A stretch of DNA of 60,025 nt. It comes from an uncultured Gammaproteobacteria bacterium. GTDB lineage: Bacteria > Patescibacteriota > Patescibacteriia > UBA1558 > S5-K13. The notes beneath the pieces were generated by a model. The model had not been told where the DNA came from. It ran no database searches and saw only the letters and a list, made by a program, of their open reading frames with translations. Both the position numbers and the translations under genes were made by a program. This document shows positions 1 through 60,025 of the stretch, one piece after another. Where the stretch lies: positions 1-60,025 of the forward strand of contig CAZXCJ010000001.1 of assembly GCA_964639335.1 (NCBI GenBank), written 5' to 3'. Every line of letters starts with the position of its first letter. Positions within the stretch are counted from its first letter, which is position 1.

Positions 1-72
1 ATATTCTAATAAATTTTATCAAATGTCCAAGTAGGACATTTCTATTTCACCTTTAAAAATTACTAAAAATAT

Positions 73-101
73 TTGACACCATAAACAATTAACCATATAA
101 T
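73..101 (+). promoter_or_regulatory. consensus sigma70-type promoter (TTGACA-17-TATAAT)
   Basis: ttgaca at 73-78 and tataat at 96-101 with a 17-nt spacer, about 30 nt upstream of the ATG at 134. Confidence 0.6.
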
Positions 102-133
102 AATTACTACTATTTAAAATTCAATACTAAATT

Positions 134-496
134 ATGAACAAAAAAATATTAAAACAAATAGAAAAAACTTTATTAGAAAAAAAAGAGCAAACTAAAAAAG
201 AATTGGACTCCTTTGCTGAAAAAAATGAAAAGGTAGAAAATGATTACAACGCCAAATTTCCTCAATACGGAGACCATGAAGATGAAAATGCTTCAGAGGT
301 GGCTGATTTTGAAGGTGATTTGTATTTAGAAAAAACTTTAGAAAGGTCTTTAAAAAAAATTGATGAGGCCTTAAAAAAAATTAAGCAAGGAATCTACGGA
401 AAATGCGAAAAATGCGGAAAACCAATACCTGAAAAAAGATGTCTAGCATTTCCTACGGCCTCAAAGTGCATGGATTGTAAAAAGAAATCTTTATAA
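134..496 (+). CDS. DksA/TraR-family C4 zinc-finger protein
   Basis: Coiled-coil N-terminus followed by CEKCGK...CMDCKK, a CxxC-N17-CxxC zinc finger. Confidence 0.7.
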   Translation: MNKKILKQIEKTLLEKKEQTKKELDSFAEKNEKVENDYNAKFPQYGDHEDENASEVADFEGDLYLEKTLERSLKKIDEALKKIKQGIYGKCEKCGKPIPEKRCLAFPTASKCMDCKKKSL

Positions 497-978
497 TGAA
501 AAAAATTTATTACAAATTGATTATTATATTACCTTTATTTATTTTTTTCTTATTAGACAGAATAACAAAATATTTAGCCACAAATAAACTCCCCTCTTCC
601 GGAGTTTATTTATTTAAATATATAAAATTAAAACTAGAAACAAATTTTGGAATTGCTTTTGGCATAAAAATACATCCAATTATTATAATTATTCTAGTAT
701 CTCTAATTATTCTCATACTTGTATATATATTTCTTAAAGGTTTAAAAAAGGGGAAATATTTAAATTCTTTTTTAATAGGTCTTATCATAGCCGGGGCTTT
801 TAGTAATTTGTTTGATAGAATAATTAAAGGAGAGGTGATAGATTTTATTGAAATAGGGTTCTGGCCAAGCTTTAATTTGGCAGATCTTTATATTAGTTCA
901 GCTATCTTACTATATATAATATTTAATTTTAAAAATAAAACCCCGAACCGAAATGGTTCAGGGTTTAAAATAATCTAA
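496..978 (+). CDS. lspA: lipoprotein signal peptidase (signal peptidase II)
   Basis: Four TM segments; NFGIAFG and FNLADLYIS motifs typical of LspA; TAATG overlap with the upstream gene. Confidence 0.85.
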   Translation: MKKIYYKLIIILPLFIFFLLDRITKYLATNKLPSSGVYLFKYIKLKLETNFGIAFGIKIHPIIIIILVSLIILILVYIFLKGLKKGKYLNSFLIGLIIAGAFSNLFDRIIKGEVIDFIEIGFWPSFNLADLYISSAILLYIIFNFKNKTPNRNGSGFKII

Positions 979-987
979 CTGCTCTAA

Positions 988-1971
988 TTATTCTGAATCT
1001 TCATTAAATAAACCTTTTTGCTGAGGACGGTTGTCGTCTTCATCTTTTTTATCCTTAATCTTTTTTTTGCCAGAAAAAAAAGTTGAAAATATCACAATTA
1101 TTACCAGAATGATCAAAAGCCAAATACCTATATTTCTATTTTTCTCTTGCTTGGCTTGAATATCTAAATCTTCCATAATTTCTGCTTTTTCTTCTTCGCC
1201 CAAGGTGGCTGGTTGCAAATTCTCTGTTGTCTCATCTATTTGGGCTATTTCTTCATCTCCGTCAATATTCACTAAAATTCCCTCATCTTCACCTTCTACA
1301 ACTTCTAAATTCTCGTTGCTAGAGCTTTCAAAAATAATAACTTCGCCTTCTGTGTCCTCTTCGCTAACGAAAACCTCTCCTTCTGCTTCTTCTGAAATAG
1401 CACTTATGTTTTGATCTTCTGAATCAGTTTCTGAATCAGTTTCTTCTGAATCTTGATCAACATCCACGACATTTTCATCTACGCTTTCCTCTGCAACTTC
1501 TAAAGATGAAGGGGTAGTTGGCAAATCTAAATTTTCTCTTACGGGGCTTTCAAGAGAAAATACAGCACCCCGAGAAACAAAACTTCTTTGCCATCTAGTT
1601 TCTGTCCAAGCAATAACCTTCCATTGATGTCGGCCCTGGCTTAACCCTTGATCCACTAAAAAATAAAAGTTGCCAGTAGGGCTATCGTCATCCTTAACTA
1701 CAGTAGCTGGTCCATAATACTGATCATCAACATAAATGTCTATTTCCGTATTATTCCAGGTTAGACCAGTTAAATAAAATGGTTCATTAATATTATAAAT
1801 TTCGCTATCTGGTTTAACTAGGGTTGGAATTGGGACATAACACTTACTTAATTTACATTCTTTTTCTAATTCAGCATTATGATCTATTTCTACTTCAGCT
1901 GCGCTTACATTTGCAAAGAACAGAAATGATAGCATTAAAAATGCTATCGTCAAAAATACTTTTTTTGTCAT
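988..1971 (-). CDS. secreted, C-terminally anchored acidic protein of unknown function
   Basis: N-terminal signal peptide, a long D/E/S-rich tract with a TDSETDSE tandem repeat, one C-terminal TM followed by a basic tail. Confidence 0.5.
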   Translation of the reverse strand: MTKKVFLTIAFLMLSFLFFANVSAAEVEIDHNAELEKECKLSKCYVPIPTLVKPDSEIYNINEPFYLTGLTWNNTEIDIYVDDQYYGPATVVKDDDSPTGNFYFLVDQGLSQGRHQWKVIAWTETRWQRSFVSRGAVFSLESPVRENLDLPTTPSSLEVAEESVDENVVDVDQDSEETDSETDSEDQNISAISEEAEGEVFVSEEDTEGEVIIFESSSNENLEVVEGEDEGILVNIDGDEEIAQIDETTENLQPATLGEEEKAEIMEDLDIQAKQEKNRNIGIWLLIILVIIVIFSTFFSGKKKIKDKKDEDDNRPQQKGLFNEDSE

Positions 1972-2029
1972 AGGCGAAATTACTTAATAATTAAATGTAT
2001 TCTTAGCTTATTACTTTTATTTTTTTTGT

Positions 2030-2132
2030 CAACCCCGCACCTTTTCTCTAAAAATAATTACAAAACAATCAATTTTCTATTCTCTTAAAATATCTATATA
2101 GCCCCTATCTTAAATTAAAAAGGTGTCGGGGT
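2030..2132. repeat. long-range inverted arms aaccccgcacctttt / aaaaggtgtcggggt enclosing about 73 nt of AT-rich DNA (copy A)
   Basis: Arms at 2030-2044 and 2118-2132; the same architecture occurs at 26545-26646 with a compensatory change. Confidence 0.5.
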
Positions 2133-2211
2133 CAATATTGACAGAATTTAAATTATTCACTATTCATTCTCACTCTTAATAGTAGGTTGTGGAGACTTGC
2201 CCGCCAATAAG

Positions 2212-2559
2212 CTAATTAAAAAATTTAATATCTGCTTTTTTGTTTTGAATATCTAAAACAATACTAATTATTTCTAATCTATATTCTTGATTAACTTTAT
2301 TTTTTTCTATATATCTATTAATCGCTGCTTTCAAATGTTCTTTTTTATTTTCTGAAATAGCTTCTTCTGGATAGCCAAACTTTAAATTAGTTCTAGTTTT
2401 AACTTCTATAAATCTTAAAATATGATTTTTTTCAGCTAAAATATCAATTTCGCCTTCTCTAAAATAAATATTCTGGTCCAAAATTATATAATCCTTACCC
2501 TTAAGAAACTTAATGGCAATTTGCTGACCTAATTTACCTATTTTTTGATTATGGTTCAT
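2212..2559 (-). CDS. yraN: YraN-family (UPF0102) endonuclease-like protein
   Basis: GEIDILA...FIEVKTR motif pattern of UPF0102/YraN; about 115 aa. Confidence 0.75.
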   Translation of the reverse strand: MNHNQKIGKLGQQIAIKFLKGKDYIILDQNIYFREGEIDILAEKNHILRFIEVKTRTNLKFGYPEEAISENKKEHLKAAINRYIEKNKVNQEYRLEIISIVLDIQNKKADIKFFN

Positions 2560-2590
2560 ATAGTTAGAATTAAGGAGTAAATATTACGAA

Positions 2591-2952
2591 TTACGAATAA
2601 TAAAATTTTGAGCTCTTAATCAATCCAATTAACATTTTGTAAATGTTAATTGATTCTTCAAACATCCTTTTAAATTCATTATCCTTTAGATAATTGAGGT
2701 CTTTAGAAATTAAAATTTGACTTTGTAATTCGGAAACTGATCCTAGACTATTATAATAAAAATTAACCTTTTCTTTATAAAATTTTCTATTAAATCCCTC
2801 TGCGATATTTGAAACTACAGAAATAGAACATCTTCTCATTTGGCTTATTAGGTCAAAAACTTCTTCTTTGGGAAAATTTTTAAAGCTAATCTATGAGATT
2901 GCTGCCAAACCCCTAAATCTCTAAAACTTTTTATCTTATTATTTCCATACAT
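2591..2952 (-). pseudogene. four-helix-bundle (23S rRNA IVS protein / Avd-like) gene, frame-disrupted
   Basis: N-terminal piece MYGNNKIKSFRDLGVWQQSHRLALKIF (2851-2952) stops early. The rest, FKNFPKEEVFDLISQMRRCSISVVSNIAEG..., continues in another frame. Confidence 0.6.
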
Positions 2953-3057
2953 ATTTTTTTCCTTTTCTTAATTCTTATTTAAAAAAACAAAAAACCGCTT
3001 ATTGCGACCCCTTTAGTTATCAAATTGTTATACTTGTCCCTACTCCTTACTCCCCCC

Positions 3058-3111
3058 CCTGCCTTGCCGTAGTTCCCCGCTTTTTTAGAAAAGTGGGTGA
3101 ACGTAGGCAGG
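3058..3111 (+). repeat. GC-rich nested-hairpin module (family member without a tRNA-derived tail)
   Basis: Outer arms cctgcct 3058-3064 / aggcagg 3105-3111, gtag...cgta junction, inner hairpin ccccgctttt..aaaagtggg. A G-U pair is possible only on the plus strand. Confidence 0.45.
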
Positions 3112-3118
3112 TTGTTCC

Positions 3119-3511
3119 TTACTTCAAATACTTCTCATATTCTTTTCTTTTCTTATCTTCAGCTCTTAATTGCGGAACTCTATTCAAATAATATTGTATA
3201 ATGGTAATCAGCCAAATTAATAAAAAGCCCCACCACAATATCAAAACAAATCTAATTTGAAAATAGGGAACTCTAAATTTTCTGAAAAGTATAAGAAATA
3301 AACTAAGCAAACCCCCAATAAACAAAAAATTGGTTAATTTAGTATATAAAACTTTTTGATATTTATCTTTGGCCTTTTTGGAAAAAAAATACTTTAAAAA
3401 AATAGCCATTAAAATAAATGCTAGGGAAATCGCCAAAATAATAAAAAAAGTTCCTGGCTTAATGGCCGGGGGATAAGCGTCAAAAAGATATTGAAAACTT
3501 ATAATAGACAT
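3119..3511 (-). CDS. small integral membrane protein
   Basis: Four predicted TM helices; no recognisable motif. Confidence 0.45.
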   Translation of the reverse strand: MSIISFQYLFDAYPPAIKPGTFFIILAISLAFILMAIFLKYFFSKKAKDKYQKVLYTKLTNFLFIGGLLSLFLILFRKFRVPYFQIRFVLILWWGFLLIWLITIIQYYLNRVPQLRAEDKKRKEYEKYLK

Positions 3512-3512
3512 T

Positions 3513-4070
3513 CTACTTCTTAAAAATTAAACCAAAATGATATTGTCCTGCCTCAAATTCTTCCTCCAATTTTAAACCAAATACTTCACACAATTCTTTT
3601 ATTTTTTCTGGATTAACCCTTTTCTTAATGTCTGGTCCCAAAGGTGCGCCAATATTTTTCCAATCAATAATTAAAAGCTTGCCACCAACTTTAATTAATC
3701 TGATAGCTTCTTTAATCATTTCAGCCATATTAGCAGATTGAAAAAGGACATTATTCAAGATTCCTAAATTTAAAGAGCTTTCGGAAATTTTAGTAACTCC
3801 ATAGATTTCTAAATTACTCCAAATTGTGCGGACATTACTAAGGCCCTGATTTTTAGCATGACTTTCAGCTGAAGATAAAACTTGTTTTTGAACATCAACA
3901 GCATAAACCAAGCCCTTGTCTCCAACTATTCTAGCAGCTTGAAAAGTAAAGTAGGCCTTGGGTCCACAACCTAAATCAGCCACCCTATCTCCGTAGCCTA
4001 AACCAATGTGTTTTTCTAAAATTTGTTTAGGATCCAAAAGTTGATTACCTCCAGCCTGTTTCTTAAACAT
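3513..4070 (-). CDS. class I SAM-dependent methyltransferase
   Basis: VADLGCGPKAYF (motif I) and VYAVD (motif II). Confidence 0.8.
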   Translation of the reverse strand: MFKKQAGGNQLLDPKQILEKHIGLGYGDRVADLGCGPKAYFTFQAARIVGDKGLVYAVDVQKQVLSSAESHAKNQGLSNVRTIWSNLEIYGVTKISESSLNLGILNNVLFQSANMAEMIKEAIRLIKVGGKLLIIDWKNIGAPLGPDIKKRVNPEKIKELCEVFGLKLEEEFEAGQYHFGLIFKK

Positions 4071-4212
4071 ATATTTTTGTACATACTTATTGTATAATAA
4101 ATTACAACAGTAAAATTATTATATAATAAGTCCATCTAATTAAATTATAAGATATTTAATAAAAAATCAAGTATATTTTAATTATATTACCTCTTGATTA
4201 AACAATCAACTT

Positions 4213-4836
4213 ATGAACCTTGGTATTTTAATCATTATTATCAGTTTGTTGTCTTATTTGAGTAATCACATTAATAACAAATATTTAAATCATTTATCTA
4301 TTAAATATTTTTATTATTTAGGAATTATCATTCATGAATCTTCTCATGCTTTAATGTGTTTTTCTACAGGTGCAAAAATTATTAAATTTGAAATATTTTC
4401 CAGACAACCAAAAGTAACTCATTATAAATCAAAAATACCTATCTTGGGACAAACCCTAATATCTTTAGCTCCTCTCATAGGAGGATTTGCATTTCTTTGT
4501 TTAATAAATAATTATGTTTTGAAGGGTTGTATTAATATAAATACTCCGACAAATTTAAAAGAATTATTGGCCCTACCTTTTTCCATATTATCGCAAATAA
4601 ATATTTTGGAATGGAAAAGTTGGATTGTAATAATTCTTTCTTTAAATATTGGGGCTATGCTTGGTCCGTCCTTTCAAGATTTAAAAAACATCTGGTGGGT
4701 CTTTATAATTTTGTTTTTTATTAAGTGGCCATTTTTAATAAATACTGGACTAATCATTATTGCTTTAATAATTACTAATATTATTATTCAAATTTCTTTT
4801 ATATTAATCTCTAAAATCATAAAACCAGCTTCTTGA
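4213..4836 (+). CDS. polytopic membrane protein with HExxH motif (putative zinc metallopeptidase)
   Basis: IIHESSHALM sits within or next to a TM helix; multiple TM segments. Confidence 0.45.
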   Translation: MNLGILIIIISLLSYLSNHINNKYLNHLSIKYFYYLGIIIHESSHALMCFSTGAKIIKFEIFSRQPKVTHYKSKIPILGQTLISLAPLIGGFAFLCLINNYVLKGCININTPTNLKELLALPFSILSQINILEWKSWIVIILSLNIGAMLGPSFQDLKNIWWVFIILFFIKWPFLINTGLIIIALIITNIIIQISFILISKIIKPAS

Positions 4837-4861
4837 AACTGGCTTTATTTATAAATATAAA

Positions 4862-5221
4862 TTAGGACCCTAATTCATGTATAATGTCTTGGACTTTAGT
4901 AATATCCTCTACTTCTAATCCTACGCTTTCTAATTCCGCTTCAGATTTTTGATTAGCTTCCTCTTTTTTTTCATTTAAGGCATTTATTATTAATTCTTTA
5001 ACCATTTTTTCTCTTTCCTTTTCATCTGAAACTCTGGTAAAAAAATTCTGTTTATTTTTTGTGTCATTAAAGATTGTTTCAAAATCTAATTTAAAAAAAT
5101 CATGCAAATTTTCATTTAATTCTTTAATTTTCTTTTTTAAAGTACCTTCAAACTTTTCCAAAACTTCAATACCGCGCTCTTCTTTATTTCCCATATTGTC
5201 TTCTCCAAATTTAATAGCCAT
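4862..5221 (-). CDS. hypothetical acidic coiled-coil protein
   Basis: ORF only; K/E-rich. Confidence 0.35.
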   Translation of the reverse strand: MAIKFGEDNMGNKEERGIEVLEKFEGTLKKKIKELNENLHDFFKLDFETIFNDTKNKQNFFTRVSDEKEREKMVKELIINALNEKKEEANQKSEAELESVGLEVEDITKVQDIIHELGS

Positions 5222-5276
5222 ACTTTTTATAATTAATTATTATATTTTTATATTAGCTTAAAATTTAAAAATAAAA

Positions 5277-6572
5277 CTAGATATTAAATTTTTTTACTTT
5301 TTCCAAAACATCTGATAAGGTCTCTCCGAAAAATATTAAACCATCTTGGTGCCCGCCCATAACTAAAACTCCTTGGTCTCTATTGGCTTTCTTCTGTAAA
5401 ATCTTCTTAATAGAAAAAGCCATTTCCGGGGTCCCATAAGCGGCCATCTGATCAGTAGTAGGAACCTTACCTTTTAATTTCTGCCATAATTTCCGGTTAT
5501 GAATATGAATAACGGCCTTAATAGAAAGACTAGAAACATAAACCGCTAAATGGCTCATGCTCTCTGAAGAAGGCTTGCTTCCCCCAGAATAAACCACTTG
5601 ATTCTGCTTAAAATCCCAATCCAAAATTAAAGAATAATGTTTTGTTTTCAAATTCTTCAAGCCTCCGCTGGCACTGCCGGTGATAATAAATTTATTCTTT
5701 CCATAACGACAGCTAATATTCCCGAAACCGATCCCACTTTTATACATTCCAATCATATTTTTCCCCCAAAAATAATCCCGATATTTATCTAATTCTTTAA
5801 TATCTTTATTTTCTAAAGACTTATATTTTTTTAACCAACAATTAAATTTAATATAACCTTCGTCATTTATTTCTAAAATGTTCAATAAGTCACTGAATTT
5901 GCTAATGGAATAATTAGCCCTTTTTACTTTGGCATTACTAAAATGAATCGAAGTAAATCCCATCCGATTAGCACCAATAACATCCATTTCATAATTATCA
6001 CCAATCACATAAACCTGACAATTTTGACCACACTTAGATTTTTTTAAAGCTAATTTAAAAATTGCTGAAAACGGTTTTTCTCGACCGATCTCCTCCGAAC
6101 AAACTATAAAATCAAAATATTTAGCTATACTTAACTTTTCTAATTTTTTAATTTGGACATAGGTTAACAAATTAGACACTAAACCCATTTTAATTTTGCT
6201 TTCATACAATATCTTTAGGGTCTTTTCAACTGTGGGAAATAATTTTAGATATTTATAAGTTGTTCGCCAATAAATATCAGCTAAATCATCCTGAAGAAAC
6301 TCTGGATCACTAGGAAATTCTATAATCTCTAACATTCTCTGGAAGTATAATAAACGATTATGAGATGAAGCCGTCCCTTTTAAATTTTTATGAACATATT
6401 TTCTAGATTCACCATATAACTCATTAAACTTCTTTCTAGAAAATTTTGGCTTATATTTTTTAAAAAATAAAAAACAAACCTCTTTTGCTTTGGTATAGGC
6501 CTCTGTAGAATTACATAAAGTATCATCCAAATCTACTAATAATAATTTACCCATAAATTTATTATAGCACAA
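5277..6572 (-). CDS. fusion protein: HAD-family hydrolase (N-terminal) plus class II aldolase/adducin-like domain (C-terminal)
   Basis: LLVDLDDTL, GLVSN and IGDNYEMDVIGA are HAD motifs. The C-terminal SESMSHLAVY...VIHIHN pattern matches class II aldolase. The true start may be the Met at 6554. Confidence 0.6.
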   Translation of the reverse strand: MCYNKFMGKLLLVDLDDTLCNSTEAYTKAKEVCFLFFKKYKPKFSRKKFNELYGESRKYVHKNLKGTASSHNRLLYFQRMLEIIEFPSDPEFLQDDLADIYWRTTYKYLKLFPTVEKTLKILYESKIKMGLVSNLLTYVQIKKLEKLSIAKYFDFIVCSEEIGREKPFSAIFKLALKKSKCGQNCQVYVIGDNYEMDVIGANRMGFTSIHFSNAKVKRANYSISKFSDLLNILEINDEGYIKFNCWLKKYKSLENKDIKELDKYRDYFWGKNMIGMYKSGIGFGNISCRYGKNKFIITGSASGGLKNLKTKHYSLILDWDFKQNQVVYSGGSKPSSESMSHLAVYVSSLSIKAVIHIHNRKLWQKLKGKVPTTDQMAAYGTPEMAFSIKKILQKKANRDQGVLVMGGHQDGLIFFGETLSDVLEKVKKFNI

Positions 6573-6638
6573 AACAAAAAATCACTTTTAAATAAGTGAA
6601 TTATTCTAGTCAATATCACCCCTTCCTTTTTTAAAGCT

Positions 6639-6884
6639 TTACTTTTTACTTACTAACTTCTCCTTTCCAATTCTAGACCATTTCTTAATTTGTCTTTCTC
6701 TTCTCATGGCCTCAATTTTAGTTTTAAACTCTTCAAAATATATAATTTTGACAGGTCTTCTTTGCTTAGTATATTTTGCACCTTTTCCTAAATTATGTTT
6801 CTTTTCTCTAGAATCTAAATTTTTACAATACCCTGTATAAAATGAGCTATCCCTGCACTTAGCTATATATGTATAAAATGACAT
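6639..6884 (-). CDS. GIY-YIG nuclease-superfamily protein (YhbQ/UPF0213-like)
   Basis: FYTYIAKC..SFYTGYCKNLDSREKKHNLGKGAKYT...RERQIKKW. Confidence 0.8.
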   Translation of the reverse strand: MSFYTYIAKCRDSSFYTGYCKNLDSREKKHNLGKGAKYTKQRRPVKIIYFEEFKTKIEAMRRERQIKKWSRIGKEKLVSKK

Positions 6885-6904
6885 AAAATATATTTAAAAC
6901 GTTT

Positions 6905-7031
6905 GTCCCTCGACTCCTCATTACATTCGTCGCTCGGGACACTCGATTCGTTTTTAAAAAGAATGGTTGGAATGAAGCGAAGCGAAATGAAAACCACGAG
7001 TGAGTCCCGAATTTATGAGGGACGAATCGAG
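6905..7031 (-). other. GC-rich structured spacer between tRNA-Ala(UGC) and the GIY-YIG gene
   Basis: 11-bp long-range complement (6940-6950 with 7023-7033) and 5-bp stems gtccc/gggac at 6905/6936 and 7004/7019. Confidence 0.4.
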
Positions 7032-7108
7032 TGGTGGACCTGGAGAGACTCGAACTCTCGACCCCCTGCTTGCAAAGCAGGTGCTCTAGCCAACTGAGCT
7101 ACAGGCCC
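7032..7108 (-). tRNA. tRNA-Ala (anticodon UGC), CCA encoded
   Basis: Cloverleaf gggcctg/caggtcc with G3:U70, anticodon loop ttTGCaa, T-loop ttcgagt. Confidence 0.93.
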
Positions 7109-7168
7109 TTATTTTATTATATATTAATCTTATATTATCGAATAACTATTTAAAATCTAATTGTTATT

Positions 7169-7281
7169 TGCGAAGTTGGGAACCAACTGTCGCAGACCCT
7201 GAGCCCGTCGAAGGGTCGAAGATCCTCCGTAGTCCCTCACTTTTTAAAAAAGTGGGGGGCGAAGGGGGAAGCTACAGGCCC
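7169..7281 (+). repeat. GC-rich multi-hairpin element ending in a 12-nt complement of the tRNA-Ala 5' end
   Basis: Hairpins at 7169-7194 and 7195-7218; nested module 7223-7269 (tcctcc-gtag-[hairpin]-cgaa-ggggga); 7270-7281 is identical to 7097-7108. Confidence 0.55.
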
Positions 7282-7401
7282 ATGTAGGAATTTTCAATTA
7301 CCAATTATCAATTTACAATAAATTTTTAATTATTGAATTATTAATTAAGTATGGCCGCGCCACAAACCCGAGTAAGGAGTTTACGACGAGCGAGTGGTTT
7401 A

Positions 7402-7478
7402 TGGTGGGTCCTATAGGATTCGAACCTACGGCCTTCTCGGTGTAAACGAGACGCTCTAACCAACTGAGCCAAGGACCC
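7402..7478 (-). tRNA. tRNA-Val (anticodon UAC), CCA encoded
   Basis: Acceptor gggtcct/aggaccc, anticodon loop ttTACac, T-loop ttcgaat. Confidence 0.92.
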
Positions 7479-7546
7479 GTATGAATGTAAATAACAAATT
7501 ACAAATTTCAAATTACAAATAAAAACTTTTTAAAAAGAACTACTTG

Positions 7547-7597
7547 TCCTCCGTAGCTCCGAATCTTGTGAGGAGCGAAGGAGGAAGCCAAGGACCC
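7547..7597 (+). repeat. nested-hairpin module ending in a 12-nt complement of the tRNA-Val 5' end
   Basis: tcctcc-gtag-gctcc..ggagc-cgaa-ggagga-agc followed by caaggaccc; 7586-7597 is identical to 7467-7478. Confidence 0.55.
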
Positions 7598-7717
7598 AAT
7601 AAATTAATTTTGAATTATCAATTTTTAATTTCAAATAAATTTTTAATGAATTAATCTTTAATTAAAAATTTTGGGATTCAGATTTAAATTAAAATTTAAA
7701 ATTCAAAATTCAACTGC

Positions 7718-7806
7718 TGGTGCCAGAGAGAGGACTTGAACCTCCACGAGAAAAAATTCTCACAGGCCCCTCAAGCCTGAGCGTCTACCAGTTCCGCCAC
7801 TCTGGC
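7718..7806 (-). tRNA. tRNA-Leu (anticodon GAG), long variable arm, CCA encoded
   Basis: Acceptor gccagag/ctctggc, anticodon loop ttGAGgg, type II variable arm, T-loop ttcaagt. Confidence 0.9.
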
Positions 7807-7843
7807 AAAGGTCTACCAGACTGCCCCGCATATGAAGGAAGTA

Positions 7844-8284
7844 TTACTTAAATACGGATTTTTTTAATCTCTTAGTATAATTTTTTAGATAATATAATTT
7901 TGACTTCCTAGATTTTATTTTACCAACAACCTCTATTTTATCTATTAATGGAGAATTTATAGGAAATATCTTTTCTACTCCAATGCCACCTGATTCTTTT
8001 CTAACTGTAATAGTGGCCCCAACTTCTTGTCCGTGCTTACGAGCCAAAACAATGCCTTCAAAAACTTGGATTCTTTCTTTTTCTTCACCCTTAGTGTTTT
8101 TTTCTTTAATTTTTTGATAAACTTTAATAATTTGCCCTGGCTGAATATCCTTAAAATTGGCTTTTAAATCTTTTTTATCAATTTTTATGTCTTTTTTATC
8201 TTCTGATTTTTCAGATGTTTTGGCTTTTTGAACCTTTTCTTTCTCAAACTCTTTATTTATTGACTTATCTTCTTCTTTTTTCAT
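7844..8284 (-). CDS. rplS: 50S ribosomal protein L19 with a K/E-rich N-terminal extension
   Basis: IQPGQIIKV...[15 protein letters not shown]...ITVRK...[11 protein letters not shown]. The start was moved to the Met at 8284 because the upstream 50 codons of the ORF are hydrophobic junk. Confidence 0.9.
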
Positions 8285-8428
8285 AATATGTATAATGTTA
8301 TTATTTACAAGTAATAAAATACTAACTAAAAAATGGTCTAAAGTCAAGAGTTGCTTGTTTAAAGCTAAAATTAAAACTATAATAAAATAGTCAAAAACTT
8401 CTATTCTTAAAATAATAATAATAAAAAT

Positions 8429-9034
8429 ATGCAACCAAACGAAAAAGACAAAAAAATAATGAATTTCTTATTCGAAATAGGGACAATGAGAAAACTACCA
8501 AGAATGCATCAACAAACATTATTGTCTCAAGATTTATCAGACAATATTGCGACTCATTCTTATCGGGTTTCAATCATTGCTTGGTTTTTAGCCAAATTAG
8601 AAAAGATTAATCCCTATAAAACAGTAATGATGGCTTTATTACATGACATCAAAGAAGTAAGAAGTGGCGATCATAATTATGTACACAAAAAATATATTAA
8701 AGTATTTGATAAAGAAATTGCTAAAGATCAACTGGGCGAATTGCCCTTCAATGACTTATTTGAATTAAATGAAGAATTTGAAATACGAAAAAGCAAAGAA
8801 GCAATAATCGCTAAAGACGCTGACCTTCTTGACCAGATTCTTTTATTAAGAGAATATGCTCATCAAGGAAATAAAGAGGCAGAAATCTGGTTGAGCGGAA
8901 AAGGCAATTCTGAAAAAATAAATGCTCAATATAAAAACCTTAAAAGCAAATCAGCCAAAAAATTAGGTCAAGCAATTTTATCTGGAAAAATTTCCGAATG
9001 GTGGAAAAATATCTGGACAGCTAAAAACAGATAA
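8429..9034 (+). CDS. HD-domain phosphohydrolase (YfbR-like 5'-deoxynucleotidase family)
   Basis: HSYRVSIIA...[13 protein letters not shown]...KDADLLD. Confidence 0.7.
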
Positions 9035-9095
9035 AAAATTAAATTAATAAAAAAGCCTCGTGCCAATACACGAGGTTTTATAGATTTTAAACATT

Positions 9096-9788
9096 TTATT
9101 CAGGGAGTGGGGGTGGTTGAAAAAAATCTTCAGAAATTTCAGTGATAATACATTTTGCATCACCAACTGATTCTCCTACTTGATATTTTCCAATCCAGAT
9201 GTTGCCTTCCTTTTTTTCAAAAGAATAAGCAATTACTCTCTCTTCCCCACTATAAACCTTATTAAAATCAATAGATTTGGAGCTAATCATCACATCCCAA
9301 ATTATTGATTCGCGATAAACAGTATTTCCCATAAATCCAAGTGTCCACTCCTCAATTACTCCTTTCATTAATCCCGATCTACTTTCTTTGTCTGAAAATA
9401 TAGTTCCTGAAAAAAAAGTACTCTTTTGGCCCTTAAAAAACCTTACTCCCTCTACTCCTTTTTCTGTCTTCATTGTCGTGCCTTCTTGGAAAAAAAGACC
9501 CTGAATCAAATAAATTCCTGATTGTGAAAATTCATTTGCCGGTTTTAAAAAATCCTCCACTCGCTTCTCAAAAATACTTCTGACAATCTCTTTAACTTCC
9601 TGAGAGGAAAGTTTTTTATCAAAACTAGATTCTGCCACTGGAAATTCTTTAATTTGATTTCCAGTACTGTCTATCTTATCGACTAACCACGAATTACCTT
9701 TTCCGTCATCAATTTCTCCAATTACAAAAACAACTTGTCCGTCTTTAGTTAACCAATATTCTCTTTGTTTAATTATCTTTTTTTTCAC
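9096..9788 (-). CDS. hypothetical protein
   Basis: 230-aa ORF with no recognisable motif. Confidence 0.4.
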   Translation of the reverse strand: MKKKIIKQREYWLTKDGQVVFVIGEIDDGKGNSWLVDKIDSTGNQIKEFPVAESSFDKKLSSQEVKEIVRSIFEKRVEDFLKPANEFSQSGIYLIQGLFFQEGTTMKTEKGVEGVRFFKGQKSTFFSGTIFSDKESRSGLMKGVIEEWTLGFMGNTVYRESIIWDVMISSKSIDFNKVYSGEERVIAYSFEKKEGNIWIGKYQVGESVGDAKCIITEISEDFFQPPPLPE

Positions 9789-9896
9789 TTGATCCTCCTG
9801 ATCATTATTTTTTCTTTATCTTAACTTATCACAAAAAACTTTTTTGTCAAACAAAAAATCTCTTTTGCAAAAGGGATTTTGAATTATTTAAATAAT

Positions 9897-10655
9897 CTAC
9901 CCCTTCTCTTTATAAATTTTCTGAGCTAATTCTAAATCTTCTAAAGTATTTACTCCCATAAACTCAAAGCCATCTTCAATTACTAAAGAATTTATTTTTA
10001 AACCTTGTTCGCTAGCTAACTTTACTAAATCTGTTAAATAATACTCGGCCTGGTAGTTATTATTATTTAATTTTTTCAAATTCTCCCATAGCCATTCATC
10101 TTGAACACAATAAATAGCTGGATTAAGCTCAGTAATTTTCTTTTCTGTTTCATCGGCATCTTTAAATTCCACAATTTTAATAATTTCATTATCCTTATTT
10201 CTAATAATCCGGCCAAAATGCCAATAACTTTGGTAATTGCCTTCAAAATTAGATAATTTTAAAGTAAGCATAGTTAAAACTGATTTTTTTTGCTGGTGTA
10301 AAGTAATAATATTTTTAATAGTGTGTGGAGAAATAAAAGGCATATCTCCATATAAAATTAAATGGTTTTTAAATTTTCTTTGTAAAAGTATTTGGCATTG
10401 TTGGACAGCGTGTCCAGTTCCCAATTGTTCTTTTTGCCAAACAAAATTATAATCTAATCCTAAAAGTTCAATTATTTCTTGACCTTTAAAGCCCACTACA
10501 ATAGAAACCGAATTCAAACATCCGGCTTGCTTTATGTTTTCCAAAAGATTTTCTATTACTGTCTGGCCGTCTAATTTTGTTAAAACCTTGGGATGATTTA
10601 CGTTCATCCTGATTCCTCTCCCACCGGCCAAAACAATAATGCTTAAATTATCCAT
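9897..10655 (-). CDS. sugar-phosphate nucleotidyltransferase (GlmU N-terminal-domain-like)
   Basis: IVLAGGRGIRM...PKVL...GTGHAV...LYGDMP. Confidence 0.8.
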   Translation of the reverse strand: MDNLSIIVLAGGRGIRMNVNHPKVLTKLDGQTVIENLLENIKQAGCLNSVSIVVGFKGQEIIELLGLDYNFVWQKEQLGTGHAVQQCQILLQRKFKNHLILYGDMPFISPHTIKNIITLHQQKKSVLTMLTLKLSNFEGNYQSYWHFGRIIRNKDNEIIKIVEFKDADETEKKITELNPAIYCVQDEWLWENLKKLNNNNYQAEYYLTDLVKLASEQGLKINSLVIEDGFEFMGVNTLEDLELAQKIYKEKG

Positions 10656-10659
10656 ATGC

Positions 10660-11697
10660 TTAATCTTGAACCTCGGTTACCAAAAATGACTGGGCAATAT
10701 TTTCATCAATTAATTCTTGCTCATATAATGTTTTAATGGCCTGGGTCATGGTTACCATGCCGGCATCAGCACTGGTTTGCATAACTGTATTTAATTGTGG
10801 AATTTTATTTTCTCTAATAATATTAGCTACTGCTGGAGTATTAATTAATATTTCTCTAGCTGCTATCATGCCACCACCTTTTTTAGGCAATAATTGCTGG
10901 GCAATGATTGCGTTTAAAACCATAGAAAATTGCATGCGTACCTGCCCTTGCTGATGAGGAGGAAAAACATCAACTATTCTATCCATGACTTGAGCGGCAT
11001 TAGGAGTATGCAGGGTAGCTAAAACCAAATGGCCTGTTTCTGCTAAAGTTAAGGTCAACGCAATGCTTTCTAAGTCCCTCATCTCTCCAACCATAATTAT
11101 ATCCGGATCTTGTCTTAAGACATGTTTTAAACCCGAGGCAAAAGTAACCATATCAGAATCTAATTGTCTCTGAATTATAATACTTTCGGCCTTGGGAAAT
11201 AAATATTCAATTGGATCTTCTAAGGTAATAATTACCAAATCTTCATTTTGGTTAATATAATTAATCATCGAAGCTAAAGTAGTAGACTTACCACAGCCGG
11301 TTGGCCCAGTAACTAAGATTAAGCCGCTTTTTTTACTAACCAATCTTTTAGCAATATCCCCTAATCCAATATCTTCTAAAGTAGGAATTTCTTCACTAAT
11401 AATTCGTGCCACTAAACTAATATTGTCTTTTTCCCAAAATAAATTAACTCTAAACCGGCCTATCCTCGCTATTTCATAAGAAAAATCTAAATCTTTTTCT
11501 TCTTGAAATTTCTTTCTTTGAGTTGCAGTAAGAATATTATCAATCATTTTTTTCAACTCATCATTACCTAAAATAGAAAATTTTTCTAAATGAGTTATGG
11601 CTGTGTTTATTCTTAAAATTGGTTTATGGCCAACAACCAAATGCAAATCTGAGGCCTTTTTGTCTACAGATATTTTTAAAAGCTTGTTTAAATCCAT
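10660..11697 (-). CDS. pilT: type IV pilus retraction ATPase PilT
   Basis: Walker A GPTGCGKSTT, Asp box, Walker B, His box; about 345 aa, typical of PilT. Confidence 0.9.
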   Translation of the reverse strand: MDLNKLLKISVDKKASDLHLVVGHKPILRINTAITHLEKFSILGNDELKKMIDNILTATQRKKFQEEKDLDFSYEIARIGRFRVNLFWEKDNISLVARIISEEIPTLEDIGLGDIAKRLVSKKSGLILVTGPTGCGKSTTLASMINYINQNEDLVIITLEDPIEYLFPKAESIIIQRQLDSDMVTFASGLKHVLRQDPDIIMVGEMRDLESIALTLTLAETGHLVLATLHTPNAAQVMDRIVDVFPPHQQGQVRMQFSMVLNAIIAQQLLPKKGGGMIAAREILINTPAVANIIRENKIPQLNTVMQTSADAGMVTMTQAIKTLYEQELIDENIAQSFLVTEVQD

Positions 11698-11717
11698 AAG
11701 ATTTAGTTAAAAATTTA

Positions 11718-11759
11718 CCATCGTGAAATAGTATCACTTTGTGATAATTTCACAGGGTG
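11718..11759 (-). promoter_or_regulatory. conserved 5'-leader hairpin upstream of pilT
   Basis: Minus strand reads caccctgtgaaat-tatcac-aaa-gtgata-ct-atttcac. It is a paralogue of 37166-37204 with a compensatory inner-stem change. Confidence 0.5.
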
Positions 11760-11917
11760 AAAAGGTAAAAGTAAAAATTACAATTACAATTTTAAATTTC
11801 TAGTTTTAATTTTTTAATTTATTTCTATACTAATAATACTAATTATATCAACTTTATACAACTTAATTTAAAATTAAATAATTAACAATTCATTTATGGG
11901 TATTTACCCATAACTAT

Positions 11918-12733
11918 CTATCCTTTTTTCTTGTCTATTAAAAATTTAACAATAGAAACTGTAGATTTGTGTTTTTGAGGTGGGTACCAATCTTGAAATT
12001 TTATTAAAGGATATTGTTTGTGCTTATTAAAAATATATTTTTCATTTTTATTCCAACCCTGAATTACTTTTTGTGGTTGAGAAAAATCTATATTCTGTTC
12101 GTAATCAATTAAAGTTCTATTTAAATATAAAAAGCCTTGAGGATATTTTTTGGAAATCCTTAAAGTAAGTTCCCAATCCTCCCAAAAATCCATTTTTTCG
12201 TCCCAATTTCCGACTTTTTTAATAATATCTTTCTTATGAACCAAAGTATTTGTATCAATTAAAATCTTACGTTGCCATAACCTCTTTAAATCAAAATATT
12301 TCCCGTGATTAGTAATTTCATCTCTGAGAACTTTTTTCTGACCATTTTTTCGGATAATATTTAAACGATAATTTTTCTTAGCAAAAACAACGACCTTATT
12401 AGGAAATTTTTGAAAGGCCTTTAAATAGGATTCTAAAAAATCCCTATACCATTCATTATCACTGTCTAAATAGGCAATATACTTGCCGTGGGCCCTTTTT
12501 AAAGCATAATTACGGGCATAAGAAACGCCTTGATTCTTTTTTAATTGGAAATACTTAATGCGTGGATCAGTGTAAATATTGATTAATTCCTTAGTTTTAT
12601 CATTAGATGCATCATCTATAATAATTAACTCAAAAAAAGGATAGGTTTGATTTAAAACCGAATTAATGGCTCGCCATAAAAAATGACATCTATTATAAGT
12701 AGGTATTATTACGGAAAATAGAGGATCTTTCAT
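11918..12733 (-). CDS. family 2 glycosyltransferase
   Basis: FSVIIPTYNR...IIDDASND...DSDN. Confidence 0.85.
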   Translation of the reverse strand: MKDPLFSVIIPTYNRCHFLWRAINSVLNQTYPFFELIIIDDASNDKTKELINIYTDPRIKYFQLKKNQGVSYARNYALKRAHGKYIAYLDSDNEWYRDFLESYLKAFQKFPNKVVVFAKKNYRLNIIRKNGQKKVLRDEITNHGKYFDLKRLWQRKILIDTNTLVHKKDIIKKVGNWDEKMDFWEDWELTLRISKKYPQGFLYLNRTLIDYEQNIDFSQPQKVIQGWNKNEKYIFNKHKQYPLIKFQDWYPPQKHKSTVSIVKFLIDKKKG

Positions 12734-12785
12734 AAAATTGGCTATTTATAAACAAATTATACAAAAATTTACACTTTTTGACAAG

Positions 12786-13043
12786 TTTTTCCACAGGTTT
12801 ATACACAAGTTGGGGATAACTTGACAATTTTTTCTAAATTTATTAAAATTTTATTGAAAATTAATAAAAATTAAAACTTTTTCAATTAAAAATTACTTAT
12901 TTATAACACAAAATTACTAAAAAAGTCAATTTTTTTGACAAAATAAACAAAAAATTACATTTTTTATACCTGTTTATCCACAAAATTATCCCCAGCTATA
13001 CCCATATTAAATAAATAACACTCCTAAATTATTCCTTATCCAC
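12786..13043. promoter_or_regulatory. DnaA-box cluster flanking an AT-rich tract (oriC-like)
   Basis: Perfect ttatccaca at 12974-12982; one-mismatch boxes at 12786, 12798, 12810 (rc), 12986 and 13035; a tract of about 150 bp that is almost pure A/T at 12830-12960. Confidence 0.5.
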
Positions 13044-13066
13044 TCGCATAAAACCATCGTTCATAA

Positions 13067-13084
13067 ATTGTTCCACGTGGAACA
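13067..13084. repeat. 18-bp perfect palindrome ttgttccacgtggaacaa (copy 1)
   Basis: Exact palindrome with aaa/ttt flanks. Confidence 0.8.
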
Positions 13085-13161
13085 ATTTCATTATAAAACC
13101 CCTTAAATAAGCTATTAAATCATAATTTATAATTGAAAATTTATAATTGAAAATTGAATTA

Positions 13162-13187
13162 TGGTGTCCCAACCAGGACTTGAATCC
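13162..13187 (-). pseudogene. orphan tRNA 3'-end fragment (T-loop, acceptor, CCA)
   Basis: rc reads ggattcaagtcctggttgggacacca. It shares ttcaagtcct and the terminal acca with the tRNA-Leu 3' end. No matching 5' half is present. Confidence 0.4.
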
Positions 13188-13225
13188 CATTATACAGCGG
13201 AACAGGCCTGAATCTAATACTAAAA

Positions 13226-13300
13226 TGGTACCCTCGACAGGAATCGAACCCGTATCTTATCCTTAGGACGGATTTGTTCTATCCATTGAACTACGAGGGC
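13226..13300 (-). tRNA. tRNA-Arg (anticodon CCU), CCA encoded
   Basis: Acceptor gccctcg/cgagggt (G1-U72), anticodon loop gtCCTaa, T-loop ttcgatt. Confidence 0.8.
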
Positions 13301-13356
13301 ATAAAATTATATTTTTAAAAAGTAAAATCCTTTATCCAAGGCGAAAGGTTACATAA

Positions 13357-13374
13357 TTGTTCCACGTGGAACAA
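13357..13374. repeat. 18-bp palindrome ttgttccacgtggaacaa (copy 2)
   Basis: Exact copy. Confidence 0.8.
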
Positions 13375-13496
13375 TTGTAAATAAACAGTAGGGGCGTAAA
13401 CTATTCGTTAAGTAGTATTGTAAATAGCGCTGGTGGCAGCGCCATGAACTTGAATCAAGGAATAAACCTTAGCTCATGACAAAGACAAATAGTTCA

Positions 13497-13570
13497 TGGA
13501 GCGGGATACGAGAATCGAACTCGCGTTTATAGCTTGGGAAGCTAGCGTATTGCCACTATACTAATCCCGC
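13497..13570 (-). tRNA. tRNA-Gly (anticodon CCC), CCA encoded
   Basis: Acceptor gcgggat/atcccgc, anticodon loop ttCCCaa, T-loop ttcgatt. Confidence 0.9.
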
Positions 13571-13680
13571 TTATTCCTCCACTTTCTTCAAAAAGTGGAG
13601 GACAATTAACAATTTACAATTTACAATTTTAAATTATAAAAAAAATTAAAGTGCTTTATCTAAGCCAAAAAACACTTGAA

Positions 13681-13698
13681 TTGTTCCACGTGGAACAA
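13681..13698. repeat. 18-bp palindrome ttgttccacgtggaacaa (copy 3)
   Basis: Exact copy, 3 nt beyond the stop of the 13702 gene. Confidence 0.8.
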
Positions 13699-13701
13699 TT
13701 T

Positions 13702-14079
13702 TTATTCTGATTTATTTAACATCTTAAATGGTTTGCCCTTCTTCCAATATACTTCAAAATTAGCTAAGTCTTTAATTAATTTATTAAAATCACCATTAAA
13801 ACAAATAGCTCTGTCATCAATATAAACAGGTACTTTAACTTTATTATTCGTTATTTTTGACGGTAATGGCAAATTATTATCTTTAAACCATTTTTTTATT
13901 AAACTAATTGGTTTTCTTGTTGTTAATACTATAATTTCTATATTTGCCTTTTCTAACTTATACAAAAAATTTCTAATGCCAGATTTTGGAGATCCAAGCC
14001 ATTTTTCTCCTTTCCAACCAGTATAATTGTTAAAAATACCATCAAAATCAATGCTTATTTTTTTATTTTTTATACCCAT
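13702..14079 (-). CDS. HAD-superfamily phosphatase (deoxyribonucleotidase / 3'-phosphatase-like)
   Basis: IDFDG (DxD), LTTR and YIDDRA motifs in about 125 aa. Confidence 0.5.
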   Translation of the reverse strand: MGIKNKKISIDFDGIFNNYTGWKGEKWLGSPKSGIRNFLYKLEKANIEIIVLTTRKPISLIKKWFKDNNLPLPSKITNNKVKVPVYIDDRAICFNGDFNKLIKDLANFEVYWKKGKPFKMLNKSE

Positions 14080-14152
14080 AAACTCTTTGTTTATTTACCC
14101 ATTTTTTTAGACTTTCATCAAAAGATTAGCTAGTTTAAGCTAAAAACTAACC

Positions 14153-14215
14153 AAATTGTTCCACGTGGAACATTATAAAATCAACAGCTTCGCATAGGCA
14201 GGCGTGGAACAATTT
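14153..14215. repeat. 63-nt composite repeat: the palindrome split by a ~30-nt insert (the 9-nt right arm cgtggaaca is present on both sides of it)
   Basis: aaattgttccacgtggaaca-ttataaaatcaacagcttcgcataggcagg-cgtggaacaattt; near-identical to 15283-15345. Confidence 0.75.
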
Positions 14216-14216
14216 A

Positions 14217-14801
14217 CTAATCTAATTTATAACCTATTTCAAATAGCATTTCCATTATTTTTGCTAAAGGAATTCCTTGTAAAAGACTACTCCAACTCCC
14301 ATTGACCTCTTTTATAAAGGTAGAACTATAATGTCCTAAAGGATCATATCCAAGGGCATAAGTGTTATATTTGGAATCTTGCTCTAAATATTTATTTATT
14401 TCCTGCTTATTAATATTTCTCATAAGAACCTCTGTTTTTACAAAATCTGAAATATGCTTATTTTCTACTAAATTAAGCATATAAATACCTGTATAAAAAG
14501 AATATTTATTGTTTGATAAAAATTTTAATCTATTAATGGCTTCTTTTTTATTTTTAGGTTTTTCTAAAATTTTTCCTTGAAAATAACCAACAGAATCAAA
14601 TCCAATAATAATACCCTTAGAATGATTTTTAGCTACTGCCTCAGCCTTTAATTTTGATAGATATTTTACTAATTCTTCCGGTTTTCCCGGTCTTTCTGCT
14701 CCATATTCATCGACATTACTCGATTCAGCAATAAAATCTAAACCGAGTCTTTTAAAAGTCTCTTGTCTATAAGGAGAACTTGTAGCTAGTATAATTTTCA
14801 T
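14217..14801 (-). CDS. maf: Maf-like nucleoside-triphosphate pyrophosphatase
   Basis: IILATSSPYRQE...ESSNVDE...IIGFDSV...ILEKP. Confidence 0.85.
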   Translation of the reverse strand: MKIILATSSPYRQETFKRLGLDFIAESSNVDEYGAERPGKPEELVKYLSKLKAEAVAKNHSKGIIIGFDSVGYFQGKILEKPKNKKEAINRLKFLSNNKYSFYTGIYMLNLVENKHISDFVKTEVLMRNINKQEINKYLEQDSKYNTYALGYDPLGHYSSTFIKEVNGSWSSLLQGIPLAKIMEMLFEIGYKLD

Positions 14802-14807
14802 ATAAAA

Positions 14808-15233
14808 TTAATTTATTTTAGTTAAATCACCATTAAGCACCATGGGGTTGGCCAATTTTATTTCTAAAACATACTTTAAATCCTTTTCACTAGGTAAATC
14901 ATATAATAAAAAAATCTTTTTGTCTAAGTGTCTAGCTACAGCGATTTCCATTAAAGTAGCACCGCCAACATAGCCATTAATGCCACTCTTAGGGTAATTC
15001 AGTACCAAAACAGCTTCACTATCAGCTACCATATTAAAATGCTCTTTGTCTATATCTATACCAGAGCCACTAAAATTCTGACAATGTTCTAAAGATTCGT
15101 TCAATTTTGGATTTTTAATACATTCCTGAGTATCATTAGGTATTAAAACTTCATGTTTTAATATTTCCAATTCTTTCTTTATTTCCAACATTTTCTGAGC
15201 AAAATACATGCTCCCACAAATCACAATTTTCAT
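14808..15233 (-). CDS. nucleoside 2-deoxyribosyltransferase-like protein
   Basis: MKIVICGSM...SEAVLVLN...GGATLMEIAVA...KIFLL pattern of the NDT/Rcl fold. Confidence 0.5.
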   Translation of the reverse strand: MKIVICGSMYFAQKMLEIKKELEILKHEVLIPNDTQECIKNPKLNESLEHCQNFSGSGIDIDKEHFNMVADSEAVLVLNYPKSGINGYVGGATLMEIAVARHLDKKIFLLYDLPSEKDLKYVLEIKLANPMVLNGDLTKIN

Positions 15234-15282
15234 AAAATTAAAATTATATACTATAATGTATTATTTAAGCCAAGAACTACCT

Positions 15283-15345
15283 AAATTGTTCCACGTGGAA
15301 CATTATAAAATCAACGTCTTCGCGCAGGCAGGCGTGGAACAATTT
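15283..15345. repeat. 63-nt composite repeat (second copy)
   Basis: Differs from 14153-14215 at four positions inside the insert. Confidence 0.75.
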
Positions 15346-15380
15346 TTATATAATAAACTTTAAAAAACTTTAAAACAAAA

Positions 15381-16343
15381 TTATTTTAAAGAATCTAAAT
15401 ATTTTTGAGCATCTAAAGCTGCCATACACCCTGTTCCAGCGGAAATTATGGCTTGTTGATATTTAGAATCCATCACATCTCCACAAGCGAAAACTCCATT
15501 TTGAGAGGTTTTAGTGGTCCATGGCTCTATAATTTTAATATAGCCTTTATCATCTAATTCTATTTGTTCTTTAAATAACTCTGTATTAGGAATATGGCCA
15601 ATCGCTAAAAACACTCCATCTACTGCCTGTTCTTCTGTTTTGTTGGTCTGATTATTAAATAATTCTACTTTTTCTAATTTCTCATCGCCTAAAAACCTCT
15701 TAATTTCTGTAAAGCTAATTATTTCTATATTTTTGTTGTTTAAAACTTGCTCAATACGAACTTTTTCACCATTTAATTTATCACCTCTATTCACAAGTTG
15801 AACTTTTGAAGTAAATTTAGTTAAAAATAACGCATCTACCAAAGCTGTATTACCTGATCCCAATACAATTACTTTTTTATCTTTAAATAAAGCGCCGTCG
15901 CATGTTGCGCAAACTGCCACTCCTTTTCCCCAAAATTTTTCCTCACCTTCTATGTTTAATTTTCTGGGGTTTGTGCCCGTAGATACTATCAATGCCTGAG
16001 TTAAATACTCTTGTTTTTCTCCTTGAATTTTAATCTCATTATCATGGATATCCACATTTTTTGCGACGTCGCTTTCAATCCGACAGCCATACTTTTTTGC
16101 TTGTTCTCTCATCTTCATCATTAATTCAAAACCCTCAATGCCATCTGGAAAACCCGGATAATTTTCTACAATAGTAGTGGTAGTTAACCAGCCACCCGGC
16201 TGAGGGCCCTCTAATAATAAAGGTTCAAATCCGGCTCGAGCTAAATAAAGCCCAGCAGTTAGACCAGACGGGCCAGAACCTAAAATTATAACTTTTTCTT
16301 TATTCAACCCGTTAGATATTTTTTGTTTTATTTTGTCCGTCAT
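15381..16343 (-). CDS. trxB: thioredoxin-disulfide reductase
   Basis: GSGPSGLTAGLYLARAG, redox-active CATCDG, second dinucleotide-binding GSGNTA. Confidence 0.92.
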   Translation of the reverse strand: MTDKIKQKISNGLNKEKVIILGSGPSGLTAGLYLARAGFEPLLLEGPQPGGWLTTTTIVENYPGFPDGIEGFELMMKMREQAKKYGCRIESDVAKNVDIHDNEIKIQGEKQEYLTQALIVSTGTNPRKLNIEGEEKFWGKGVAVCATCDGALFKDKKVIVLGSGNTALVDALFLTKFTSKVQLVNRGDKLNGEKVRIEQVLNNKNIEIISFTEIKRFLGDEKLEKVELFNNQTNKTEEQAVDGVFLAIGHIPNTELFKEQIELDDKGYIKIIEPWTTKTSQNGVFACGDVMDSKYQQAIISAGTGCMAALDAQKYLDSLK

Positions 16344-16524
16344 ATTTTTATACCTTATTATTATAATAATTTAGTCCCGCAAAATAATTAAATTATCTAA
16401 CGGGTTTCATATTATTAGATATTATTTGTTAATCCATAATAAAAATACACATTATATACCATTTTAGACCCATCAAATATTAAAAAATGATTAAAATATC
16501 TCACGGGATTCATATATAAATTAA

Positions 16525-16917
16525 TTATTTTAAAATTTTTTCAGCTCCACAATAAATTTCCTCAATATTTAAAATAACAGCTGATTTAGCTTCTGTTGTA
16601 GGGTTATGTCTTAATTCTTCTACCCATTTAACTGTTTCTTCAAAAATAGGACCATCCTGATAGATTTTTACATTACCCTTCAACTGATAAGACTTCCCGC
16701 TCTCTTTATCTAGAATAACAAAAGACATCTGAGGATTCTCTTTCAAATTTTTCTCTGTTTTAAAAAATTTATTATTCGCAATTAAAATCTGACTATCATT
16801 ATAAACTTTCAAAAACTTAACATAAATAAGATTCGGTACATTCTCCTTAGAAGATGTGCCCAATATATATAGTCCCTGATCATTAATTGCTTTTTGAATA
16901 TAGTCTGGAATATTCAT
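16525..16917 (-). CDS. pyridoxamine 5'-phosphate oxidase-family FMN-binding protein
   Basis: Size and split-barrel-like pattern only. Confidence 0.5.
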   Translation of the reverse strand: MNIPDYIQKAINDQGLYILGTSSKENVPNLIYVKFLKVYNDSQILIANNKFFKTEKNLKENPQMSFVILDKESGKSYQLKGNVKIYQDGPIFEETVKWVEELRHNPTTEAKSAVILNIEEIYCGAEKILK

Positions 16918-16930
16918 ATATTTATTAATT

Positions 16931-17179
16931 TTAAATTTTTATTAATCTTTTATTTCTAAAAGCTATTCCTGAAGCAGTTTTTAAATATTTTTCGAAATCT
17001 AAGGCAACTTTTTTATCTTCAAATGCAGAATAAAAAACAATTTTCCAAGGCTTAAATTTATTTGTATATACTGATTTCCCAGAATTATGACCATTTATCC
17101 TATTTTTAATAGTTTTAGAGAATCCTGTATAAAATCGTTTAGGATAATTAATACTTTGAATAATATAGACGTAGTACAT
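16931..17179 (-). CDS. GIY-YIG nuclease-superfamily protein
   Basis: YYVYIIQS...RFYTGFSKTIKNRINGHNSGKSVYT..PWKIVFY. Confidence 0.8.
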   Translation of the reverse strand: MYYVYIIQSINYPKRFYTGFSKTIKNRINGHNSGKSVYTNKFKPWKIVFYSAFEDKKVALDFEKYLKTASGIAFRNKRLIKI

Positions 17180-17310
17180 ATTAATTTTTTTAAATCTAAC
17201 GAACTGGCCGTGCCATCCGAAGCGCAGATAATAATTATTTTAAACTTTTGTTGTCTAAGCAAGCCCTGCTACGCTAAAGCTACGCAGGGCATCCTTCGCT
17301 ACGCGAAGGA
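17180..17310 (-). other. structured spacer between tRNA-Ala(GGC) and the GIY-YIG gene
   Basis: 10-bp hairpin 17290-17299/17303-17312; 7-bp stem gccctgc/gcagggc at 17263-17290; GC-rich block at 17203-17224. Confidence 0.4.
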
Positions 17311-17386
17311 TGGTGGACTCGGGGAGACTCGAACTCCCGACCTTCTGCATGCCATGCAGATGTTCTACCAACTAAACTACGAGCCC
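17311..17386 (-). tRNA. tRNA-Ala (anticodon GGC), CCA encoded
   Basis: Acceptor gggctcg/cgagtcc with G3:U70, anticodon loop atGGCat, T-loop ttcgagt. Confidence 0.9.
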
Positions 17387-17410
17387 TTAAATAATTTTAA
17401 TAAATCAATG

Positions 17411-17462
17411 TGGCCAGCTGCCTGTCCGCTGAAGCTTTAGCGAAAGCGGAAGCTATAGGCCC
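17411..17462 (+). repeat. nested-hairpin module ending in a 12-nt tRNA-Ala-5'-end-like complement
   Basis: tccgct-gaag-ctttag-cgaa-agcgga-agc-tataggccc. The 12-mer matches tRNA-Ala(UGC) at 11/12 positions and the adjacent tRNA-Ala(GGC) at 8/12. Confidence 0.5.
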
Positions 17463-17578
17463 AAATTAAATTTTAAATAAACCTTATAACTTACAGCTTA
17501 CGGCTTATAACTGCTCCTTACATTATAACATTTTAAAAATTATATCAACATTTAAACATTATGCATATATATTCATAA

Positions 17579-18307
17579 CTATTCTGCCACTTCCCAAATA
17601 TACTCAAACATTGCTTTTTGAATATTAGCTATTTCCTTGCTTTCTATAACAACCGCTATATGATCTTTTATAAAAGAAAAAAATGCTATTTTATTACCAA
17701 AAATAACCATATTTCCATGATATTCAAATTCTTGAGGAATAAACCTAACCAGCCGAAGTTCGCCTCCTCCCAACTCCTTACGCTTTTTAGCAACTTTAGT
17801 TTTTCTTAAAATAATCCTAGCCAACATTTTAGACTTAATTCTTCTTTGAACAAATTCTAAATGATAATCACCCATAGATCTTAATAAGTCATCAGCTGAT
17901 CCAAAGGATAATAATTCACGATTATTATCTTCCAAAATTTCCATAAAAATATTTTTTATTCCCTCAATATCCTGATAAAAACGAACCTTGGGCCTGTCTT
18001 TAGCAGAAGAATAAAGAGCGTTCAATTGTGGCAAAACACTTTCTAGGACCTCTGCTTTTTGTTTAGCTAATTCAAAAATTCTTTTAGGATCATCTACACT
18101 AAAATGCTTAATGGTTTTTTTCTTAAAGCTAGAAGCGATTCCTTTTTTAATTAAAGAATTTAAAATATCATAACAAGAAGAGCGAGCTATCCCAGATTTA
18201 TTAGAAATAATATTAACCGTGGCCGAACCCAACTCTAAAACAGCTAAATAAACTTTAGCTTGTTTTTTATTTAACCCAAATTGTTCTAAGGCCTTCTGTA
18301 GCTGCAT
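17579..18307 (-). CDS. TrmB-family transcriptional regulator
   Basis: N-terminal wHTH LNKKQAKVYLAVLELGSATVNIISNKSGIARSSCYDILNSLIKKG. Confidence 0.75.
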   Translation of the reverse strand: MQLQKALEQFGLNKKQAKVYLAVLELGSATVNIISNKSGIARSSCYDILNSLIKKGIASSFKKKTIKHFSVDDPKRIFELAKQKAEVLESVLPQLNALYSSAKDRPKVRFYQDIEGIKNIFMEILEDNNRELLSFGSADDLLRSMGDYHLEFVQRRIKSKMLARIILRKTKVAKKRKELGGGELRLVRFIPQEFEYHGNMVIFGNKIAFFSFIKDHIAVVIESKEIANIQKAMFEYIWEVAE

Positions 18308-18325
18308 ATAATATTAAATAAAAAA

Positions 18326-18385
18326 ATTAGTATAGTATTCGTAGCATTAGTATTAATTCGTATATTGGCATCGATTGATTAGTAT
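18326..18385. promoter_or_regulatory. candidate operator repeats in the divergent trmB-like / ABC operon intergenic region
   Basis: attagtat at 18326, 18346 and 18378; the first two extend to attagtatNNtattcgta / attagtattaattcgta with a 20-bp period. Confidence 0.4.
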
Positions 18386-18562
18386 GTCGACATTTCCGAC
18401 AACTTTTCTATACCTCAATTATAGCTTATTTAAAGCAAAAAGTCAAGTGTTCTAATACTTTTAGTCGAAATTATGGACTTATGCTTGTAATTAGATATAA
18501 TATATTGTTAATCAAAACAACTTAGTTAATAACATAAATTAGAAAAGGAAAGGAACAAAAAT

Positions 18563-19573
18563 ATGTCTAAGAAAAATAAGATTGTCATTGGATTAATATT
18601 AATAATATTAATTGTGATAGTTGTTTTATCAATTAGTTTAAAAAAGCAGGGATTAGAACCAACATCTAGTCAATTAATTAAACTGAAACTTGGTGGACAT
18701 ACTACAATAGCAGGTGTTATTTTGGAAACAGCACAAGATAAAGGATTTTTTAATGAACAGGGTTTAGATGTGGAGATTGAACGAATAGAGAGTTCTAAAA
18801 TATCAATGGCTGGATTAGAAAACGGAGAATTAGATATAGTTATTGGTTCAAGATCAGCAGGAACTTTTAATTATTTGGCAAAAGATGAAAAATTACGAAT
18901 CATTGCTGATGCAGGCAGAGTTACTCCAGTTATTATTATTAGAAAAGACCTTAAGGATTCAATTAAAACATTAAAAGATCTAAAAGATAAAACATTTGCT
19001 ACACCAAGACAGGGAAGTACTTCTCAATATGCTTTTGCTAAAGTTTTAGAAAGTGTTGGTTTATCTTTGAATGATATTATATCTAAATCTCTTAAACAGC
19101 AAGAAGCTGTTACAGCTTTAGAAACAGGCAACTTAGATGCTGGAATAATTAATGAACCATATGCAACTATAGCAATTGATAAAGGAATTGGTATTAGGTT
19201 AGGTGAGAATGAAGTAGAAAAGCTCTTTCCTAATGGTCAGCAACACATGGTCTTACTTATTACTACAAATACTTTAACAGATAAAGCTAATGCTGTTAAG
19301 AAATTCTTTAAAGCATACAAAAAAGCAGTAGATTATTATAATAAAGCAAAGGAAGGTAATCAGCCAGAAAGAGATGAAGTGATACGTATTATATCTAATT
19401 ATACAGGCATTGATTCTAAAATTATTAATAAAATTGTTTGGATTGATATTGCAAGTAATCTAAAACCTGATATGGCTTATCTGGAAGAAGCTCAAGATTG
19501 GTATTTTGAGAATGGATTCTTAGAGCAAAAAGTTAATTTACATGAAAAAGTTGATTTGAGTTTTTTGCCTTAA
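18563..19573 (+). CDS. ABC transporter substrate-binding protein (NMT1/THI5, nitrate-sulfonate-bicarbonate type)
   Basis: N-terminal anchor and SBP fold pattern; lies upstream of a NitT/TauT-type permease and ATPase. Confidence 0.7.
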   Translation: MSKKNKIVIGLILIILIVIVVLSISLKKQGLEPTSSQLIKLKLGGHTTIAGVILETAQDKGFFNEQGLDVEIERIESSKISMAGLENGELDIVIGSRSAGTFNYLAKDEKLRIIADAGRVTPVIIIRKDLKDSIKTLKDLKDKTFATPRQGSTSQYAFAKVLESVGLSLNDIISKSLKQQEAVTALETGNLDAGIINEPYATIAIDKGIGIRLGENEVEKLFPNGQQHMVLLITTNTLTDKANAVKKFFKAYKKAVDYYNKAKEGNQPERDEVIRIISNYTGIDSKIINKIVWIDIASNLKPDMAYLEEAQDWYFENGFLEQKVNLHEKVDLSFLP

Positions 19574-19586
19574 TTTTTTAATAAAG

Positions 19587-20360
19587 ATGAATAAAATCAA
19601 ACTATTAAAAATAAAAGGACTAGCTTATCCGCTTGGGAGCATTGTTTTGCTATTAATAATTTGGGAAAGTATAGTTAAATTAGGATTTGTTAAGTCTATT
19701 TTTTTACCTCCTCCATCAGCAGTCTTTTTGTCTCTATTAGGAAATTATGAGTATTTGATTATCAGTATTTTAATTACTTTAAAACATATAGCTATAGGTT
19801 ATTTTATTGGAGTTCTACTTGCTGTTTTTCTTGGAATTTTGATTGGCTGGTATAAAAATATTGACTTATCAATCAGTCCAATACTTTTAATAATCAGTAC
19901 TATTCCTATTGTTACTTTTTTCCCCTTGTTTATCTTATGGTTTGGACTAGGAATAACTCCAATAATCTTATGTGCTGTTATAGCAGCTTTCTTTCCTACA
20001 TTATCAGCTACTGTTTCAGGTGTAAAAAAGGTTAATAAAGATTATATTGAAGTGGCTAAAAACTTTAATATGGATGAAAAAAGAATTTTAATAAAAGTCA
20101 TACTACCAGCAAGTCTTCCATATATTACTAATGGTTTAAGATTATCTATTCAATTAACATTCTTAATAACCCCAGTAGCTGAAATGCTTATGGGTGATGT
20201 TGGCTTAGGAGGTTTTATTTGGAAAAATGCTGATTTATTTAGAACTGAATTAGTTATATTAGGGCAAATAACCTTAGGAGTGATGGGTTTAAGTTTATTT
20301 AAAATTTTTGATTTAGTAGAAAAAAATTATATTTTGCCATGGATGCGAATAAAAAAATAA
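19587..20360 (+). CDS. ABC transporter permease (NitT/TauT family)
   Basis: Six TM segments and an EAA-like loop (EVAKNFNMDEKRILIKVILP). Confidence 0.8.
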   Translation: MNKIKLLKIKGLAYPLGSIVLLLIIWESIVKLGFVKSIFLPPPSAVFLSLLGNYEYLIISILITLKHIAIGYFIGVLLAVFLGILIGWYKNIDLSISPILLIISTIPIVTFFPLFILWFGLGITPIILCAVIAAFFPTLSATVSGVKKVNKDYIEVAKNFNMDEKRILIKVILPASLPYITNGLRLSIQLTFLITPVAEMLMGDVGLGGFIWKNADLFRTELVILGQITLGVMGLSLFKIFDLVEKNYILPWMRIKK

Positions 20361-20361
20361 T

Positions 20362-21075
20362 ATGCTTAAAGTTAAAAATATTTCAAAAATATTTGATAAT
20401 AAAGCTGGAAAAATTCACGTATTAAATGATATCAATTTTGAATTACATAAATCTGAATTTTTAGCTATGCTTGGCTCATCTGGCTGTGGTAAAACTACTC
20501 TTTTAAAAATTATAAGTGGGCTAGAAAAACCAGATTCTGGGAAAGTTGTTTTTCAACATAAGAATTGTAAGACACCAATTGTTTGGCAAGAACATAGACT
20601 TCTGCCTTGGTATACAGTAAAACAAAATATTGTTTTTGGTTTAGAGATGAATAATATTGAGAAATCTGAAACAGAAAAAAAACTTAAAAAATACATTAAT
20701 TTAATCAAATTGAATGGATTTGAGGATTATTATCCTTTTCAATTGTCCGGCGGAATGCAACAAAGAGTAGCTATTGCTAGAGCAATGATTATTGAGCCAG
20801 ATATTCTTTTAATGGATGAACCGTTTTCCTCAGTTGATTATCATACAAAGATGATTCTTTTCAATGAGCTGAAAAGAATACAGAAAATAACAAAATTACC
20901 AATTATTTATGTGACTCATGATACTAGAGATGCTATATCTTTTGCTGATAGAGTAATAGTTTTGTCTTCAAAACCAACAAAAGTTCAAAAAATTATAGAT
21001 ACAAAGGAAATCAAGTTATTAAGCATGCCTATGGAAAAAGAGATATGTGGTTTATTAGAAGGACAGACATTATAA
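20362..21075 (+). CDS. ABC transporter ATP-binding protein
   Basis: Walker A GSSGCGKTT, signature LSGGMQQR, Walker B ILLMDEP. Confidence 0.88.
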   Translation: MLKVKNISKIFDNKAGKIHVLNDINFELHKSEFLAMLGSSGCGKTTLLKIISGLEKPDSGKVVFQHKNCKTPIVWQEHRLLPWYTVKQNIVFGLEMNNIEKSETEKKLKKYINLIKLNGFEDYYPFQLSGGMQQRVAIARAMIIEPDILLMDEPFSSVDYHTKMILFNELKRIQKITKLPIIYVTHDTRDAISFADRVIVLSSKPTKVQKIIDTKEIKLLSMPMEKEICGLLEGQTL

Positions 21076-21236
21076 ATCTAAATCTAAGTCATTGTCTAAA
21101 AACAATGGCTTTTTTAACTTTATCCTGAAAACTGGCGGGTTTTTTAAATTTCTTTTTTAACTCTTCTATTATATAATAGGTGTAGAATCTATAAACCACA
21201 TAATTGAAATAAAACTGTCTTTTAAAACTACAATTT

Positions 21237-21881
21237 ATGATCAAAGGAATTATATTTGATATGGATGGCGTAATTTCAGATACTCAAAAAATCCATTCTA
21301 AAATTGAATCTGAACTATTAGCTAAATATGAAATACATATTCCGCCTGAAGAGATTACTCAAAAATATGCCGGAGTTAGAACTAAAGAATTTTTTGATAA
21401 ACTATTAAGCAAGCAGAATAAAAAATATAATATTGATGCTTTAGTGAATAAAAAATGGGGCAAGCTGGAAAAAATCGCTTCATTGTCAGTTGACGCTATA
21501 AATGGCTCAATTAACCTAATTAAAAGCCTATATTCTAAAAAATATACTATGGCTGTCGCTTCTGCCTCATATTCAAAGTATGTCCAAAATGTACTAAAAA
21601 CCTTAAAAATAATAAATTATTTTTCTGCAATTGTTAGTGGAGATATGGTTTCAAAAGGAAAACCAAACCCTGAAAGCTTTTTATTGGCCGCTAAAAAAAT
21701 ATATCTTCATCCTAGCCAATGTTTGGTTATTGAAGATGGAATCAATGGCATGCAAGCAGCTAAATCTGCAAATATGAAGTGCATTGGGTTGGTAGATGAT
21801 ATAAATAAAATTTATCCTACTAAAAATTTAGTAACGTCTTTATCTAAAATTACTTTAAACTATTTAAATCAAATAAAATAA
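21237..21881 (+). CDS. HAD-family hydrolase (beta-phosphoglucomutase-like)
   Basis: IIFDMDGVISDT...VASAS...KGKPNPE...EDGINGMQAA. Confidence 0.8.
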   Translation: MIKGIIFDMDGVISDTQKIHSKIESELLAKYEIHIPPEEITQKYAGVRTKEFFDKLLSKQNKKYNIDALVNKKWGKLEKIASLSVDAINGSINLIKSLYSKKYTMAVASASYSKYVQNVLKTLKIINYFSAIVSGDMVSKGKPNPESFLLAAKKIYLHPSQCLVIEDGINGMQAAKSANMKCIGLVDDINKIYPTKNLVTSLSKITLNYLNQIK

Positions 21882-21886
21882 ACAAG

Positions 21887-22516
21887 ATGCCCATTTGGAA
21901 TACTATTTATCAAAATTATTTAAAAAATGGATTAGCTTGGGCCAGTATTAGTAAAAATATTCATCCCTTATTTAAAAAATTTTTAAAAAAATCAAATTTT
22001 GAATTTAAATATGCTTTAGATATTGGATGTGGCACTGGAAAATATCTAAAAATTCTGCAAAACAATGGATTTAAAACCAATGGAATAGATTCCAGCGAGA
22101 TTGCCATTGCCATGACTAAAAAAATATTAAATAATAATTCTGAAATCTCTTCTGTCAATATGTTTAAATTTAAAATACCAAAAAATAAATATGATTTAAT
22201 TATTTCTATTTCAACAATACACCATGGCACAAAAGAACAAGTTCAAAATTTAATTAATAAGATACATAAGGCAATTATAAAAAATGGAAAAGTTTTTATT
22301 ACTTTGCCTGATTTTAAAAGCAGTAAAAAATGGAATACTTTTAAAAATTATAAAAAAATTGCGCCAGCCACCTTCATCCCTTTATCGGGTCCAGAAAAAG
22401 GGTTAATTCATAGCTTTTATACTAAAAAAGAGATCCAAAAATTATTTTCAAAATTTAAAAAATTAAAACTAAACCTAGACAATCACGGCCGATGGATTAT
22501 TATGGCCTTAAAATAA
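21887..22516 (+). CDS. class I SAM-dependent methyltransferase
   Basis: ALDIGCGTGKY motif I. Confidence 0.75.
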   Translation: MPIWNTIYQNYLKNGLAWASISKNIHPLFKKFLKKSNFEFKYALDIGCGTGKYLKILQNNGFKTNGIDSSEIAIAMTKKILNNNSEISSVNMFKFKIPKNKYDLIISISTIHHGTKEQVQNLINKIHKAIIKNGKVFITLPDFKSSKKWNTFKNYKKIAPATFIPLSGPEKGLIHSFYTKKEIQKLFSKFKKLKLNLDNHGRWIIMALK

Positions 22517-22539
22517 AACTTATTATTAAATTAACCTCT

Positions 22540-22830
22540 ATGGAAATTAAAACAGCTCAAAATTTAGTTTATGAACATTTAGTTAAAATAGGGTATACTA
22601 AAAGTGAGACCACGCCTATCCATGCTTTTTTACATTTAATTGAAGAGGTTGGAGAAACAGCTCGAGCCTTGTTACATCAAGAGACTAAAAGAGAGAAGTT
22701 TGCCAATAGCACTAAAAGCGGAATTATAGAAGATGAAATAGCAGACATATTTTGGCAAACCTTAAAATTAGCTTCTTATTTAAAAATAGATTTAAATCAG
22801 GCCTTTCAAAATAAATTAGAAAAAAATTGA
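22540..22830 (+). CDS. MazG-like nucleotide pyrophosphohydrolase
   Basis: LIEEVGETARAL...EDEIADIFWQTLKLA; start placed at the Met at 22540. Confidence 0.7.
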   Translation: MEIKTAQNLVYEHLVKIGYTKSETTPIHAFLHLIEEVGETARALLHQETKREKFANSTKSGIIEDEIADIFWQTLKLASYLKIDLNQAFQNKLEKN

Positions 22831-22895
22831 AACAAGCCAAAAAACAATTAAAAAATAATAAAATTTAAAAATTTAATTAATAATTAAAAAAAACT

Positions 22896-23279
22896 ATGGG
22901 AAACACTCAAATTTTACAAATCATTGGCATTATCTATGTTTTATTAGGGCTAGGAATGTTGATTAATCCTAAATATCATTCTAAGGTTTTTAAGGATTTG
23001 ATTGAAAATGAATCCAATACTTATCTTTTGGGATTTATAGGATTAGTTGTTGGCTACCTTTTGATAACTTTTACCGGAAAAACAACTGGTTGGTTTATAA
23101 TCATCCCTATTTTTGGATGGATTGGATTAATTAAAAGTGCTTTATTCTTTTTGGCTCCTCAAGCCCTAATGGGTATTACCAAGATTTTTTTAAAGAAAAA
23201 AGAATATTTAATCTTTATGGGCATCTTAGTAACTATCTTTGGCGGAATTCTTACTTACGTTAGTTTCTTAGTATTATAG
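22896..23279 (+). CDS. small membrane protein
   Basis: Four TM helices. Confidence 0.45.
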   Translation: MGNTQILQIIGIIYVLLGLGMLINPKYHSKVFKDLIENESNTYLLGFIGLVVGYLLITFTGKTTGWFIIIPIFGWIGLIKSALFFLAPQALMGITKIFLKKKEYLIFMGILVTIFGGILTYVSFLVL

Positions 23280-23347
23280 ATTTTAAAATTCTGAAATTAA
23301 AAAGCCCGAAAACCAAATTCGGGCTTGTTTTGTTTTAAATTGAATCC

Positions 23348-23698
23348 TTACTTTAAGTTTTCGCAGGTCCATATTTCTACCTGACCCTTTGGATCTTCGT
23401 CGTTTGGTAAAAACTCTTCTGGCGTGTTATTAAAAATGCACGCTACATTCGCGCAAGAATAACAGGGGTATAATGAAAACTCAATTCCACATTTTCTGGC
23501 AAATCTTCCGACAAGTTCTTTCACCTCTCCCCTGTTTTTAATGTCATATTCCACATGAACAATAATATCCCCATTATCATTAAGACATCCCCATACAACC
23601 TTAACAAAAGGACTTCTTATTATAGAAAGTTCCCTTCTGTTCTTATCAAAATTTGCTAAAGGAATTGTGAACAGAAATGTTTCTCTTTTTTTATACAC
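23348..23698 (-). CDS. hypothetical Cys-rich protein
   Basis: ORF only. Confidence 0.4.
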   Translation of the reverse strand: MYKKRETFLFTIPLANFDKNRRELSIIRSPFVKVVWGCLNDNGDIIVHVEYDIKNRGEVKELVGRFARKCGIEFSLYPCYSCANVACIFNNTPEEFLPNDEDPKGQVEIWTCENLK

Positions 23699-24011
23699 TC
23701 TTTCTCCTAACTGTTTTAGTTAAAAACAATGTTGTGCCCATGATTAAAAAAGGGATGGGCGTGCTAAACAATAAATTTTGTATGGGAATATTATGAATAA
23801 GAAAATTATCTATTACCCAAAATATGCCAATCATTATAAAACAAAATCCTGCCAGCCGGCGCAATCTGTCTTCCCTGGTTTTTTGTGACCAAGCTAGAAA
23901 AAAAACTAACCACATCATGACTTCTATTATCATAAAAGACAAAGTGCCTTTTAAAATAAATACCTTTAATACCAAGGAAAGGCTAATCATCAAGCTAAAG
24001 ATAAATAACAT
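23691..24011 (-). CDS. small membrane protein
   Basis: Three TM helices; 8-nt overlap with the downstream ORF. Confidence 0.4.
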   Translation of the reverse strand: MLFIFSLMISLSLVLKVFILKGTLSFMIIEVMMWLVFFLAWSQKTREDRLRRLAGFCFIMIGIFWVIDNFLIHNIPIQNLLFSTPIPFLIMGTTLFLTKTVRRKSV

Positions 24012-24091
24012 ATTATCCTCCGAATTATTTTTTTATTTTAAAATAAAAATAGCAAAATTTTCTAAACTTGTCAAAATTAAAAAGCCCTTAG

Positions 24092-24457
24092 TTATTCACC
24101 TAAGAGCTTTTTTGATATTTTTAAAGAATGAATACGCTCATGAGCTCCCGTGGAGAATTTCTCTGCTCCTAGAAAGAAAAAGAAGATAGGCATTATAGAC
24201 TTCTTATAGCTAATCTGGGGTCCTCCTAAAAAAACAAAAATGAGAATAGCGTTGATCATTAGGAGCATTCCCAACATTATTAGAAAAAGATTTTCTTCTT
24301 TTTCTTTTTTGCATTGAAAATAAAGCAAACCAAGACCTAAGACCATAACAAGCTCTGTTATAACCATAAAGGCGTTGCCTATCCAAATAGAATATCCGAA
24401 TGTTAATAAGAGAAAAAATTCGTAAACTATAAAACAAGCTAACATATCATCCTCCAA
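24092..24457 (-). CDS. small membrane protein
   Basis: Four TM helices. Confidence 0.4.
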   Translation of the reverse strand: MEDDMLACFIVYEFFLLLTFGYSIWIGNAFMVITELVMVLGLGLLYFQCKKEKEENLFLIMLGMLLMINAILIFVFLGGPQISYKKSIMPIFFFFLGAEKFSTGAHERIHSLKISKKLLGE

Positions 24458-24576
24458 ATTATTTTTTTATTAATATAATCAACTTATAGAATTATTCTTG
24501 AATTGTCAATATATACATTTAATAAAAAAATTGTTATTATTAAAGAATAAAAATAGTTTAAAATTAAATTAAAAAT

Positions 24577-24984
24577 ATGCTCAAAAAAATAATCCAACTT
24601 TTATTAATCTTAGTCCTTTTAAGCATTTTGGTTTTAATTTTTATTTTTGTTTTTAATCCTGCCGATTTAAGAACTAAAATAATTAGTAAAGGTATTAACA
24701 ATTTTTTAAGTAATACTTTGGATGATTATACTCCCTTAAAATCCGGCTCTAATCCCGAAGTTACCAATTCAGGAAATACTGATCATCCTTTATTAAATGA
24801 CGATCAGGAAAAAATGCTTGAAAATTTAGGAATTAATGTCAGTCAATTACCAACTGAGATTAGCCCGGCTATGGCCGAATGTTTTATAGAAAAATTAGGA
24901 GCTAAAAGAGCTGATGAATTGGTAAACGGAGCCACTCCTGGAGCTTTAGATATATTTAAAGCCAAGAATTGTCTAAATAAATAA
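24577..24984 (+). CDS. hypothetical N-terminally anchored protein
   Basis: Signal/anchor helix followed by a soluble domain. Confidence 0.4.
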   Translation: MLKKIIQLLLILVLLSILVLIFIFVFNPADLRTKIISKGINNFLSNTLDDYTPLKSGSNPEVTNSGNTDHPLLNDDQEKMLENLGINVSQLPTEISPAMAECFIEKLGAKRADELVNGATPGALDIFKAKNCLNK

Positions 24985-24990
24985 AGATTT

Positions 24991-25341
24991 ATGCCTATAA
25001 ATCTAATAATTGCTGGAATTGTATTTGTGTTTTTATTAGTATTTTTAATTATAAAACTAAAAACTCCTTCTCAAGAATATGGAGAGGAGTTAAAAAAACA
25101 AAACCCTAGTATTCCAGACGAAAAAACTCCTCTCGCGCTCCCACTAGAAAAAACTGTGGAAAATAAAAGGACAATCATTATTTTTACTCTTGGGGTGACA
25201 ATTTTAATAGGTGGAATAGCTTATTTTATATTTAAAAATAAAAATGAGGCTACAGGCGATAGTAGCTCCTTTTATTTCCCCTTCTGGTTAGTGGCCTTAA
25301 TTCCTATTTTTGCCAAAAAGAAGAAAAAAAAGCTAATTTAA
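24991..25341 (+). CDS. small membrane protein
   Basis: Three TM helices and a K-rich tail. Confidence 0.4.
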   Translation: MPINLIIAGIVFVFLLVFLIIKLKTPSQEYGEELKKQNPSIPDEKTPLALPLEKTVENKRTIIIFTLGVTILIGGIAYFIFKNKNEATGDSSSFYFPFWLVALIPIFAKKKKKKLI

Positions 25342-25452
25342 ACGAAAAAGAAAAAAACCAAAGTCCATTATAATAATAGTTATCTTATTACTTCTTTTGG
25401 GAATGCTGACGTTTTTTTCTAATGAGATAAATTGTATTTTATTATATAAAAT

Positions 25453-25480
25453 AAAAAATCCTGCTAAACAGGATTTTTTT
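25453..25480. terminator. bidirectional intrinsic terminator
   Basis: aaaaa-atcctg-ctaaa-caggat-tttttt. Confidence 0.65.
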
Positions 25481-25522
25481 ATAACACTCAAATTAGTGGC
25501 AAGCTTTAAACATAAAATCAAA

Positions 25523-26328
25523 CCGAAAGGTGGTCATCTTATACACCTCTACATACTAGACAAAGAAAGACAATGCATACAGCAGAAGAACAGAAAGCTA
25601 TTAAGCTGAGAAAACAACATATGCATTGGGGTAAAATGAAGTTATCTCCATTATATAAAAATATCTATCAAGAAAAGCTTTCTAGTTGGCAATTTCAAAG
25701 AATAATCCAAGATTACAAACTTTATCCTAAACCAGTTAAGAATGCTAGAACACAGGCTAAAAGACAAAGATCATTAAAAAAGAAAAGAATAACTGAATTA
25801 AAGAAGAAAAAACCAATATTAGGTTACTTATTACATTTTGATACCATAGTTATTTATTGGAATGGAATGAAAAGATATATTATTACTATGATAGATGAAT
25901 TTACTAAAATAGCTTTTGCTAGAATGTATAAAAATCATAGTTCTTATTCAGCTCAAGACTTTCTAAATAGAGTTGATTACTTATTAGATAATAAAATTAA
26001 TAATGTTCATTCAGATAATGGATCAGAATTTGGAAAATACTTTAAACAGCTTTGTAAACAATTAAAACTAACTCAATATTATTCTCGAACTAGAACACCT
26101 AAAGATAATCCTTCCATAGAAAGATTTAATAGAACTTTAAAGTATGAATGGTTATTTGATGGTAACTTTAATGAAGACATAGATGTATTTAATAATAATT
26201 TAAAAGACTTCTTAATTGAATATAATTTTGTTAGACCTCATCAAACATTAAACTATTTAACACCTATGCAATTTGCTGTAAAATACAAACAAGTGTCCGA
26301 AAGGTGGTCATCTTATACACGGGGTTGA
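25523..26328 (+). mobile_element. IS481-like (rve/DDE) element remnant bracketed by 24-bp direct repeats
   Basis: ccgaaaggtggtcatcttatacac at 25523-25546 and 26297-26320; I could not find terminal inverted repeats. Confidence 0.55.
25573..26328 (+). CDS. DDE (rve) transposase, IS481-family-like, lacking the N-terminal HTH region
   Basis: HFDT...MIDEFTK...HSDNGSEF...TRTPKDNPSIERFNRTLKYEW; only 251 aa. Confidence 0.8.
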   Translation: MHTAEEQKAIKLRKQHMHWGKMKLSPLYKNIYQEKLSSWQFQRIIQDYKLYPKPVKNARTQAKRQRSLKKKRITELKKKKPILGYLLHFDTIVIYWNGMKRYIITMIDEFTKIAFARMYKNHSSYSAQDFLNRVDYLLDNKINNVHSDNGSEFGKYFKQLCKQLKLTQYYSRTRTPKDNPSIERFNRTLKYEWLFDGNFNEDIDVFNNNLKDFLIEYNFVRPHQTLNYLTPMQFAVKYKQVSERWSSYTRG

Positions 26329-26352
26329 CAAATTCTGTCAGTATGCTATATT
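26325..26352 (+). promoter_or_regulatory. near-consensus outward promoter at the transposase 3' end
   Basis: ttgaca at 26325-26330, 16-nt spacer, tgc-tatatt (extended -10) at 26344-26352. Confidence 0.55.
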
Positions 26353-26358
26353 GAGTAG

Positions 26359-26501
26359 TTATTTTAAAAATCCCTATATTCCTGCATCCACGACAAGCAT
26401 GGGAATTGTCTGCGGAGGCTTGCTCTGGTCATCATTGTAAAATGATCTACTCGAGTAATCCTCGAGATAGTTTTCTTGGGTGCAGTAATGTGGGGGTTTT
26501 T
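26359..26501 (+). ncRNA. candidate structured small RNA of unknown class
   Basis: 8-bp closing helix 26382-26389/26478-26485; three internal hairpins, including atcatt-GTAA-aatgat and ctcgag-taatc-ctcgag; terminal aaaaatccc/gggggttttt. Confidence 0.4.
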
Positions 26502-26544
26502 CTTTAATTTCTAATTCCCAATTTTAAATTTTCAATTTGAATTT

Positions 26545-26646
26545 AACCCCTCACCTTTTAATTTGAAAATTTAATACCTTAATTTTACTATATAATCTTT
26601 TTAAAATAATTTTTTGATATTAGTTTACAAAAAAGGTGATGGGGTT
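26545..26646. repeat. long-range inverted arms aacccctcacctttt / aaaaggtgatggggtt (copy B)
   Basis: Arms at 26545-26559 and 26631-26646. The architecture and the extra T in the 3' arm are the same as at 2030-2132. Confidence 0.5.
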
Positions 26647-26919
26647 AATTTACAATAAACCAATTTTCAATATTTCTCGATTAAAAAACAATTTAGTAAG
26701 ACATTAATAATTGGTTATTGTTATATTGATTATTAAATGTAAATTGAAAATTTCAGATTGATAATTAATCTTGCTATTGACCTTACTTAATAAAAAGACT
26801 ATTATTCTATTAGACTAGTATATTGTATTTATACTAGTTTTTTTAAAAAATAAATTTAGTAAATAGTTTATAGTTTAAATAAACCATTAACTACAAACTA
26901 CTAACTACCAACTAACCTT

Positions 26920-28308
26920 ATGTTTCAAAATATAGAAGAAATTAAACAGGCTATCCAAGTAATTTGCGAAGAAAAAAATATCTCCGTAGATTCTGTAATT
27001 GAAAGCATTGAAGCTGCTCTGGCCGCGGCCTATCGCAAGGATTTTGGTAATAAACTGCAAAACATCCAAATTAAATTTGATTTGGAAACTGGAGATATTA
27101 AGGTCTGGGATGAAAAAATTGTAGTAGAGGACAGAGATTTAGAAAAAGAGGCCGAAGAATATCAGGAAATTAAAGACAATTTAAAAGAGGGAGAAGAAAT
27201 GCCAGAGGATTTTATTAAATTTAACCCTAAAACCGAAATTATGCTTTCCGAAGCAAAAGAAGTTAAGAAAAAAGCCAAATTAGAAGACATTATTAAAATA
27301 GATTTAGAAATTCCTAGCGATTTTGGAAGAATTGCCGCCCAAACAGCCAAACAAGTTATTATCCAAAGAATTAGAGAAGCTGAAAGAGAGACTATTTTCA
27401 GTGAATTTAAGAAAAAAGAAGGTGAAGTTATTAATACAATTGTACAAAGACGCGAAGGTCCAAATGTTATTGTTGATTTAAATAAGGCCCTGGGTATTAT
27501 CCCTCCAGAAGAACAAGTTCGTAATGATCACTATACCCCCGGAGCTAGATTAAGAGTATTAATCTTAAAAGCCGAAGAAACTAATAAGGGCCCAAAAATA
27601 ATTGTCTCTCGAGCTCATCCCGAAGTAGTTAATAAAATATTCAATCTAGAAGTTCCTGAAATCGCCAGCGGAGTTGTAGAAATCAAAGCCATAGCTCGCG
27701 ATCCTGGAGCCAGAACAAAAATTGCTGTTCATAGTAAAGAAGAAAATATTGATCCTATTGGTTCTTGCGTTGGCCAAAAGGGCTCCCGTGTTCAAACCAT
27801 TATTAATGAATTGGGTGGGGAAAAGATAGATATTATTCAGTGGGATAAAGAGCCAACCAATTTTATTAAAAATTCTCTATCTCCAGCTAAAATTTCTAAC
27901 ATTGAAATAAATAAAAAAGAAAATTCCGCCATTGTACAAGTTGAGGAAGATCAAATGTCTTTGGCTATTGGCCGCGGTGGTCAAAATGTAAAATTAGCTG
28001 CTAAATTAACTGGTTGGAAAATAGATATTGAAGGAGCAGAAAACTTTTTAGACAAAAAAGATGTTGAAAAACCTAAAGATTCGTCCGCTAAATTCTCAAC
28101 AAAGTCGGAAGCAAAAGACCAGGAAACTAAAAAAGAAAAAAGCAAAAAATCTAAGAAGCCCAAAACTAAAAAACTAGAAAATAAGGAAATAGAAGTTCAA
28201 AAAGTCAAAGAAGAAAAGACAGAAAAACAAGAGGACAAAGAGATAGAAAAAAAGATAGAAGAAAAATCAAAAAACTCCAAAAAACCCAGAACTAAAAATT
28301 CCAAATAA
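26920..28308 (+). CDS. nusA: transcription termination/antitermination factor NusA with a Lys-rich C-terminal tail
   Basis: NusA N-domain, S1 and KH1/KH2 (GSCVGQKGSRVQ, GRGGQNVKLA); the last 90 aa or so are K/E-rich low complexity. Confidence 0.92.
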   Translation: MFQNIEEIKQAIQVICEEKNISVDSVIESIEAALAAAYRKDFGNKLQNIQIKFDLETGDIKVWDEKIVVEDRDLEKEAEEYQEIKDNLKEGEEMPEDFIKFNPKTEIMLSEAKEVKKKAKLEDIIKIDLEIPSDFGRIAAQTAKQVIIQRIREAERETIFSEFKKKEGEVINTIVQRREGPNVIVDLNKALGIIPPEEQVRNDHYTPGARLRVLILKAEETNKGPKIIVSRAHPEVVNKIFNLEVPEIASGVVEIKAIARDPGARTKIAVHSKEENIDPIGSCVGQKGSRVQTIINELGGEKIDIIQWDKEPTNFIKNSLSPAKISNIEINKKENSAIVQVEEDQMSLAIGRGGQNVKLAAKLTGWKIDIEGAENFLDKKDVEKPKDSSAKFSTKSEAKDQETKKEKSKKSKKPKTKKLENKEIEVQKVKEEKTEKQEDKEIEKKIEEKSKNSKKPRTKNSK

Positions 28309-28433
28309 TAAAATATAAACCAACCCCCACCATCTCCCCCTTAGTAAGGGAGAGAGGGGGGGATAAAATTGGAAGCGAGAGTTAAAAATGCCAACTTTTA
28401 CCTTTTAACTTTTGCCTTTCAACTAAAAAACCT

Positions 28434-30428
28434 ATGAGTCAAACAATAATCTTTGCCTTGGGGGCCTCTTTAGTGGCTATTTTTTACAGCTTAATTGTTG
28501 GAAAAAGCATCTCTAAAAAAGATGCCGGAGATGAAAAAATTAAAAAGATAGCTCAAGCTATCCACGAAGGTGCCATGGCCTTTTTAAATAAAGAATATAA
28601 GGTCTTGCTAATTTTTGTTGTTGTTATTGCTGTTTTATTAGGAATCGGCATGGGAGAATGGAAAGCTGGCTTGGCCTTTATCACTGGTGCTATATTTTCA
28701 GCACTAGCTGGCAATATTGGTATGCGTATTGCCACTAAGGCCAATTCTCGCACAGCTGTAGCCTGTCGAAGTGGCATTAATCCTGGTTTAAAAATAGCTT
28801 TTTCTTCTGGAACCGTAATGGGCTTAGGCGTAGTTGGCTTCGGACTTTTAGGAATTTCTTTAATGTTTTTAATGGCTGGCAGCACTATCACTCAAAGTGC
28901 TACTAACATTATGTATAGTTTTGGTTTTGGAGCTTCCTTGATTGCTCTTTTTGCTAGAGTAGGCGGTGGTATTTATACTAAAGCCGCTGATGTTGGGGCT
29001 GACTTGGTTGGCAAAATAGAAAAAAACATTCCTGAAGATGATCCTCGCAATCCAGCTACTATAGCTGATAATGTTGGTGATAATGTTGGTGATGTAGCTG
29101 GTATGGGAGCTGATCTTTTTGAATCTTATGTGCAATCAATTATCGCCGCTATGATTATTGGCGCCGCGGCCTTTAAAACTGGAAGTGGAATAACCCTCCC
29201 GTTGCTCTTAGCTGGCGCTGGGATATTTTCTGCTATTTTAGGAACATTATTTGTAAAAACTAATGATGAAAAAAAGATCCACAGTGCTTTAAATAGAGGT
29301 ATTTTTGGAGCTGCAACTTTAATGACTATAATTTCTTATTTTATAATCACTCGTACTGGAAATGACATAAAAATATTTTATGCCATGTTAATTGGTTTAG
29401 CTGGCGGAATCATTATTGGCTTAGCTACCGAATATTTTACTTCTGGCAGTAAAAAACCTGTCCAAAGCATTGCTCAAGCCTCTAAAACTGGGGCCGCTAC
29501 AAATATTATTCAGGGCTTATCTATAGGAATGATATCAACCATTATTCCTGTTTTAGTAATTTCCTTAGCTATTGTTTTTGCCCATCAATTAATGGGTTTA
29601 TATGGTATTGCTATTGCCGCTGTAGGTATGCTTTCTACTTTAGGAATTACCTTAGCTACTGACTCTTATGGTCCAGTGGCTGATAATGCCGCTGGTATCG
29701 CAGAAATGGCTGGCATGGGACAAGATGTTCGTGAAAGAGCTGAAAACTTAGATGCTGTTGGAAATACTACTGCTGCCATTGGCAAAGGTTTTGCTATTGG
29801 TTCGGCTGGCTTAACTGCTCTAGCTTTATTTTCTAGCTTTACTCAAATATTAAAACAAAACGGCTTAAGCAGTGTTATTGATATTACAGAACCAACTATT
29901 ATTGTGGGGTTATTTATTGGTGGATTACTCCCTTTTGTATTTTCGGCTTTAACCATGAGTGCTGTAGGCAAAGCTGCTTTTAAAATGGTGGAGGAAGTCC
30001 GCCGCCAATTTAAAGAAATCCCGGGAATTATGGAAGGCACTGCTCAAGCTGACCATGAAAAATGTATTGCTATCTCCACTAATTCAGCTTTGAAAGAAAT
30101 GATTATTCCTTCTTTATTAGCTATTATAATTCCTATTTTAGTCGGCCTTTTATTGGGCGTCCGGGCCTTAGGTGGTTTAATCGCTGGCTCTACGGTCTGT
30201 GGATTTTTAATGGCCGTATTTATGTCTAATGCTGGCGGAGCCTGGGACAACGCTAAAAAATATATTGAAGCCGGGCATTTGGGTGGTAAGGGTAGTGATG
30301 CTCATAAAGCTGCTGTTACTGGCGACACTGTCGGCGATCCATTTAAAGATACTTCTGGTCCTTCCTTAAATATCTTAATCAAGCTTATTTCCATTGTTTC
30401 ATTGATTTTTGTAATGATTTTTATATAA
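28434..30428 (+). CDS. hppA: membrane-bound cation-translocating pyrophosphatase
   Basis: [50 protein letters not shown]. Confidence 0.95.
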
Positions 30429-30448
30429 TATAAAACAGTTTATTTTAA

Positions 30449-30474
30449 AAACCTCGTTAATTAACGGGGTTTTA
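30449..30474 (+). terminator. intrinsic terminator after hppA
   Basis: cctcgtt...aacgggg stem followed by tttt. Confidence 0.55.
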
Positions 30475-30485
30475 GTTTCTTAGTA

Positions 30486-30514
30486 TTGACAAAATTGACA
30501 GGATAATTTATATT
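30486..30514 (+). promoter_or_regulatory. sigma70-type promoter (TTGACA-17-TATATT)
   Basis: ttgaca at 30486-30491 and tatatt at 30509-30514; aggagga RBS before the ATG at 30544. Confidence 0.55.
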
Positions 30515-30543
30515 TAGATATTATTAAAAAATCAGGAGGATAT

Positions 30544-30834
30544 ATGCCAAACGGAAAAAAATGGCCAACCATTCTACAGGACCTAAACAAAGGAGATGGG
30601 GTCAAAATAAGTTTCTCTTTTCAGGGCAGAAAAAAAATTACTGGAATTGTCTCTACTATTAAAAAAGTCGCTAATGCTATTTTCGTAAACATTGTTGACC
30701 TCGAAAAAACGTATAAGACCTTTTCAAAAAAACCTTTCAAATATGCATTAGCCATATATAATGAAAGGACTGTCTATTTGACAGTTGATGACGGAGGTAT
30801 TAGGGAGGTACGTTTTAAAATAAAAAAAGCATAG
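30544..30834 (+). CDS. hypothetical protein
   Basis: ORF with a strong RBS and its own promoter and terminator. Confidence 0.5.
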   Translation: MPNGKKWPTILQDLNKGDGVKISFSFQGRKKITGIVSTIKKVANAIFVNIVDLEKTYKTFSKKPFKYALAIYNERTVYLTVDDGGIREVRFKIKKA

Positions 30835-30980
30835 AATATCAATCAAGGAATTTAAACTACTAGCGGTTAGCGGTTTGAATTCCTTTTTTTATTATATTTA
30901 ATACGAAAAAAGTCCCGATATAAATATCAGGACTTCTAAATTAAGAAAATTAGGACTCTCCTCTAGAAATAAATAAATTA

Positions 30981-31364
30981 TTAATTTGCTAATAATTCAT
31001 CATTTATTTTTAAAACCTCCTTTAAAGAAACCCAGGGGAATTTTACTATAATGTATAAAATTGCTACCACAGTTACTATAACAGCAAGTTTTTCTAAATG
31101 AAAAATGTACATCAGCAAACCTAACACTAATACTACCGAAATTTTAATAAAAAGGGTGAACAAAACTAATTCATTTACATAGCTCCAAATTCGAACTGCT
31201 ATCCCCAGAAAAAAGATCGGTTTGCCTTGTTCTTTTCTCAGCTTGTCTATATCATCACGAACCTTTAAAGAAGCGAAAATCATTATTCCACCCATAAATA
31301 AAAATAGGACGAAACATTGGGCAAAATATTTAACTACCATATTCATTGTCATACGATCCTCCAT
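30981..31364 (-). CDS. small membrane protein
   Basis: Four TM helices; terminator hairpin at 30912-30935. Confidence 0.45.
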   Translation of the reverse strand: MEDRMTMNMVVKYFAQCFVLFLFMGGIMIFASLKVRDDIDKLRKEQGKPIFFLGIAVRIWSYVNELVLFTLFIKISVVLVLGLLMYIFHLEKLAVIVTVVAILYIIVKFPWVSLKEVLKINDELLAN

Positions 31365-31599
31365 CGGATTTATTTGATATATAAATATTAACCTTATAAA
31401 TTAAAAAACGCAAGGTCTCTATTCTTCTTCACCATTAATCCAAATTTAAAAACCTAAAACCTAAAACCTAACAAGCTAACTGCTAATAAGCTAATTCATT
31501 TGACTTCTGCTTAACAAAACCCTAAAATAGAGCTAATATAATAATAGAATTTTAAATTTTAAATTTTAAAAGAAAAATTAATTAATTAATTTTAAAGTT

Positions 31600-31959
31600 A
31601 TGAAAAGCGATTTTAAACCTATCTATGATTTGGAGGATAGAACATGTAAATTCGGCGAGGAAATTATCTTATTTTGCAAAGAATTAAAACCAGATTTAAT
31701 CAATAAACCGATTATCAATCAAATAATCCGCTCTGGAACAAGTGTAGGAGCAAATTATTTAGAGGCTAATGGAGCTTCTTCAAAAAAAGATTTTAGAAAC
31801 AAAATACACTTTTGTAAAAAAGAAATCCAGGAGACAAAACATTGGCTAAAGATGATGGCGAGATGTAACCCTGAAAAAAAATTCACTATCCAAAAAATTT
31901 GGCAAGAAGCCCATGAATTAACTTTAATCTTCGGCAAAATAGCCTCTTCATCAAAATAA
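31600..31959 (+). CDS. four-helix-bundle protein (23S rRNA IVS protein / Avd-like family)
   Basis: IRSGTSVGANYLEANGASSKKDFRNKIHFCKKEIQETKHWL. Confidence 0.75.
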   Translation: MKSDFKPIYDLEDRTCKFGEEIILFCKELKPDLINKPIINQIIRSGTSVGANYLEANGASSKKDFRNKIHFCKKEIQETKHWLKMMARCNPEKKFTIQKIWQEAHELTLIFGKIASSSK

Positions 31960-32000
31960 TAATTTAATATCTAATTTATTTTAAAATTAATAATAAACCT

Positions 32001-32405
32001 ATGTTTAAAAATGAGGGTCCAAAAAACATTAAAGACACTGAAACCATTATTGGTGAATCGGTGGTAGTGGAGGGTGATTTTAATGGTAATGGCAATATTG
32101 TTATTGAAGGAAAATTAAATGGAAATCTATCAACTGATGGTCATATTTTGATTGGTGAAAAAGCAGAGATTAATGCTGATGTTAAGGCTGGCAGTGCCTT
32201 TGTTTCTGGTCAAATAAAGGGCAATGTTAAAATTAATAATTCTCTAGATATTGCTAAAACCGCTAAAATAACTGGCGATATTGAAGCCAGTTCAATTGCT
32301 ATGGAAGCTGGTTGTAAAGTAAATGGTTGTGTTAAAATGAATGGTTCTGAAAAATTTGAAAAAAAAGACATTTCTGCAAAAGAAGATAATGAATCAGAAA
32401 TATAA
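32001..32405 (+). CDS. bactofilin-family polymer-forming protein
   Basis: Beta-helical repeats GDFNGNGNIVIEGKLNGNL...GQIKGNVKINNSLDI. Confidence 0.75.
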   Translation: MFKNEGPKNIKDTETIIGESVVVEGDFNGNGNIVIEGKLNGNLSTDGHILIGEKAEINADVKAGSAFVSGQIKGNVKINNSLDIAKTAKITGDIEASSIAMEAGCKVNGCVKMNGSEKFEKKDISAKEDNESEI

Positions 32406-32495
32406 AAATTTTTCCCTGCTTGTAACTTGAAACTTGTCCCGCGAAGCAGGCAACAATTATATTATAAATAGAGGCGGGATAACTTTAAACTATTT

Positions 32496-33236
32496 ATGTA
32501 TCTCTATATATATGATTCTTGTTTAAAAGATAAAAAATACAAGAATTTAATCAACAAAATTGAGAATAAAATTATTGACCTGGATATTAAGGGCAAGGAT
32601 TTGCATTTGAATTTATTAAAAAATGTTGGTGATTTTATAGACCGAGAAATAAAACAAGGAGCTCATACTGTAGTAATTATTGGTGATGATAATACTTTTA
32701 GCCAGGCCTTAAATAATATTATCTCTAAAGATATTGTTATAGGTTTTATCCCCACAGATGCTAAAAGCGTTTTTGCTCAAATTTTTGGCATTCCTTATGG
32801 TGAATTGGCTTGTGACGTATTGAGTGGACGAATTATTAAAAAAATAGATGTGGGTAAAATCAACCAAAAATATTTTTTGCATTCCGTGCAAATAGAAAAT
32901 GCTGATAATGTGATTATAAAAATAGACAATTTTGAAATTAAAACCACTGCTAATAATAAAATTATCATTAAAAATTTTGACCAGAAAAATTTACTTGGCA
33001 ATCATATTTCTAATCCTACTGATGGAATTTTAGAAATGTATATTGAAAAACCCGGCAAACTATTTACCAAAAGCTCTCAACACAGCTTATTTGTAACCAA
33101 AGAAGTAAATATTACTTCTAAAAATGACTCCGTGCCTTTATTATTAGATAATTACCAAAAAATCAATACTCCAGCTAAAATTAGTGTAATAAAAGAAAAA
33201 CTCCAAATGATTGTTGGTTCTAATCGACAATTTTAA
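32496..33236 (+). CDS. diacylglycerol-kinase-catalytic-domain-like (YegS/NAD-kinase fold) protein
   Basis: HTVVIIGDDNTFSQALNNI replaces the usual GGDGT. Confidence 0.45.
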   Translation: MYLYIYDSCLKDKKYKNLINKIENKIIDLDIKGKDLHLNLLKNVGDFIDREIKQGAHTVVIIGDDNTFSQALNNIISKDIVIGFIPTDAKSVFAQIFGIPYGELACDVLSGRIIKKIDVGKINQKYFLHSVQIENADNVIIKIDNFEIKTTANNKIIIKNFDQKNLLGNHISNPTDGILEMYIEKPGKLFTKSSQHSLFVTKEVNITSKNDSVPLLLDNYQKINTPAKISVIKEKLQMIVGSNRQF

Positions 33237-33308
33237 ATGTTTTATATTAATAAGTTCGTATATAAGGAGTTAGGCGAAATTTTATTTTTCTTACGCTAAT
33301 CTAAAAAT

Positions 33309-34058
33309 ATGACGAGAGACGAAATAACCAATCATTTGGCTGATAAATTTAAAAATAATTCTTTTGTGTTTGCTTTTTGGCTTGAAGGTGCAGACGTTCA
33401 TAACAGAGTCGATGAATATTCTGATATTGATATATGGATCGACGTTGAAGATAATCATGAATCAGAAATATTAAACGAAATTGAAGTTATTTTGTCAGAA
33501 CTTGGGAAAATAGACTTTACTCATGAAATAAATCATTCTCATCCAAAAATAAGACAAAAGTTTTTTCATCTTGAAGGAACTTCGGAATTTCTAATAATCG
33601 ATATTTGTTTACAAAGTCATTCGAGAATTTTTTGGTATAGAGAAGGATTCCAAGACGAAAAAGCAAAAATCATTTTTGATAAAAGTAATGTTATCCAATA
33701 CAAGCAAGTTAACCAACAAGAATTCGACGAGGAAATTTCAACAAGAATCAAAGAATTGAAAAAAACTTTTCTTTTCTTTCAAGCTTGGGTCAAAAAATCA
33801 ATAAATCGTAATAATTTCCTTGAAGCACTTGGCTCATATCATGAAAAGGTTTTACAACCTCTTGTTGAAATTCTAAGAATAAAGCATCAACCAACCAAAA
33901 ATGATTTTTACCTCAAAGACATCTCGAAAGATATACCAAAAAAACTTTTGTCAGAGTTGGAAGATTTATACAAAATAACTTCAATTGAGGATATAAAAAC
34001 GAAGAGCCAGAAAGCAAAAGAATTATTTTTTAGCGTTGTCGAAAATACCGAAAAATAA
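33309..34058 (+). CDS. nucleotidyltransferase-domain protein (ANT-like)
   Basis: GADVHNRVDEYSDIDIWIDVED (G-x-n-DxD). Confidence 0.5.
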   Translation: MTRDEITNHLADKFKNNSFVFAFWLEGADVHNRVDEYSDIDIWIDVEDNHESEILNEIEVILSELGKIDFTHEINHSHPKIRQKFFHLEGTSEFLIIDICLQSHSRIFWYREGFQDEKAKIIFDKSNVIQYKQVNQQEFDEEISTRIKELKKTFLFFQAWVKKSINRNNFLEALGSYHEKVLQPLVEILRIKHQPTKNDFYLKDISKDIPKKLLSELEDLYKITSIEDIKTKSQKAKELFFSVVENTEK

Positions 34059-34239
34059 AACATCGCATAACAGCACGTATCTGGTTCGGCAGATTGGACG
34101 CAATTTGATTCAAAAGGAATGTCAAATCTACCTCTCCCAAATTTCGCAAAAAACTATTAGATTCTAAAAGAAATTTTTGCGAAACTTCAGATACACGCGA
34201 ACGTTATGTGAAATATTTATTTTTCCAATCAATAAAAAC

Positions 34240-34575
34240 ATGGACTATTTTCAAAAATTAAAAGCAATTGCTAAAGGGTTAAATAAAAAATATCCCAATG
34301 GAAATAAACCATTTCAAATTATTACCCGGCTATCTGAAGAAACCGGTGAATTAGCAAAGGAAGTAAATCATTTTGAAAAAACTGGAAAAAAAATAGAAAA
34401 ATATGGTCCACCTGATAAAAATAATTTGGCAAAAGAAGTGCAAGATATTTTTCGTTCAGCTTGGCATGTTGCTTTATATTACAATATTGAAAAAGAATTA
34501 CTAAATTCAATAGACAAGCGCTTTAAAAAATTAAAAAAGGACAGCTACATTAAGGACAAAAATTTAAAAAAATAA
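34240..34575 (+). CDS. MazG-like nucleotide pyrophosphohydrolase
   Basis: LSEETGELAKEVN...AKEVQDIFRSAWHVA; start placed at the Met at 34240. Confidence 0.65.
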   Translation: MDYFQKLKAIAKGLNKKYPNGNKPFQIITRLSEETGELAKEVNHFEKTGKKIEKYGPPDKNNLAKEVQDIFRSAWHVALYYNIEKELLNSIDKRFKKLKKDSYIKDKNLKK

Positions 34576-34594
34576 ATCTGACATATCACATACC

Positions 34595-34623
34595 AAAAAA
34601 CCACTCAGTAAAACTGGGTGGTT
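34595..34623 (-). terminator. minus-strand intrinsic terminator
   Basis: rc reads aaccacccag-tttta-ctgagtggtt-tttttt. Confidence 0.55.
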
Positions 34624-35000
34624 CTAAAAAATAAACTACCACCCCGTCTGCGGAGTGATTTCTATCATGTCGACTTTGTCAGCTAGGACATATTATATTA
34701 ATATCTGCGAACATTACAAAAATTTAGTTAGAATTTGAATGAGACATACGTTAAAAAACTTTGACTATTTGAGGAGTGGAATGACAATGAAACGACGAGT
34801 TTCAAAGTTTTAGGATGTTGAATGATTAAATTATCTAAATTTTTGTACAGTTCGCGATTTTGCGGAGCCACCACTTTTTTAAAAAGGGGTGACAAAAGAA
34901 AAAAATCGTATTTAAACACATGCACCATCTAAAGCTAATAGCTTTCCCCTTTAATAAAACACCTAATTAATTTAGATGTTTTTATTTTATCTAAAATCTT

Positions 35001-35306
35001 TTAGACTGCTAAAGGTGCTTCTTTTTTATTGGACTTAGTTTTTATTAAATCTTTTAAATAAACTGTATTATCTTCTACAATCATTTTATCTTTTTCTAAA
35101 CTAATTACTTGCTCAAAATGGATAATCATTAATTCTCCGGTAATTTTTTTCACTAAATTATTGGGCTTTATTAAATACTGAATAATCTTATGCGTATCTG
35201 TGTCTATTACAAAATCAGCAATACAACCTAATTCCTGATTACTTTGAGTTTCAACTTTCAATCCAATTAGTTGTTCTTTGCTTAAGCGCATATTATTTTG
35301 AATCAA
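35001..35306 (-). CDS. PRC-barrel domain protein
   Basis: LIGLKVETQSNQELGCIADFVIDTDTHKIIQYLI. Confidence 0.6.
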   Translation of the reverse strand: MIQNNMRLSKEQLIGLKVETQSNQELGCIADFVIDTDTHKIIQYLIKPNNLVKKITGELMIIHFEQVISLEKDKMIVEDNTVYLKDLIKTKSNKKEAPLAV

Positions 35307-36048
35307 TAATTTCTGGCTGAGCTAATTTTGGAGGGTCTTGAGAAATATTTTCATTAACAGCTTTATTAATAATATATTGGTCTAAAACATTTAACAAAGT
35401 CATTATTAACCAATACAAGGCTAAGCCGCCTGGGAAACTAGCCGCAATAAAAACTGTGATTATGGGCATAAAATACATCATTTGCTTGCTCATGGTCTGA
35501 GCCATACCTGCATTTTTTGGAACTGGAGTAGATTTTTTCTTTTTCATTAAAATCATGCTATGCCAAAATTGAGCTGCCCCTGCTAAAATAGCTAAAACTA
35601 TCTGGGGTTTAGCTAAATCAATAACCCCTAACATTATAGGGTTTAAATATCCAGGGTTGGAAACAAAAGGATAAAGCAAATTAAAATTAGTATCTATTAA
35701 GCCAGTTCTAAAAACTCGGAAAACAGCAATTATAACTGGTAATTGAATTAGAAGAGGCAGACAGGAAGATAAAGGATTAATTTTTTCTCTCTTATACAAG
35801 CTCATCATTTCTTGCCCTAATTTCTCTTTATCGCCCTTATGTTTCTCTTTTAAAGCATCCATTTTGGGCTGTAAATCCTGGAGGGCCTTTTGAGATTTTA
35901 AACCTTTATGAGACAGTGGCCATAAAATTGCTTTAACTACAAGCGTGAGTAATATAATAGATATTCCAATATCTGGAATTAAATTATAAAAAAAGATTAA
36001 TAAATTAAATAAAGGTTGGTATAAAACTGTATTAAATAAATCTCCCAT
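35293..36048 (-). CDS. yidC: membrane protein insertase YidC (short form)
   Basis: Five TM segments; KALQDLQPKMDALKEKHKGDKEKLGQEMMSLYKREKINPLSSCLPLLIQLPV. Confidence 0.88.
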   Translation of the reverse strand: MGDLFNTVLYQPLFNLLIFFYNLIPDIGISIILLTLVVKAILWPLSHKGLKSQKALQDLQPKMDALKEKHKGDKEKLGQEMMSLYKREKINPLSSCLPLLIQLPVIIAVFRVFRTGLIDTNFNLLYPFVSNPGYLNPIMLGVIDLAKPQIVLAILAGAAQFWHSMILMKKKKSTPVPKNAGMAQTMSKQMMYFMPIITVFIAASFPGGLALYWLIMTLLNVLDQYIINKAVNENISQDPPKLAQPEIIDSK

Positions 36049-36121
36049 ATAGTTTTTATTTCTTTATTATTAAATAATTAATTACAAAATTACAAATTAC
36101 CTATTACCAATTACTCCTTGC

Positions 36122-36355
36122 CTATTCCACTGGATCATGCCCGCCTTTAGAAAAAGGATTACAGCGCAAAACTCTCCAAACAGATTTTAAAACTCCTTTA
36201 AAAATTCCATATTTCTGAATTGCTTTATAACCATATTCTGAACAAGTTGGATAATATTTGCAATAACCTTGCGGATGTTTATATTTAAACCAACCCGTGT
36301 CTGGCGATAAAGTTTTTTGATAAAACTTGATTAAAAATAATAATGTTTTTTTCAT
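36122..36355 (-). CDS. yidD: membrane protein insertion efficiency factor YidD
   Basis: YQKTLSP...CKYYPTCSEYGYKAIQKYG...RCNPFSKGGHDPV. Confidence 0.9.
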   Translation of the reverse strand: MKKTLLFLIKFYQKTLSPDTGWFKYKHPQGYCKYYPTCSEYGYKAIQKYGIFKGVLKSVWRVLRCNPFSKGGHDPVE

Positions 36356-36429
36356 ATTTTAGTCGCTAGTCGCCAGGCATTAAACCTTAAATAAGACATA
36401 ATAAATTTCTATATCCCAACACCCAATGA

Positions 36430-36777
36430 CTAATGCCTAATTAACAACTTCGCTTTTTTTAATAAATACAATATTTCTTTTTCTGTGTCCTGGTATTTTA
36501 AAGCTAAAACTCCTTTTTTAACAAAAAAAACTAAATTATAAGATTTTTTAATTTGTTCTAAATTTAATCTAATAATTTCGTAAATTCTGCGCCTAATTTT
36601 ATTTCTTTCTACGGCTTTTTTAGAAATCTTAGCGGAAATTACTATAGCAAAACAATTGGTTTCTTTTTTGGTCTTTATAAATCTTAGAACAAAATTATTA
36701 CTATAAAATTTATATGGTGATTTTAAAATTTGATCAAAATCCTTTTTTTTATGTAAACGAAACTTTTTAGCAATCAT
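36430..36777 (-). CDS. rnpA: ribonuclease P protein component
   Basis: FRL.KKKDF...ISKKAVERNKIRRRIYE (RNR motif); position after rpmH. Confidence 0.85.
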   Translation of the reverse strand: MIAKKFRLHKKKDFDQILKSPYKFYSNNFVLRFIKTKKETNCFAIVISAKISKKAVERNKIRRRIYEIIRLNLEQIKKSYNLVFFVKKGVLALKYQDTEKEILYLLKKAKLLIRH

Positions 36778-36786
36778 TTTGCTAAT

Positions 36787-36945
36787 TTAATATTTTTTAT
36801 TTTCTGCGCTTACGGAAAGCTTTTTTCGCCCCTTGGTTCTTCTTCTTTTTAAAATTCTTTTACCACCAACAGAGGACATTCTTTTCATAAAACCATGTTT
36901 TCTTAGTCTTTTTCTTTTCTTTGGTTGATATGTTCTTTTAGGCAT
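36787..36945 (-). CDS. rpmH: 50S ribosomal protein L34
   Basis: My own translation gives [52 protein letters not shown]. The ORF is too short for the supplied track. Confidence 0.9.
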
Positions 36946-37165
36946 AAATTTGTTCAAATAATCAAAAAATCGTTAAATCAAAAAATCAATTACCTTCTTG
37001 ATTTATTGATTCAATGTAGATTAAGAATATCAGTTTTAAATGTTTTGGTCAATATTGTGTTATTGTTTTTTAAACTATAATTAGCTAAGATTAAAATAAT
37101 GAAAAGAGTAAAACTAAAAATATAAAATTAAAAATAACTTTTAACTTTCTACTTTATACTTTTCA

Positions 37166-37204
37166 CCCTGTGAAATTATCGCGAAGCGATACTATTTCAC
37201 AGGG
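37166..37204 (+). promoter_or_regulatory. conserved 5'-leader hairpin
   Basis: ccctgtgaaat-tatcgc-gaa-gcgata-ct-atttcacaggg, 17 bp in total, ending 14 nt before the ATG at 37219. Confidence 0.5.
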
Positions 37205-37218
37205 TAAACTATAATCTT

Positions 37219-37503
37219 ATGACCAAATTTGAATTTTTAAAACAAAATAATGAAATCCAGCATGAAAAAACTCTAGACAGATATGCCCAAAAACTTAAAG
37301 CTTTAATAATAGAGCAGGAATATAAAATAAATCCTATAATTGAGGCTAAATTAAAAAAATATCTTCAAGAAAAAGATGTTAAAAAATTAAATATTAGTGA
37401 AGAGAATATTTTAAATCAAGCTATAGAGTTAATTAAACAGGAAAATGGAGGAGTATTACCTGAAGCTTTAGAAAAAAAAGATGAAAACTTAGAAGCTGCT
37501 TAA
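37219..37503 (+). CDS. hypothetical protein
   Basis: 94-aa helical K/E-rich ORF. Confidence 0.4.
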   Translation: MTKFEFLKQNNEIQHEKTLDRYAQKLKALIIEQEYKINPIIEAKLKKYLQEKDVKKLNISEENILNQAIELIKQENGGVLPEALEKKDENLEAA

Positions 37504-37534
37504 GTAATAAAAAATGGTAATTAGTAATTTGTAA

Positions 37535-37984
37535 CTATTTTAGATACTTCTTCATTCCTACTTCTTGGTCTTTCAAGCCAAATTTTTTATAAAAAGGAAT
37601 TAGTTTTTTATCACAATCCAAAACTATTTTATAACAACCCTTGGCTTTAGCTGTTGCTATGGCTTTTTTTATTAAAGCACTGGCAATTCCTTGGCCTTCA
37701 TATTCTTTGCGGGTCACTGCATCCTCAATATGCCCAGCCAATTTACCACCTCGCAAAAATTTTTGCTCTAATAATAAAGTAACTGAAGCAATAATTTGCC
37801 CATCATCTTTTTCAGCTATAAAAATAATAGAATTTTGCTTATTTATTTTTTCTAAAATTTTTTCAGCTTGTTTTTGATTTATATCCCCAACAAAAGAGAG
37901 GTAGCTTAATGTTTTTAAATAACCTTTTTTTGGATCTAAATCTTGAGTGGTTAATTTTTTAATTTGATAATTTAACTTAGTCAT
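37535..37984 (-). CDS. GNAT-family N-acetyltransferase
   Basis: RKEYEGQGIASALIKKAI (acetyl-CoA motif A). Confidence 0.85.
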   Translation of the reverse strand: MTKLNYQIKKLTTQDLDPKKGYLKTLSYLSFVGDINQKQAEKILEKINKQNSIIFIAEKDDGQIIASVTLLLEQKFLRGGKLAGHIEDAVTRKEYEGQGIASALIKKAIATAKAKGCYKIVLDCDKKLIPFYKKFGLKDQEVGMKKYLK

Positions 37985-38096
37985 AAATTTAACTTAATTT
38001 TATATTTATAATCATACCCTATCTTCTAAAAAGCGTCTATGATCTATAATATAAAAAACCAGAAGACGAATCTCCTGGTTTATAAAATTTTTAACT

Positions 38097-38564
38097 CTAC
38101 AAGTCTAAGAAAAAAACTCCTCTACATAAAAAAGTGTGTTCCTTATAAAGAATTATTTCAACCTCTACTGGCTTATTAGAGGATTTAAAAAATTCAATAA
38201 ATTTCTCCCAAAGAAATGGATTAAATTCAGTGCTTCTGTTGCCGGTTCCAAAAATTATATCTTTCTCTTTTTTTAGAATAGATAATTTATCCTTTTTTTT
38301 AGAACCAAAACAACAACTTGGATTAATAATGATAGCAATTTTATCAAAATTATGATAATTATTAATAAAATTAATATCTATTAAATCTTCCATACCAGCA
38401 ATACCTTGAAAAACAATCTGATTAACATTTTGACTGTCAATTTTTTTCTTTTCTAACTTTTTGTTTTTTATTTCATGATAAAGAAAAAAAATCAAAAATT
38501 TAAAAAACCAACGCATTACCTTTCTAAAAGAATTATCCTTTTCTATTTCTAAGAGTTTTTGCAT
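38097..38564 (-). CDS. hypothetical protein
   Basis: ORF only. Confidence 0.4.
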   Translation of the reverse strand: MQKLLEIEKDNSFRKVMRWFFKFLIFFLYHEIKNKKLEKKKIDSQNVNQIVFQGIAGMEDLIDINFINNYHNFDKIAIIINPSCCFGSKKKDKLSILKKEKDIIFGTGNRSTEFNPFLWEKFIEFFKSSNKPVEVEIILYKEHTFLCRGVFFLDL

Positions 38565-38871
38565 TTACTTCCTCCTGCTTTTTTATCTATTGATATTTTC
38601 ACTATAATTTTATATAATACATTAACTAGATTTTCTGTCAATAGAGGGCTAAAAAATTATTAAAACTTATACCCGCTTTATCAACAATTTATAAACATTT
38701 ATTAATTCTAATTTATAGGTTAGAATACTAACACTGGTCTTAAAAATAAAATATTATCATCATGAATCCTGTTAGATGTTTTAATTATTTCTCAAATAAT
38801 ATTTAACGGATTAAACAATATTGTATATTTATTTTATATTTACTATAGATTAAAAAATAATATCTAACAGG

Positions 38872-40242
38872 ATGAATAAAGAAAAAATTTGGCAAGCTGT
38901 TTTGGGAGAATTAGAGCTTTCAATTTCTAAAGCCAGTTTTACCACTTGGTTTAAAAACACTTATATCTTAGATATTGAAAAAGAAAATGTTTTAATTGCT
39001 GTTCCAAATGGCTTTACTAAAAGATGGTTAGAAAGTCGCTATAACAAAAATATTTTAGAGGCCTTAAATAATATTTTAAAAGACCAGGGTATAAAAAATT
39101 TAATTTTTAAAATTTCTCCAGACATAAAACATTCTGAAAAAAAAGAAAAGATTAGTCTAAAAGAAATAACTAAAAAATATTCAGAAAAAAGTACTAAGCT
39201 TTCTATAAATGGAACCTATATTTTAAATCCTAAATATACTTTTAATGGATTTATAGCTGGTAAACAAAATGAATTAGCTAAAGCCGCTTGTGTGGCCGTT
39301 GCTAAAGAACCTGGCCAGGTCTATAATCCACTTTTTCTCTATGGAGAAGTGGGGTTAGGAAAGACTCATTTAATGCAATCCATAGGCAATGAAATCAAAA
39401 AAACCCTTCCTAAATATAAAATGATTTACATTAGTAGTGAGGATTTTACTAATGATTATGTTAAATCCATTCAATCTGGTAATATGGATAACTTTAAAAA
39501 AAAATATCGTGAATTAGATATCTTACTAGTTGATGATATTCAATTTATGAAAGGTCAGGAAAGAACTCAAGAAGAGTTTTTTCATACTTTTAATGCCTTA
39601 CATCAGCAAAACAAACAAATAGTTATTAGTTCTGATAGGCCGCCAAAGTCATTGCCAGCTATAGAAGAAAGATTAACCTCTCGTTTTGAAAGTGGCATGA
39701 TTGCAGACATAGGCCATCCAGATTTAGAAACAAGAATAGCCATTTTAAAATCAAAAATTAAAGAAAAAAACATTAAATTAGAAATTTCCGAAGATGTTAT
39801 TACCTATATTGCTAATATTGCCAGTAATAATGTCCGTGAGTTAGAGGGGGCTTTAAATAGAGCTATGGCTGTTCATGAATTAAATAATGAAGAAATAAAT
39901 ATTGATTCTGTAAAAGAAATACTAGGCAAACTATCTTCTTCTCAAAAAAGCGTTGGTATTAACACTAAAAAAATAATAAAGACAATCTCTGAATATTTTG
40001 AATTAAAATTAGAAGATTTAAAAGGCAATTCTCGCAAAAAGGAATTAGTAGTCCCTCGGCAAATATGTATGTATTTAATGCGTAAAGAAATTAATGCCTC
40101 TTATCCAAATATAGGTTCAGAATTGGGTGGCCGAGATCACACTACTGCTATCCATTCCTATAATAAGATAAATAAAGAGATTAAAAATAATGACAAAATA
40201 AAGAATGATATTGAGTTAATTAGACAGAGGTTGTATGGATAG
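38872..40242 (+). CDS. dnaA: chromosomal replication initiator DnaA
   Basis: GEVGLGKTHL, LLVDDIQF, sensor motifs and C-terminal DNA-binding GGRDHTTAIHS. Confidence 0.96.
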   Translation: MNKEKIWQAVLGELELSISKASFTTWFKNTYILDIEKENVLIAVPNGFTKRWLESRYNKNILEALNNILKDQGIKNLIFKISPDIKHSEKKEKISLKEITKKYSEKSTKLSINGTYILNPKYTFNGFIAGKQNELAKAACVAVAKEPGQVYNPLFLYGEVGLGKTHLMQSIGNEIKKTLPKYKMIYISSEDFTNDYVKSIQSGNMDNFKKKYRELDILLVDDIQFMKGQERTQEEFFHTFNALHQQNKQIVISSDRPPKSLPAIEERLTSRFESGMIADIGHPDLETRIAILKSKIKEKNIKLEISEDVITYIANIASNNVRELEGALNRAMAVHELNNEEINIDSVKEILGKLSSSQKSVGINTKKIIKTISEYFELKLEDLKGNSRKKELVVPRQICMYLMRKEINASYPNIGSELGGRDHTTAIHSYNKINKEIKNNDKIKNDIELIRQRLYG

Positions 40243-40348
40243 AGAATAAAGGAAACAAGAAATAAAAATTACTAATTACCTATTACTAACCTATTATTAA
40301 CCTTGTTAATAAACTGTTTATAAGAGTGGCTAATGTTGAGGAAAAAAA

Positions 40349-40480
40349 TGTGTATAAAACTGGGGATATAAATAAGATTGTTTTTATCCACTAAATATTC
40401 TAAGAGTTATTACTATATTCCTGAACAGATTTTAAACAGCTACAATCCTTCTAAGCAGGGTTAAAAATGGTTTATACACA
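40349..40480. promoter_or_regulatory. DnaA-box cluster in the dnaA-dnaN spacer
   Basis: tgtgtataa at 40349, tggggatat at 40361, ttatccact at 40384, ttatacaca at 40472; AT-rich tract at 40490-40560. Confidence 0.5.
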
Positions 40481-40582
40481 TAAAAACACTAAGCTTATTA
40501 TTATTATTAATTTTATATATATAAATCTATAAATAATAATTAATTCCAATTTAATGTGATTGGAAATAGAGGATAAAAAAAT

Positions 40583-41686
40583 ATGAATATAATATGTTTA
40601 CAAGAAAATTTAATTAAAGGATTGAATATTGTTAGTCATTTAGCAGGTAAAAATACTACTTTGCCAATACTAAACAATATATTAATACATGCTAAAGATG
40701 GAGAAATAATACTAACAACCACTAATTTAGAAATAGGAGTAAATTGTAAAATAAGAGGAAAAGTAAAGAAAGAGGGTAAATGTACAGTTCAAGCCCGACT
40801 TTTAACAGAGTTTATTAATTTATTGCCTAAAGAAAATATTTTATTAGATTATGAAAATAACAAATTAAACGTTAGATGTCTCAAAGATAAAACTTCTATA
40901 AATACATTAAGTGCTGATGATTTTCCTTTAATACCTAGTATAGACTCTAAAAATAAATATGTAGTAAAAATAAAAGAATTAAGAAATGCTTTATCAAAAG
41001 TAGTTTTCGCTGTAGCTATGGATACCACTAGACCAGAAATTTCAGGGGCTTTATTTAGTATAGAAAATAAAAAAATGACTATAGTGGGTACAGATTCTTA
41101 TCGTTTAGCAGAAAAATCTATTAATCTAGAAGAATCATCTTCTGATCAAAAAATTATAGTACCAATAGAAACAATTCAAGAAGTTTTAAGAATAATGAGT
41201 GACACTGAAGAAGAAAATATGGAATTTTATTTAGAAGAAAATCAAATCTTGTTTGAGTTAGATAATATTGAATTAGTCTCTCGGCTAACAGAGGGTTCTT
41301 ATCCGGATTATAAGCAAATTATTCCTAGCGGAGCTAAAACTAAAACAGAAATAGATATTAGAGATTTTATGCAAGCAGTTAAAAGAATTAGTTTATTTTG
41401 TAAGCCAGGAATTAATGATATTAAATTAAATTTTGTCCCTAATAAAAATGAGATAATTATTAGCTCTATTAGTGACCAATTAGGTGAAGGCATGACTATC
41501 GTTTCTTCTAAAATTGAAGGTGAAGAAAATGAAATAACTTTTAATTATAGATATTTATTAGATGGTTTAAATAATATTTTAGGCGATAAATTGGTCTTAG
41601 AGATTAATGATAGCGGTAGCCCAGGATTAATAAAATCAGACAAAGATCAAAATTATATTTATATTATTATGCCTATTAAACAATAA
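40583..41686 (+). CDS. dnaN: DNA polymerase III beta sliding clamp
   Basis: Three-domain 367-aa protein following dnaA; ILFELDNIELVSRLTEGSYPDY. Confidence 0.92.
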   Translation: MNIICLQENLIKGLNIVSHLAGKNTTLPILNNILIHAKDGEIILTTTNLEIGVNCKIRGKVKKEGKCTVQARLLTEFINLLPKENILLDYENNKLNVRCLKDKTSINTLSADDFPLIPSIDSKNKYVVKIKELRNALSKVVFAVAMDTTRPEISGALFSIENKKMTIVGTDSYRLAEKSINLEESSSDQKIIVPIETIQEVLRIMSDTEEENMEFYLEENQILFELDNIELVSRLTEGSYPDYKQIIPSGAKTKTEIDIRDFMQAVKRISLFCKPGINDIKLNFVPNKNEIIISSISDQLGEGMTIVSSKIEGEENEITFNYRYLLDGLNNILGDKLVLEINDSGSPGLIKSDKDQNYIYIIMPIKQ

Positions 41687-41753
41687 AGAGTAAGTATTAA
41701 GCAGTAAGAAGTAAGCATTAAGCAGTAGGTAGTAAACTTTAAAATTTAAGTAT

Positions 41754-42326
41754 ATGGATAAGAATATCGTTCGAAAAGCAAGAGAATATGCTGTTTCTGA
41801 AATAAATAAATTCGGATCTCCATCAAAAGATCTTTTTGAGCTTTCTGAAAATAAAGCCATAGAAATCGCTAAAGATTTTGATGTAAATATCGATATTGTA
41901 AAGATAGGAGTTTATTTAATGGATGTTAAATTAGGACAGGCAATAAAAGAAAATCGAATTACTGAACATATAAAGATGAGCGTAGATGCTACTAAAGAAT
42001 TTTTAAATGAATTTGAAATTACTGATGATGAAAAAGGTAAAATATTAAATTGTGTAGAAGCCCATCATTCTCAAATTCCTTTCATTTGTAAGGAAGCAGA
42101 AATATGCTGTAATGCTGATTGTTATCGCTTTATTCATCCTAGGGGAGTGTTTACCTATTTAAATATATTGGGTAGGAGATTTGATAATATAGATGCTTGT
42201 TTAGAACAAGTAGAAAAAAAGATGGAAGAAAAACATAATGCTCTTTCTTTAGATGTTTGTAAGAAAGAATTAGAAAAATATTATCAAGAGTTTAAAAAGT
42301 TTATTAATGCTTCTCGTTTAAAATAG
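41754..42326 (+). CDS. HD-superfamily-like protein (degenerate)
   Basis: VEAHHSQ...NADCYRF pattern; weak. Confidence 0.4.
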   Translation: MDKNIVRKAREYAVSEINKFGSPSKDLFELSENKAIEIAKDFDVNIDIVKIGVYLMDVKLGQAIKENRITEHIKMSVDATKEFLNEFEITDDEKGKILNCVEAHHSQIPFICKEAEICCNADCYRFIHPRGVFTYLNILGRRFDNIDACLEQVEKKMEEKHNALSLDVCKKELEKYYQEFKKFINASRLK

Positions 42327-42412
42327 AGTATTTTAAATTTTGTACAGACGCAAGGCATTGTGTCTCTCCCAACTTTTACCTTTTAACTTTTGACTAATTT
42401 TCCTATTTTCAT

Positions 42413-42441
42413 TTGACAAAGTTTTTATAAAAGTATATAAT
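42413..42441 (+). promoter_or_regulatory. consensus sigma70-type promoter upstream of rpoB
   Basis: ttgaca at 42413-42418, 17-nt spacer, tataat at 42436-42441. Confidence 0.55.
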
Positions 42442-42715
42442 CTATTGACAAAAGAATACAAAACTGCTATTCTTTTTATAACCTTATTATTTTATATAAT
42501 GTTTATTTTATATAAGTAAATTTTTTGTAAATAACTCTTCCAATTGGATGGGGTTATTTTGTTATTTAAACATTTTTTCTTAAATAAAAAATAAAAAAGA
42601 ACTCATTAAGAATATTTATGGGGAGGGGGTTTTATGTAAGTATTTCTTTTCTGTATAATTGAGTATTTAAAAAATAAGCTATTTTATATATTTATAATTT
42701 TTAATATCTTTAAAA

Positions 42716-45700
42716 ATGAATAAAGAAAATAGAAAATATTTTACTAAGTTTAGAAACGCTATTAAATTGCCGGATTTAATTGAAATACAGAAGAAGTCAT
42801 ATAAATGGTTTTTTGAAAAAGGTTTAAAAGAGCTCTTTGAAGAAGTATCTCCAATAAGAGATTTTACGGGCAGGGATTTAGAGCTTTATTTTTTAGATTA
42901 TCGTTTAGAAGATCCTAAATTTGACGAAGTTCATTCTCGAGAAAGAAATACCACTTATGAGGCGCCTCTGCGAATTAATGCCAAATTAAAAAATAATCGT
43001 AGCGGAAGCTCTAAAGAACAAGAAATATATTTAGGTGATTTTCCTTTAATGACAGAAAAAGGAACTTTTATTATTAATGGCGTGGAAAGAGTGGTTGTGT
43101 CTCAGTTAGTTAGAAGTGCTGGGGCTTTTTTTACTTCCCAAACGTATTTAGGTCGAAATTATTATGGAGCAAAAATAATTCCTAATCGGGGGGCCTGGTT
43201 AGAAATAGAAACTGATCCTAAAAAGAAAGTTTTATATGTTAATATAGATAGAAAAAGAAAAGTTGCGATTACGGCTATTTTAAGAGCATTTGGTTATGTA
43301 ACAGACGAAGAAATTATTGATTTATTTAAGGATGTAGACAATCATCCAGAAGTTAGTTTTATAAAAAATACTCTTGAAAAAGATATCTCTAAAAACCAAG
43401 AAGAGGGCTTAATAGAAATATATAAAAGAATCAGACCAGGGGACATGGCAACGGCTGACAATGCTAAGTCCTTAATTTTTTCTATGTTTTTTGATTTCTC
43501 TCGATACGATTTAGGAAATGTAGGCCGATATAAATTAAATAAAAGATTTAATCAGGACTATGCCATTATTAATAAACATAGAACTCTAAAAAAAGAAGAT
43601 TTAGTTAATGTTATTAAAGAAATTATTAGATTAAATCTAAGCCAAGAACCTGCTGATGATATTGATCATCTAGGAAACAGAAGAGTCCGGGCTGTAGGCG
43701 AATTAATTCAAAATAGATTTAGGATTGGTTTAGCTAGAATGGAAAGAATTATTAAGGATAGAATGAGCACAGCTGATGTAACTAGTTTAACTCCCAATTT
43801 ATTGATTAATGCTAAACCGGTAATAGGCACTATTAGAGAATTTTTTATGAGTTCCCAGTTATCTCAATTTATGGACCAGACCAATCCTTTAGCAGAATTA
43901 GAGCATAAAAGAAGATTGTCGGCTCTTGGCCCAGGTGGTTTATCTAGGGAAAGAGCAGGATTTGAAGTTAGAGATGTCCACAGAAGCCATTATGGAAGAA
44001 TTTGTCCGATTGCTACTCCAGAAGGACCTAATATTGGTTTAGTAGGACATTTATCTTCTTATGCCAGAATAGATGAATATGGTTTTTTACAAACTCCTTT
44101 TAGAAAAGTTATTAATAAAGTAAATAATATTCCTAATAAAACCAAGGGATATACTTTAAGAGAAAGCATTAAAGATTCTCAAACCAGAAAAGTTATTTTT
44201 GGTTCAGGAATGTTTATAAACGATACAGTGGCTAAAAAATTAGCAAAGTATAAAAGCATTAAGGAGATAAAAATTATTCCTGTGGTTACTAGCCAAGTTG
44301 TTTATTTAGATGCCTTTACAGAAGAAAAAGCTATAACTACAGCGGCCAACACTCCAGTAGATGAAAATGGTCATTTTATAGAAAAGCAAGCAGAAATTAG
44401 GGTTCATGGCCAGCCAACTTTTGATGATGTGGAAAAAATTGATTATATGGATGTAGCGCCTAATCAGATTATTAGTATTGCTACTTCTTTAATTCCCTTT
44501 TTAGAACATGATGATGCTGTCCGAGCTTTGATGGGCTCTAATATGCAGAGACAATCAGTGTCTTTAATAAATCCACAAGCACCTATTATTGGCACTGGGG
44601 TTGAAGGGCGAGCAGCTGGTGATAGCGGACAAGTTACACGAGCTAAAGAGGACGGAAAAGTTCTTTCTGTACAAGCGAATGAAATTGTTATTAAAAGTAA
44701 AAAGAAAAAAATTAGATATACTTTATCAAAATTTGCCCGCTCTAATGCTTCCACCTGTATGAATCAGCGTCCTATTATTAGCAAAGGCGACGCAGTTAAA
44801 AAAGGAGATGTTATTGCAGATGGAGCCGCTGTTGATCACGGAGAATTGGCTTTAGGGAGAAATGTTTTAGTGGCTTATATGCCCTGGGAAGGTGGAAATT
44901 ATGAAGATGCTATTTTAATTTCTGAAAATTTAGTTAAAACAGATGCTTATACTTCTATTCATATAGAAAATTATTCTATAGAAGTTCGAGATACAAAATT
45001 AGGTCCAGAATTAATTACCCGCGATATCCCTAATATAGGGGAAGAAAGATTAAAGGATTTAGATAGCGAGGGCATTATTAGAATAGGAGCTACTGTAAAA
45101 TCAGGAGATATTTTAATAGGTAAAATTACTCCTAAAGGAGAAACAGAATTGTCAGCGGAAGAAAAGCTTCTTAGGGCTATTTTTGGTGAAAAGGCTAAAG
45201 ATGTTAAAGATTCATCTTTATATCTTGAACATGGCGAACATGGGAAGGTTGTAGATATAAAATTTTTTTCTAGAAAAAAGGGCGATAAATTATCAGCTGG
45301 AGTAATAAAGACAATTCAGATTAGCATTACTCAGCTTAGAAAAATTCAAGTAGGAGATAAAATGGCTGGCCGACATGGTAATAAGGGAGTTATTTCCAGA
45401 GTTATTCCTCAAGAAGACATGCCTTTTATGGAAGATGGAACTCCAATTGATATTATTTTAAATCCTTTAGGTATTATTTCTCGTATGAATTTGGGACAAG
45501 TTTTAGAGACTCATCTAGGCTTAGCTGCTAAAAAATTGGGATATCATGTAGCCACCCCTCCTTTAAATGGAGTAAAAATAGAGCAAATTAAAAAGGAATT
45601 GAAAAAAGCTGGTTATTCTTCAGATGGAAAAGTTCAGCTTTATGATGGTAAGACCGGAGAACCCTTTGATAATAGAACAACTGTGGGCATCTCTTACATG

Positions 45701-46096
45701 CTTAAATTAAATCATTTAGTAGAAGATAAAATTCATCAAAGATCTATTGGTCCTTATTCTTTAATTACACAACAACCCTTAGGTGGCAAGGCACAATTTG
45801 GTGGACAAAGATTTGGAGAAATGGAAGTCTGGGCCTTAGAAGCTTATGGGGCTGCGCATACTTTGCAGGAAATTTTAACTATTAAATCCGATGATGTTAA
45901 TGGTCGAAGTAAGGCCTATGAATCAATTATTAAAGGTGAGGAAATTGAAAGGATTAATATTCCAGAAAGTTTTAATGTTTTAGTTAGCGAATTAAAGGCA
46001 TTAGGGATAAATGTAGAATTATTAAAACATGGTAAGGCTATTAAGGAAACAGGTTCTAGCTTTTTAGATAAGGACAAAAGAGGAATAGAAAATTAA
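42716..46096 (+). CDS. rpoB: DNA-directed RNA polymerase subunit beta
   Basis: Full-length conserved RpoB motifs (GDKMAGRHGNKGVIS, FGEMEVWALEAYGAA). Confidence 0.98.
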   Translation: MNKENRKYFTKFRNAIKLPDLIEIQKKSYKWFFEKGLKELFEEVSPIRDFTGRDLELYFLDYRLEDPKFDEVHSRERNTTYEAPLRINAKLKNNRSGSSKEQEIYLGDFPLMTEKGTFIINGVERVVVSQLVRSAGAFFTSQTYLGRNYYGAKIIPNRGAWLEIETDPKKKVLYVNIDRKRKVAITAILRAFGYVTDEEIIDLFKDVDNHPEVSFIKNTLEKDISKNQEEGLIEIYKRIRPGDMATADNAKSLIFSMFFDFSRYDLGNVGRYKLNKRFNQDYAIINKHRTLKKEDLVNVIKEIIRLNLSQEPADDIDHLGNRRVRAVGELIQNRFRIGLARMERIIKDRMSTADVTSLTPNLLINAKPVIGTIREFFMSSQLSQFMDQTNPLAELEHKRRLSALGPGGLSRERAGFEVRDVHRSHYGRICPIATPEGPNIGLVGHLSSYARIDEYGFLQTPFRKVINKVNNIPNKTKGYTLRESIKDSQTRKVIFGSGMFINDTVAKKLAKYKSIKEIKIIPVVTSQVVYLDAFTEEKAITTAANTPVDENGHFIEKQAEIRVHGQPTFDDVEKIDYMDVAPNQIISIATSLIPFLEHDDAVRALMGSNMQRQSVSLINPQAPIIGTGVEGRAAGDSGQVTRAKEDGKVLSVQANEIVIKSKKKKIRYTLSKFARSNASTCMNQRPIISKGDAVKKGDVIADGAAVDHGELALGRNVLVAYMPWEGGNYEDAILISENLVKTDAYTSIHIENYSIEVRDTKLGPELITRDIPNIGEERLKDLDSEGIIRIGATVKSGDILIGKITPKGETELSAEEKLLRAIFGEKAKDVKDSSLYLEHGEHGKVVDIKFFSRKKGDKLSAGVIKTIQISITQLRKIQVGDKMAGRHGNKGVISRVIPQEDMPFMEDGTPIDIILNPLGIISRMNLGQVLETHLGLAAKKLGYHVATPPLNGVKIEQIKKELKKAGYSSDGKVQLYDGKTGEPFDNRTTVGISYMLKLNHLVEDKIHQRSIGPYSLITQQPLGGKAQFGGQRFGEMEVWALEAYGAAHTLQEILTIKSDDVNGRSKAYESIIKGEEIERINIPESFNVLVSELKALGINVELLKHGKAIKETGSSFLDKDKRGIEN

Positions 46097-46123
46097 ATTT
46101 TAAACTTTTAACTATATAATTAT

Positions 46124-49100
46124 ATGCCAACACCCTCTTCAACAAAAACAACGTTCACATTTAATGAGATTAGTAAAATGCCAGATTTTGATGAGATTAA
46201 GCTTAGTTTAGCTTCCCCGGAAAATATTAAGGCCTGGTCTAAGGGCGAGGTTTTAAAACCAGAAACAATAAATTATCGGACACAAAAACCAGAGAAAGAT
46301 GGTTTATTTTGTGAAAGAATTTTTGGGCCAACTAAAGATTGGGAGTGTTATTGTGGAAAATATAAAAGAATTAGATATAAAGGAATAGTTTGTGATAAAT
46401 GTGGAGTAGAAGTTACTAGAAAAAGTGTCAGACGGGAGCGTTTTGGGCATATTGAATTATCCACGCCAGTATCCCACATTTGGTATTTAAGAGGGGTACC
46501 TTCTAAAATAGGTATAATTTTAAATTTATCAGTTCAACAATTAGAAAAAGTAGTTTACTTTGCTAATTTTATAATTACAGAAGTAAAAGAAGAATTGAAA
46601 AAAGAAGTTTTAATTCAAATTAATCAAGAATTAAAACAAAAAATTAAATCTATTGACAAAGAAATAGAAAATAAATCAGTAGAGATAGATAAAAAAATAA
46701 CAGAAGATAGAAAGAAAAAGAACGTAAAAGCAGTTAAAGAATTAGAGGAAGAAAAAAATAAATTAGTTGATTTAAAAGAAGAAAAAATAAAAAAATTAAA
46801 TGAAGCCGGAGAAATAGCAAAAAAGGAATTAAAACAAATTAAGCCTCTTAAAGTTATTTCTGAGAGTAGCTACCGAGAACTTTCTTTAAAATATGGTCAA
46901 GTATTTAATGCTGATATTGGAGCAGAAGCTATTCAAAGATTATTAAAAAAGGTTAATTTAGAAAACGTTTTAAAAGATTTGAATGAAAAAATAAAAGATG
47001 TCCCTAGTTCCAAACAAAAGAAATTAATTCGCAGGGCTCGGCTTATTCAAAATTTTATTAAAAATAAAATTCGTCCAGAATGGATGGTTTTAAATTTTAT
47101 TCCTGTTATTCCTCCAGACTTGAGACCGATGGTGCAATTAGACGGTGGACGTTTCGCGACGTCAGACTTAAATGATTTATATAGGAGAGTTATTAATAGA
47201 AATAACAGATTAAAGAGATTAAAAGATTTAAATGCTCCGGAAGTTATTTTAAGAAATGAAAAAAGAATGCTTCAGGAAGCAGTAGATGCCTTAATTGATA
47301 ATAATGCTCGTCATGGAAAAACAGTTACTGCTTCTACTGGACAAAAAAGAATGTTAAAAAGTTTGGCAGATATGTTAAAAGGCAAACAAGGTAGATTTAG
47401 AAGAAATTTATTAGGAAAAAGAGTTGATTATTCTGGCCGCTCTGTGATTGTAGTGGGTCCTAAATTAAATTTAGATGAATGTGGTATTCCAAAAATAATG
47501 GCCTTAGAATTATTTAAACCCTTTGTAATTTCTAAATTAATTGAAAGAGAAATGGTTCATAATGTTCGGAGTGCTAAGAGGTATATTGAAATGGGTCATG
47601 ATGAAGTTTGGGATATTTTAGAAGAAATTACTAAAAAGTCCTATGTATTTTTAAATAGAGCGCCTACTTTACATAGATTAGGCATTCAGGCCTTTAAACC
47701 CAAACTTATTGAGGGCAAGGCAATTCAAATTCATCCAATGGTTTGTGCGGCCTTTAATGCTGACTTTGATGGAGATCAAATGGCTGTTCATGTTCCTTTG
47801 ACTAAAAGTGCCCTAAAAGAAGCAGAAGAAATTATGCTTTCCACTAAAAATTTATTAAAACCAGCTACTGGAGACCCAGTTGTGGTTCCCACTCAAGATA
47901 TGGTTTGGGGGGCTAATTATTTAACTACTATTTTAAACGAGGATTTAGAGAAGAAAAAAATAAAAGTATTTCCTAATAGAGCTACGGTTTTGACCTCTTA
48001 TGATTTGAAAAATATCAAACTTCAGGATGTAATAAAAGTGTATATTAAAGGAAAATTAGAAAAGACATCAGTAGGTAGAATTATTTTTAATAGGATTGTT
48101 CCGGAAAAGTTAGGGTTTGTTAATGAAGAATTAGATTCTTCAAAAGTAAGAAATTTAGTAGCTGCAGCTTTAGATATTTATGGGAATGAAAAGACCATTG
48201 AATTTTTGGATAGATTGAAAAAATTGACCTTAAAATTTATTACAAAATCGGGCTTGTCTTGGAGCATGTCCGATTTGCCTCAAGTAAAAGGAAAACCAGC
48301 TCTTATTGAAGCCGCCAATAAAGAAGTAATAAAAATTCAAGATTTATATGAGAGTGGGCTTTTAACTAATAAAGAAAGATATGTAAAAGTAGTGGAAACA
48401 TGGACAAGGGTTAAAAGTGAAATTACAGAAAATTCCAAAAGTGGTTTTAACAAAAACAATTCAATCTATTCTATGATAAATTCAGGGGCGAGGGGCTCTT
48501 GGAGTCAGATGACTCAAATTATGGGCATGAAGGGACTGGTTATTAATCCAGCCGGAGAGATTATGGAACTTCCTATTAAGGCCTGTTTTAATGAGGGCTT
48601 AGATGTTTTGGAATATTTTATTTCTACTCATGGCACTAGGAAAGGTCTTTCAGATACAGCTTTAAGAACAGCTAGCGCCGGTTATTTAACTAGAAGATTA
48701 ATTGATGTTTCTCAAGATATTTTAATTTTAGAAAAGGACTGCGGTGATAAAAAAGGGTTTTTAATCACCAAAGAAGAATCTAAAGAAATGGGGAAAACTT
48801 TAGGTCAAAGAGTATTGGGACGCTATGTTTTAGAGGATGTTAAGGATATTAAGGGTAAAACCATTGTTAAGAAAAATACTTTAATTAATAAAGAATTGGC
48901 TTCTTTAATAGATAAAACTGAAATAAATGAGATTAAAATGCGATCTCTTCTAACTTGTAAATTAACCAGAGGTGTTTGTCAAAAATGTTATGGTTATGAT
49001 CTGGGATATAATAAATTAGTTAAAATGGGGACAGCTGTAGGTATTATAGCTGCTCAAAGCATTGGTGAGCCCGGAACGCAATTAACCATGAGAACTTTTC

Positions 49101-50020
49101 ATACTGGAGGTATTGCTGGCGGAGACATTACCCAGGGTTTACCCCGAGTAGAAGAAATTTTAGAAGTAAGAAATCCCAAAATGCAAGCTGTTATAAGTGA
49201 AATATCAGGCAAGGTTAAAATTTCAGACATTGAAGAAGAAAATAAAAAATCTAAATTAATCCAGGTATTTTCTGATGAAAATGTTTTAGAGACCTATGAG
49301 ATAAATAAACAGACAAAAGTTTTAATAAAAGATAAACAAGAAATTAAGAAAAAAGAAAATTTATTAGAAAAGAGTGGTCAAAAAATAAAATCTCTTAATG
49401 CTGGAATTACTCATTTAACCAAGAAGAAGTTAGAGATAATTGCCACTAAACCAATTGTAGGCGAGTATATTGCTCCTCCAGATATGAATCTGTGGGTTAA
49501 GGATGGAGATTTAGTAGATGCAGGCACACAATTAACAGAAGGTAGTATTAATTTGAAAAAATTATATCAGCTAAAGGGCAAAGAAGCGGTTCAAAGATAT
49601 ATTATCAAGGAAATTCAGTATATTTATTCTTCCCAGGGCCAAAGATTAAATGATAAACATATTGAATTAATTTGTAAGCAATTATTTTCTAGAGTTTATA
49701 TAGAAAATTCTGGAGAAACAGAATTTATTCCTGGAGAAATTATTACCATTTCTCAATTTAGAAAGGCTAATCAAGAAGCTAAAGAAAAAAATAAAAAAGA
49801 AGCCAAGGGCTCTGTTCTTCTTTTAGGAATGACCAAGGCAGCTTTAACTACAGATTCCTTTTTATCTGCGGCCTCCTTTCAAGAAACCGCTCGGGTTTTA
49901 ATTAATGCTTCTATCTCCGGGCAAGTAGATAAATTAAGAGGATTAAAAGAAAATGTGATTATCGGAAGATTGATTCCAGCGGGAACTGGGTTTAAGGCTA
50001 AAGATAGTGTTTCTAAATAA
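46124..50020 (+). CDS. rpoC: DNA-directed RNA polymerase subunit beta'
   Basis: Zn finger CYCGKY...CDKCGV, catalytic NADFDGDQMAVH, trigger-loop region. Confidence 0.98.
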   Translation: MPTPSSTKTTFTFNEISKMPDFDEIKLSLASPENIKAWSKGEVLKPETINYRTQKPEKDGLFCERIFGPTKDWECYCGKYKRIRYKGIVCDKCGVEVTRKSVRRERFGHIELSTPVSHIWYLRGVPSKIGIILNLSVQQLEKVVYFANFIITEVKEELKKEVLIQINQELKQKIKSIDKEIENKSVEIDKKITEDRKKKNVKAVKELEEEKNKLVDLKEEKIKKLNEAGEIAKKELKQIKPLKVISESSYRELSLKYGQVFNADIGAEAIQRLLKKVNLENVLKDLNEKIKDVPSSKQKKLIRRARLIQNFIKNKIRPEWMVLNFIPVIPPDLRPMVQLDGGRFATSDLNDLYRRVINRNNRLKRLKDLNAPEVILRNEKRMLQEAVDALIDNNARHGKTVTASTGQKRMLKSLADMLKGKQGRFRRNLLGKRVDYSGRSVIVVGPKLNLDECGIPKIMALELFKPFVISKLIEREMVHNVRSAKRYIEMGHDEVWDILEEITKKSYVFLNRAPTLHRLGIQAFKPKLIEGKAIQIHPMVCAAFNADFDGDQMAVHVPLTKSALKEAEEIMLSTKNLLKPATGDPVVVPTQDMVWGANYLTTILNEDLEKKKIKVFPNRATVLTSYDLKNIKLQDVIKVYIKGKLEKTSVGRIIFNRIVPEKLGFVNEELDSSKVRNLVAAALDIYGNEKTIEFLDRLKKLTLKFITKSGLSWSMSDLPQVKGKPALIEAANKEVIKIQDLYESGLLTNKERYVKVVETWTRVKSEITENSKSGFNKNNSIYSMINSGARGSWSQMTQIMGMKGLVINPAGEIMELPIKACFNEGLDVLEYFISTHGTRKGLSDTALRTASAGYLTRRLIDVSQDILILEKDCGDKKGFLITKEESKEMGKTLGQRVLGRYVLEDVKDIKGKTIVKKNTLINKELASLIDKTEINEIKMRSLLTCKLTRGVCQKCYGYDLGYNKLVKMGTAVGIIAAQSIGEPGTQLTMRTFHTGGIAGGDITQGLPRVEEILEVRNPKMQAVISEISGKVKISDIEEENKKSKLIQVFSDENVLETYEINKQTKVLIKDKQEIKKKENLLEKSGQKIKSLNAGITHLTKKKLEIIATKPIVGEYIAPPDMNLWVKDGDLVDAGTQLTEGSINLKKLYQLKGKEAVQRYIIKEIQYIYSSQGQRLNDKHIELICKQLFSRVYIENSGETEFIPGEIITISQFRKANQEAKEKNKKEAKGSVLLLGMTKAALTTDSFLSAASFQETARVLINASISGQVDKLRGLKENVIIGRLIPAGTGFKAKDSVSK

Positions 50021-50035
50021 ATAACATTTACATAC

Positions 50036-50068
50036 AAAAATCTCCTTGAGTTTTTCAGGGGATTTTTT
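50036..50068 (+). terminator. intrinsic terminator after rpoC
   Basis: aaatctcct...aggggattt stem with a T-run; a second hairpin plus T-run lies at 50105-50131. Confidence 0.65.
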
Positions 50069-50221
50069 GGTTGGGGGGGGGAAAAAGATATTTTATATAA
50101 CGTTTCGGGATATCTGAAGTCCCGATTTTTTAATTTATTATAGTTCAATATTAAGTAATTTTCTATTATTTTAAACTGTCTGTATTAGTAAATCGGGGTT
50201 TGGGTTGAATAAAAATGTTAA

Positions 50222-50605
50222 TTATTTTGCTATAAATTCTATATTTTTATAATTTTTTTTAGGATCTTTGCAATTTGGACAGCCATATTCTATAGGGTAC
50301 TGTTTAATATAATAATTTATAAATTTACCAAAAGCTAATAGTGGAAAATATTTTGGTTCATAACGAAGTGGCTTACCTTGAAATCCACAAGTATTGCATT
50401 TAATTTCACTCCATTTACTTGGTTTTGATATACTAAAGTAACTATGATATTTAATAGCTATTATAAATAAGTAAATTTCTAGTATAGATAGTATTAATAG
50501 AATTATTGTTAGAAGATTATTCTGATTTTTCCAAGACATAATACCGAAAATTATAAAAATAATTGCAAATAGAATAGGTTTGAATATTTTTTGTACTTCT
50601 TCCAT
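50222..50605 (-). CDS. membrane protein with a C-terminal zinc ribbon
   Basis: Two TM helices followed by CNTCGF...CPNCKD. Confidence 0.45.
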   Translation of the reverse strand: MEEVQKIFKPILFAIIFIIFGIMSWKNQNNLLTIILLILSILEIYLFIIAIKYHSYFSISKPSKWSEIKCNTCGFQGKPLRYEPKYFPLLAFGKFINYYIKQYPIEYGCPNCKDPKKNYKNIEFIAK

Positions 50606-50685
50606 AATATATAATATATAAATTAATAATTAATATTTTTATTCAACTAGATATCCCGTGTTATGTGATGTGTGAGTGACTTTGT

Positions 50686-51653
50686 TTATATCTTTTTTGA
50701 ATCATTTATTACTTTTGTCACGCTATTATTCAATTCGGCTAGGTTATTCTTTTCTTTTCTTTTAGTCAACATAGAATCACCACTACCCAAGTCTTTAAGC
50801 GAATGTCCACTGTGCCACCACTTGTCGTCTATGCCAATAAATCTATCATGAAATGTATTATTTTTATAGATGGTGATTGCTCGTCCCTCGGATTTTAGTT
50901 TTTTAACTTGTACAAAAAAATCTGCTGGGCTAGTTTTGTATGTGATAATAGTGATATTAATTCCCAGTTTTAAAAGTTTGACCATAGTAAGGATCTGATC
51001 GTCTATATACTTATCAATGATAGTAATATTATTTTTTGCAGATTTCATTAAATCTCTTATGTGAATATATGACTCAAAACAATTACCCTTTTGTATGTAT
51101 AAATTGGTCGGTGCCAAGGCCTTTTCTTTTGCCTTCTTTTTAAAAGCGGGTAATTTTTTAATATCTTTATGTTCTTTTATTAATGTTTCCAAATTTAAAA
51201 AACTAGCTCCCGCGATTTTTTTCAATAAATAACCAGTTGTGAAGGGAAGCGAAATTACTAATACATCAATACTATTATTAATAATTTTTTTAAGCAAGGG
51301 AACAAAGTCGCCATCACCCGAGACTAATACGAATTTTTTAAATAACGGCAATTTTTGCATTGCATCTACAGATAATTGTACATCCAACCCCTTTGAAATA
51401 AAGCTGTCACCTCTTTTTATTAGTTCCATGTAGTATACCTTGTATCCAATCTTTTTTAGCATACTATAAAATCGACTTTGCATTTTATCAGATGAGTTTA
51501 TGGCACCATAAAAATAGATTTTTGTGCCCCCCCAAAATTATTAATAAGTAGATTAAAAAAATTAGCGTAATTAATCTTTATATTAATTATCTTGGTAGCC
51601 GTGTAAAGCCAATCACCATCTATAAATATTGCTGTAGGAATATTTTTGTTCAT
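50686..51653 (-). pseudogene. NYN (LabA-like) nuclease domain fused to an HDR-motif PLD-like C-terminal domain; frameshifted at a G7 tract
   Basis: The N-terminal part MNKNIPTAIFIDGDWLY...NNFGG (from 51653) runs into C7 at 51527-51533. The rest (VLVSGDGDF...FHDRFIGIDDKWWHSGHSLKDLG) is in the +1 frame. Confidence 0.6.
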
Positions 51654-52002
51654 TATTAAATTGATTCAAATAAAAAGTCACTCACATTTCATTTAACTCC
51701 TTATATACGAACTATTTAATTAAGGGGCTAAAATAAGGGGTTTGTTTATATAAAATTGTAAATCATAACAAGTTATGATTCTAATTAAATAATATCACTA
51801 TGTATTGAATATGACAATTAGGTTTAATTGATTTTTGTAAAATCTATTGACTTATTTTTTAAATATGTTAGGTTATAAATATAAAAGGCCGCAAAGAGCC
51901 TTTTTTTATTTGGTCGATTTATTAATAATTAATAATTTTTTGAATTTTGTGAGCTAATAATTTTCTATTATTATTCATAATTTTTAAAGAAAGTAAAAAA
52001 CT

Positions 52003-52506
52003 ATGAAAAGCAATTTAACTAAAAAGGATTTTATGAAAATGTCCGAAGATGAATTAAGGAATGTCTTAAATGAGAATAATTTGTCAGAGTACGAATTTGA
52101 GGCCATGATTGAGGCCCTGGAATTAAAAGGTTTGAATGGTTCAATTATAACTATATCAGAACCTGATAGCGAAGAAGCGCAAATGGCTATGGAATATATT
52201 AAATATCATAATCAATTTCCACATTTATGTTTAGGCCAGACATCTCAGAAAAAATTGAAAAAATTCAGTCAGGATTTATTTAGAAATAGTGCTAGTTTAG
52301 AAGACAAGAAAAAGGCCTTAATTGCTTTAGGGCATACAGCTGATATTTTTGCATATAAGAGCTTAGAAAAATATATAGAAAGGCCAGATAGTGATTTGAA
52401 AATTTGGGCTAATATGGCCCTTCAAGAATGTCAGGATTTTTTAAAATCTAATTTAACAAATAAGCCAGTAATAAATATCACAGATTTAAACCAATTAAGT
52501 CGTTGA
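52003..52506 (+). CDS. hypothetical helical-repeat protein
   Basis: ORF only; HEAT-like KKALIALGHTAD. Confidence 0.4.
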   Translation: MKSNLTKKDFMKMSEDELRNVLNENNLSEYEFEAMIEALELKGLNGSIITISEPDSEEAQMAMEYIKYHNQFPHLCLGQTSQKKLKKFSQDLFRNSASLEDKKKALIALGHTADIFAYKSLEKYIERPDSDLKIWANMALQECQDFLKSNLTNKPVINITDLNQLSR

Positions 52507-52549
52507 CAACAGTATACAATATGCATACAATTGTATATATATTGTATAT

Positions 52550-53116
52550 ATGTTGAATTTTATCAAAAATAATCAAGGGAAAATTCTTAATTTGTTTTTT
52601 CAAAATACAGATCAAGAGTTTTATTTAAGAGAGATTGCACGTAAATTAAATAAAAAACCGGGCTATTTTCAAAGGGATATTAAAAATTTGGTAAAAGAAG
52701 GTATTTTAAATGATGAACGAAGGGCCAATTTGCGCTATTTTAAACTGAACAAAGAGTACCCTTTTTATAAAGAAATAAAGGAAATAATTTCTAAGTCCTT
52801 TGGTATTGAATTTACATTAAAAAAATTAATTAATAAATTTTCAAATATTGAATTGAGTTTTATTTTTGGTTCCATTGCTAAAAATTTTGAACATAGTGCA
52901 AGCGACATAGATTTGATATTAATTGGCAATATTAATCAAGACTTATTAATAAAAAATATTACTAAATTGGAGAAAGAATTAAATAGAGAAATTAATTATA
53001 TAGTATATGATAAAAAAGAATTCATTGAAAAAATTAAAAAGAAAAATGATTTTATAATAAAAATTTTACAAGAACCCAAAATAATTTTAAAAGGCAAATT
53101 GAATGACTATCAATAA
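52550..53116 (+). CDS. wHTH plus minimal nucleotidyltransferase (MNT) protein
   Basis: FIFGSIAKNFEHSASDIDLILIG (GS-x-DxD); N-terminal wHTH-like region. Confidence 0.7.
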   Translation: MLNFIKNNQGKILNLFFQNTDQEFYLREIARKLNKKPGYFQRDIKNLVKEGILNDERRANLRYFKLNKEYPFYKEIKEIISKSFGIEFTLKKLINKFSNIELSFIFGSIAKNFEHSASDIDLILIGNINQDLLIKNITKLEKELNREINYIVYDKKEFIEKIKKKNDFIIKILQEPKIILKGKLNDYQ

Positions 53117-53570
53117 TTTAATTAAAGAAAATTTATTACAAAAGATAGATAATATATCTCTTAAACAAATTGAGAGAAGATTCACTATGGCTTTATCATT
53201 TTCAAATTCAGCCAAAATTGATTTAAAAAATAAAAATAAAGATAATATAGTTGTTTATAATGATATTTATAATAGTATTCGTATTATGGGAGAAACATTT
53301 TTATTATTGAACGGCTATAAGGCATCAGTAAAGAATTATCATAAAACAGTTATTGAAGCCATGAAAAAATTAATGGACATTAAAGATATGAATTTTTTAT
53401 TTGATAGGTTGGATAGGATGAGAAAAAATAGAAATAAGCTTGATTATGATATTAATAGTTTTGATATTTCTAAGAAAACTTTAGAAAATATGCTGTTGGA
53501 TGCCGGTGTTTTGGCTAAAAAAATTAAAAGTTTTATAAATAAAAGCAATCCTCAAGAAAAATTGGTATAG
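53103..53570 (+). CDS. HEPN-like protein (partner of the MNT)
   Basis: 14-nt overlap with the MNT gene; helical; RMRKNRNKLDYD resembles R-x4-6-H but lacks the His. Confidence 0.5.
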   Translation: MTINNLIKENLLQKIDNISLKQIERRFTMALSFSNSAKIDLKNKNKDNIVVYNDIYNSIRIMGETFLLLNGYKASVKNYHKTVIEAMKKLMDIKDMNFLFDRLDRMRKNRNKLDYDINSFDISKKTLENMLLDAGVLAKKIKSFINKSNPQEKLV

Positions 53571-53718
53571 TAATTTTATTTATTTTATTTTAGTGATAGA
53601 CAAAAAATGATATAATATATTTACTCAATACTTCGGAAATATTTGATGTAAGTTAAATTTAGCATTTTTTACTAAGGAATTAAAATGTTGGAAATACTTA
53701 ATTCATTAATTTTTAAAT

Positions 53719-56121
53719 ATGTCTAAAAGACGGCCAGGTCGGCCCAGAAAAAAAAGAACCTATAAAAAACCTCCTACAAGAAGAATTAGAGAAAAAGAGG
53801 ACTCTAATCTTTTTTCAACAATGAATCCAGAAACCAAAAAAGCTGTTTTTGTTCTCGTTCTTTTGATTTTATCCTTTTTAACTTTTTTAGCATTGTTTAA
53901 TTTTTCCGGAAGCTTAGGGATTTGGATGCTGAAAGCAATGAAGTGGCTTTTGGGCTGGCTTTATTTTTTGCTCCCCTTTGTTTTGGCTATTTTAGGATTT
54001 TTGTTTTTAAATCCAAAAAAATATGTTTTAAAATTAAGACATTATTTAGGTTTAGTTTTTTTATTTTTAAGTAGCACGGCCTTATTAAATTTGATTGTCG
54101 GTTTTGAGGATATTTTTGCCAAATTAAATTTAGGCCAGGGTGGGGGATATTTAGGGATAGTTTTATTCTGGCCATTTTTTAAATTGGCTGGTTTTTGGGG
54201 CACTTTAGTTTTGCTTTTAGGATTATTTATTATATCAATTTTATTAACCTTTGACCTTTCAATAAGAGATTTAAATATTCCAGCGAAAATTAGGGAGAAC
54301 ATTAGTTTTCAAAGAAAAAAAATTGATGATGAAGATAATGATGCTTCTTTTGATTATGTTTCTGAAGAAGACGAAGATTTAGAAGAAGGAACCATAGAAG
54401 ACGAAGATGAAGAAATTAAGGATGAGGATGGAGGAGCATTTGTATCTGCTGATAAAATTGAATCTAAAGAACATCGAAAAAAAATTTATAGAGATATTCA
54501 AATACCATTAGAGCTATTAAATGATAATGGTTCTGAACCAACTAGTTATAATATAGAAAGCAGCAAGGAAAAAATTAAAAAGACATTAGCCCATTTTGGG
54601 ATACAAGTTGAGATGACCGAAGTTAATGTTGGGCCTACCGTTACTCAATTTACTTTAAGGCCCGGTGAAGGAGTTAGACTTCAAAAAATTGTATCATTAC
54701 AAAATAATTTGTCTTTGGCATTGGCGGCCCGTAGTGTTAGAATTGAAGCCCCGATACCAGGAAGATCTTTGGTTGGGATAGAAGTCCCTAATAAAGTTGT
54801 TTCCATAGTTCGTCTTAAGGAAATTATTTCAAGTGAAAAATTTCAGAGCCCTAATGGTCATTTAAAATTTGCTTTAGGCAAGGATGTTGCCGGGAATGTT
54901 AAAGTGGCAGATTTAGCTAAAATGCCCCATCTCTTAATAGCTGGTGCAACCGGGACTGGTAAATCTGTTTGTATAAATACTTTGATTATAAGTCTGCTTT
55001 ATAAACTAAATCCCAATGAATTAAAATTAATATTGATTGATCCAAAACGCGTTGAACTTTTTCCATATAATGGAATTCCACATCTTTTGACTCCTGTTAT
55101 CACAAAAGTTGACAAGGCGATAAATGCATTGAGGTGGGCTGTAAATGAGATGGAAGAGCGTTATGATTTACTTCAAAAAGTAAATAAAGTAAATATTTAT
55201 CTTTATAATAAATTAATTAGAAAGCCGGAAAATAAGATGCCAAATATAGTAATTATTATTGATGAATTAGCATATTTAACATCAATAAATAAAGCAGAAA
55301 TAGAGAGTGTTATTATTAGATTAGCTCAAATGGGAAGAGCAACAGGCATACATTTGGTATTAGCGATGCAAAGACCGTCTGTGGATATTGTTACTGGGAC
55401 AATCAAGGCAAATATTACTTCGCGTATTGCTTTTTTTGTTGCGTCTCAAGTTGATTCTAGAACAATGATTGATACTAGCGGGGCTGAAAAACTTTTAGGT
55501 AATGGAGATATGCTTTTTATTTGTGATACTTATCCTAAACCAAGAAGATTACAAGGAGCACTTCTTACTCCAGAAGAAAAAGATGCCGTAATTAAATATT
55601 TAAAACAGCAGGCCGAGCCGGATTATTTAGAAGAAATTACAGAAGAACAAGATAAAGGTATTCCTGGTTTTTCAGGCTCTAGTTCTAATCGTGATGAATT
55701 ATTTAATCAAGCTAAACAAGCTATTTTAAGTTCAGGTCAAGCATCTTCTACTTATTTAATGAGAGCTTTGAGCGTTGGTTATGCGCGGGGAGCTAAAATT
55801 TTAGACCAATTAGAGGCGGCAGGAATTATTGGACCACATAATGGGCCTAAACCACGCGAGATTTTAGTACAAGCAGATGATGAAGAGATATTGGAATCAC
55901 CGATTGTTGATTCTGAAAATTTGGAGAAGCAAGCTCAGCTGGAAGAGGTAGCGGATGAAATTTTAGAAAAAAATGAAGTATTAAGAGAGGAAAAATTAGC
56001 AGATGATGAGGAGGTTGAAAAAGATAGTAATTTTGTAAGAAAAGAAGAAACAAAAGAAGATAAAACAAATCTTGCCCCAGAAGGGATTTCTGATGATGAA
56101 GACGAATTTGAAATAGAATGA
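53719..56121 (+). CDS. ftsK: DNA translocase FtsK/SpoIIIE
   Basis: N-terminal TM helices, Walker A GATGTGKS, Walker B IIIDELA, gamma wHTH (LMRALSVGYARGAKILDQLE), acidic tail. Confidence 0.93.
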   Translation: MSKRRPGRPRKKRTYKKPPTRRIREKEDSNLFSTMNPETKKAVFVLVLLILSFLTFLALFNFSGSLGIWMLKAMKWLLGWLYFLLPFVLAILGFLFLNPKKYVLKLRHYLGLVFLFLSSTALLNLIVGFEDIFAKLNLGQGGGYLGIVLFWPFFKLAGFWGTLVLLLGLFIISILLTFDLSIRDLNIPAKIRENISFQRKKIDDEDNDASFDYVSEEDEDLEEGTIEDEDEEIKDEDGGAFVSADKIESKEHRKKIYRDIQIPLELLNDNGSEPTSYNIESSKEKIKKTLAHFGIQVEMTEVNVGPTVTQFTLRPGEGVRLQKIVSLQNNLSLALAARSVRIEAPIPGRSLVGIEVPNKVVSIVRLKEIISSEKFQSPNGHLKFALGKDVAGNVKVADLAKMPHLLIAGATGTGKSVCINTLIISLLYKLNPNELKLILIDPKRVELFPYNGIPHLLTPVITKVDKAINALRWAVNEMEERYDLLQKVNKVNIYLYNKLIRKPENKMPNIVIIIDELAYLTSINKAEIESVIIRLAQMGRATGIHLVLAMQRPSVDIVTGTIKANITSRIAFFVASQVDSRTMIDTSGAEKLLGNGDMLFICDTYPKPRRLQGALLTPEEKDAVIKYLKQQAEPDYLEEITEEQDKGIPGFSGSSSNRDELFNQAKQAILSSGQASSTYLMRALSVGYARGAKILDQLEAAGIIGPHNGPKPREILVQADDEEILESPIVDSENLEKQAQLEEVADEILEKNEVLREEKLADDEEVEKDSNFVRKEETKEDKTNLAPEGISDDEDEFEIE

Positions 56122-56311
56122 AGTTAGATTGTCAAAAATGTAATTTATTTCGAAAAAGACAATAGGGTCAACTACTAAGCCGTTTCATTTTTAACAGTTT
56201 AAGAAGATGAATTCTATTAGATAAATAATTAATTTAATCTGGATATATAAAAATAGTTTTAATTTAATTGGTAATATTTAATAGATAATCAAGCAAATAA
56301 TATTTAAGGGG

Positions 56312-56986
56312 ATGAATAGTTTTAGAATAAAAAAAATTGAAAATTTAAATTTGGGAACTAAGTTATCAGATGCTAGGAAAGCGAAAAATTTTAATCTAAA
56401 CTATGTTTATAAAGTAGTTAATATTCCTCTAAAATATTTACAGGCCCTAGAGGCGGAAGAATGGAATAAATTACCAGGAGAAGTATATATTAAAAATTTT
56501 TTAAAAACCTATTGTGAGTTTTTGGGTTTAAATCATAGATTATGTTTTAAACAGTACCAAAAACAAAACCCAAAATTGATTTTTGAAAAAGAAAAGAAAA
56601 GTGATATCCAGAGCCTTATTACCCCTAAAAGATTTAAAATTTTCGTTTTCATTTTATTTTTTGGTGTCTTTGCTTCCTATGCTTATTATAAAGTAAATGA
56701 CTATATTAGACCGCCAGAATTAAATATTATTTTTCCGGCAGAGAATTTTACAACTTCGGAAAATATGATTAGAATAGAAGGGCAAACAGAGCCAGAATCA
56801 ATTCTTAGCATTAATAATGAGGATATTTCAGTTAATGAAGAGGGAAATTTTTATTTGGATGTTAAATTAAAATATGGTTTAAATAAATTTGAAATTATTA
56901 GTCAAAGAGAGCATAGCCAAAAAAATAAAGCAGAATTAATAATTTTTAAAAGAAGGGTTGAAGATAATTTAAATAATAATCAATAA
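56312..56986 (+). CDS. HTH-domain membrane protein (RodZ-like)
   Basis: N-terminal Xre-type HTH, a single TM, C-terminal beta domain. Confidence 0.55.
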
Positions 56987-56990
56987 ATTT

Positions 56991-58019
56991 ATGTCTGATA
57001 AAAAAATAAAAGAGGTTGATGGTAAAAAATTAAAAGCCGTAGAAAGTGCTTTAGAGCAAATTAAAGATAAATACGGCCAGGGTTCTATTATGAAGATGAG
57101 CGCAACACAGGCCATAGATATAGATTCTATTAGCACAGGATGTCTTTCTTTAGACATTGCATTGGGCGTAGGAGGAGTTCCTCGAGGAAGAGTGATTGAG
57201 CTTTATGGTCCAGAATCTTCAGGTAAAAGCACTTTGGCTCAGCATATTGCTGCGGAGGCCCAAAAAGCAGGGGGTATTGTTGCTTATGTTGATGCCGAGT
57301 ATGCTCTAGATCCGGTTTATTCTAAAAAAATAGGAGTTAATGTTGATGATTTAATACTTTCCCAGCCAGATACTGGTGAGCAAGCTTTAGAAATTGTAGA
57401 AACCTTAGTGCGTTCCAATGGAGTAGATTTAATAGTAGTGGATTCAGTCGCTGCCTTGGTTCCTAAGGCAGAAATTGAGGGAGAAATGGGGGATCAACAA
57501 ATGGGACTACAAGCTAGATTGATGAGTAAGGCTTTAAGAAAATTAACTGCCTTAGTTTCTAAATCCCACACAATAATTATTTTTATTAACCAGATTAGAA
57601 TGAGAATAGGAGTATTTTTTGGAAATCCCGAAACTACTCCGGGAGGCAAGGCCCTGAAATTTTATTCTTCAGTAAGAATTGAAGTTAGAAAAGCAGCAGT
57701 GATTAAAAAAGGTGAAGAAATAGTTGGTAATAGAGTAAATTGCAAAGTAGTAAAAAACAAAGTAGCCCCGCCGTTTACCAAATGTCAATTTGATATTATG
57801 TATAATGAAGGAATTTCTTTAGCTGGCGATGTTTTGGATTTAGGATTAAAATATGAAATTATTAAGAAATCAGGCAATACTATTCTTTTTGGCGAAGAAA
57901 AATTAGGTATAGGTCGAGAAAATGCTCGTTTATATTTAAGAGAAAATAAAAAGATTTTAAATAATATTAAAAAAGAGATTTTAAAGAAAGTCAAAGAAGA
58001 AAGAAGTCAAAAAGACTAA
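56991..58019 (+). CDS. recA: recombinase RecA
   Basis: [17 protein letters not shown], loop L1/L2 motifs. Confidence 0.98.
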
Positions 58020-58085
58020 AGAACTAAAAAATCTAAGGACAAAGTGCTTTTAGTTTTTAAATTTGTTAGTTCATAAGTTAATATA

Positions 58086-59501
58086 ATGTTTGATGTTCGA
58101 AAAATAGCTCATAATACTATTATTCAAATTATCGGTAAAGGCGCCAATGTTCTCATTGGCGTTTTGGCTATTACTTATCTAACTAGATATTTAAGCCCTG
58201 CTGGTTTTGGACAATATATAACGGTTTTAACATTTTTACAAATTTTTGGAATATTTTTGGATTTTGGTTTGTATATTGTTTTACTGCGAGAGATTTCTAG
58301 TCCGTCAGCGGATAGAAATTTTATTTTTTCTAATGTTATTACTTTAAGAATTGTTTCTGGAATTGCTTTTTTTATTATTGCTCCAGCTATAGCCCTATTT
58401 TTTCCTTATCCAGGAATTGTTAAATGGGGGATTGCTTTAACCTCATTAGCTTTCTTTTTAAATAGTATGATTCAGGTTTATTCTGCCATATTTCAAAAGG
58501 AAATGAAAATGGTTAAGGTTGTAATAGCAGAGTCAATCGGAAAAATTTTCTTTTTGGGTTTAATAATTTTATTTATATTTTGCAAGGCCAATCTTTTGTT
58601 GATATTAATGGCTAATAATGTAAATTCAATTATCTTTTTTGTAATTTTAGCACTATTGGCCAGAAAATATGTTCAATATCGCTGGGTCATAGATTTAAAG
58701 TATTGGAAAAAGTTTTTGATATTGGCTTGGCCAATTGCCATAACCACTATTTTAAATTTAATTTACTTTAAAGCAGATACCTTGATATTATCAGTATTTC
58801 AACCAGCAGCGCATGTTGGTTATTATGGAGCACCTTATAAAATTTTAGAAGTGATTACTACTTTACCGCATTTGATTTTAGGTTTAGTTTTACCAATATT
58901 TACTTTTTATTGGGTTAAAAAAGACAAAGAAGGTTTTAAAAATTTATTTCAAAAGATTTTTGATTTATTTATTGTTTTGACCTTTCCAATGATCGTTTTA
59001 TTTATAGCTGAAGCTAAGGGAATAATAAATTTTATAGCTGGCCCAGAATATCCAGTTTCTATCAGCATCCTGAGGATTTTGATTTGGCCAACAGCTTTAA
59101 TATTTTTTAGTGCTTTGTTTAATTATGGAATTATTGCTATAGAAGAGCAAAAAAGAACTATTAAGTATTTTTTAGCTACGGCTTTGATTGCTTTGACGGG
59201 TTATTTAATTTTTATTCCGCGTTTTTCCTATTATGGAGCGGCCTATATGACTTTAGTCGCTGAATTTTTAATGGCCGCCTTTGCTTTTTATCTTTTACAA
59301 AAATATTCTGGCTGGAAAATAAATTTTACAGTTTTAATCAAGGTTTTGATTATTTCAATCGCGGCCTATTTATTATTAAATGTTTTAAAACTTAATTTTG
59401 TAGTAGAATTAATTATAGGAACAGGGACTTATTTAGCTTTACTAATTTTATTCAAAGTTTTGAATAAGGGTCTAATTAAAGAAGTAGTAAGCATTAAGTA
59501 G
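58086..59501 (+). CDS. oligosaccharide/polysaccharide flippase (MOP/Wzx family)
   Basis: About 14 TM segments; N-terminal pattern IIQIIGKGANVLIGVLAITYLTRYL. Confidence 0.7.
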   Translation: MFDVRKIAHNTIIQIIGKGANVLIGVLAITYLTRYLSPAGFGQYITVLTFLQIFGIFLDFGLYIVLLREISSPSADRNFIFSNVITLRIVSGIAFFIIAPAIALFFPYPGIVKWGIALTSLAFFLNSMIQVYSAIFQKEMKMVKVVIAESIGKIFFLGLIILFIFCKANLLLILMANNVNSIIFFVILALLARKYVQYRWVIDLKYWKKFLILAWPIAITTILNLIYFKADTLILSVFQPAAHVGYYGAPYKILEVITTLPHLILGLVLPIFTFYWVKKDKEGFKNLFQKIFDLFIVLTFPMIVLFIAEAKGIINFIAGPEYPVSISILRILIWPTALIFFSALFNYGIIAIEEQKRTIKYFLATALIALTGYLIFIPRFSYYGAAYMTLVAEFLMAAFAFYLLQKYSGWKINFTVLIKVLIISIAAYLLLNVLKLNFVVELIIGTGTYLALLILFKVLNKGLIKEVVSIK

Positions 59502-59523
59502 TAAGTAGTAAGCATTAAGGAAT

Positions 59524-60025
59524 ATGGAGAATTTAATTATAATTTTGTTTTATATTTTTTTTGGGGTTTTGGCTTGGAAAAATTTTAAATTTAGTTTATA
59601 TTCAGTATTTTTATTGCTTCCAACCTATCGAGTCCAGTTTGAAATTTTTGGTCTGCCGTTTAATTTATTATCAGGAATAATTTGGGTTTTAGTTTTAGTT
59701 TTTTTCTTAAAACATGTTAAGGAGATTCCAAATTTATTTAGAAATTTTAAAGAAAGGCTTAAAAATAAAAATAATATATTTGGCTCTTTGCGCTGGTCAA
59801 TTATTTTAATTTTAATTTCTGCTTGTTTGGCTGTTTGGACAGCAGGGAATGATTTAGCTTCTTTGGGCTTATTTAAAGCCTATTTTTTAGAGGCAATTAT
59901 CTTTTTTGTCTTGCTAGTGTTTAATTTAAAGAAAAAAGATTTTAAAAATTGTGTATATGGTCTACAAATATTAGTATTTTTAATTTTTGTTGTGGCCTTA
60001 TTTCAGAAATTAAGTGGCAATTTTA
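59524..60025 (+). CDS. polytopic membrane protein, O-antigen-ligase-like (partial; runs off the window)
   Basis: Open frame from the ATG at 59524 to the window end (my translation: MENLIIILFYIFFGVLAWKNF...); aagga RBS. Confidence 0.5.
   Translation, partial: MENLIIILFYIFFGVLAWKNFKFSLYSVFLLLPTYRVQFEIFGLPFNLLSGIIWVLVLVFFLKHVKEIPNLFRNFKERLKNKNNIFGSLRWSIILILISACLAVWTAGNDLASLGLFKAYFLEAIIFFVLLVFNLKKKDFKNCVYGLQILVFLIFVVALFQKLSGNF

Follow-up and report, generated by a model that had tools for sequence, protein, structure and literature searches.

The window, a stretch of DNA of 60,025 nt, contains two tRNA-Ala genes that are each followed by a structured leader RNA and a small GIY-YIG nuclease gene. 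With moderate confidence, we regard these modules as selfish homing-like insertion cassettes that attach to tRNA 3′ ends and are co-transcribed with the tRNA, and in which the nuclease would have a role in the spread. The cassette consists of a structured leader RNA of approximately 130–150 nt and a minimal UPF0213-type GIY-YIG gene. The leader and the ORF are duplicated as a unit within a genome, and orthologous loci in related genomes have it, lack it or show it relocated. At least sometimes, the cassettes bring along a foreign tRNA, which takes the place of the resident one and leaves a 12-nt stub. The first-pass annotation had concluded from two co-occurrences that this might be a functional or mobile tRNA-linked unit, possibly a homing-type cassette; this core idea was upheld by the association with tRNA genes and by the presence/absence pattern.

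All cassette features lie on the minus strand, and every coordinate in the first-pass annotation was confirmed on re-check. In copy 1, tRNA-Ala(UGC) with an encoded CCA (7032–7108; ARAGORN; Rfam tRNA, 71.5 bits) is the host, or anchor, of the cassette. It is followed by the class I leader (6903–7035) and by ORF1 (6639–6884), which encodes 81 aa. The spacer had been described as GC-rich, structured and about 130 nt long; it is GC-rich and structured, but it measured 147 nt. Copy 2 repeats the element order of copy 1 at 16931–17462, as had been claimed, with tRNA-Ala(GGC) (17311–17386; ARAGORN), the class II leader (17180–17313) and ORF2 (16931–17179; 82 aa). ORF1 and ORF2 are the only GIY-YIG ORFs in the window, and they fill two of the three slots directly 3′ of a tRNA cluster. 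The neighbours of the cassettes are L19, HAD-aldolase, TrmB and PNPOx. Between tRNA-Ala and ORF1, the terminator scan of the minus strand found nothing resembling a terminator. A weak hairpin (TCACTT..AAGTGA) with a T-run, read from the sequence behind ORF1 (6576–6599), is likely the end of a tRNA-leader-ORF transcript; the scan requires at least three G-C pairs and therefore did not report it.

Profile searches place ORF1 and ORF2 in the GIY-YIG superfamily, UPF0213/YhbQ type. ORF1 matched PF01541 over residues 3–71 with E = 1.9e-18 (67 bits) and ORF2 with E = 3.8e-16 (59.6 bits), at a cut-off of 22.6 bits. The two ORFs share 34% identity, which bears out the description of ORF2 as a divergent paralogue of ORF1. 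The catalytic residues Y6, Y16, G18, R26, H30, N31 and E63 were invariant in 20 sequences, both window ORFs included. In the profile search against the PDB, the closest entries were 1zg2 (2.2e-27) and 1ywl (2.3e-24), and the next was SLX1 (5.6e-05). The solved UPF0213/YhbQ proteins, BH0048 (1zg2) and EF2693 (1ywl), have the same size, the single domain and the conserved catalytic residues of the window ORFs, and they are structural-genomics entries without an assigned function. NCBIfam assigned no family to ORF1 or ORF2. Both proteins stop 10–12 residues past the catalytic domain and have no separate DNA-binding domain. Site-specific cleavage is therefore not obvious, which speaks against the homing reading. 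Phage relatives of the protein exist, such as one in Rhizobium phage TM30 (45% identity), but these genes do not lie beside tRNAs.

The co-occurrence of tRNA and GIY-YIG genes is not due to chance. Among the comparison genomes, which were metagenome assemblies throughout, a same-strand tRNA ended within 300 nt upstream of the ORF2-family gene in 43/63 loci vs. 0.0077 expected (binomial p ~1e-75). The ORF1 family was tRNA-linked in 11/21 CPR-type loci vs. 1/61 loci of other bacteria (Fisher p = 2.6e-7). The enrichment of small GIY-YIG genes within 300 nt 3′ of tRNA genes, proposed earlier as a check, was thus positive in both families. The link suggested for tRNA-Ala held for tRNA genes but not for Ala in particular, since the GIY-YIG genes sit behind at least 12 tRNA identities and also behind tmRNA. 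At least three nuclease paralogues were found in one small genome, each behind a different tRNA. The GIY-YIG proteins were approximately 70% identical between loci where the adjacent TrxB was only approximately 40% identical. An accident, in which small GIY-YIG ORFs and tRNAs, both common in the intergenic space of CPR, became adjacent twice, would fit the window itself, with its two cases only. It is refuted by the frequencies and p values of both families and by the conserved junction and leader families, and we give it practically no credence. The sampled Firmicute relatives differed from the window ORFs, with 1/61 next to a tRNA and the class I leader absent. The UPF0213 family may have an ordinary cellular role, since it is not tRNA-linked in Firmicutes.

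The class I leader at copy 1 was the only strong match of covariance model R1 in the window (105.8 bits). Its helix P1 is the 11-bp helix that had been noted earlier, CACTCGATTCG (7023–7033) with CGAATCGAGTG (6940–6950), and begins at C75-A76 of the encoded CCA. The GTCCC/GGGAC stems were also found where they had been placed, as the P2 hairpin (7004–7023) and as P4 (6905–6940), in which GUCCC..GGGAC encloses tandem G.A pairs. The other parts are the core CTCACTCGTGG (6994–7004) and P3 (UGGUU..AACCA, 6964–6996). A pattern search with the 3′ half alone as the query gave 54 copies with the conserved core, of which 32 came immediately after a tRNA and 12 after a tmRNA or tmRNA-like 3′ end; the rest were mostly tandem repeats, with arrays of two copies in L139 and three in L153. 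The non-tRNA copies were also preceded by CA or CCA. A GIY-YIG gene followed 21 of the 54 copies, with the ORF starting 5–55 nt behind P4, and 33 had no adjacent nuclease gene. Such solo copies were found at several tRNAs in Acidobacteriota. The class I motif had no match among 2.9 million viral contigs.

Compensatory changes identify the class I leader as a predicted structured RNA family. In the structure test with 25 pairs, 90.7% of the cells were paired vs. 30–45% when the partners were slid, and the covariation score was 0.30 vs. at most 0.10. The double-change cells numbered 52 vs. 4–11, and 0 of 500 shuffles reached the observed score. A pseudoknot of CUCRCUCG with the internal loop of P4 was rejected, as no consistent covariation was seen by eye. 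A standard kink-turn in P4 was rejected because of a misfit in the bulge strand, and tandem G.A pairs are the likelier arrangement. TGGCACNGCCA was also considered as a sigma-54 promoter, an idea discarded because the −12 element is absent. The genome search for GGGCCTRTAGCTTCC...TTCGC gave one real match, in Uhrbacteria (L001), and one coding-region coincidence (L002).

The class II leader at copy 2 comprises H1 (CCATCCTTCGC..GCGAAGGATG, 17290–17313), H2 (17264–17289) and CGGATGGCACGGCCAG (17204–17219), which holds a second complement of CCATCC. The class II motif was present in 43 ORF2-family spacers. The exact complement of CCA+N1-3 occurred in 30 of 37 distinct class II spacers and covaried with CCA+N1-3. 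Leaders of both classes begin immediately behind CCA or, if CCA is unencoded, immediately behind the discriminator base, and their first helix pairs back onto the terminal bases of the tRNA or tmRNA. Leader class and nuclease subfamily are matched, class I with the ORF1 type and class II with the ORF2 type. The Rfam check of the spacer suggested earlier gave no match to either leader class; Rfam 15, at gathering and permissive thresholds (E up to 1), found only tRNA and tmRNA in the window and in L104, L140, L153 and L178, four canonical loci of the two leader classes. Known ribozymes, T-box, group I introns and tRNA-like families were ruled out as the identity of the leaders on this result. 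Judged by their covariation, the GC-rich spacers are two undescribed and widespread RNA families, each coupled to one GIY-YIG subfamily.

Both leader families also occur without any nuclease gene. Two leaders without an ORF lie on the minus strand of the window. The trailer of tRNA-Val, which has no nuclease gene behind it, has a CCAUAAACC/GGUUUGUGG helix from within CCA followed by GGCGCGGCCA (7351–7404). The trailer of tRNA-Gly has a CCAUGAACU/AGUUCAUGG helix from within CCA and a GCGCUG..CAGCGC hairpin (13427–13499; fold z = −3.9). The proportion of CCA-pairing trailers at tRNAs without a nuclease gene was 26% vs. 1.6% in controls. As such trailers are common and solo leaders occur in Acidobacteriota, the leader may have a host function of its own.

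The presence/absence check proposed in the first-pass annotation was positive between related genomes. Both loci were empty in a related genome, with compact tRNA genes and no stub, leader or nuclease. The order in L256 is L19, tRNA-Leu, 8 nt, tRNA-Val, 22 nt, tRNA-Ala, terminator and HAD; the stub, the leader and the nuclease are absent, and so is the tRNA-Val trailer seen at 7351–7404 in the window. The order in L260 is TrmB, tRNA-Ala(GGC), 29 nt and TrxB, with nothing inserted. In L258, tRNA-Val has a stub and, behind it, a cassette of class I leader and GIY-YIG gene, and a solo leader lies behind tRNA-Ala, whereas in the window the cassette lies behind tRNA-Ala. The Ile-to-Phe slot showed four states across different genomes. 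In L010, homology between the two cassettes, one behind tRNA-Ile and one behind tRNA-Ala, extends from the end of CCA to near the stop codon and is absent elsewhere; their ORFs are 83% identical. The repeated unit had been described as tRNA, spacer and ORF; leader and ORF do repeat together, but the tRNA is not a fixed part, as the unit starts exactly after CCA and the tRNA co-travels only in some events, such as copy 2. Homing-type presence/absence with co-converted flanks, in the form of a foreign tRNA and a resident stub, was found at orthologous loci. Among near-identical strains, all contigs with identical neighbours also carried the nuclease genes. This lack of presence/absence polymorphism may mean that the cassettes are not very active now, and it was counted against mobility. 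The copy number of the unit differed between the near-identical contigs L195/L196 and L184/L186. At the loci inspected, no cassette was bordered by an integrase gene; the single integrase-family gene seen, in L258, lies approximately 1.7 kb upstream, beyond L19. Insertion in the manner of a group I intron was not found, the tRNAs being intact and no intron model matching.

The stub element of copy 1 (7170–7281, minus strand) is a copy of tRNA-Ala nt 1–12 fused to GC-rich hairpins, and it appears to be the left-border scar of inserted material. The upstream hairpin with the 12-nt copy had been taken as a part of the module; it is instead a scar, the stub of a resident tRNA, and is absent from the empty L256. 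The claimed copy of the tRNA 5′ end was found in copy 1 (GGGCCTGTAGCT, 7270–7281), but in copy 2 GGGCCTATAGCT does not match GGGCTCGTAGTT of its own tRNA. The pattern GGGCCTGTAGCT had 3 matches in the window vs. 0.2 expected. In copy 2, GGGCCTATAGCT (17451–17462) is fused to a class II-like hairpin in the stub of the resident tRNA-Ala(GGC) (17410–17462, minus strand), and it is identical to nt 1–12 of the tRNA-Ala(GGC) that L260 has in this place. The tRNA-Ala(GGC) of the window was identical to that of L260 at only 55/76 positions, and its best match (66/76) was a cassette-linked tRNA in L203. This comparison indicates that the resident tRNA-Ala(GGC) at copy 2 was replaced by a foreign (xenologous) tRNA-Ala(GGC) that arrived with the cassette, with the stub left behind. 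A third stub, absent from the first-pass annotation, precedes tRNA-Val (7543–7597, minus strand) and consists of nt 1–12 of this tRNA and a TCCTCC..GGAGGA hairpin. L258 carries a 16-nt stub of the resident tRNA-Leu together with a different tRNA-Leu. Upstream partial tRNA copies numbered 19 among 248 tRNAs, with the break at nt 11–14 in 14/19, and the stub junction at nt 12/13 recurred in other genomes. An earlier scan with a similar seed found no copies of the first 12 nt downstream of tRNA. An initial view of the stub elements as independent of the cassettes was abandoned in the light of the empty sites (L256, L260) and the tRNA comparison.

We speculate that the cassette, having no upstream terminator, is transcribed from the tRNA promoter. 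The leader may act as a processing or insulating module; by marking the tRNA 3′ end precisely, it would allow tRNA maturation despite the insertion. It may also release the nuclease mRNA and could be compared with the ribozyme in an endonuclease-carrying intron. The spread would be promoted by the nuclease, which would cut tRNA genes, with the recurrently broken tRNA position 12/13, in the D-arm, as the candidate region of cleavage. A cassette-bearing copy would then serve as the repair template, and the neighbouring sequence would be co-converted, as for phage T4 SegB. The leaders without an ORF may be remnants after loss of the ORF.

The same observations can be read as a host function. The trailers would be host elements for 3′ processing, CCA protection or termination of tRNA and tmRNA; UPF0213 would be an ordinary nuclease of the host, acting in repair or on specific structures, with its expression tied to tRNA transcription; and the copies would come from ordinary duplication and loss. 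This agrees with the frequent CCA-helix trailers at tRNAs without a nuclease gene, tRNA-Val and tRNA-Gly of the window included, and with the solo class I copies in Acidobacteriota. The exact junction, with or without an encoded CCA, is what a 3′-end-defining signal needs, UPF0213 in Firmicutes is not tRNA-linked, and polymorphism was not seen among strains. However, a close relative has no trailers, stubs or nuclease at both loci, different tRNAs carry the cassette in related genomes, and one small genome holds at least three nuclease paralogues behind different tRNAs. Foreign tRNAs also replace resident ones with stubs remaining, and the nuclease is far more similar than the adjoining housekeeping genes. 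We consider a host function unlikely.

REP elements relate to RAYT, and IS200/IS605 ends to TnpA. On this model, the leader would be mobile DNA that folds as single-stranded DNA, the GIY-YIG protein a structure-specific transposase or nickase, and an internal ..UGG the guide for insertion beside ..CCA. We rate such a DNA-level transposon as improbable. It would account for the many ORF-less copies per genome and the tandem arrays (L139, L153), for the varying copy number between near-identical contigs (L195/L196, L184/L186) and for the CA or CCA that precedes even non-tRNA copies. Single-stranded DNA hairpins also tolerate G.T pairs, and the nearest solved relatives after UPF0213 are the SLX1 structure-specific nucleases. 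CCA alone, however, does not explain the near-exclusive use of tRNA and tmRNA ends, and without an encoded CCA the element comes after the discriminator base. The import of a whole foreign tRNA resembles recombinational repair rather than transposition, and GIY-YIG enzymes are not known to act as transposases. The coupling of each nuclease subfamily to its own leader class, the leader helix spanning the tRNA 3′ end and the position of the ORF 5–55 nt behind P4 would also suit an RNA-directed enzyme that cuts the tRNA-leader junction or the leader, as a cis-encoded device of tRNA/tmRNA 3′ maturation. The known GIY-YIG enzymes UvrC, Slx1, I-TevI and SegB cut DNA, though, 33 of the 54 leaders have no adjacent nuclease gene, and both parts are absent from related genomes; this possibility seems very remote to us.

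The reading as selfish insertion cassettes has a broader form, which we offer tentatively and hold to be doubtful. The leader families may be a new RNA device that defines the tRNA/tmRNA 3′ end, by self-cleavage at the 5′ boundary or by recruitment of RNase P or another RNase. The 80-aa nuclease gene would be a 3′-terminal analogue of an endonuclease-bearing intron, would target the D-arm (nt 12/13) and would drive tRNA gene replacement across CPR, Planctomycetota and other phyla. If the cassette reading is true, a compact selfish cassette has colonised tRNA and tmRNA genes in the smallest bacteria known; it brings its own RNA means of sparing the host tRNA and can swap whole tRNA genes between lineages. 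This would be a route of tRNA gene turnover unrecognised so far in cellular genomes, and the uncharacterised UPF0213/YhbQ proteins would gain a testable function. Two widespread, strongly covarying RNA families would be added to those known, each a possible new ribozyme or RNase signal. Metagenome assemblies contain tRNA 5′ stubs, which the recurrent break at position 12/13 of the tRNA would account for. Stubs, leaders and cassette parts are all missed by current annotation pipelines.

Full-text literature searches on GIY-YIG/UPF0213 with tRNA, tmRNA and CPR gave no description of the cassette, in keeping with the earlier remark that no described system was known to have the tRNA-leader-GIY-YIG layout. 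In MALAT1-mascRNA and in polycistronic tRNA processing, a downstream tRNA-like fold lets RNase P set the upstream 3′ end. The leader helix similarly begins exactly at the 3′ end of the upstream RNA, whether this is a tRNA, a tmRNA or a leader copy; the leaders, however, are not tRNA-like by Rfam, and their first helix reaches A76/C75, unlike an RNase P substrate. Group I introns carry homing-endonuclease genes, and the GIR1 lariat-capping ribozyme lies upstream of the I-DirI mRNA. In these systems, as proposed here, a structured RNA serves either to preserve the function of the host RNA or to process the mRNA of the nuclease, spread of the unit falls to the nuclease gene, and RNA-only remnants outlast the loss of the ORF. 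The cassette differs in being an unspliced 3′ appendage with no ribozyme match in Rfam. Integrative islands and prophages with tyrosine integrases target the 3′ ends of tRNA and tmRNA genes. They share the preferred targets and the tRNA fragments at the borders, but the cassettes are only 0.15–0.4 kb, and what remains at their border is a 5′ stub that ends at nt 12 instead of a duplicated 3′ segment. SegB of phage T4 is a free-standing GIY-YIG homing endonuclease within the T4 tRNA gene cluster; its recognition site is a conserved motif of tRNA genes (the T-psi-C stem-loop), and it spreads along with flanking tRNA genes (PMC2330249). The cassettes resemble it in that a GIY-YIG gene lies among tRNA genes, foreign tRNAs arrive and resident tRNAs are cut short. 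SegB belongs to a phage, and enzymes of the Seg type have a DNA-binding region, whereas the predicted nucleases here have 81–82 aa with the catalytic domain only and are encoded in cellular genomes. Unlike SegB, the cassettes bring a dedicated conserved leader RNA that starts from the exact tRNA 3′ end.

Six tRNA genes, all on the minus strand, were found in the window by ARAGORN and Rfam, including tRNA-Ala(UGC) (7032-7108) and tRNA-Ala(GGC) (17311-17386). The two small GIY-YIG genes proposed in the first-pass annotation were both present on the minus strand. ORF1 (6639-6884, 81 aa) and ORF2 (16931-17179, 82 aa) both contain a match to the GIY-YIG catalytic domain (E = 1.9e-18 and 3.8e-16, respectively), and no further GIY-YIG ORF was found within the 60 kb. 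The two proteins, described earlier as divergent paralogues, share 34% identity. The 11-bp helix reported for the first spacer (CACTCGATTCG/CGAATCGAGTG, 7023-7033 with 6940-6950, minus strand) begins at C75-A76 of the encoded CCA, and both GTCCC/GGGAC stems of this spacer were recovered. The tRNA-Val and tRNA-Gly genes in the window also have trailers whose first helix begins within CCA.

The ORF1-type spacers share a motif of 130-150 nt, which we named the class I leader. Its 5′ part consists of CCA followed by YUCGAYUCG (P1, 5′ strand), a variable hairpin P2, and a conserved CUCRCUCGUGG core. Its 3′ part consists of the UGGUC..GACCA hairpin (P3), a linker, CGARUCGAG-UG (P1, 3′ strand), and GUCCYGAGYGA..GARUCGARGGRC (P4). 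The class I covariance model gave a single strong match in the window (6903-7035, minus strand, 105.8 bits) and none in about 55 Firmicute loci. In a 22-sequence alignment, 90.7% of the cells were paired versus 30-45% with partners slid, and 52 cells carried double changes versus 4-11; the observed score was reached by 0/500 shuffles. The structure was assigned to the tRNA-sense strand because G.U pairs are frequent. A search of 185,579 genomes with the P4 half only, a query blind to tRNAs and proteins, returned 74 matches, 54 of which contained the core. These 54 copies were located directly behind a tRNA (32) or behind a tmRNA or tmRNA-like 3′ end (12; the tmRNA in loci L140 and L153 was confirmed by Rfam), and the remainder were mostly second or third tandem repeats. 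A GIY-YIG ORF followed the leader in 21/54. The copies came from CPR lineages, from Planctomycetota, where the order is tmRNA-leader-GIY-YIG, and from Acidobacteriota, where the leader stands alone. If the gene lacks an encoded CCA, the motif begins directly after the discriminator base.

The ORF2-type spacers carry a distinct motif, named class II. It starts with CCA followed by xyzUUCGC..GCGAAz′y′x′UG(G), continues with GCCCUUCGUAGCYUURGCGAAGAAGGGC, and ends in ..ACGz′y′x′UGGCACAGCCA. The window copy fits this pattern on the minus strand (H1, 17290-17313; H2, 17264-17289; CGGATGG at 17204-17219). CCA plus xyz has an exact, covarying complement in 30/37 distinct class II spacers: TTC occurs with GAATGG in 19/19, GCC with GGCTGG in 7/9, and TCC with GGATGG in 4/8. 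A perfect 9/9 partner of C75-A76 plus seven trailer bases was present within 200 nt for 35% of 178 CCA-encoding tRNAs, a sample of fetched loci biased toward leader-type loci, versus 1.5% of controls. All nucleases linked to class I were nearer to ORF1 than to ORF2. No class I sequence signatures were found in ORF2-family spacers, and the class I model gave one weak class I-like match (21 bits) upstream of ORF2-family genes. The cassette is a defined unit with an exact docking point, a structured leader, and two matched leader/nuclease types. Rfam 15, against which the first-pass annotation had suggested comparing the spacer, contains neither leader class. Class II leaders also hold units of 28-56 nt (..GCTACGAATGGCACAGCCAT..) whose copy number varies in a minisatellite-like manner between otherwise near-identical contigs (L195/L196, L184/L186, and L180).

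Linkage of the nucleases to tRNA genes is genuine and general. The first seven ORF1 relatives were immediately preceded by a tRNA-Glu, a tRNA-Val or a cut-off tRNA 3′ end, or immediately followed by a tRNA. A profile-based scan with one genome per species gave 80 ORF1-family loci. Linkage was scored as a tRNA on the same strand ending at most 300 nt upstream, and CPR-type loci were counted if upstream sequence was sufficient. Linkage was found in 11/21 CPR-type loci versus 1/61 others, mostly Firmicutes (Fisher p = 2.6e-7). The ORF2 family was linked in 43/63 metagenome loci, against 0.0077 expected per locus from the tRNA density in the loci's own flanks (p ~1e-75). Every comparison sequence is a metagenome assembly, and several statistics rest on loci fetched for containing the nuclease or the motif. 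The enrichment near tRNAs anticipated in the first-pass annotation was thus borne out, but not its restriction to tRNA-Ala: the linked tRNAs include Ala, Ile, Lys, Val, Leu, Glu, Tyr, Pro, Met, Ser, Thr, Gln, and Gly.

An alignment of 20 nuclease sequences showed invariant residues Y6, Y16, G18, R26, H30, N31, and E63. The profile matched UPF0213 structures (1zg2 at 2e-27, 1ywl at 2e-24), followed by SLX1 (6e-05). The GIY-YIG domain spans residues 3-71 of 81 and fills the whole protein, which therefore has no DNA-binding module. No NCBIfam model was found for ORF1 or ORF2.

Cassettes are gained, lost, and relocated. A strain of this organism is represented by contig L010, in which the window's cassette follows tRNA-Ala and a further cassette follows tRNA-Ile. 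The two L010 cassettes are similar from exactly after CCA to about the stop codon (leaders ~65-70% identical, ORFs 83%), and their flanks are unrelated. The window has U-A where L010 has C-G, a compensatory change that preserves P1 pairing. Two related genomes, reached through homologues of the downstream HAD-aldolase gene, share the window's order L19-tRNAs-HAD-M50 peptidase. In L256 (HAD identity 74%), tRNA-Leu, 8 nt, tRNA-Val, 22 nt, and tRNA-Ala are followed at once by a terminator and the HAD promoter; stub (an upstream partial copy of the tRNA 5′ end), leader, nuclease, and covariance-model match are all absent. In L258 (HAD identity 77%), a stub, one or more class I leaders, and a GIY-YIG gene of 78 aa accompany tRNA-Val, and tRNA-Ala has a solo class I leader between CCA and the same terminator as in L256. 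In the window, the cassette lies behind tRNA-Ala, and tRNA-Val retains a short trailer only. L260, from the same empty genome as L256, has TrmB, tRNA-Ala(GGC), 29 nt, and TrxB with no insertion. The Ile-to-Phe slot showed four states across different genomes: class I leader with ORF1-type nuclease (L010), short hairpin with ORF1-type nuclease (L004), class II leader with ORF2-type nuclease (L171), and class I leader alone (L166). The presence/absence polymorphism sought for the unit was thus found among related genomes (L256, L258, L260), but not among near-identical strains.

Two neighbouring genes were also observed. A PNPOx-like gene between ORF2 and TrxB (16525-16917, minus strand) is absent at L260; either acquisition with cassette 2 or loss from L260 may explain this. 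The HAD-aldolase gene (5277-6572, minus strand) encodes a protein of 425-431 aa in which a HAD phosphatase is fused to a class II aldolase-family domain, an architecture that recalls methionine-salvage fusion enzymes; in relatives, the aldolase part is instead fused to PF01008.

The tRNA itself is occasionally imported. The 12-nt stubs claimed for both modules exist (7270-7281 and 17451-17462), but the second differs from its own tRNA; a third stub element lies upstream of tRNA-Val (7543-7597). The 5′ end of the L260 tRNA-Ala(GGC), GGGCCTATAGCT, is exactly the orphan 12-mer at 17451-17462, and the present window tRNA-Ala(GGC) is identical to the L260 gene at only 55/76 positions; the resident gene was therefore replaced from position 13 onward. 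The nearest match of the window gene was a cassette-linked tRNA from another metagenome (66/76). The incoming segment brought in a foreign tRNA-Ala(GGC) together with a class II leader and ORF2. Similarly, L258 has a 16-nt stub of its resident tRNA-Leu beside a different tRNA-Leu(GAG). The 248 tRNAs in all fetched loci yielded 19 distinct partial copies lying upstream, at Ala, Val, Thr, Gly, Cys, Ile, and Phe genes. The break fell at nt 11-14 in 14/19 and at exactly nt 12 in ten, and the sequence fused to the stub resembles a class II trailer start. An earlier scan with a similar seed found no first-12-nt copies downstream of tRNAs.

Other tRNA-gene variation was observed. Between strain contigs with 99.6% identity over 3.4 kb, the tRNA-Val body (window 7402-7478, L010 1906-1982) shows ~9 differences, and its anticodon reads CAC, not UAC. 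The tRNA-Leu upstream has CAG in place of GAG, and ~18 nt before the Val stub the flanking sequence becomes entirely different. Such differences look like patchwise tRNA gene replacement between strains. Promoter-like TTGAAA-16-nt hexamer pairs end 6-10 nt before the Val stub and the real tRNA-Val (7607-7634 and 7484-7511, minus strand), so transcription may begin at or close to tRNA position +1 in both cases. An orphan tRNA 3′ fragment, GGGATTCAAGTCCTGGTTGGGACACCA (T-arm, acceptor 3′ strand, and CCA; 13162-13188, minus strand), lies ~37 nt downstream of tRNA-Arg(CCU) without a matching 5′ half, another tRNA-gene remnant. Upstream of tRNA-Leu, ATGCGGGGCAGTCTGGTAGACC (7807-7840, minus strand) resembles a tRNA 5′ half (acceptor and D-arm); the sequence is duplicated in L258 (1085-1200) and missing from the compact L256 operon. 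In L001 (Uhrbacteria, 5783-6160), ~135 nt of leader plus tRNA-Ala nt 1-12 are duplicated near-perfectly around a 110-nt insert, which begins with a TCCTCCTTCGC hairpin; stubs can therefore take in a whole promoter region. This locus has no nuclease gene. Some upstream partial copies reach nt 22-40, ending in the anticodon arm, and hold GC-rich hairpins of 20-57 nt inside the D-loop (L155 6424-6525; L166, minus strand, upstream of tRNA-Ile; L202 679-827). A perfect 18-bp palindrome, TTGTTCCACGTGGAACAA, occurs three times (13068-13085, 13357-13374, and 13681-13698), flanking the tRNA-Gly/tRNA-Arg pair; it may represent a repeat element or a site bound by a regulator.

The cassette may be co-transcribed from the tRNA promoter, because the stretch from tRNA to ORF contains no terminator-like site, and ORF1 is followed by a weak hairpin and T-run. 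The leader would act as a processing or insulating module; a role in defining the 3′ end is suggested because the junction is exact in both CCA-encoded and CCA-less contexts. We propose that the nuclease drives the spread, by analogy with the GIY-YIG enzyme SegB of phage T4, which recognises a conserved tRNA-gene motif and carries neighbouring tRNA genes along (PMC2330249). SegB is also reported to promote segmental amplification (PMC13096335). A simple homing picture, however, fits poorly with a protein that has no DNA-binding domain, leaders that occur without nucleases, Firmicute relatives that are not tRNA-linked, and the uniformity of near-identical strains.

The layout was considered undescribed in the first-pass annotation, and no description of the cassette or leader was found in full-text literature searches or in Rfam. 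The concept of a selfish GIY-YIG gene in tRNA clusters is already known from phage T4. As far as can be told, the new elements are the cellular setting, the minimal nuclease, the position-12 stubs, and two families of dedicated leader RNAs attached to tRNA/tmRNA 3′ ends.

Follow-up and report, generated by a model that had tools for sequence, protein, structure and literature searches.

The element at positions 7169-7281 of the window (the whole stretch of 60,025 nt that was analysed) is probably the remnant of a copied 5' part of the adjacent tRNA gene, interrupted after nt 12 by a REP-like palindrome, and not a gene for a guide RNA. Its tail and its CCAACTG piece are copies of the tRNA gene, and the module that separates them is a dispersed, nested and multi-copy palindrome that occurs in many phyla and also in contexts other than tRNA genes. 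The remnant always lies upstream of an intact tRNA gene and in the same orientation, the junction is always placed after nt 12, and the unit formed by the copied pieces and the module is dispensable. As to how the copies arise, we infer a route that is set out in the last section.

The orphan tRNA-Ala copy and related units in the window

The window contains six tRNAs, all on the minus strand. The first-pass annotation of this DNA had reported that positions 7270-7281 (agctacaggccc) are identical to 7097-7108 and represent the reverse complement of nt 1-12 of tRNA-Ala(UGC). This exact repeat was confirmed; by chance, ~1e-4 to 1e-5 such recurrences of a given 12-mer would be expected over a few hundred nt of the same strand. 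At the tRNA-Ala(UGC) locus the identity of the tail ends at tRNA +1. Two further features had been overlooked: the sequence CCAACTG (7181-7187) is the reverse complement of nt 13-19 of tRNA-Ala(UGC), and the hairpin at 7195-7218 follows the same grammar as the main module (GACCCT GAG..CGA AGGGTC). The units upstream of tRNA-Val and tRNA-Ala-GGC (Table 1) had escaped notice as well. Read in the tRNA sense, the element consists of nt 1-12, the module, two further hairpins and nt 13-19, with the module positioned between nt 12 and nt 13 of the tRNA copy. Coordinates of all features are given in Table 1.

The three structures proposed earlier were reproduced, at 7169-7194, 7195-7217 and 7223-7269, by the minimum free energy (MFE) fold predicted for plus-strand RNA. 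The proposed anatomy of the module was correct in every part, with arms at 7223-7228 and 7264-7269, GTAG at 7229-7232, the inner hairpin at 7233-7259 and CGAA at 7260-7263, and so were the three T-G pairs 7226-7266, 7233-7259 and 7237-7255. The MFE of 7169-7281 was -53.4 kcal/mol for the plus strand (z = -4.17; 0/200 shuffles as good) and -44.2 kcal/mol (z = -2.97) for the minus strand, and the suggested preference for the plus strand therefore holds, at 9 kcal/mol. Searches against Rfam 15 returned only tRNAs at the gathering threshold, and positions 6900-7900 gave nothing meaningful at E <= 10. A TATAAT box is found in spacer S, 7 nt upstream of the tRNA-Ala +1; the promoter scan of this spacer (7109-7168) reported no site, and comparison of the upstream flank of the orphan tRNA-Ala 12-mer with spacer S revealed no clear homology within the window.

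Table 1. Features of the window that bear on the tRNA-linked units, with position, strand and supporting evidence
Feature	Position	Strand	Evidence
GIY-YIG nuclease ORF of 81 aa, downstream of tRNA-Ala(UGC)	6642..6884	(-)	Pfam PF01541, E = 1.9e-18
'D element', conserved, structured and GC-rich, directly 3' of the tRNA-Ala CCA end	6885..7031	(-)	alignment A1/A2
tRNA-Ala(UGC), intact; source of segments A and B	7032..7108	(-)	ARAGORN and Rfam, 71.5 bits
Spacer S, AT-rich, separating the remnant from tRNA-Ala; presumed tRNA-Ala promoter	7109..7168	(-)	sequence only
Hairpin of segment B (CCAACTG, 7181-7187) and its inverted copy AGTTGG (7173-7178)	7169..7194	(+)	sequence, MFE
Second, degenerate module/hairpin GACCCT GAG CCCGT CGA AGGGTC	7195..7218	(+)	sequence, MFE
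Module M: arm TCCTCC, GTAG, inner hairpin, CGAA, arm GGGGGA	7223..7269	(+)	MFE; CM R1 40 bits
Tail (segment A), orphan copy of tRNA-Ala nt 1-12	7270..7281	(-)	12/12 vs 7097-7108
Second unit, upstream of tRNA-Val: decayed B (aactacttg), module 7547-7585, tail 7586-7597	7541..7597	(+)	CM 60.5 bits
Third unit, upstream of tRNA-Ala-GGC: CCAGCTG and CCTG, module, tail AGCTATAGGCCC	17414..17462	(+)	CM 52.1 bits
Inverted module variant CCCTGC GTAG CTTTAG CGTA GCAGGG, just downstream of tRNA-Ala-GGC	17264..17289	(-)	CM 14.9 bits, weak
Module without tRNA link, CTTGCC GTAG ... CGTA GGCAGG	3063..3111	(+)	relaxed pattern

A covariance model built from 35 homologues recovered three tRNA-linked copies of the module in the 60 kb (60.5, 52.1 and 40.0 bits), and a relaxed pattern identified five real modules in the window as against 0.4 expected from shuffles. 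The tail of the second unit is identical to nt 1-12 of tRNA-Val (12/12). The third unit has the module TCCGCT GAAG CTTTAG CGAA AGCGGA, and its tail shows 4 mismatches out of 12 to the adjoining tRNA-Ala-GGC and 1 to tRNA-Ala-UGC. The inner hairpin of the module at 3063-3111 is related to that at 7233-7259. Scanning of the plus strand for consensus promoters revealed no promoter-like site upstream of either the 7169-7281 or the 7541-7597 unit. For the D element adjoining tRNA-Ala, RNAalifold predicted 30 pairs, 13 of them with compensatory changes.

Association of the units with tRNA 5' ends

All tRNAs in the retrieved loci with at least 100 nt of upstream sequence were included in the analysis (n=104), and a repeat was scored when tRNA nt 1-12 recurred with no more than one mismatch within 700 nt upstream. 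Such repeats were found upstream and in direct orientation in 43 cases; for the same 104 tRNAs, none was found downstream and none in inverted orientation. Nearly all of the 43 upstream copies carry the module directly after nt 12, followed by nt 13-20, and the junction always falls after nt 12, at ..RGCT (..GTT in tRNA-Asp). This layout occurs upstream of about 17 tRNA species, which include Pro, Ile, Lys, Phe, Thr, Met, His, Arg, Val, Ala, Asn and Asp, and the hosts include several Patescibacteria classes, Omnitrophota, Fidelibacterota/Neomarinimicrobiota, Bacteroidota (Cytophagales), Ignavibacteriae and proteobacterial MAGs. A module is present in almost every remnant, in a set of loci that had been selected for modules. 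Tandem arrays of units are present in L037 (90-nt period), L210 (3 units), L275 (4 units), L359 and L365. The outer ends of the copies vary, on the left from about -8 to +2 and on the right from nt 19 to nt 38 or more, and the combination of a fixed junction at nt 12 with variable outer ends points, as far as the sequences can tell, to site-specific insertion into a copy whose ends would have been set by imprecise duplication.

The first-pass annotation had proposed a guide-like arrangement and, as a test of it, to see whether the tail co-varies with the neighbouring tRNA. Such co-variation was found: nt 1-7 matched perfectly in 17 of 24 independent module-tRNA pairs and with one mismatch in 2, and none of 542 non-cognate pairings was perfect over acceptor nt 1-7. 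Segment B also tracks the neighbouring D-loop at other loci, with CCGACTG in L065, CCATTG in L210 and CCCCTG in L022. If the unit were a guide, the module of a plus-strand RNA would serve as a protein-binding scaffold and its flanks, complementary to nt 13-19 and nt 1-12 of the tRNA, would bring an effector to the 12/13 junction of the neighbouring tRNA or its gene. The tracking of both flanks is in keeping with such a role, as are the purine-rich GNAG/CGAA loops and G-U pairs that favour the plus strand, the conservation of the module sequence across phyla and a unit topology that we take to resemble the H/ACA pocket. However, shared descent explains the tracking of the neighbouring tRNA equally well as guidance, and we consider it the best explanation.

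The fate of the unit in related genomes argues against a guide. In L348, L345 and L203 the 5' ends of tRNA-Val and tRNA-Ala are the same as in the window and the unit is absent; the operon of L348 is compact (Leu-8 nt-Val-22 nt-Ala), L345 shows nothing but AT-rich spacers, and L203 has no unit for Val. In L207 the unit has decayed. On the terms set in the first-pass annotation itself, the absence of the unit speaks, at least in part, against a guide-like arrangement. Nor does a guide kept by selection agree with the conspecific strain L336 (99.9% identity), in which a 166-nt deletion removes the tail and the 3' arm and leaves tRNA-Ala intact; its inner hairpin has been swapped, and the breakpoints lie at TTCG and CTAC motifs. 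Other tails have diverged from their neighbouring tRNA, namely those of L366 (5 mismatches), L355, L365, L352, L026/L053 and the third copy in the window, and these loci are older or hybrid. Leader and tRNA-body pieces were copied together with the tail, the tails of L037 and L014 are paired to an inverted copy of themselves, and the module is common without any tRNA-like flanks. With no recurrent neighbour protein, no promoter-like site on the plus strand and no Rfam family to set against this, a guide function appears very improbable.

Identity between the remnant and the neighbouring tRNA locus runs past tRNA +1 into the leader for 5 nt in L036, 6 nt in L065 and at least 8 nt in L037 and L210. 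The copy must thus have been made from the gene and not from the mature tRNA, and an origin from cDNA of the mature tRNA was rejected on this ground. Longer parts of the tRNA are retained at several loci: the Phe remnant of L032 keeps nt 21-35 and the 3' strand of the acceptor, L228 keeps nt 45-59, and L356 and L366 extend to nt 35 and nt 38, respectively. In L350, L360, L364 and L368 pieces of the T-arm are kept and the anticodon arm is replaced by a palindrome TCCCG..CGGGA, and in L349 and L362 a full-length pseudo-tRNA-Thr carries the module at 12/13. Decay of a tRNA body was also considered as the origin of the spacer, which held in some loci only.

An apparent rearrangement within the tRNA gene itself was seen in a strain 99.96% identical to the window, which diverges exactly at window position 7092, corresponding to nt 17 (D-loop) of tRNA-Ala. 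In this strain nt 1-17 are followed by two hairpins, nt 18-28 and then another tRNA-Ala, and one hairpin, TCCGCC-AAA-GGCGGA, corresponds to the module arms without the core. The contig with the 7092 breakpoint may reflect an inversion, or it may be chimeric. An inversion or a chimeric assembly may also account for the apparent 'island' in strain L328, since the same contig begins with window 7384->1. Taken together, the evidence for gene copying, decay and absence supports the alternative offered in the first-pass annotation, in which recombination or insertion left a footprint at the 5' end of the tRNA.

A role in cis on the sense strand was also weighed, in which the promoter copy, together with nt 1-12 and the hairpin, would adjust expression of the tRNA by serving as an additional promoter, an insulator, a terminator or a processing signal. 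Units are placed just upstream of the tRNA promoter, and 9 nt separate the orphan Val 12-mer from an upstream promoter-like sequence, TTGAAA-16-CAAAAT, which parallels the promoter of tRNA-Val. In L020, where the spacer measures 24 nt, the module arm and CAGG overlap the -35 position on inspection, and arrays multiply the promoters. In L207, GTAG and CGAA are gone from the orthologous unit, the hairpin of which persists by compensatory change. Against such a role, the distance between unit and tRNA ranges from ~15 to >400 nt, the hairpin is weaker on the sense strand and is followed by no T-run, the unit is absent in relatives, and the module also occurs in unrelated contexts, including the inside of ORFs. 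We regard a cis function as improbable. For tRNA-Val, the upstream spacer shows homology to the native sequence found at this place in the relatives L203 and L207.

The module as a dispersed palindrome

The strict module pattern TCCTCCGTAG-N10-40-CGAAGGRGGAAGC was searched in species-representative genomes and gave 72 loci in many phyla, the hosts belonging to Verrucomicrobiota, Planctomycetota, Omnitrophota, Patescibacteria, Bdellovibrionota, Desulfobacterales, Acidobacteriota, Bacteroidota and others. Many modules are nested like Russian dolls or form tandem arrays of arms, single MAGs carry 3-5 copies of an identical family on separate contigs, several of them near-identical, and some arrays lie inside dnaX. 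The sequence of the inner hairpin varies freely and its hairpin form is kept. Covariance modelling, which the first-pass annotation had put forward, bears out the structure of the module: in the curated alignment of 35 homologues 95.3% of the cells are paired, and 9 of the 10 modelled pairs show compensatory changes. All copies have GTAG, GAAG or GCAG 5' of the variable hairpin, with the G, A and G of GNAG invariant (alignment A3). Among properly parsed tRNA-anchored units, a register-aware parse showed that wobble pairs favour the module strand by about 10:1; this parse was needed, as a simple count in the inner hairpins gave 11 G-T vs 6 A-C. The purine-rich GNAG/CGAA loop is present only on the strand antisense to the tRNA. 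Arm and loop sequences are nearly identical across distant phyla, which hints at a conserved recognising factor or function.

All-against-all clustering of the ORFs from the 72 module loci revealed no shared protein family beyond synteny, and RAYT/Y1 and TnpB were found neither among the called genes of the window nor recurrently beside the 72 loci. A scan of viral contigs gave only 4 matches, and the module is thus not a phage feature. Two further scans were tried: CCAACTGCCTGN6GWAG matched mostly GAPDH active-site codons and CGAAGGAGGAAGCTA mostly Shine-Dalgarno and start-codon contexts, and together they added only about 20 real loci. By inspection, the module core presumably fits no hammerhead, hairpin, twister, pistol or hatchet ribozyme, and we also take it to be unlike box C/D, H/ACA, K-turn, TIGR array and T-box elements.

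The dispersed, nested, multi-copy and hairpin-conserving behaviour of the module is that of a REP-like repeat. REPs have GTAG tags, including variants such as GYAG, 3-bp tails and G-T pairing on one strand, and they are inserted within small palindromes and inside genes, replication genes among them (PMC3733652). RAYT transposases cleave single-stranded REPs strand-specifically at CT or CA, with GTAG as guide (PMC8266576). Like the GTAG-type REPs and REPINs served by RAYT (TnpA_REP, a Y1 HUH enzyme), the module is a short GC-rich imperfect palindrome with GTAG/GNAG and G-T pairs on one strand, a GAA tail of 3 nt like that of the GTAG-1/2 families, and a variable stem-loop with covarying stems. 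It is multi-copy, dispersed, clustered or nested, found in small palindromes and occasionally in genes (replication genes), and it forms inverted pairs such as 17264-17289 with 17425-17450; its flanks CCTG and AGCT hold CT/CA, the known RAYT cleavage dinucleotides. It differs from REPs in that the core GTAG-hairpin-CGAA is enclosed by extra conserved 6-bp arms (TCCTCC/GGAGGA) and YTG...AGC flanks, in its near-identity across distant phyla, REPs being usually lineage-specific, and in that no RAYT gene was found near the modules. It is best filed as a variant of the GTAG-type REP-like palindromes. For its fixed link at nt 12 to tRNA 5' remnants no description was found in the literature that was searched, REP papers included, and this association with tRNA 5' pseudo-copies across phyla appears to be undescribed.

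The module was compared with three other systems. As in the 'peel and paste' PATEs of the IS200/IS605 family, it lies directly 3' of a fixed motif (..RGCT in the tRNA sense) with no classical target duplication, and it has hairpin ends, strand asymmetry and nesting. On the contrary, it is a single nested hairpin in which left and right ends are not distinct, neither TnpA nor TnpB was seen, and in the window its GTAG (folding) strand is the leading-strand template (dnaA at 38872, GC skew), whereas the active strand of IS200/IS605 is the lagging-strand template. The att duplications of integrative elements and the SegB system of T-even phages share with the units a partial direct repeat of a tRNA beside the intact gene, a hotspot of recombination within that gene, an adjacent GIY-YIG gene and tandem arrays. 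In the units, however, the 5' end (nt 1 to ~20) is duplicated and not the 3' part; the intervening 'element' measures tens to hundreds of bp (60-160 bp between copies) and comes with no integrase or recombinase, and the GIY-YIG proteins are catalytic domains of 80-85 aa without a DNA-binding domain. Bipartite guide RNAs (H/ACA pocket, OMEGA/TnpB) likewise have two target-complementary stretches flanking a hairpin and a complementary 3' tail, but the unit has no ACA box, K-turn, lower stem or effector gene, it is dispensable, and its complementarity is explained by gene duplication.

Origin of the units and their meaning

We propose that the units would begin with a short tandem duplication that takes in the promoter together with the 5' portion of a tRNA gene and would leave a truncated copy. 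The promoter-like sequence ahead of the orphan Val 12-mer is in keeping with this. A duplication that spans the promoter and the 5' part and not the 3' part necessarily places the truncated copy upstream of the intact gene, so that the 43:0 upstream asymmetry follows from the geometry of the duplication and needs no function. The palindrome would then insert site-specifically after nt 12 where insertion is tolerated, that is, in the non-essential copy, and unequal crossing-over between the repeated 12-20 nt would yield the tandem arrays. The strand that folds better, the plus strand, may be the one on which the palindrome is recognised or folded as single-stranded DNA or RNA, as in REPs. It is suggestive, and only that, that the target ..GTAGCT/CAG.. 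and the D-arm hairpin are themselves REP-like in that they combine GTAG with a CT dinucleotide and a hairpin. Some observations sit less well with the proposed route: no transposase was found in the window or recurrently beside the modules, the GTAG strand is the leading-strand template in the window, arms and loops are more alike across phyla than is usual for REPs, almost every remnant in the module-selected loci carries a module, and the upstream flank of the orphan tRNA-Ala 12-mer shows no clear homology to spacer S. The first four of these, along with the purine-rich loop and the wobble preference on the strand antisense to the tRNA, leave some probability to a coupled event, discussed below, and to a role as RNA.

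The breaks that drive duplication may be supplied by the neighbouring small GIY-YIG cassettes, by analogy with the GIY-YIG nuclease SegB of phage T6, which cleaves tRNA genes internally and thereby drives the segmental amplification of tRNA loci (PMC13096335). A short distance downstream, both tRNA-Ala genes with units are followed by GIY-YIG ORFs of 80-85 aa, and an association of the nuclease encoded at 6642-6884 with the unit is possible. Such ORFs were also found near units in L077, L003, L023, L345, L358, L360 (four in tandem) and L363. Altogether 9 were counted in 142 kb of tRNA-unit loci vs 0 in ~1.6 Mb of chance-hit loci, a comparison in which taxonomic confounding is possible; the enrichment is limited to the vicinity of the tRNA-linked units and is an association only.

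The same neighbourhood would also fit a selfish element that breaks the D-arm of the tRNA and leaves behind an intact replacement with its own promoter downstream. The element would be the palindrome, possibly with the GIY-YIG/D-element or a cassette that carries a tRNA, and the 5' remnant with its module would be the attL-like scar of an integration or homing event targeting the tRNA 5' part. The enrichment of GIY-YIG ORFs agrees with such a coupled event, and so do the invariant junction at nt 12, the strict polarity and the strain breakpoint at nt 17, beyond which hairpins and a further tRNA-Ala lie. The pseudo-tRNA-Thr of L349 and L362 encloses a functional tRNA-Thr with 10-bp inverted-repeat flanks, and in L366 and L355 the acceptor stem of the remnant differs from that of the functional neighbour, as if an allele had been replaced. 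On the contrary, no 3' remnants of tRNA were found downstream of the intact tRNAs or of the GIY-YIG genes in the window, L345 has a GIY-YIG gene and AT-rich spacers and no remnant, and no integrase or transposase recurs beside the modules. Segments B and S are moreover locus-specific, so that no single element sequence can be the donor. We consider a break coupled to replacement rather unlikely.

Somewhat more broadly, the units could belong to an undescribed selfish system that targets tRNA genes, with insertion at nt 12 coupled to regeneration of the tRNA, or, less likely, to a bipartite antisense guide; this we hold to be unlikely. In such a selfish system the small GIY-YIG nucleases would possibly do the work, and the conservation of the module across phyla would reflect recognition by a conserved enzyme.

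If the preferred reading, a duplicated tRNA 5' part split by a palindrome, is true, streamlined uncultured bacteria (CPR and others) bear recurrent, site-specific junk at their tRNA genes, made up of 5' pseudo-copies that a pan-phylum REP-like palindrome splits at a single phosphodiester bond. The sequence ..GTAGCT/CAG.. would then be a sequence-defined target for studying how REP-like elements choose their sites, and rearrangement breakpoints inside tRNA genes at the level of strains would be explained. For annotators and those who search for guide RNAs, it means that perfect complementarity to a tRNA beside a hairpin can come from gene duplication. The enrichment of minimal GIY-YIG proteins would make a link between nuclease, breakage of tRNA genes and local amplification testable outside phages.

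Strain variants at the tRNA-Ala / tRNA-Val locus

Relative to the window, the conspecific strain L336 carries, at L336 100-150 (equivalent to window 7234-7401), a 166-nt deletion together with an altered inner hairpin of the palindromic module, TCGAGCTCAGCTCGA. The breakpoints lie at TTCG and CTAC motifs, and judged from them the GTAG-hairpin-CGAA core behaves as if it were an exchangeable cassette. Following the deletion, the module adjoins the CCA end of tRNA-Val, an arrangement also seen for tRNA-Leu in comparison locus L203.

The L328 strain is 99.96% identical to the window and diverges exactly in the tRNA-Ala D-loop, at window 7092 (tRNA-Ala nt 17). The order at L328 11177-11355 is tRNA-Ala nt 1-17, the hairpins TCCGCCAAAGGCGGA and CCAGCCCCTGGCTGGGG, nt 18-28, tRNA-Ala(CGC) and metal-resistance genes. 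Because the same contig opens with window 7384->1, oppositely oriented, either an inversion or a chimeric assembly accounts for this arrangement.

Small GIY-YIG ORFs and sequences flanking tRNA genes

The window contains two GIY-YIG ORFs of 81-100 aa, each located just 3' of a tRNA-Ala gene that bears an upstream remnant unit. ORFs restricted to the catalytic domain are strongly enriched close to tRNA-linked units in other phyla, and locus L360 carries four GIY-YIG ORFs in tandem near such units. A GC-rich, structured element of 150-240 nt, the D element, starts immediately 3' of the CCA end, either of tRNA-Ala or of tRNA-Val, and is followed by a GIY-YIG ORF in some cases and not in others. 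Its RNAalifold structure comprises 30 predicted pairs; compensatory changes occur at 13 of these, and comparison of the element with Rfam gave no match. The D element may represent a 5' UTR, or it may form one end of a GIY-YIG cassette targeting tRNA 3' flanks.

The AT-rich spacers 5' of tRNA-Val and tRNA-Ala in L345 (3006-3278; about 70 nt) are copies of each other, and in L348 the same three tRNAs are separated by just 8 and 22 nt; promoter-bearing spacers therefore seem to spread between tRNA genes.

Features of the window and D element copies in comparison loci
Feature	Source	Position	Strand	Remark
23S_rRNA_IVP genes, small	window	about 2590-2838		four-helix-bundle; two in this genome region
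GIY-YIG ORF	window	6642-6884	minus	catalytic domain only
D element	window	6885-7031	minus	conserved in L203, L207
D element copies	L203	3833-4030; 4239-4475
D element copies	L207	3975-4246; 4618-4770
Perfect 22-bp palindrome AATTGTTCCACGTGGAACAATT	window	13356-13377; 13679-13700		two copies
Hairpin TCCTCC-ACTTTCTTCAAAAAGT-GGAGGA	window	13575-13602		4 nt upstream of tRNA-Gly
GIY-YIG ORF	window	about 16934-17239	minus	catalytic domain only
IS-type rve (DDE) integrase ORF	window	25573-26328
Replication origin	window	35-40 kb		dnaA-dnaN, GC-skew sign change

Palindromes in the window and in other genomes

The hairpin upstream of tRNA-Gly shares its arms with the module, and its inner sequence is related to that of 7233-7259; it carries neither GTAG, CGAA nor a tRNA copy. 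The two copies of the 22-bp palindrome, which might serve as a binding site for a regulator or belong to a further repeat family, lie on either side of the tRNA-Arg/tRNA-Gly pair.

Tandem arrays of module arms, in 12-nt and 18-24-nt units, were found within the dnaX reading frame of three Deferrimicrobium-like MAGs (L001, L007, L071), a location that brings to mind the repetitive extragenic palindromes reported within replication genes.

Dojkabacteria-type MAGs (L349, about 3500-3800, and L362) carry a full-length pseudo-tRNA-Thr with the module at nt 12/13 and, nested at the anticodon-arm position, a functional tRNA-Thr(UGU) bounded by the 10-bp inverted repeats TCACTCCTCA/TGAGGAGTGA. A second palindrome family, TCCCG...CGGGA, takes the place of the pseudo-tRNA anticodon arm in L350, L360, L364, L367, L368 and L228, from several phyla. 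Palindromes appear to take over those segments of dead tRNA genes that form hairpins.

Follow-up and report, generated by a model that had tools for sequence, protein, structure and literature searches.

The window considered here is a stretch of 60,025 nucleotides on contig C1 of a draft genome of 1.07 Mb, 30% G+C and 66 contigs, in which 44 tRNA genes, including that of a bacterial initiator tRNA, are present. Three tRNA genes lie close together on its minus strand, and a gene for a small GIY-YIG protein follows tRNA-Ala (Table 1). In the interval between tRNA-Leu(GAG) and tRNA-Val(UAC), the plus strand at 7547-7597 reads tcctcc gtag ctcc gaatcttgtga ggag cgaa ggagga agccaaggaccc. The last twelve bases, 7586-7597 (agccaaggaccc), are identical at 12/12 positions to 7467-7478, the reverse complement of nt 1-12 of tRNA-Val(UAC), as had been claimed in a sequence-only reading of this DNA. 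Viewed on the tRNA strand, this copy of nt 1-12 sits 119 nt upstream of the tRNA-Val gene and the hairpin comes directly after it. The order of the parts is an old leader, nt 1-12, a 39-nt hairpin, CAAG, D-loop bases, a second leader and the intact tRNA-Val. The tail thus matches tRNA-Val because it is tRNA-Val sequence.

Table 1. Features of the tRNA-Leu, tRNA-Val and tRNA-Ala region of the window, listed 5' to 3' along the minus strand.
Feature	Position	Strand	Basis or remark
Right half of tRNA-Leu 5' stump, tgcgggg-CAG-TCTGGTAGAC (~Leu nt 16-25)	7811..7830	minus	directly upstream of tRNA-Leu(GAG)
tRNA-Leu(GAG) gene	7718-7806	minus	
Leader A before the stump, read as old tRNA-Val leader	7598..7665	minus	promoter-like match; leader similarity
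5' stump, exact tRNA-Val(UAC) nt 1-12 (GGGTCCTTGGCT)	7586..7597	minus	12/12 identity to 7467-7478
Type-1 two-tier hairpin insert, 39 nt, between tRNA positions 12 and 13	7547..7585	minus	fold, covariation
Linker CAAG and degenerate D-loop remnant TAGTT (tRNA-Val nt 13-17: CAGTT)	7538..7546	minus	
Leader B of functional tRNA-Val	7479..7537	minus	promoter-like match; G001 leader match
Intact tRNA-Val(UAC) gene with encoded CCA	7402-7478	minus	ARAGORN; Rfam tRNA 73.7 bits
Sister element: tRNA-Ala nt 1-12, type-1 hairpin, further hairpins, D-loop remnant, upstream of tRNA-Ala(UGC)	7169..7281	minus	
tRNA-Ala(UGC) gene	7032-7108	minus	
GIY-YIG gene after tRNA-Ala	6639-6884	minus	

The insert, called type-1 here, reads TCCTCC-TTC-G[CTCC..GGAG]C-TAC-GGAGGA on the tRNA strand and TCCTCC-GTA-G..C-GAA-GGAGGA on the plus strand. 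A T-run begins 10 nt after it, and the 107 nt between the two copies of nt 1-12 hold no ORF; the Val unit itself has no nuclease gene. An Rfam search of 6500-8000 at E <= 1 returned no family besides the three tRNAs and one stray weak match, to Plastid-ycf2, which lies on the opposite strand of the tRNA-Val gene and is far below its gathering score.

Both leaders hold a sigma-70-like match, and these lie at similar distances from nt 1. In leader B it is TTGAAA-16-TACATT (7511-7484), with a predicted start at about tRNA nt 1, and the leader agrees at 36/38 positions with the tRNA-Val leader of G001, a genome of the same genus (z = 10.9). Leader B is therefore the usual leader of tRNA-Val in this genus. 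In leader A the promoter-like match is TTGAAA-16-CAAAAT (7634-7607). Its likeness to the leaders of tRNA-Val in G007 and G002 (z = 4.4-4.6) is only suggestive because the sequence is AT-rich and of low complexity. The region of leader A is 78% identical to the sequence upstream of the Ala stump (7348-7252). An AT-rich repeat of ~110 nt, 7606-7715, lies between tRNA-Leu and the Val stump and overlaps leader A. At least 20 copies of this repeat were found genome-wide at 75-90% identity, some of them by tRNA stumps (contigs C4 and C6) but many elsewhere; the Ala stump, too, has a copy in front of it (7348-7252).

The Val feature had been described as a second copy of a module with a common scaffold. 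Comparison of its hairpin with that at 7223-7272 bears this out for the outer arms and the GTAG, CGAA and AGC junctions, which are common save a single base of the outer arm (GGGGGA vs GGAGGA), while the inner hairpins are different. The spacer of the Ala element is ~82% identical to the spacers before Thr, Lys and Asn tRNAs. The weaker echo that had been noticed at tRNA-Leu, the 9-mer gtctaccag at 7783-7791 and again at 7811-7819, is a real repeat and a relic of the same kind, namely the right half of a Leu stump, but its hairpin belongs to a different family. Complete Leu stumps, in which nt 1-15, an CCCCGCACA..TGCGGGG hairpin, nt 16-27, TT and the tRNA follow one another, were found in G001, G002, G006 and G009.

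The recurrence of such copies in this genome was investigated by a motif-agnostic search for nt 1-12 of each tRNA on the same strand, within 600 nt upstream and with at most one mismatch. Copies were found at 12 of the 44 tRNAs, and at none in the controls, i.e., the three other combinations of flank and strand. The earlier proposal, in which the tail matches whichever tRNA lies downstream, is therefore correct for this genome. More degenerate copies were observed at Ile(UAU), Thr(CGU), Lys(CUU), Lys(UUU) and Leu(GAG), and about one third of the tRNA genes of the genome carry the stump layout. The copy ends at nt 12 in nearly all class I tRNAs and at nt 14 in Ser; within class I, only a second Ala stump departs from this, with its end at nt 17. 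Almost every stump is followed by a GC-rich hairpin at a fixed position, between nt 12 and 13 in class I tRNAs and between nt 14 and 15 or 15 and 16 in Ser and Leu, and the inserts found at this fixed position belong to several different hairpin sequence families. Other hairpins also occur in stumps between nt 7 and 8, between nt 17 and 18 and elsewhere. It had been asked whether the tRNAs preceded by such a module have a property in common, and one was found: all tRNAs with a type-1 hairpin carry T-R-G-Y-T at nt 8-12, the 5' strand of the D-stem. A type-1 hairpin lies within 400 nt upstream of 13/24 class I tRNAs with T-R-G-Y-T (His being included only through the neighbouring Arg-tct locus) vs 0/9 of those without it.

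Two tRNA-Ser(GGA) loci, one in the present genome (contig C5, 22800-23224) and one in L098, carry longer stumps of 36 nt that end in the anticodon and are then followed by an CCACCGCC..GGCGGG hairpin. As these two genomes are unrelated, the sequences suggest that a second preferred break or insertion position may exist.

The sequence beyond the insert is informative. Beyond the insert, Arg(UCU) continues with AATGGATAGAACAACGGCC, corresponding to nt 15-33 of the tRNA, Arg(GCG) with AATGGA..AGAAC, and Ala, Thr and Lys with CAGTTGG, while at Val only CAAG-TAGTT is left. CAAG or CAGG followed by the tRNA-specific D-loop is the rule at the other stump loci. At several loci 10-40 nt of the leader are repeated as well. 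The possibility of a tRNA intron was ruled out, since none of 30 inserts interrupts a complete tRNA and removal of the insert restored a full tRNA in 0/30 cases; two apparent restorations were stumps merged with a nearby real gene. An origin of the hairpins by fold-back was also dismissed, the hairpin sequences not being derived from local tRNA sequence.

The exact repeats invite a reading in which a miniature cassette, made of the hairpin and a promoter-bearing spacer (~107 nt at Val), inserts between nt 12 and 13; a 12-bp staggered cut would duplicate nt 1-12 and regenerate the gene behind a new promoter, the stump being a by-product of insertion. It would account for the exact 12-nt direct repeats that flank the block at at least nine loci, for spacers that are ~82% identical across tRNA species while the repeat matches the local tRNA, for an insertion position that is fixed regardless of hairpin family, for unit arrays that look like tandem re-insertion and for longer versions that hold a GIY-YIG gene in the same place. 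However, the tRNA-specific sequence after the hairpin in Arg-tct (nt 15-33) and Arg-gcg requires a duplication of more than 12 nt and of variable length, the repeated leader bases extend it further, and the block has no terminal inverted repeats. Moreover, leader B is the leader expected of the genus and the stump allele can differ from that of the gene. Taken together, these observations make the cassette improbable. Pure 12-bp target duplication was ruled out as a general rule because tRNA sequence resumes past the hairpin, and a MITE with a fixed target-site duplication was rejected in view of the missing terminal inverted repeats and of a duplication that reaches nt 20-33 and sometimes the leader.

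Arrays of two to four stump units were also seen. They lie upstream of single tRNA genes in the present genome (contig C16, 24430-24698), L027 (Komeilibacteria), L124 and L060. The unit consists of leader, stump nt 1-12, hairpin and D-loop bases, with a period of ~95-135 nt; in the L027 array two spacer types alternate and the inner hairpins differ among the units. A paralogous cluster, Leu(CAG)-Val(UAC)-Ala(CGC), was found on the 2.7-kb contig C59. It is 99.4% identical to window 7615-7092 over 524 nt, both stumps included, and the identity stops at tRNA-Ala nt 17, where the second Ala stump is split between nt 17 and 18 by a TCCGCC..GGCGGA double hairpin. The match thus reflects a recent conversion or duplication, with a hairpin at its boundary.

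In the type-1 hairpin, a 3x3 internal loop separates an outer stem of 6 bp from an inner stem that is closed by G-C and otherwise free in sequence. Both helices covary, with 22 double-sided changes over 23 instances in an alignment anchored by hand on the inner stem ends, and none of 500 shuffles reached that number. Comparison of the two strands revealed an asymmetry. Relative to shuffles, the Val hairpin is more stable on the plus strand (z = -3.1) than on the minus strand (z = -1.4). In the alignment, 95.7% of the cells are paired on the GTAG strand, the antisense strand of the tRNA, vs 90.9% on the other; eight U-G pairs of the GTAG strand correspond to C-A mismatches on the opposite strand. 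Free energy was lower on the GTAG strand in 29/30 instances, which are not independent, as the internal loop common to them gives part of the difference. Since pairing is slightly better on the GTAG strand, the hairpin is suggested to be recognised as a single strand.

This asymmetry is also what would be expected of an antisense guide RNA. Such an RNA would consist of a plus-strand scaffold with the GUA/GAA internal loop, followed by a 3' tail of 12 nt complementary to nt 1-12 of tRNA-Val, and its 5' flank might be complementary to the D loop. It would guide the processing, modification or cleavage of either the tRNA or the tRNA gene. Besides the better pairing on the plus strand, the 12/12 tail match at most loci and the conserved scaffold junctions around a variable inner stem speak for it. 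The strand asymmetry is, however, equally expected of a hairpin recognised as single-stranded DNA (PMC11893778). No promoter-like site was found on the plus strand within 7480-7546, no Rfam family matches, tails with 1-5 mismatches or of an older allele exist, and the D-loop flanks decay and are struck by further hairpins. The element is absent from G003 of the same genus and from most relatives. The sequence-only reading had implied a scaffold of this kind with a programmable tRNA tail; this was not supported, as the tail is part of a truncated gene copy, the tRNA sequence resumes after the hairpin and 27/28 copies of the module collected without regard to flanks, like all 13 viral ones, have no such tail (see below). 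A guide function is accordingly very unlikely.

The dispersal of the hairpin was followed with a strict type-1 pattern, which gave 9 matches in this genome and was present in 17/401 sampled genomes of the phylum; a reversed control pattern gave 0 matches in the search. When 28 instances from other genomes of the phylum were fetched regardless of their flanks, one was linked to a tRNA (a Pro stump, 12/12), and the other 27 had unrelated flanks, often the two arms of another hairpin. IMG/VR contigs yielded 13 full type-1 copies, with a tRNA-matching flank in 0/13. Members of the family are found in either orientation, and their sites include rRNA genes, viral contigs and the loops of other hairpins. 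Copies are nested within copies; in this genome most copies lie at position 12/13 of tRNA stumps. A sequence-specific target "GCT|C" was ruled out, because the flanks of non-tRNA copies have no common motif and many of these copies lie in loops of other hairpins. Genome-wide, 189 GC-rich hairpin islands were found vs 8 in shuffles. Sequence within 500 nt of a tRNA makes up no more than 4.3% of the genome and contains 22% of these islands. The type-1 hairpin is thus a member of a generic family of dispersed, nested palindromes. In G019, a relative of the same order, two inverted type-1 copies (contig C26, ~19203-19311; L006/L009) lie 31 nt apart within the domain IV region of the 23S rRNA gene.

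REP/REPIN sequences, the GC clusters of yeast mitochondria and the Rickettsia palindromic elements are partly similar in being short, imperfect and nested palindromes that are present in many copies in an AT-rich genome. The presence of GTAG, insertion into structural RNA genes and maintenance of the hairpin by compensatory change are further points of likeness to REP-type palindromes. In contrast, GTAG lies inside the outer stem here and at the 5' end in REP. The RAYT/Y1 transposase (PF01797), by which REP/REPIN sequences are mobilised, gave 0 matches in the genome itself, which is 95.7% complete, while control genomes were detected.

The locus was then compared with those of relatives. In G003, of the same genus, the rplS-Leu-Val-Ala locus is an empty site, with spacers of 9 nt (tRNA-Leu to tRNA-Val) and 15 nt and no stumps, and the locus of G005 is also empty, with spacers of 33 and 50 nt. 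The Val element is absent from most relatives and occurs patchily, having been gained and lost even among genomes of one genus; in G001 a decayed hairpin or module precedes the tRNA-Val leader. The sequence-only reading had staked its case on the tail/tRNA match being reproduced at other tRNA loci and in relatives. Besides at least 12 loci in this genome, the match was found in G008, of another genus of the same family, for both Val and Ala, and in G015, and 12/12 matches occur in Komeilibacteria, Dojkabacteria, Saccharibacteria and other CPR records. A contig scan with TAGCT+TCCYCCTTCG gave 120 loci, which are mostly chance 15-mers; about 20 hold real modules.

A function of the sense transcript was considered as well. 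Stump and hairpin would then belong to the precursor of tRNA-Val or to the trailer of tRNA-Leu and act as a cis processing signal, a decoy for enzymes that bind the tRNA 5' end, a stabiliser or an attenuator. The promoter-like site before the stump at the same distance as before the gene and the T-run 10 nt past the hairpin would fit, and the arrays found before some tRNAs could raise the number of promoters. Nevertheless, gain and loss within the genus and decay of the units, as in G001, are hard to reconcile with such a role, and the G-U pairs of the other strand correspond to C-A mismatches on the sense strand, the fold of which is not set apart from shuffles (z = -1.4). The chances of a sense leader element seem to us slight, on a par with those of the guide.

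Stumps do not always agree with the gene that they precede. Tails with one to five mismatches or of an older allele exist, and the Leu stumps of G009, G006 and G002 carry the acceptor sequence of congeners and not that of the resident gene. In L076 (Nomurabacteria, ~2016-2400), a tRNA-Thr is flanked by a 20-nt 5' stump of another allele, in this case without a hairpin, and by a 3' stump of that same older allele. As the Leu stumps and L076 carry old alleles, a stump can be the leftover of an older gene copy. The 3' stump of L076 corresponds to the T-arm/acceptor, so that the tRNA gene has apparently been inserted within an older tRNA gene; the new gene is bracketed by 12-nt inverted repeats (CCCATTAGAAGT / ACTTCTAACGGG).

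Fourteen paralogs of the 81-aa single-domain GIY-YIG protein are encoded in this 1-Mb genome, with PF01541 as the only domain found. By a count from coordinates, about 8 of the 14 lie within 1.5 kb of tRNA genes, and on contigs C10 (Arg-tcg), C6 (Ser-cga) and C5 (Ser-gga) the gene stands between a hairpin-split stump and the tRNA. On C10, about 100 N (~6903-7003, masked) fall within the interval from stump to GIY-YIG gene upstream of tRNA-Arg(UCG). The nearest structures of the protein are those of UPF0213, 1ZG2 and 1YWL, and cd10448 and UPF0213 are the candidate subfamilies; NCBIfam has no family for the neighbouring nuclease.

The single-domain GIY-YIG enzymes of the Ssn family cleave single-stranded DNA strand-specifically near the NTS/SRM hairpin motif and limit recombination tracts in transformation (PMC11893778). 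The arrangement found here may be a similar one, in that small, multi-copy single-domain GIY-YIG genes lie beside strand-asymmetric, GC-rich hairpin repeats, and by analogy, limiting of tracts in the manner of Ssn would fit hairpins that mark segment boundaries. The local protein differs from Ssn in being nearest to UPF0213 structures, and strand specificity is seen here indirectly, as an asymmetry of pairing. The published SRM motif, HGTCWY..RNCYNB, gave 0 matches on either strand of the genome (0-1 in shuffles), and the Ssn paper makes no mention of tRNA genes (PMC11893778). A second nuclease of relevance is SegB of phage T4, which is described as a free-standing GIY-YIG homing endonuclease in a tRNA gene cluster, the breaks of which lead to non-reciprocal transfer and, according to a report of 2026, to segmental amplification (PMC2330249; PMC13096335). 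The link of a GIY-YIG nuclease to tRNA genes is common to both systems and the amplification resembles the stump-unit arrays. Unlike the local protein, SegB is larger, has a DNA-binding part and is phage-borne, and neither hairpin inserts nor 5' stumps are described for it.

Two further systems leave pieces of tRNA genes behind. Integrating elements leave displaced fragments of tRNA genes, seen as att direct repeats, usually of the 3' part, and the incoming DNA supplies the replacement end. As in att scars, the inserted DNA at the Val locus is bordered by a direct repeat of part of the tRNA gene, the gene stays intact and the repeats allow precise loss. Unlike att scars, the 5' end is repeated here, with ~107 nt between the repeats and neither integrase nor cargo, and stumps of the Val type carry a hairpin at a fixed position. 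An integrase-type island scar was therefore rejected: the repeat is present, but the 107 nt are without ORF and it is the 5' end that is repeated. The 178-bp repeats of E. coli tyrT, with RtT RNA (RF00391), are likewise tandem repeats by a tRNA gene that contain a tRNA piece and a structured element; those repeats lie downstream, in contrast, and carry the tRNA 3' end. RtT (RF00391) gave no match at E <= 1 in 6500-8000. Each of the known systems compared fails at least one defining feature tested here, and no description of the hairpin-split 5' stump layout was found in full-text literature searches on tRNA remnants with palindromes, GIY-YIG with tRNA genes and CPR palindromic repeats.

We consider it probable that the Val feature is a relic, namely the truncated 5' stump of a displaced or duplicated copy of the tRNA-Val gene, split by a hairpin and left by recurrent replacement or duplication. 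Among the origins considered, recurrent replacement or duplication of segments at tRNA genes is the likeliest. For the order of events, we infer that tRNA genes would act as hot spots at which a segment comprising hairpin, leader and tRNA replaces or is duplicated onto the resident gene. The left junction of the segment would fall inside the D arm and the promoter-proximal piece of the resident gene would survive as the stump. The hairpin may have come with the incoming segment, as its left end, or have been inserted afterwards into the dispensable copy; only dispensable copies would carry it because, as we propose, it is lethal in a working gene. Unequal exchange between the 12-nt direct repeats could then give rise either to arrays of stump units or to clean loss, back to the compact empty site. 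The breaks could plausibly be made by hairpin-directed single-domain GIY-YIG nucleases encoded beside many of these tRNAs, and expression may be affected.

Some observations sit less well with the relic and its proposed origin. The D-loop remnant at Val is a weak one, and it is from other loci that a duplication beyond nt 12 is deduced. A fixed insert position with differing hairpin families is awkward for a stump that forms first and receives its insert at random later, and hints at a coupled mechanism. The constancy of the position across hairpin families and the scarcity of hairpin-free stumps argue for a break at a defined place of the tDNA. The ~82% identity of the spacers across Ala, Thr, Lys and Asn is unexplained by simple replacement with orthologous DNA. 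Concerted evolution bounded by unlike acceptor sequences is one possibility for this likeness across tRNA species.

A bolder proposition, which we offer as a tentative one and hold to be rather doubtful, is that the stumps were left by minimal selfish elements of an undescribed class, still active in Patescibacteria and in some other phyla. Such an element would be a strand-specific, single-stranded DNA hairpin, recognised by a single-domain GIY-YIG nuclease of ~80 residues, that invades structurally defined D-arm positions of tRNA genes (12/13 in class I; 14/15 or 15/16 in Ser and Leu) and keeps the gene alive by a 5' end and a promoter that are supplied or duplicated. The units at Val and Ala would then be ORF-less miniatures, and the hairpins would delimit the tracts of natural transformation. 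If the link with GIY-YIG genes is causal, the element would be among the smallest self-propagating DNA elements known and a source of hairpin-specific single-strand nucleases.

Because stumps accompany about one third of the tRNA genes in this 1-Mb genome, guide- or leader-like motifs upstream of CPR tRNAs should be read first as tDNA relics. The relic reading of the Val feature also implies a reproducible and position-specific turnover of essential, single-copy tRNA genes. Since old alleles survive in them, the stumps are dated footprints, from which gene flow among uncultured Patescibacteria could be reconstructed.

The sequence on the other side of the gene is also of note. The segment 7337-7401, directly after tRNA-Val (CCACTCGCTCG...), is homologous to the trailer of tRNA-Thr(CGU) on contig C8 (79% over 98 nt) and resembles the start of the structured spacer before the GIY-YIG gene after tRNA-Ala. 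It has the look of a 3'-docked cassette of which a remnant without an ORF is left.

Follow-up and report, generated by a model that had tools for sequence, protein, structure and literature searches.

A putative homing-type cassette with a structured leader and a minimal GIY-YIG nuclease gene directly behind the CCA end of a tRNA-Ala(GGC) gene

The free-standing GIY-YIG homing genes of T-even phages (Seg and Mob) are intergenic, lie beside tRNA genes and are present or absent between close relatives. SegB is found within the T4 tRNA gene cluster, and the spread of such genes is presumed to proceed through a double-strand break and its repair, with co-conversion of the neighbouring sequence. 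The cassette described here resembles Seg and Mob genes in position and in presence or absence between relatives. However, its protein is a catalytic core of about 80 aa without the linker and DNA-binding domain of Seg or I-TevI, and by sequence and fold it falls with SLX1 and UPF0213, not with the I-TevI type. The cassette is also chromosomal, absent from the phage and plasmid collections searched, abuts the CCA of the tRNA gene to the base, and has a conserved structured leader.

SLX1 and UPF0213 (YhbQ-like) proteins give the best sequence and structure matches to the cassette protein, and the catalytic Tyr, Tyr, Arg, His, Glu and Asn are conserved. Unlike SLX1, the cassette protein has neither a RING/PHD finger nor an Slx4 partner, and the tRNA-abutting context, structured leader and insertion polymorphism of the cassette are not known for the SLX1/UPF0213 family. 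Non-intron insertion sequences in the rRNA genes of CPR bacteria likewise carry GIY-YIG ORFs, and processing of the precursor RNA at a closing stem presumably removes these insertions (PMC11270868). Like the cassette, these insertions (with GIY-YIG or 23S_rRNA_IVP ORFs) are small ORFs in or beside stable-RNA genes of the same bacterial group, but they lie inside rRNA genes, whereas the cassette comes after tRNA or tmRNA genes, at their 3' end.

Genomic islands and prophages that target tRNA and tmRNA genes share the 3'-end target class of the cassette and its orientation to the RNA gene. In contrast to these islands, which are 5-100 kb long and join within the gene, the cassette is about 0.35 kb long, joins after CCA, and lacks both an integrase and a direct repeat of the tRNA 3' end at its flank. 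The HEARO or omega-RNAs that accompany IscB and TnpB (IS200/IS605) also place a structured RNA at an element boundary beside a compact nuclease gene, and IS200/IS605 elements share with the cassette hairpin-rich ends and ORF-less derivative copies. The cassette nuclease is, however, a GIY-YIG rather than a RuvC/HNH enzyme, it is accompanied by neither a Y1 transposase nor an identifiable guide segment, and the cassette RNA, unlike omega-RNA, is predicted to pair with the CCA end of the neighbouring tRNA.

Horizontal transfer of GIY-YIG genes out of Patescibacteria has been predicted (PMC12455944). In Sinorhizobium meliloti, a GIY-YIG gene is transcribed both as a leaderless mRNA and as a longer form with a repressive leader (PMC13285730); that this gene belongs to the cassette family is only a lead. 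In the openly accessible full-text literature, we found no published description of the tRNA-leader-GIY-YIG arrangement.

The window (the whole stretch of DNA analysed, 60,025 nucleotides) contains two modules of a tRNA gene, a structured spacer and a small GIY-YIG ORF, and their two proteins are only 34% identical. The initial annotation had proposed this as a recurring module, and the module is indeed real, since it occurs twice in the window and at dozens of loci in many phyla. The features of the module studied here are given in Table 1. All of those first listed (tRNA-Ala(GGC), 131-nt spacer, two hairpins, GC block and 82-aa ORF) are present. The perfect 10-bp hairpin (17312-17303 with 17299-17290), which includes the last two CCA bases, was both read directly and predicted by folding; the gccctgc/gcagggc stem lies at 17290-17263, and the tRNA-like 12-mer gggcctatagct at 17462-17451.

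Table 1. Features of the tRNA-Ala(GGC) and GIY-YIG locus (positions in the window)
Feature	Position	Strand	Basis or remark
Extended -10 promoter-like TGTTATAAT of the tRNA-Ala(GGC) locus	17522..17530	-	Read directly; function inferred
5' remnant of earlier resident tRNA-Ala(GGC) gene	17410..17462	-	The "hairpin module" of the initial annotation
tRNA-Ala(GGC)	17311-17386	-	ARAGORN; Rfam tRNA 67.3 bits
Spacer, 131 nt	17180-17310	-	Between tRNA-Ala(GGC) and GIY-YIG ORF
Conserved structured leader, "type A" layout, begins with the tRNA's CCA	17205..17313	-	Covariance model
P1 local hairpin, strand S (CA-TCC-TTCGC) and strand P (GCGAA-GGA-TG)	17290..17312	-	Read directly; folded
P2 hairpin GCCCTGC-GTA-GC-TTTA-GC-GTA-GCAGGGC	17263..17290	-	Compensatory changes
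AT-rich linker	17228..17257	-	Sigma-70-like site TAGACA-18-TATTAT, consensus scan
GC block	17227-17205	-	Window sequence
Strand Q (CTGCGC-TTC-GGA-TGG)	17213..17227	-	Covarying partner of S and CCA
Small conserved hairpin TGGC-ACG-GCCA	17205..17215	-	Holds trailer "ggccagtt"
GIY-YIG nuclease ORF, 82 aa	16931-17179	-	Pfam PF01541
Right junction of element	16918..16933	-	L091 (filled), L087 (empty) and window compared
Empty-site sequence, L087 type	GGTCCACCA / ATCAATTTAAA		

The tRNA-Ala(GGC) of the window is functional and has both G3.U70 and an encoded CCA. It belongs to a divergent "GGGCTCG" type with an unusual D-stem (GUUU/GAAC), and the same divergent type is found in the related locus L089. 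The sigma-70-like site in the linker has 10 of 12 consensus matches, but the number of such sites in the region does not exceed the shuffled expectation; it could be a candidate promoter of the element itself and is offered as a lead only. A search for an intrinsic terminator between the tRNA and the ORF gave no terminator-like site. Four other independent assemblies contain the 623-nt region from the promoter to the ORF without any difference, and a fifth departs from it by a single mismatch; the locus is therefore not an assembly artefact. The same-strain contigs (L081-L085), with an identical protein and no variation, were used solely for this purpose.

We then analyzed the protein. The ORF product matches Pfam PF01541 with 59.6 bits (cut-off 22.6; E 3.8e-16), and Y5, Y17, G19, R27, H31, N32, E63 and N76 are invariant among 33 homologues; we assume their catalytic roles by analogy with I-TevI and UvrC. 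The AlphaFold model (pLDDT 91.5) is a single domain with the elements E-E-H-H-E-H-H, and both this model and the Foldseek matches agree with the GIY-YIG fold, an alpha/beta fold of a three-stranded sheet with flanking helices. Sequence matches in the PDB were to UPF0213 (1zg2, E 3.6e-8) and SLX1 (E 1.5e-6). The best Foldseek matches were Slx1 and At-HIGLE with a TM of about 0.7, and UPF0213 was also matched; the E value was 5.6e-4 for Slx1 against about 1 for UvrC. Both sequence and predicted fold assign the protein to the SLX1/UPF0213 type, of which it is a minimal nuclease domain. The C-terminal RING/PHD zinc finger of eukaryotic SLX1 is absent from this 82-aa single-domain protein, and of the I-TevI/Seg architecture of catalytic domain, linker and DNA-binding domain it has the catalytic core only.

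No named family was matched by the ORF protein in NCBIfam or PHROG, and PADLOC returned only a chance match to a defence system (13.8 bits). No homologue was detected by tblastn among 50,697 phage and 72,556 plasmid records. Across CPR classes, homologues are 70-86% identical, and a profile search found 2502 clusters at E<=1e-10, although linkage to tRNA genes is not universal among the family members.

In 53 of the 80 homologous loci found with the protein, a tRNA or tmRNA gene on the same strand ends 67-199 nt upstream of the ORF, and these loci come from many phyla. The commonest tRNA is Ala-GGC; Val, Gly, Ser, Met, Ile, Arg, Tyr, His and Leu tRNAs are also followed by the element. tRNA-Ala and tmRNA both have the 3' end ...CUCCACCA, and most of the 80 loci outside the 53 have either ...CTCCACCA immediately 5' of the motif or tandem copies of the motif. 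The second GIY-YIG family of the window is tRNA-linked likewise. Leader types and protein families are mixed and matched like modules (L099). In several Bradyrhizobium species, the element lies behind the same tRNA, tRNA-Ala(GGC), a pattern for which long vertical persistence or domestication would account just as well as mobility. In B. sp. ORS 111, it is located around 105.5-106 kb of NZ_CP120701.

The boundaries of the element were read from two relatives with an identical tRNA-Ala(GGC) and the same Pyr_redox gene downstream. In the empty locus (L087), the sequence runs CCA/ATCAA/TTTAAATTAATAATA...ATG. In the filled locus (L091), about 345 bp comprising the motif and the ORF lie between CCA and TTTAAAATTAATAATA. 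The stop codon and "TTTAAAATTAATAA" at the right junction are common to the flank of the empty site. This sequence comparison delimits the spacer and ORF as a discrete insert, with its left end exactly after CCA and its right end at the ORF stop codon, and it reveals that sibling genomes with an otherwise identical site differ in whether they carry the insert. Presence or absence at a conserved site with precise boundaries is what is expected of a homing gene. An integrative island was considered and rejected, as the insert consists of the leader and the 82-aa ORF only, with no integrase and no attR-like repeat at the right junction. Nor is there an ORF for a Y1 (HUH) transposase TnpA in the unit or adjoining it.

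Copies at other sites were also found. In L093, nearly the same motif and an 83%-identical protein lie behind tRNA-Ala(TGC), and the Leu-Val-Ala tRNA cluster is occupied differently from that of the window: a family-2 copy behind tRNA-Val has a premature stop, and an ORF-less motif lies behind tRNA-Leu. Decayed, ORF-less and tandem leader copies all occur. The Ala-TGC copy of L093, its pseudogenised family-2 copy and the ORF-less leaders agree with the homing-gene cycle of invasion, degeneration and loss, with copies at new sites.

These comparisons bear on the possibility that the protein is a domesticated host nuclease with a housekeeping or repair role, whose gene is simply expressed as part of the tRNA operon, with the leader as an ordinary cis-regulatory 5' UTR. 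Such a factor might resolve R-loops or stalled forks where transcription of stable-RNA genes is heavy, or help tRNA 3' maturation. The high conservation of the protein across CPR classes, its SLX1/UPF0213 fold, the very large size of the family and the stable position in Bradyrhizobium would all suit a host function. However, siblings differ in presence at an identical site, close relatives carry the element behind different tRNAs together with pseudogenised and ORF-less copies, and tandem leader copies occur. Of the many tRNA genes, just one or two carry the element, the same niche is used by two divergent families within one 60-kb window, and a host factor would not need to abut CCA to the base. 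We consider a host function unlikely.

The spacer was then compared across loci. At gathering thresholds, Rfam 15 matched only tRNA and tmRNA in the window and 20 loci, leaving the spacer unmatched, and a permissive Rfam scan of 16900-17500 gave chance-level matches only. A regular-expression census of "stem-TTC-GC..GC-TWC-stem" hairpins in the window did no better than shuffles and missed known copies, and was replaced by a covariance model. This model scores the window leader at 103.7 bits (E 2.7e-22), the sole full copy in the window. In 516 kb, 56 of its 58 matches are on the ORF strand, nearly all of them directly 3' of a tRNA and 5' of an ORF.

Two mutually exclusive pairings of strand S emerged, and the CCA end is sequestered by both. 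In the local hairpin P1 (10 bp), which takes up the last two CCA bases, the S-P pairing is kept at 78 of 81 positions in 27 loci with 11 distinct combinations; in the long-range pairing S-Q, 17313-17299 pairs with 17227-17213 as 6 bp, a UUC/UUC internal loop and 6 bp, and 138 of 144 positions are kept in 48 loci with 17 distinct combinations. None of 5000 permutations was as good in either case. In the type A alignment, P1 is 98.6% paired, and S-Q has compensatory changes at 9 pairs with 92.5% of cells paired, compared with 34-41% in slid controls. The two alternative type A structures as a whole have 95.1% and 92.5% of cells paired (slid controls, 34-49%), and none of 500 shuffles did as well. 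Their forced-fold energies in the window are -37.2 (S-P) and -36.6 (S-Q) kcal/mol. A long-range pairing of the GC block had been suspected in the initial annotation; this is right in kind, but the conserved covarying partner is the CCA-proximal strand inside the trailer and not the leader upstream of the tRNA.

The outer stem of P2 has compensatory changes at all six of its pairs (59 distinct sequences), and its 3x3 internal loop is conserved and purine-rich, usually GUA/GAA. The small hairpin TGGC-ACG-GCCA is kept in most loci with loops of 2-4 nt, and a compensatory TGGT..ACCA is found in L051 and L044. Over 59 distinct model-aligned copies, 18 of 22 pairs have compensatory changes, and on the tRNA-sense strand G.U pairs outnumber A.C pairs by 31 to 7. 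The triplet after CCA varies between loci, with 13 different triplets, and both partner strands match it; the xxx'-TGG segment beside the small hairpin pairs with CCA-xxx. The alignments show the spacer to be a conserved structured element whose helices covary on the tRNA-sense strand.

The hairpins could also act at the level of DNA. As single-stranded or cruciform DNA, like the ends of IS200/IS605, they would be nicked by the GIY-YIG enzyme, xxx'-TGG would be a "guide" pairing with the CCA-xxx junction, and the unit would be moved or copied after any "...CCA". Tandem arrays in which each unit ends in GCCA and the next starts with xxxTTCGC (L018, L007 and L044) are in line with this reading, as are the reverse-complement relation of P2 to the S-Q hairpin (stem-TTC-GC..GC-TWC-stem), the solo hairpins of this type inserted in D-loops of tRNA stumps, and the cutting of branched or hairpin DNA by the nearest relatives of the protein. 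GIY-YIG enzymes, however, are hydrolytic and form no covalent intermediate, and one of them alone is incapable of strand transfer; the unit has no HUH, DDE or recombinase gene. Moreover, the covarying triplet lies inside the element and not in the target, G.U pairs far outnumber A.C pairs when the sense strand is read, the two strands form asymmetric internal loops, and the unit is always oriented the same way with respect to tRNA transcription. The strand bias favours RNA, and we hold the DNA-level reading to be quite unlikely.

Could the RNA direct the nuclease? The leader RNA, possibly fused to the 3' part of the tRNA, might be a scaffold or guide that gives the 80-aa nuclease its specificity for tRNA-gene 3' ends. 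The conserved structured RNA begins exactly at the element end beside the target, as the omega-RNAs of IscB and TnpB do, and the protein has no DNA-binding domain of any kind. The modular shuffling of leaders and proteins in L099 points the same way, and the conserved non-Watson-Crick internal loops resemble protein-binding sites. Yet we know of no RNA-guided GIY-YIG enzyme, no variable guide-like segment with complementarity to the flanking DNA turned up, the pairing segments have their complement in the 5' end of the element itself, and many copies retain a leader but have lost the ORF. A guide of this kind is a long shot. It is likewise very unlikely, in our estimate, that the leader is a working RNA partner directing the SLX1-like core to tRNA-gene 3' ends or a bistable switch sensing tRNA 3' processing. 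As a partner, the tRNA-linked RNA would bind the nuclease and direct it by shape or by base-pairing around the CCA junction; as a switch, the leader would license nuclease synthesis according to the processing state of the neighbouring tRNA 3' end.

The region 5' of the tRNA has another origin. It consists of tRNA positions 1-12 (17462-17451), an inserted hairpin (17450-17425; TCCGCT-TTC-GC-TAAA-GC-TTC-AGCGGA) and a degenerate D-loop piece caggCAGCTGGccac (17424-17410). In L087 and L091, the orthologous tRNA is intact and begins with the identical 12-mer (GGGCCTATAGCTCAGCTGG), whereas the functional tRNA of the window differs (GGGCTCGTAGTT), and "cagctgg" is the D-loop of the intact L087 tRNA gene. 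An orthologous remnant is found in L089, and similar remnants lie upstream of 10 of 86 tRNAs scanned. Judged from these matches, the "leader hairpin" is the broken 5' stump of an older resident tRNA-Ala gene. The remnant would belong to the 5' leader of the tRNA precursor, because the promoter-like TGTTATAAT is upstream of it; "aaaatgttataatgta" likewise lies 5' of the tRNA in L087 and L091.

The initial annotation had instead paired this leader with the trailer as a processing stalk around the tRNA, as in rRNA operons. Its coordinates were off: the leader "agctggcc", placed at 17416-17423, lies at 17419-17412, and the trailer "ggccagtt", placed at 17203-17210, lies at 17209-17202. The 8-bp complementarity with one G.U does exist in the sequence. 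However, it is not beyond chance, as 756 of 1000 dinucleotide-preserving shuffles (84-nt leader and 131-nt trailer, at most one G.U) give at least 8 bp; the best real helix is a different one of 10 bp, which was equalled in 140 of the 1000 shuffles. The proposed helix appears in neither the minimum-free-energy nor the centroid fold. Nor is it conserved or covarying in orthologues: the closest filled relative (L091) has the element without the leader module, the empty L087 has neither, and in L089 the leader is the tRNA remnant. The trailer 8-mer lies within the conserved (U)GGC-NNN-GCC(A) hairpin, and its long-range partner is a different, covarying strand, which begins at the CCA of the tRNA. 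A stalk enclosing the tRNA is scarcely credible.

Taken as a whole, 16931-17313 on the minus strand is probably a selfish homing-type cassette of about 380 bp, a structured leader and a minimal GIY-YIG gene directly after the CCA of tRNA-Ala(GGC). That the element is an insert is seen in the alignment of filled and empty sites; every mechanistic step past this, including the way of movement and the role of the RNA fold, we infer. Read-through from the tRNA promoter would transcribe the cassette, and a weak promoter of its own in the AT-rich linker may add to this. The leader RNA would pair with CCA and the first following bases, either locally (S-P) or as a long-range stalk (S-Q) with the interior looped out. 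These helices may mark or organise a cut that parts the tRNA from the nuclease mRNA, like the removal of ribosomal intervening sequences, and would probably also set the amount of nuclease translated. The nuclease would cut DNA at an unoccupied tRNA 3' end or close to it, or a DNA structure at that place, and repair from an occupied copy would spread or maintain the cassette. Imprecise repair could leave broken 5' tRNA stumps with inserted hairpins, such as 17462-17410, and could replace the resident tRNA by the divergent tRNA-Ala(GGC).

Several observations stand against homing. An 80-aa catalytic core has no DNA-binding domain for target recognition, and its nearest relatives, SLX1 and UPF0213, are structure-specific repair nucleases and not homing enzymes. 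No homologue turned up in the phage and plasmid collections searched. Classical homing needs two-sided homology, which is present within the population (L087 and L091) but leaves moves between different tRNAs unexplained. The link of the nuclease to the tRNA 5' stumps is circumstantial.

As far as we found in the literature searched, this cassette would be an undescribed, widespread mini mobile element that sits behind the last base of tRNA and tmRNA genes. If this is true, very common tiny genes annotated merely as "GIY-YIG nuclease family protein" would be carried by a mobile element that occupies one precise and unusual position, the base following CCA in tRNA and tmRNA genes. A conserved structured RNA missing from Rfam would be gained, and there would be an explanation for the puzzling GC-rich trailers, stumps of tRNA genes and replaced tRNAs of CPR genomes. 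If the RNA-partner or switch reading were true, the cassette would represent a new class of RNA-dependent mobile nuclease system, the smallest known. Direct testing is possible in the cultivable carriers Bradyrhizobium tropiciagri, B. macuxiense, B. semiaridum and B. sp. ORS 111. The element would be a natural parasite obliged to return an intact tRNA 3' end to its host, and it would raise a sharp biochemical question, that of how an 80-residue core without a DNA-binding domain finds its target.

The locus that the initial annotation had described on the minus strand was found as read: a tRNA-Ala(GGC) gene, a 131-nt spacer and an 82-aa open reading frame (ORF) matching the GIY-YIG family (PF01541, E 3.8e-16), with a perfect 10-bp hairpin that takes the last two CCA bases into its stem, a gccctgc/gcagggc stem and a GC block in the spacer, and a tRNA-like 12-mer upstream. 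The same 623 nt is identical in four other assemblies and has one mismatch in a fifth; since it recurs in this way, the locus is not an assembly artefact. The window is AT-rich (GC content ~30%), and its genes have their homologues in Patescibacteria/CPR. An opposite-strand ORF of 117 aa (17087-17440, plus strand), which spans the tRNA and the spacer, is almost certainly spurious.

Close homologues of the 82-aa protein number in the hundreds and come from many CPR lineages (66-86% identity among the 120 matches listed). Scanning one genome per species, we found at least 583 loci and retained 80, with hosts including CPR, Alphaproteobacteria (among them cultivated Bradyrhizobium), Verrucomicrobia, Acidobacteria, Desulfobacterota and Marinimicrobia. 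In 53 of the 80 loci, a same-strand tRNA or tmRNA gene ended 67-199 nt, mostly 100-160 nt, upstream of the start codon. The commonest was tRNA-Ala(GGC) (16 loci), followed by tmRNA (at least 10); tRNAs for Val, Gly, Ser, Met, Ile, Arg, Tyr, His and Leu were also used. Most of the remaining loci had ...CTCCACCA immediately before the spacer motif, which is a tRNA or tmRNA end missed by ARAGORN or a remnant of only 8-11 nt, and in others tandem motif copies displaced the tRNA further from the ORF. At one locus (L033, 2700-3000), two direct copies of the tmRNA 3' end GATTCCCGCCATCTCCACCAG are separated by ~190 nt and the GIY-YIG leader follows the second, reflecting either another insertion at the same site or a tmRNA end carried along by the element.

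Features of the locus and related elements (window coordinates; S, P and Q, pairing strands of the leader; xxx, variable triplet; xxx', its complement)
Feature	Position	Strand	Pattern or remark
tRNA-Ala(GGC)	17311-17386	minus	
GIY-YIG ORF, family 1	16931-17179	minus	82 aa
10-bp hairpin	17312-17303 / 17299-17290	minus	
tRNA-like 12-mer	17462-17451	minus	gggcctatagct
Strand S		tRNA-sense	CCA, then xxx-TTC-GC...
Strand P		tRNA-sense	GC-GAA-xxx'-TG; perfect complement of S, also covering CA
Hairpin P2		tRNA-sense	GCCCTTC-GTA-GC-loop-GC-GAA-GAAGGGC; 3x3 G.A-type internal loop; always after P
Strand Q		tRNA-sense	...GC-TWC-xxx'-TGG; pairs CCA + xxx; UUC/UWC internal loop, then GC-rich helix
Small hairpin		tRNA-sense	(T)GGC-NNN-GCC(A); Q leads into it
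Long-range S-Q helix	17313-17299 / 17227-17213	minus	CCA-TCC-TTC-GCGTAG with CTGCGC-TTC-GGA-TGG
Family-2 element, same design	6639-7031 (ORF 6639-6884); tRNA-Ala(TGC) 7032-7108	minus	81-aa GIY-YIG
ORF-less minimal trailer behind tRNA-Val	7352-7404	minus	CCA-TAAAC...GTTTG-TGG into TGGC-GCG-GCCA
ORF-less minimal trailer behind tRNA-Gly(CCC)	13434-13499	minus	CCA-TGAACT...AGTTCA-TGG into TGGC-GCT-GCCA
tRNA-Ala-TGC 5' stump	7170-7281	minus	GGGCCTGTAGCT (equals the tRNA-Ala-TGC start), then inserted TCC..TTC-GC..GC-TAC-GGAGGA hairpin; later CAGTTGG D-loop relic
tRNA-Val 5' stump	7540-7597	minus	GGGTCCTTGGCT (equals the tRNA-Val start), then inserted TCC..TTC-GC..GC-TAC-GGAGGA hairpin
tRNA 3'-half-like fragment	13162-13188	minus	gggattcaagtcctggttgggacacca; T-arm, acceptor strand, CCA
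Palindrome, four intergenic copies	13357-13373, 13681-13697, 14156-14172, 15286-15302		TTGTTCCACGTGGAACA(A)
82-nt repeat	14134-14215 / 15264-15345		90% identical
PNPOx-like gene	16525-16917	minus	
Pyr_redox gene	15381-16343		
ORF, 23S rRNA intervening-sequence protein family	2591-2839	minus	match from profile position 35 on
GC-rich hairpin	3050-3120	minus	CCTGCC-TAC-G...-TAC-GGCAAGGCAGG

The spacers listed are built on one plan, in AT-rich CPR as well as in GC-rich Bradyrhizobium. It occurs in two layouts that are circularly permuted relative to each other: type A (S, P, P2, linker, Q), as in the window, and type B (S, hairpin, Q, linker, P, P2), as in the closest filled relative (L091). By reading, 13 different triplets xxx occur among the loci, matched in both P and Q. 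The local pairing S-P (helix P1) was kept at 78 of the 81 positions compared across 27 loci, the long-range pairing S-Q at 138 of the 144 compared across 48 loci, and none of 5000 permutations was as good in either case. When 14 type A copies were aligned, the local-hairpin structure had 95.1% of cells paired with compensatory changes in 6 pairs, and the long-range structure 92.5% with 9 compensatory pairs; for both, 0 of 500 shuffles were as good and slid controls reached 34-49%. A covariance model built from this alignment located a single full copy in the window, at 17205-17313 (103.7 bits), and 58 matches in 516 kb of fetched loci, 56 of them on the ORF strand; practically all were either immediately downstream of a tRNA or tmRNA and ahead of the ORF, or ORF-less copies behind another tRNA. 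Among 59 distinct model-aligned copies, an alignment biased towards the model, 18 of 22 pairs showed compensatory changes. The spacer matched no Rfam 15 family.

A DNA-hairpin element in the style of IS200/IS605 is a less likely, rival explanation of the cassette. G.U pairs outnumbered A.C mismatches by 31 to 7 (p ~1e-4), and therefore the pairing strand is the tRNA-sense strand, which points to RNA. The covariation thus lies on the RNA-sense strand. S-P and S-Q are mutually exclusive, each sequesters the tRNA 3' end, and their forced-fold energies in the window are nearly equal (-37.2 and -36.6 kcal/mol).

To compare sites, we retrieved orthologues of the upstream TrmB-like gene. One relative (L087, TrmB 77% identical) has a pristine empty site, in which TrmB is followed by an extended -10 promoter (TGTTATAAT), a tRNA-Ala(GGC) starting GGGCCTATAGCTCAGCTGG..., 29 nt and a Pyr_redox gene. 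L091, whose GIY-YIG protein is 86% identical to that of the window, matches L087 in its tRNA, which is identical, and in its downstream gene, and carries ~345 bp, a type B leader plus the ORF, between CCA and the TTTAAAATTAATAATA common to L087; the ORF stop codon lies within the common flank. The two are a filled-versus-empty pair with exact boundaries, and the cassette is a discrete insert after CCA whose orientation is fixed with the tRNA. In the window, the element is separated from the Pyr_redox gene by the PNPOx-like gene and, beyond it, an ORF of 32 aa; since both are missing here in four relatives (L087, L088, L089 and L091), they represent a further lineage-specific insertion beside the element.

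The element also moves and decays. In another genome (L093), a protein 83% identical with nearly the same leader is encoded downstream of tRNA-Ala(TGC); this tRNA belongs to a Leu-Val-Ala cluster that the window also has (7032-7806) and that is occupied differently there. In the L093 cluster, tRNA-Leu is followed by an ORF-less family-2 leader, tRNA-Val by a family-2 gene interrupted by a premature stop and tRNA-Ala by a family-1 element, whereas the window has a minimal ORF-less hairpin after tRNA-Val and an intact family-2 element after tRNA-Ala. Type A elements follow tRNA-Ala(GGC) in unrelated gene neighbourhoods (L092, L094), in one locus (L099) a family-2-like protein comes with a leader of family 1, and four (L007, L018, L034, L044) have tandem leader copies. 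A domesticated repair or processing factor is another, less likely rival explanation; the pattern of gain, decay and loss is that expected for a selfish element.

The family-2 protein of the window is only 34% identical to the 82-aa protein, and its metagenomic relatives (>=60% identity) also lie directly behind tRNA-Ala, -Ile or -Gln. Its leader starts with CCA followed by CTCGATTCG and ends with CGAATCGAG-TG, then a GTCCC..GGGAC hairpin. The minimal trailer form was also seen before GIY-YIG genes in two other loci (L098 and L102).

Upstream of the tRNA, the 12-mer is the same as bases 1-12 of the intact tRNA in L087 and L091; it differs from the start of the functional tRNA of the window, GGGCTCGTAGTT. 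It is followed by an inserted stem-TTC-GC..GC-TTC-stem hairpin and a degenerate D-loop piece, cagCAGCTGGcc. Taken with the relatives, this stump indicates a break in the D-arm of the resident tRNA-Ala(GGC) gene, whose function has passed to a divergent, element-bearing copy. At the equivalent locus, a relative with the same GGGCTCG tRNA type (L089) has the orthologous remnant and a second one, in which positions 1-22 of a tRNA are joined to a perfect 20-nt palindrome; L088 has two remnants there. Such 5' stumps occurred upstream of 10 of the 86 tRNAs scanned, all in CPR genomes and most at tRNAs with the leader motif, with breakpoints after tRNA positions 12, 15, 22, about 34 or about 68. We infer that they arose when breaks connected with the element were repaired imprecisely.

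These remnants bear on the processing stalk that had been proposed to enclose the tRNA. Its two 8-mers exist, although at slightly different positions from those first assigned (17419-17412 and 17209-17202). A helix of >=8 bp with <=1 G.U arose in 756 of 1000 dinucleotide shuffles of the same composition (84-nt leader versus 131-nt trailer), and the proposed helix was in neither the minimum-free-energy nor the centroid fold. Compared with the relatives, the leader is a gene remnant, agctggcc being a D-loop relic of an earlier tRNA gene, and the trailer 8-mer belongs to a conserved hairpin with another partner. The comparative data decided against the stalk.

Other repeats were seen. Three CPR loci (L002, L089, L093) have GC-rich palindromes of 20 nt, perfect or nearly so (CCTGCCTGCCGGCAGGCAGG, CCTACCTGCCGGTAGGCAGG), inserted exactly into the D-loops of tRNA stumps or close to these; they could be small mobile hairpins of a separate family. 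Two of the four TTGTTCCACGTGGAACA(A) copies fall within the 82-nt repeat, and a similar AATTGTTCCACGTAGAATAAT lies upstream of a tRNA promoter in the unrelated locus L092; this palindrome could serve as an operator, or could be a further small repeat element. The tRNA 3'-half-like fragment stands ~40 nt behind tRNA-Arg(CCT), where ARAGORN called no tRNA. The intervening-sequence ORF is apparently N-terminally truncated or frameshifted, because its match begins so late in the profile; the GC-rich hairpin before it resembles the tRNA-linked hairpins in style.

Y5, Y17, G19, R27, H31, N32, E63 and N76 of the nuclease are invariant in 33 homologues, so that by sequence the active-site signature is intact. 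The closest solved structures by sequence were UPF0213 BH0048 (1zg2, E 3.6e-8) and SLX1. The AlphaFold model was confident (pLDDT 91.5) and best matched Slx1, At-HIGLE and UPF0213 (TM ~0.7), with UvrC only at E ~1; the protein is a bare catalytic core without a DNA-binding domain. When 1.84 billion representative proteins were searched with a profile, 2502 clusters were found at E<=1e-10, almost all of 80-130 aa. Many of these homologues (e.g., P0076, P0216, P0218) have 100-130 aa with the domain starting at residue 25-45, probably because the ORF was called too far upstream, into the structured leader. The 82-aa protein matched no NCBIfam or PHROG family, PADLOC gave a chance-level match only, and phage and plasmid collections held no homologue.

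The cassette would be transcribed by read-through from the tRNA promoter, as supported by the lack of terminator-like sites between the tRNA and the ORF. A promoter of its own is possible (TAGACA-18-TATTAT, 17257-17228), such sites being not above chance. The helices may organise the separation of tRNA from mRNA and tune expression, much like the stems closing ribosomal intervening sequences; rRNA insertions of CPR also encode GIY-YIG ORFs (PMC11270868). The nuclease would cut DNA near unoccupied tRNA ends or structured DNA, and repair from the occupied copy would spread the cassette; an RNA-dependent nuclease is a third, less likely rival explanation. Because the tRNA is identical in filled and empty alleles, any target would have to extend across the CCA/flank junction, which the insert breaks.

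Full-text searches of the literature yielded no description of the tRNA/structured leader/GIY-YIG arrangement. Horizontal transfer of GIY-YIG genes from Patescibacteria has been predicted (PMC12455944). The element is probably of a known kind, the free-standing homing-type nuclease gene; what is new is its precise niche at the tRNA 3' end and its dedicated structured leader.
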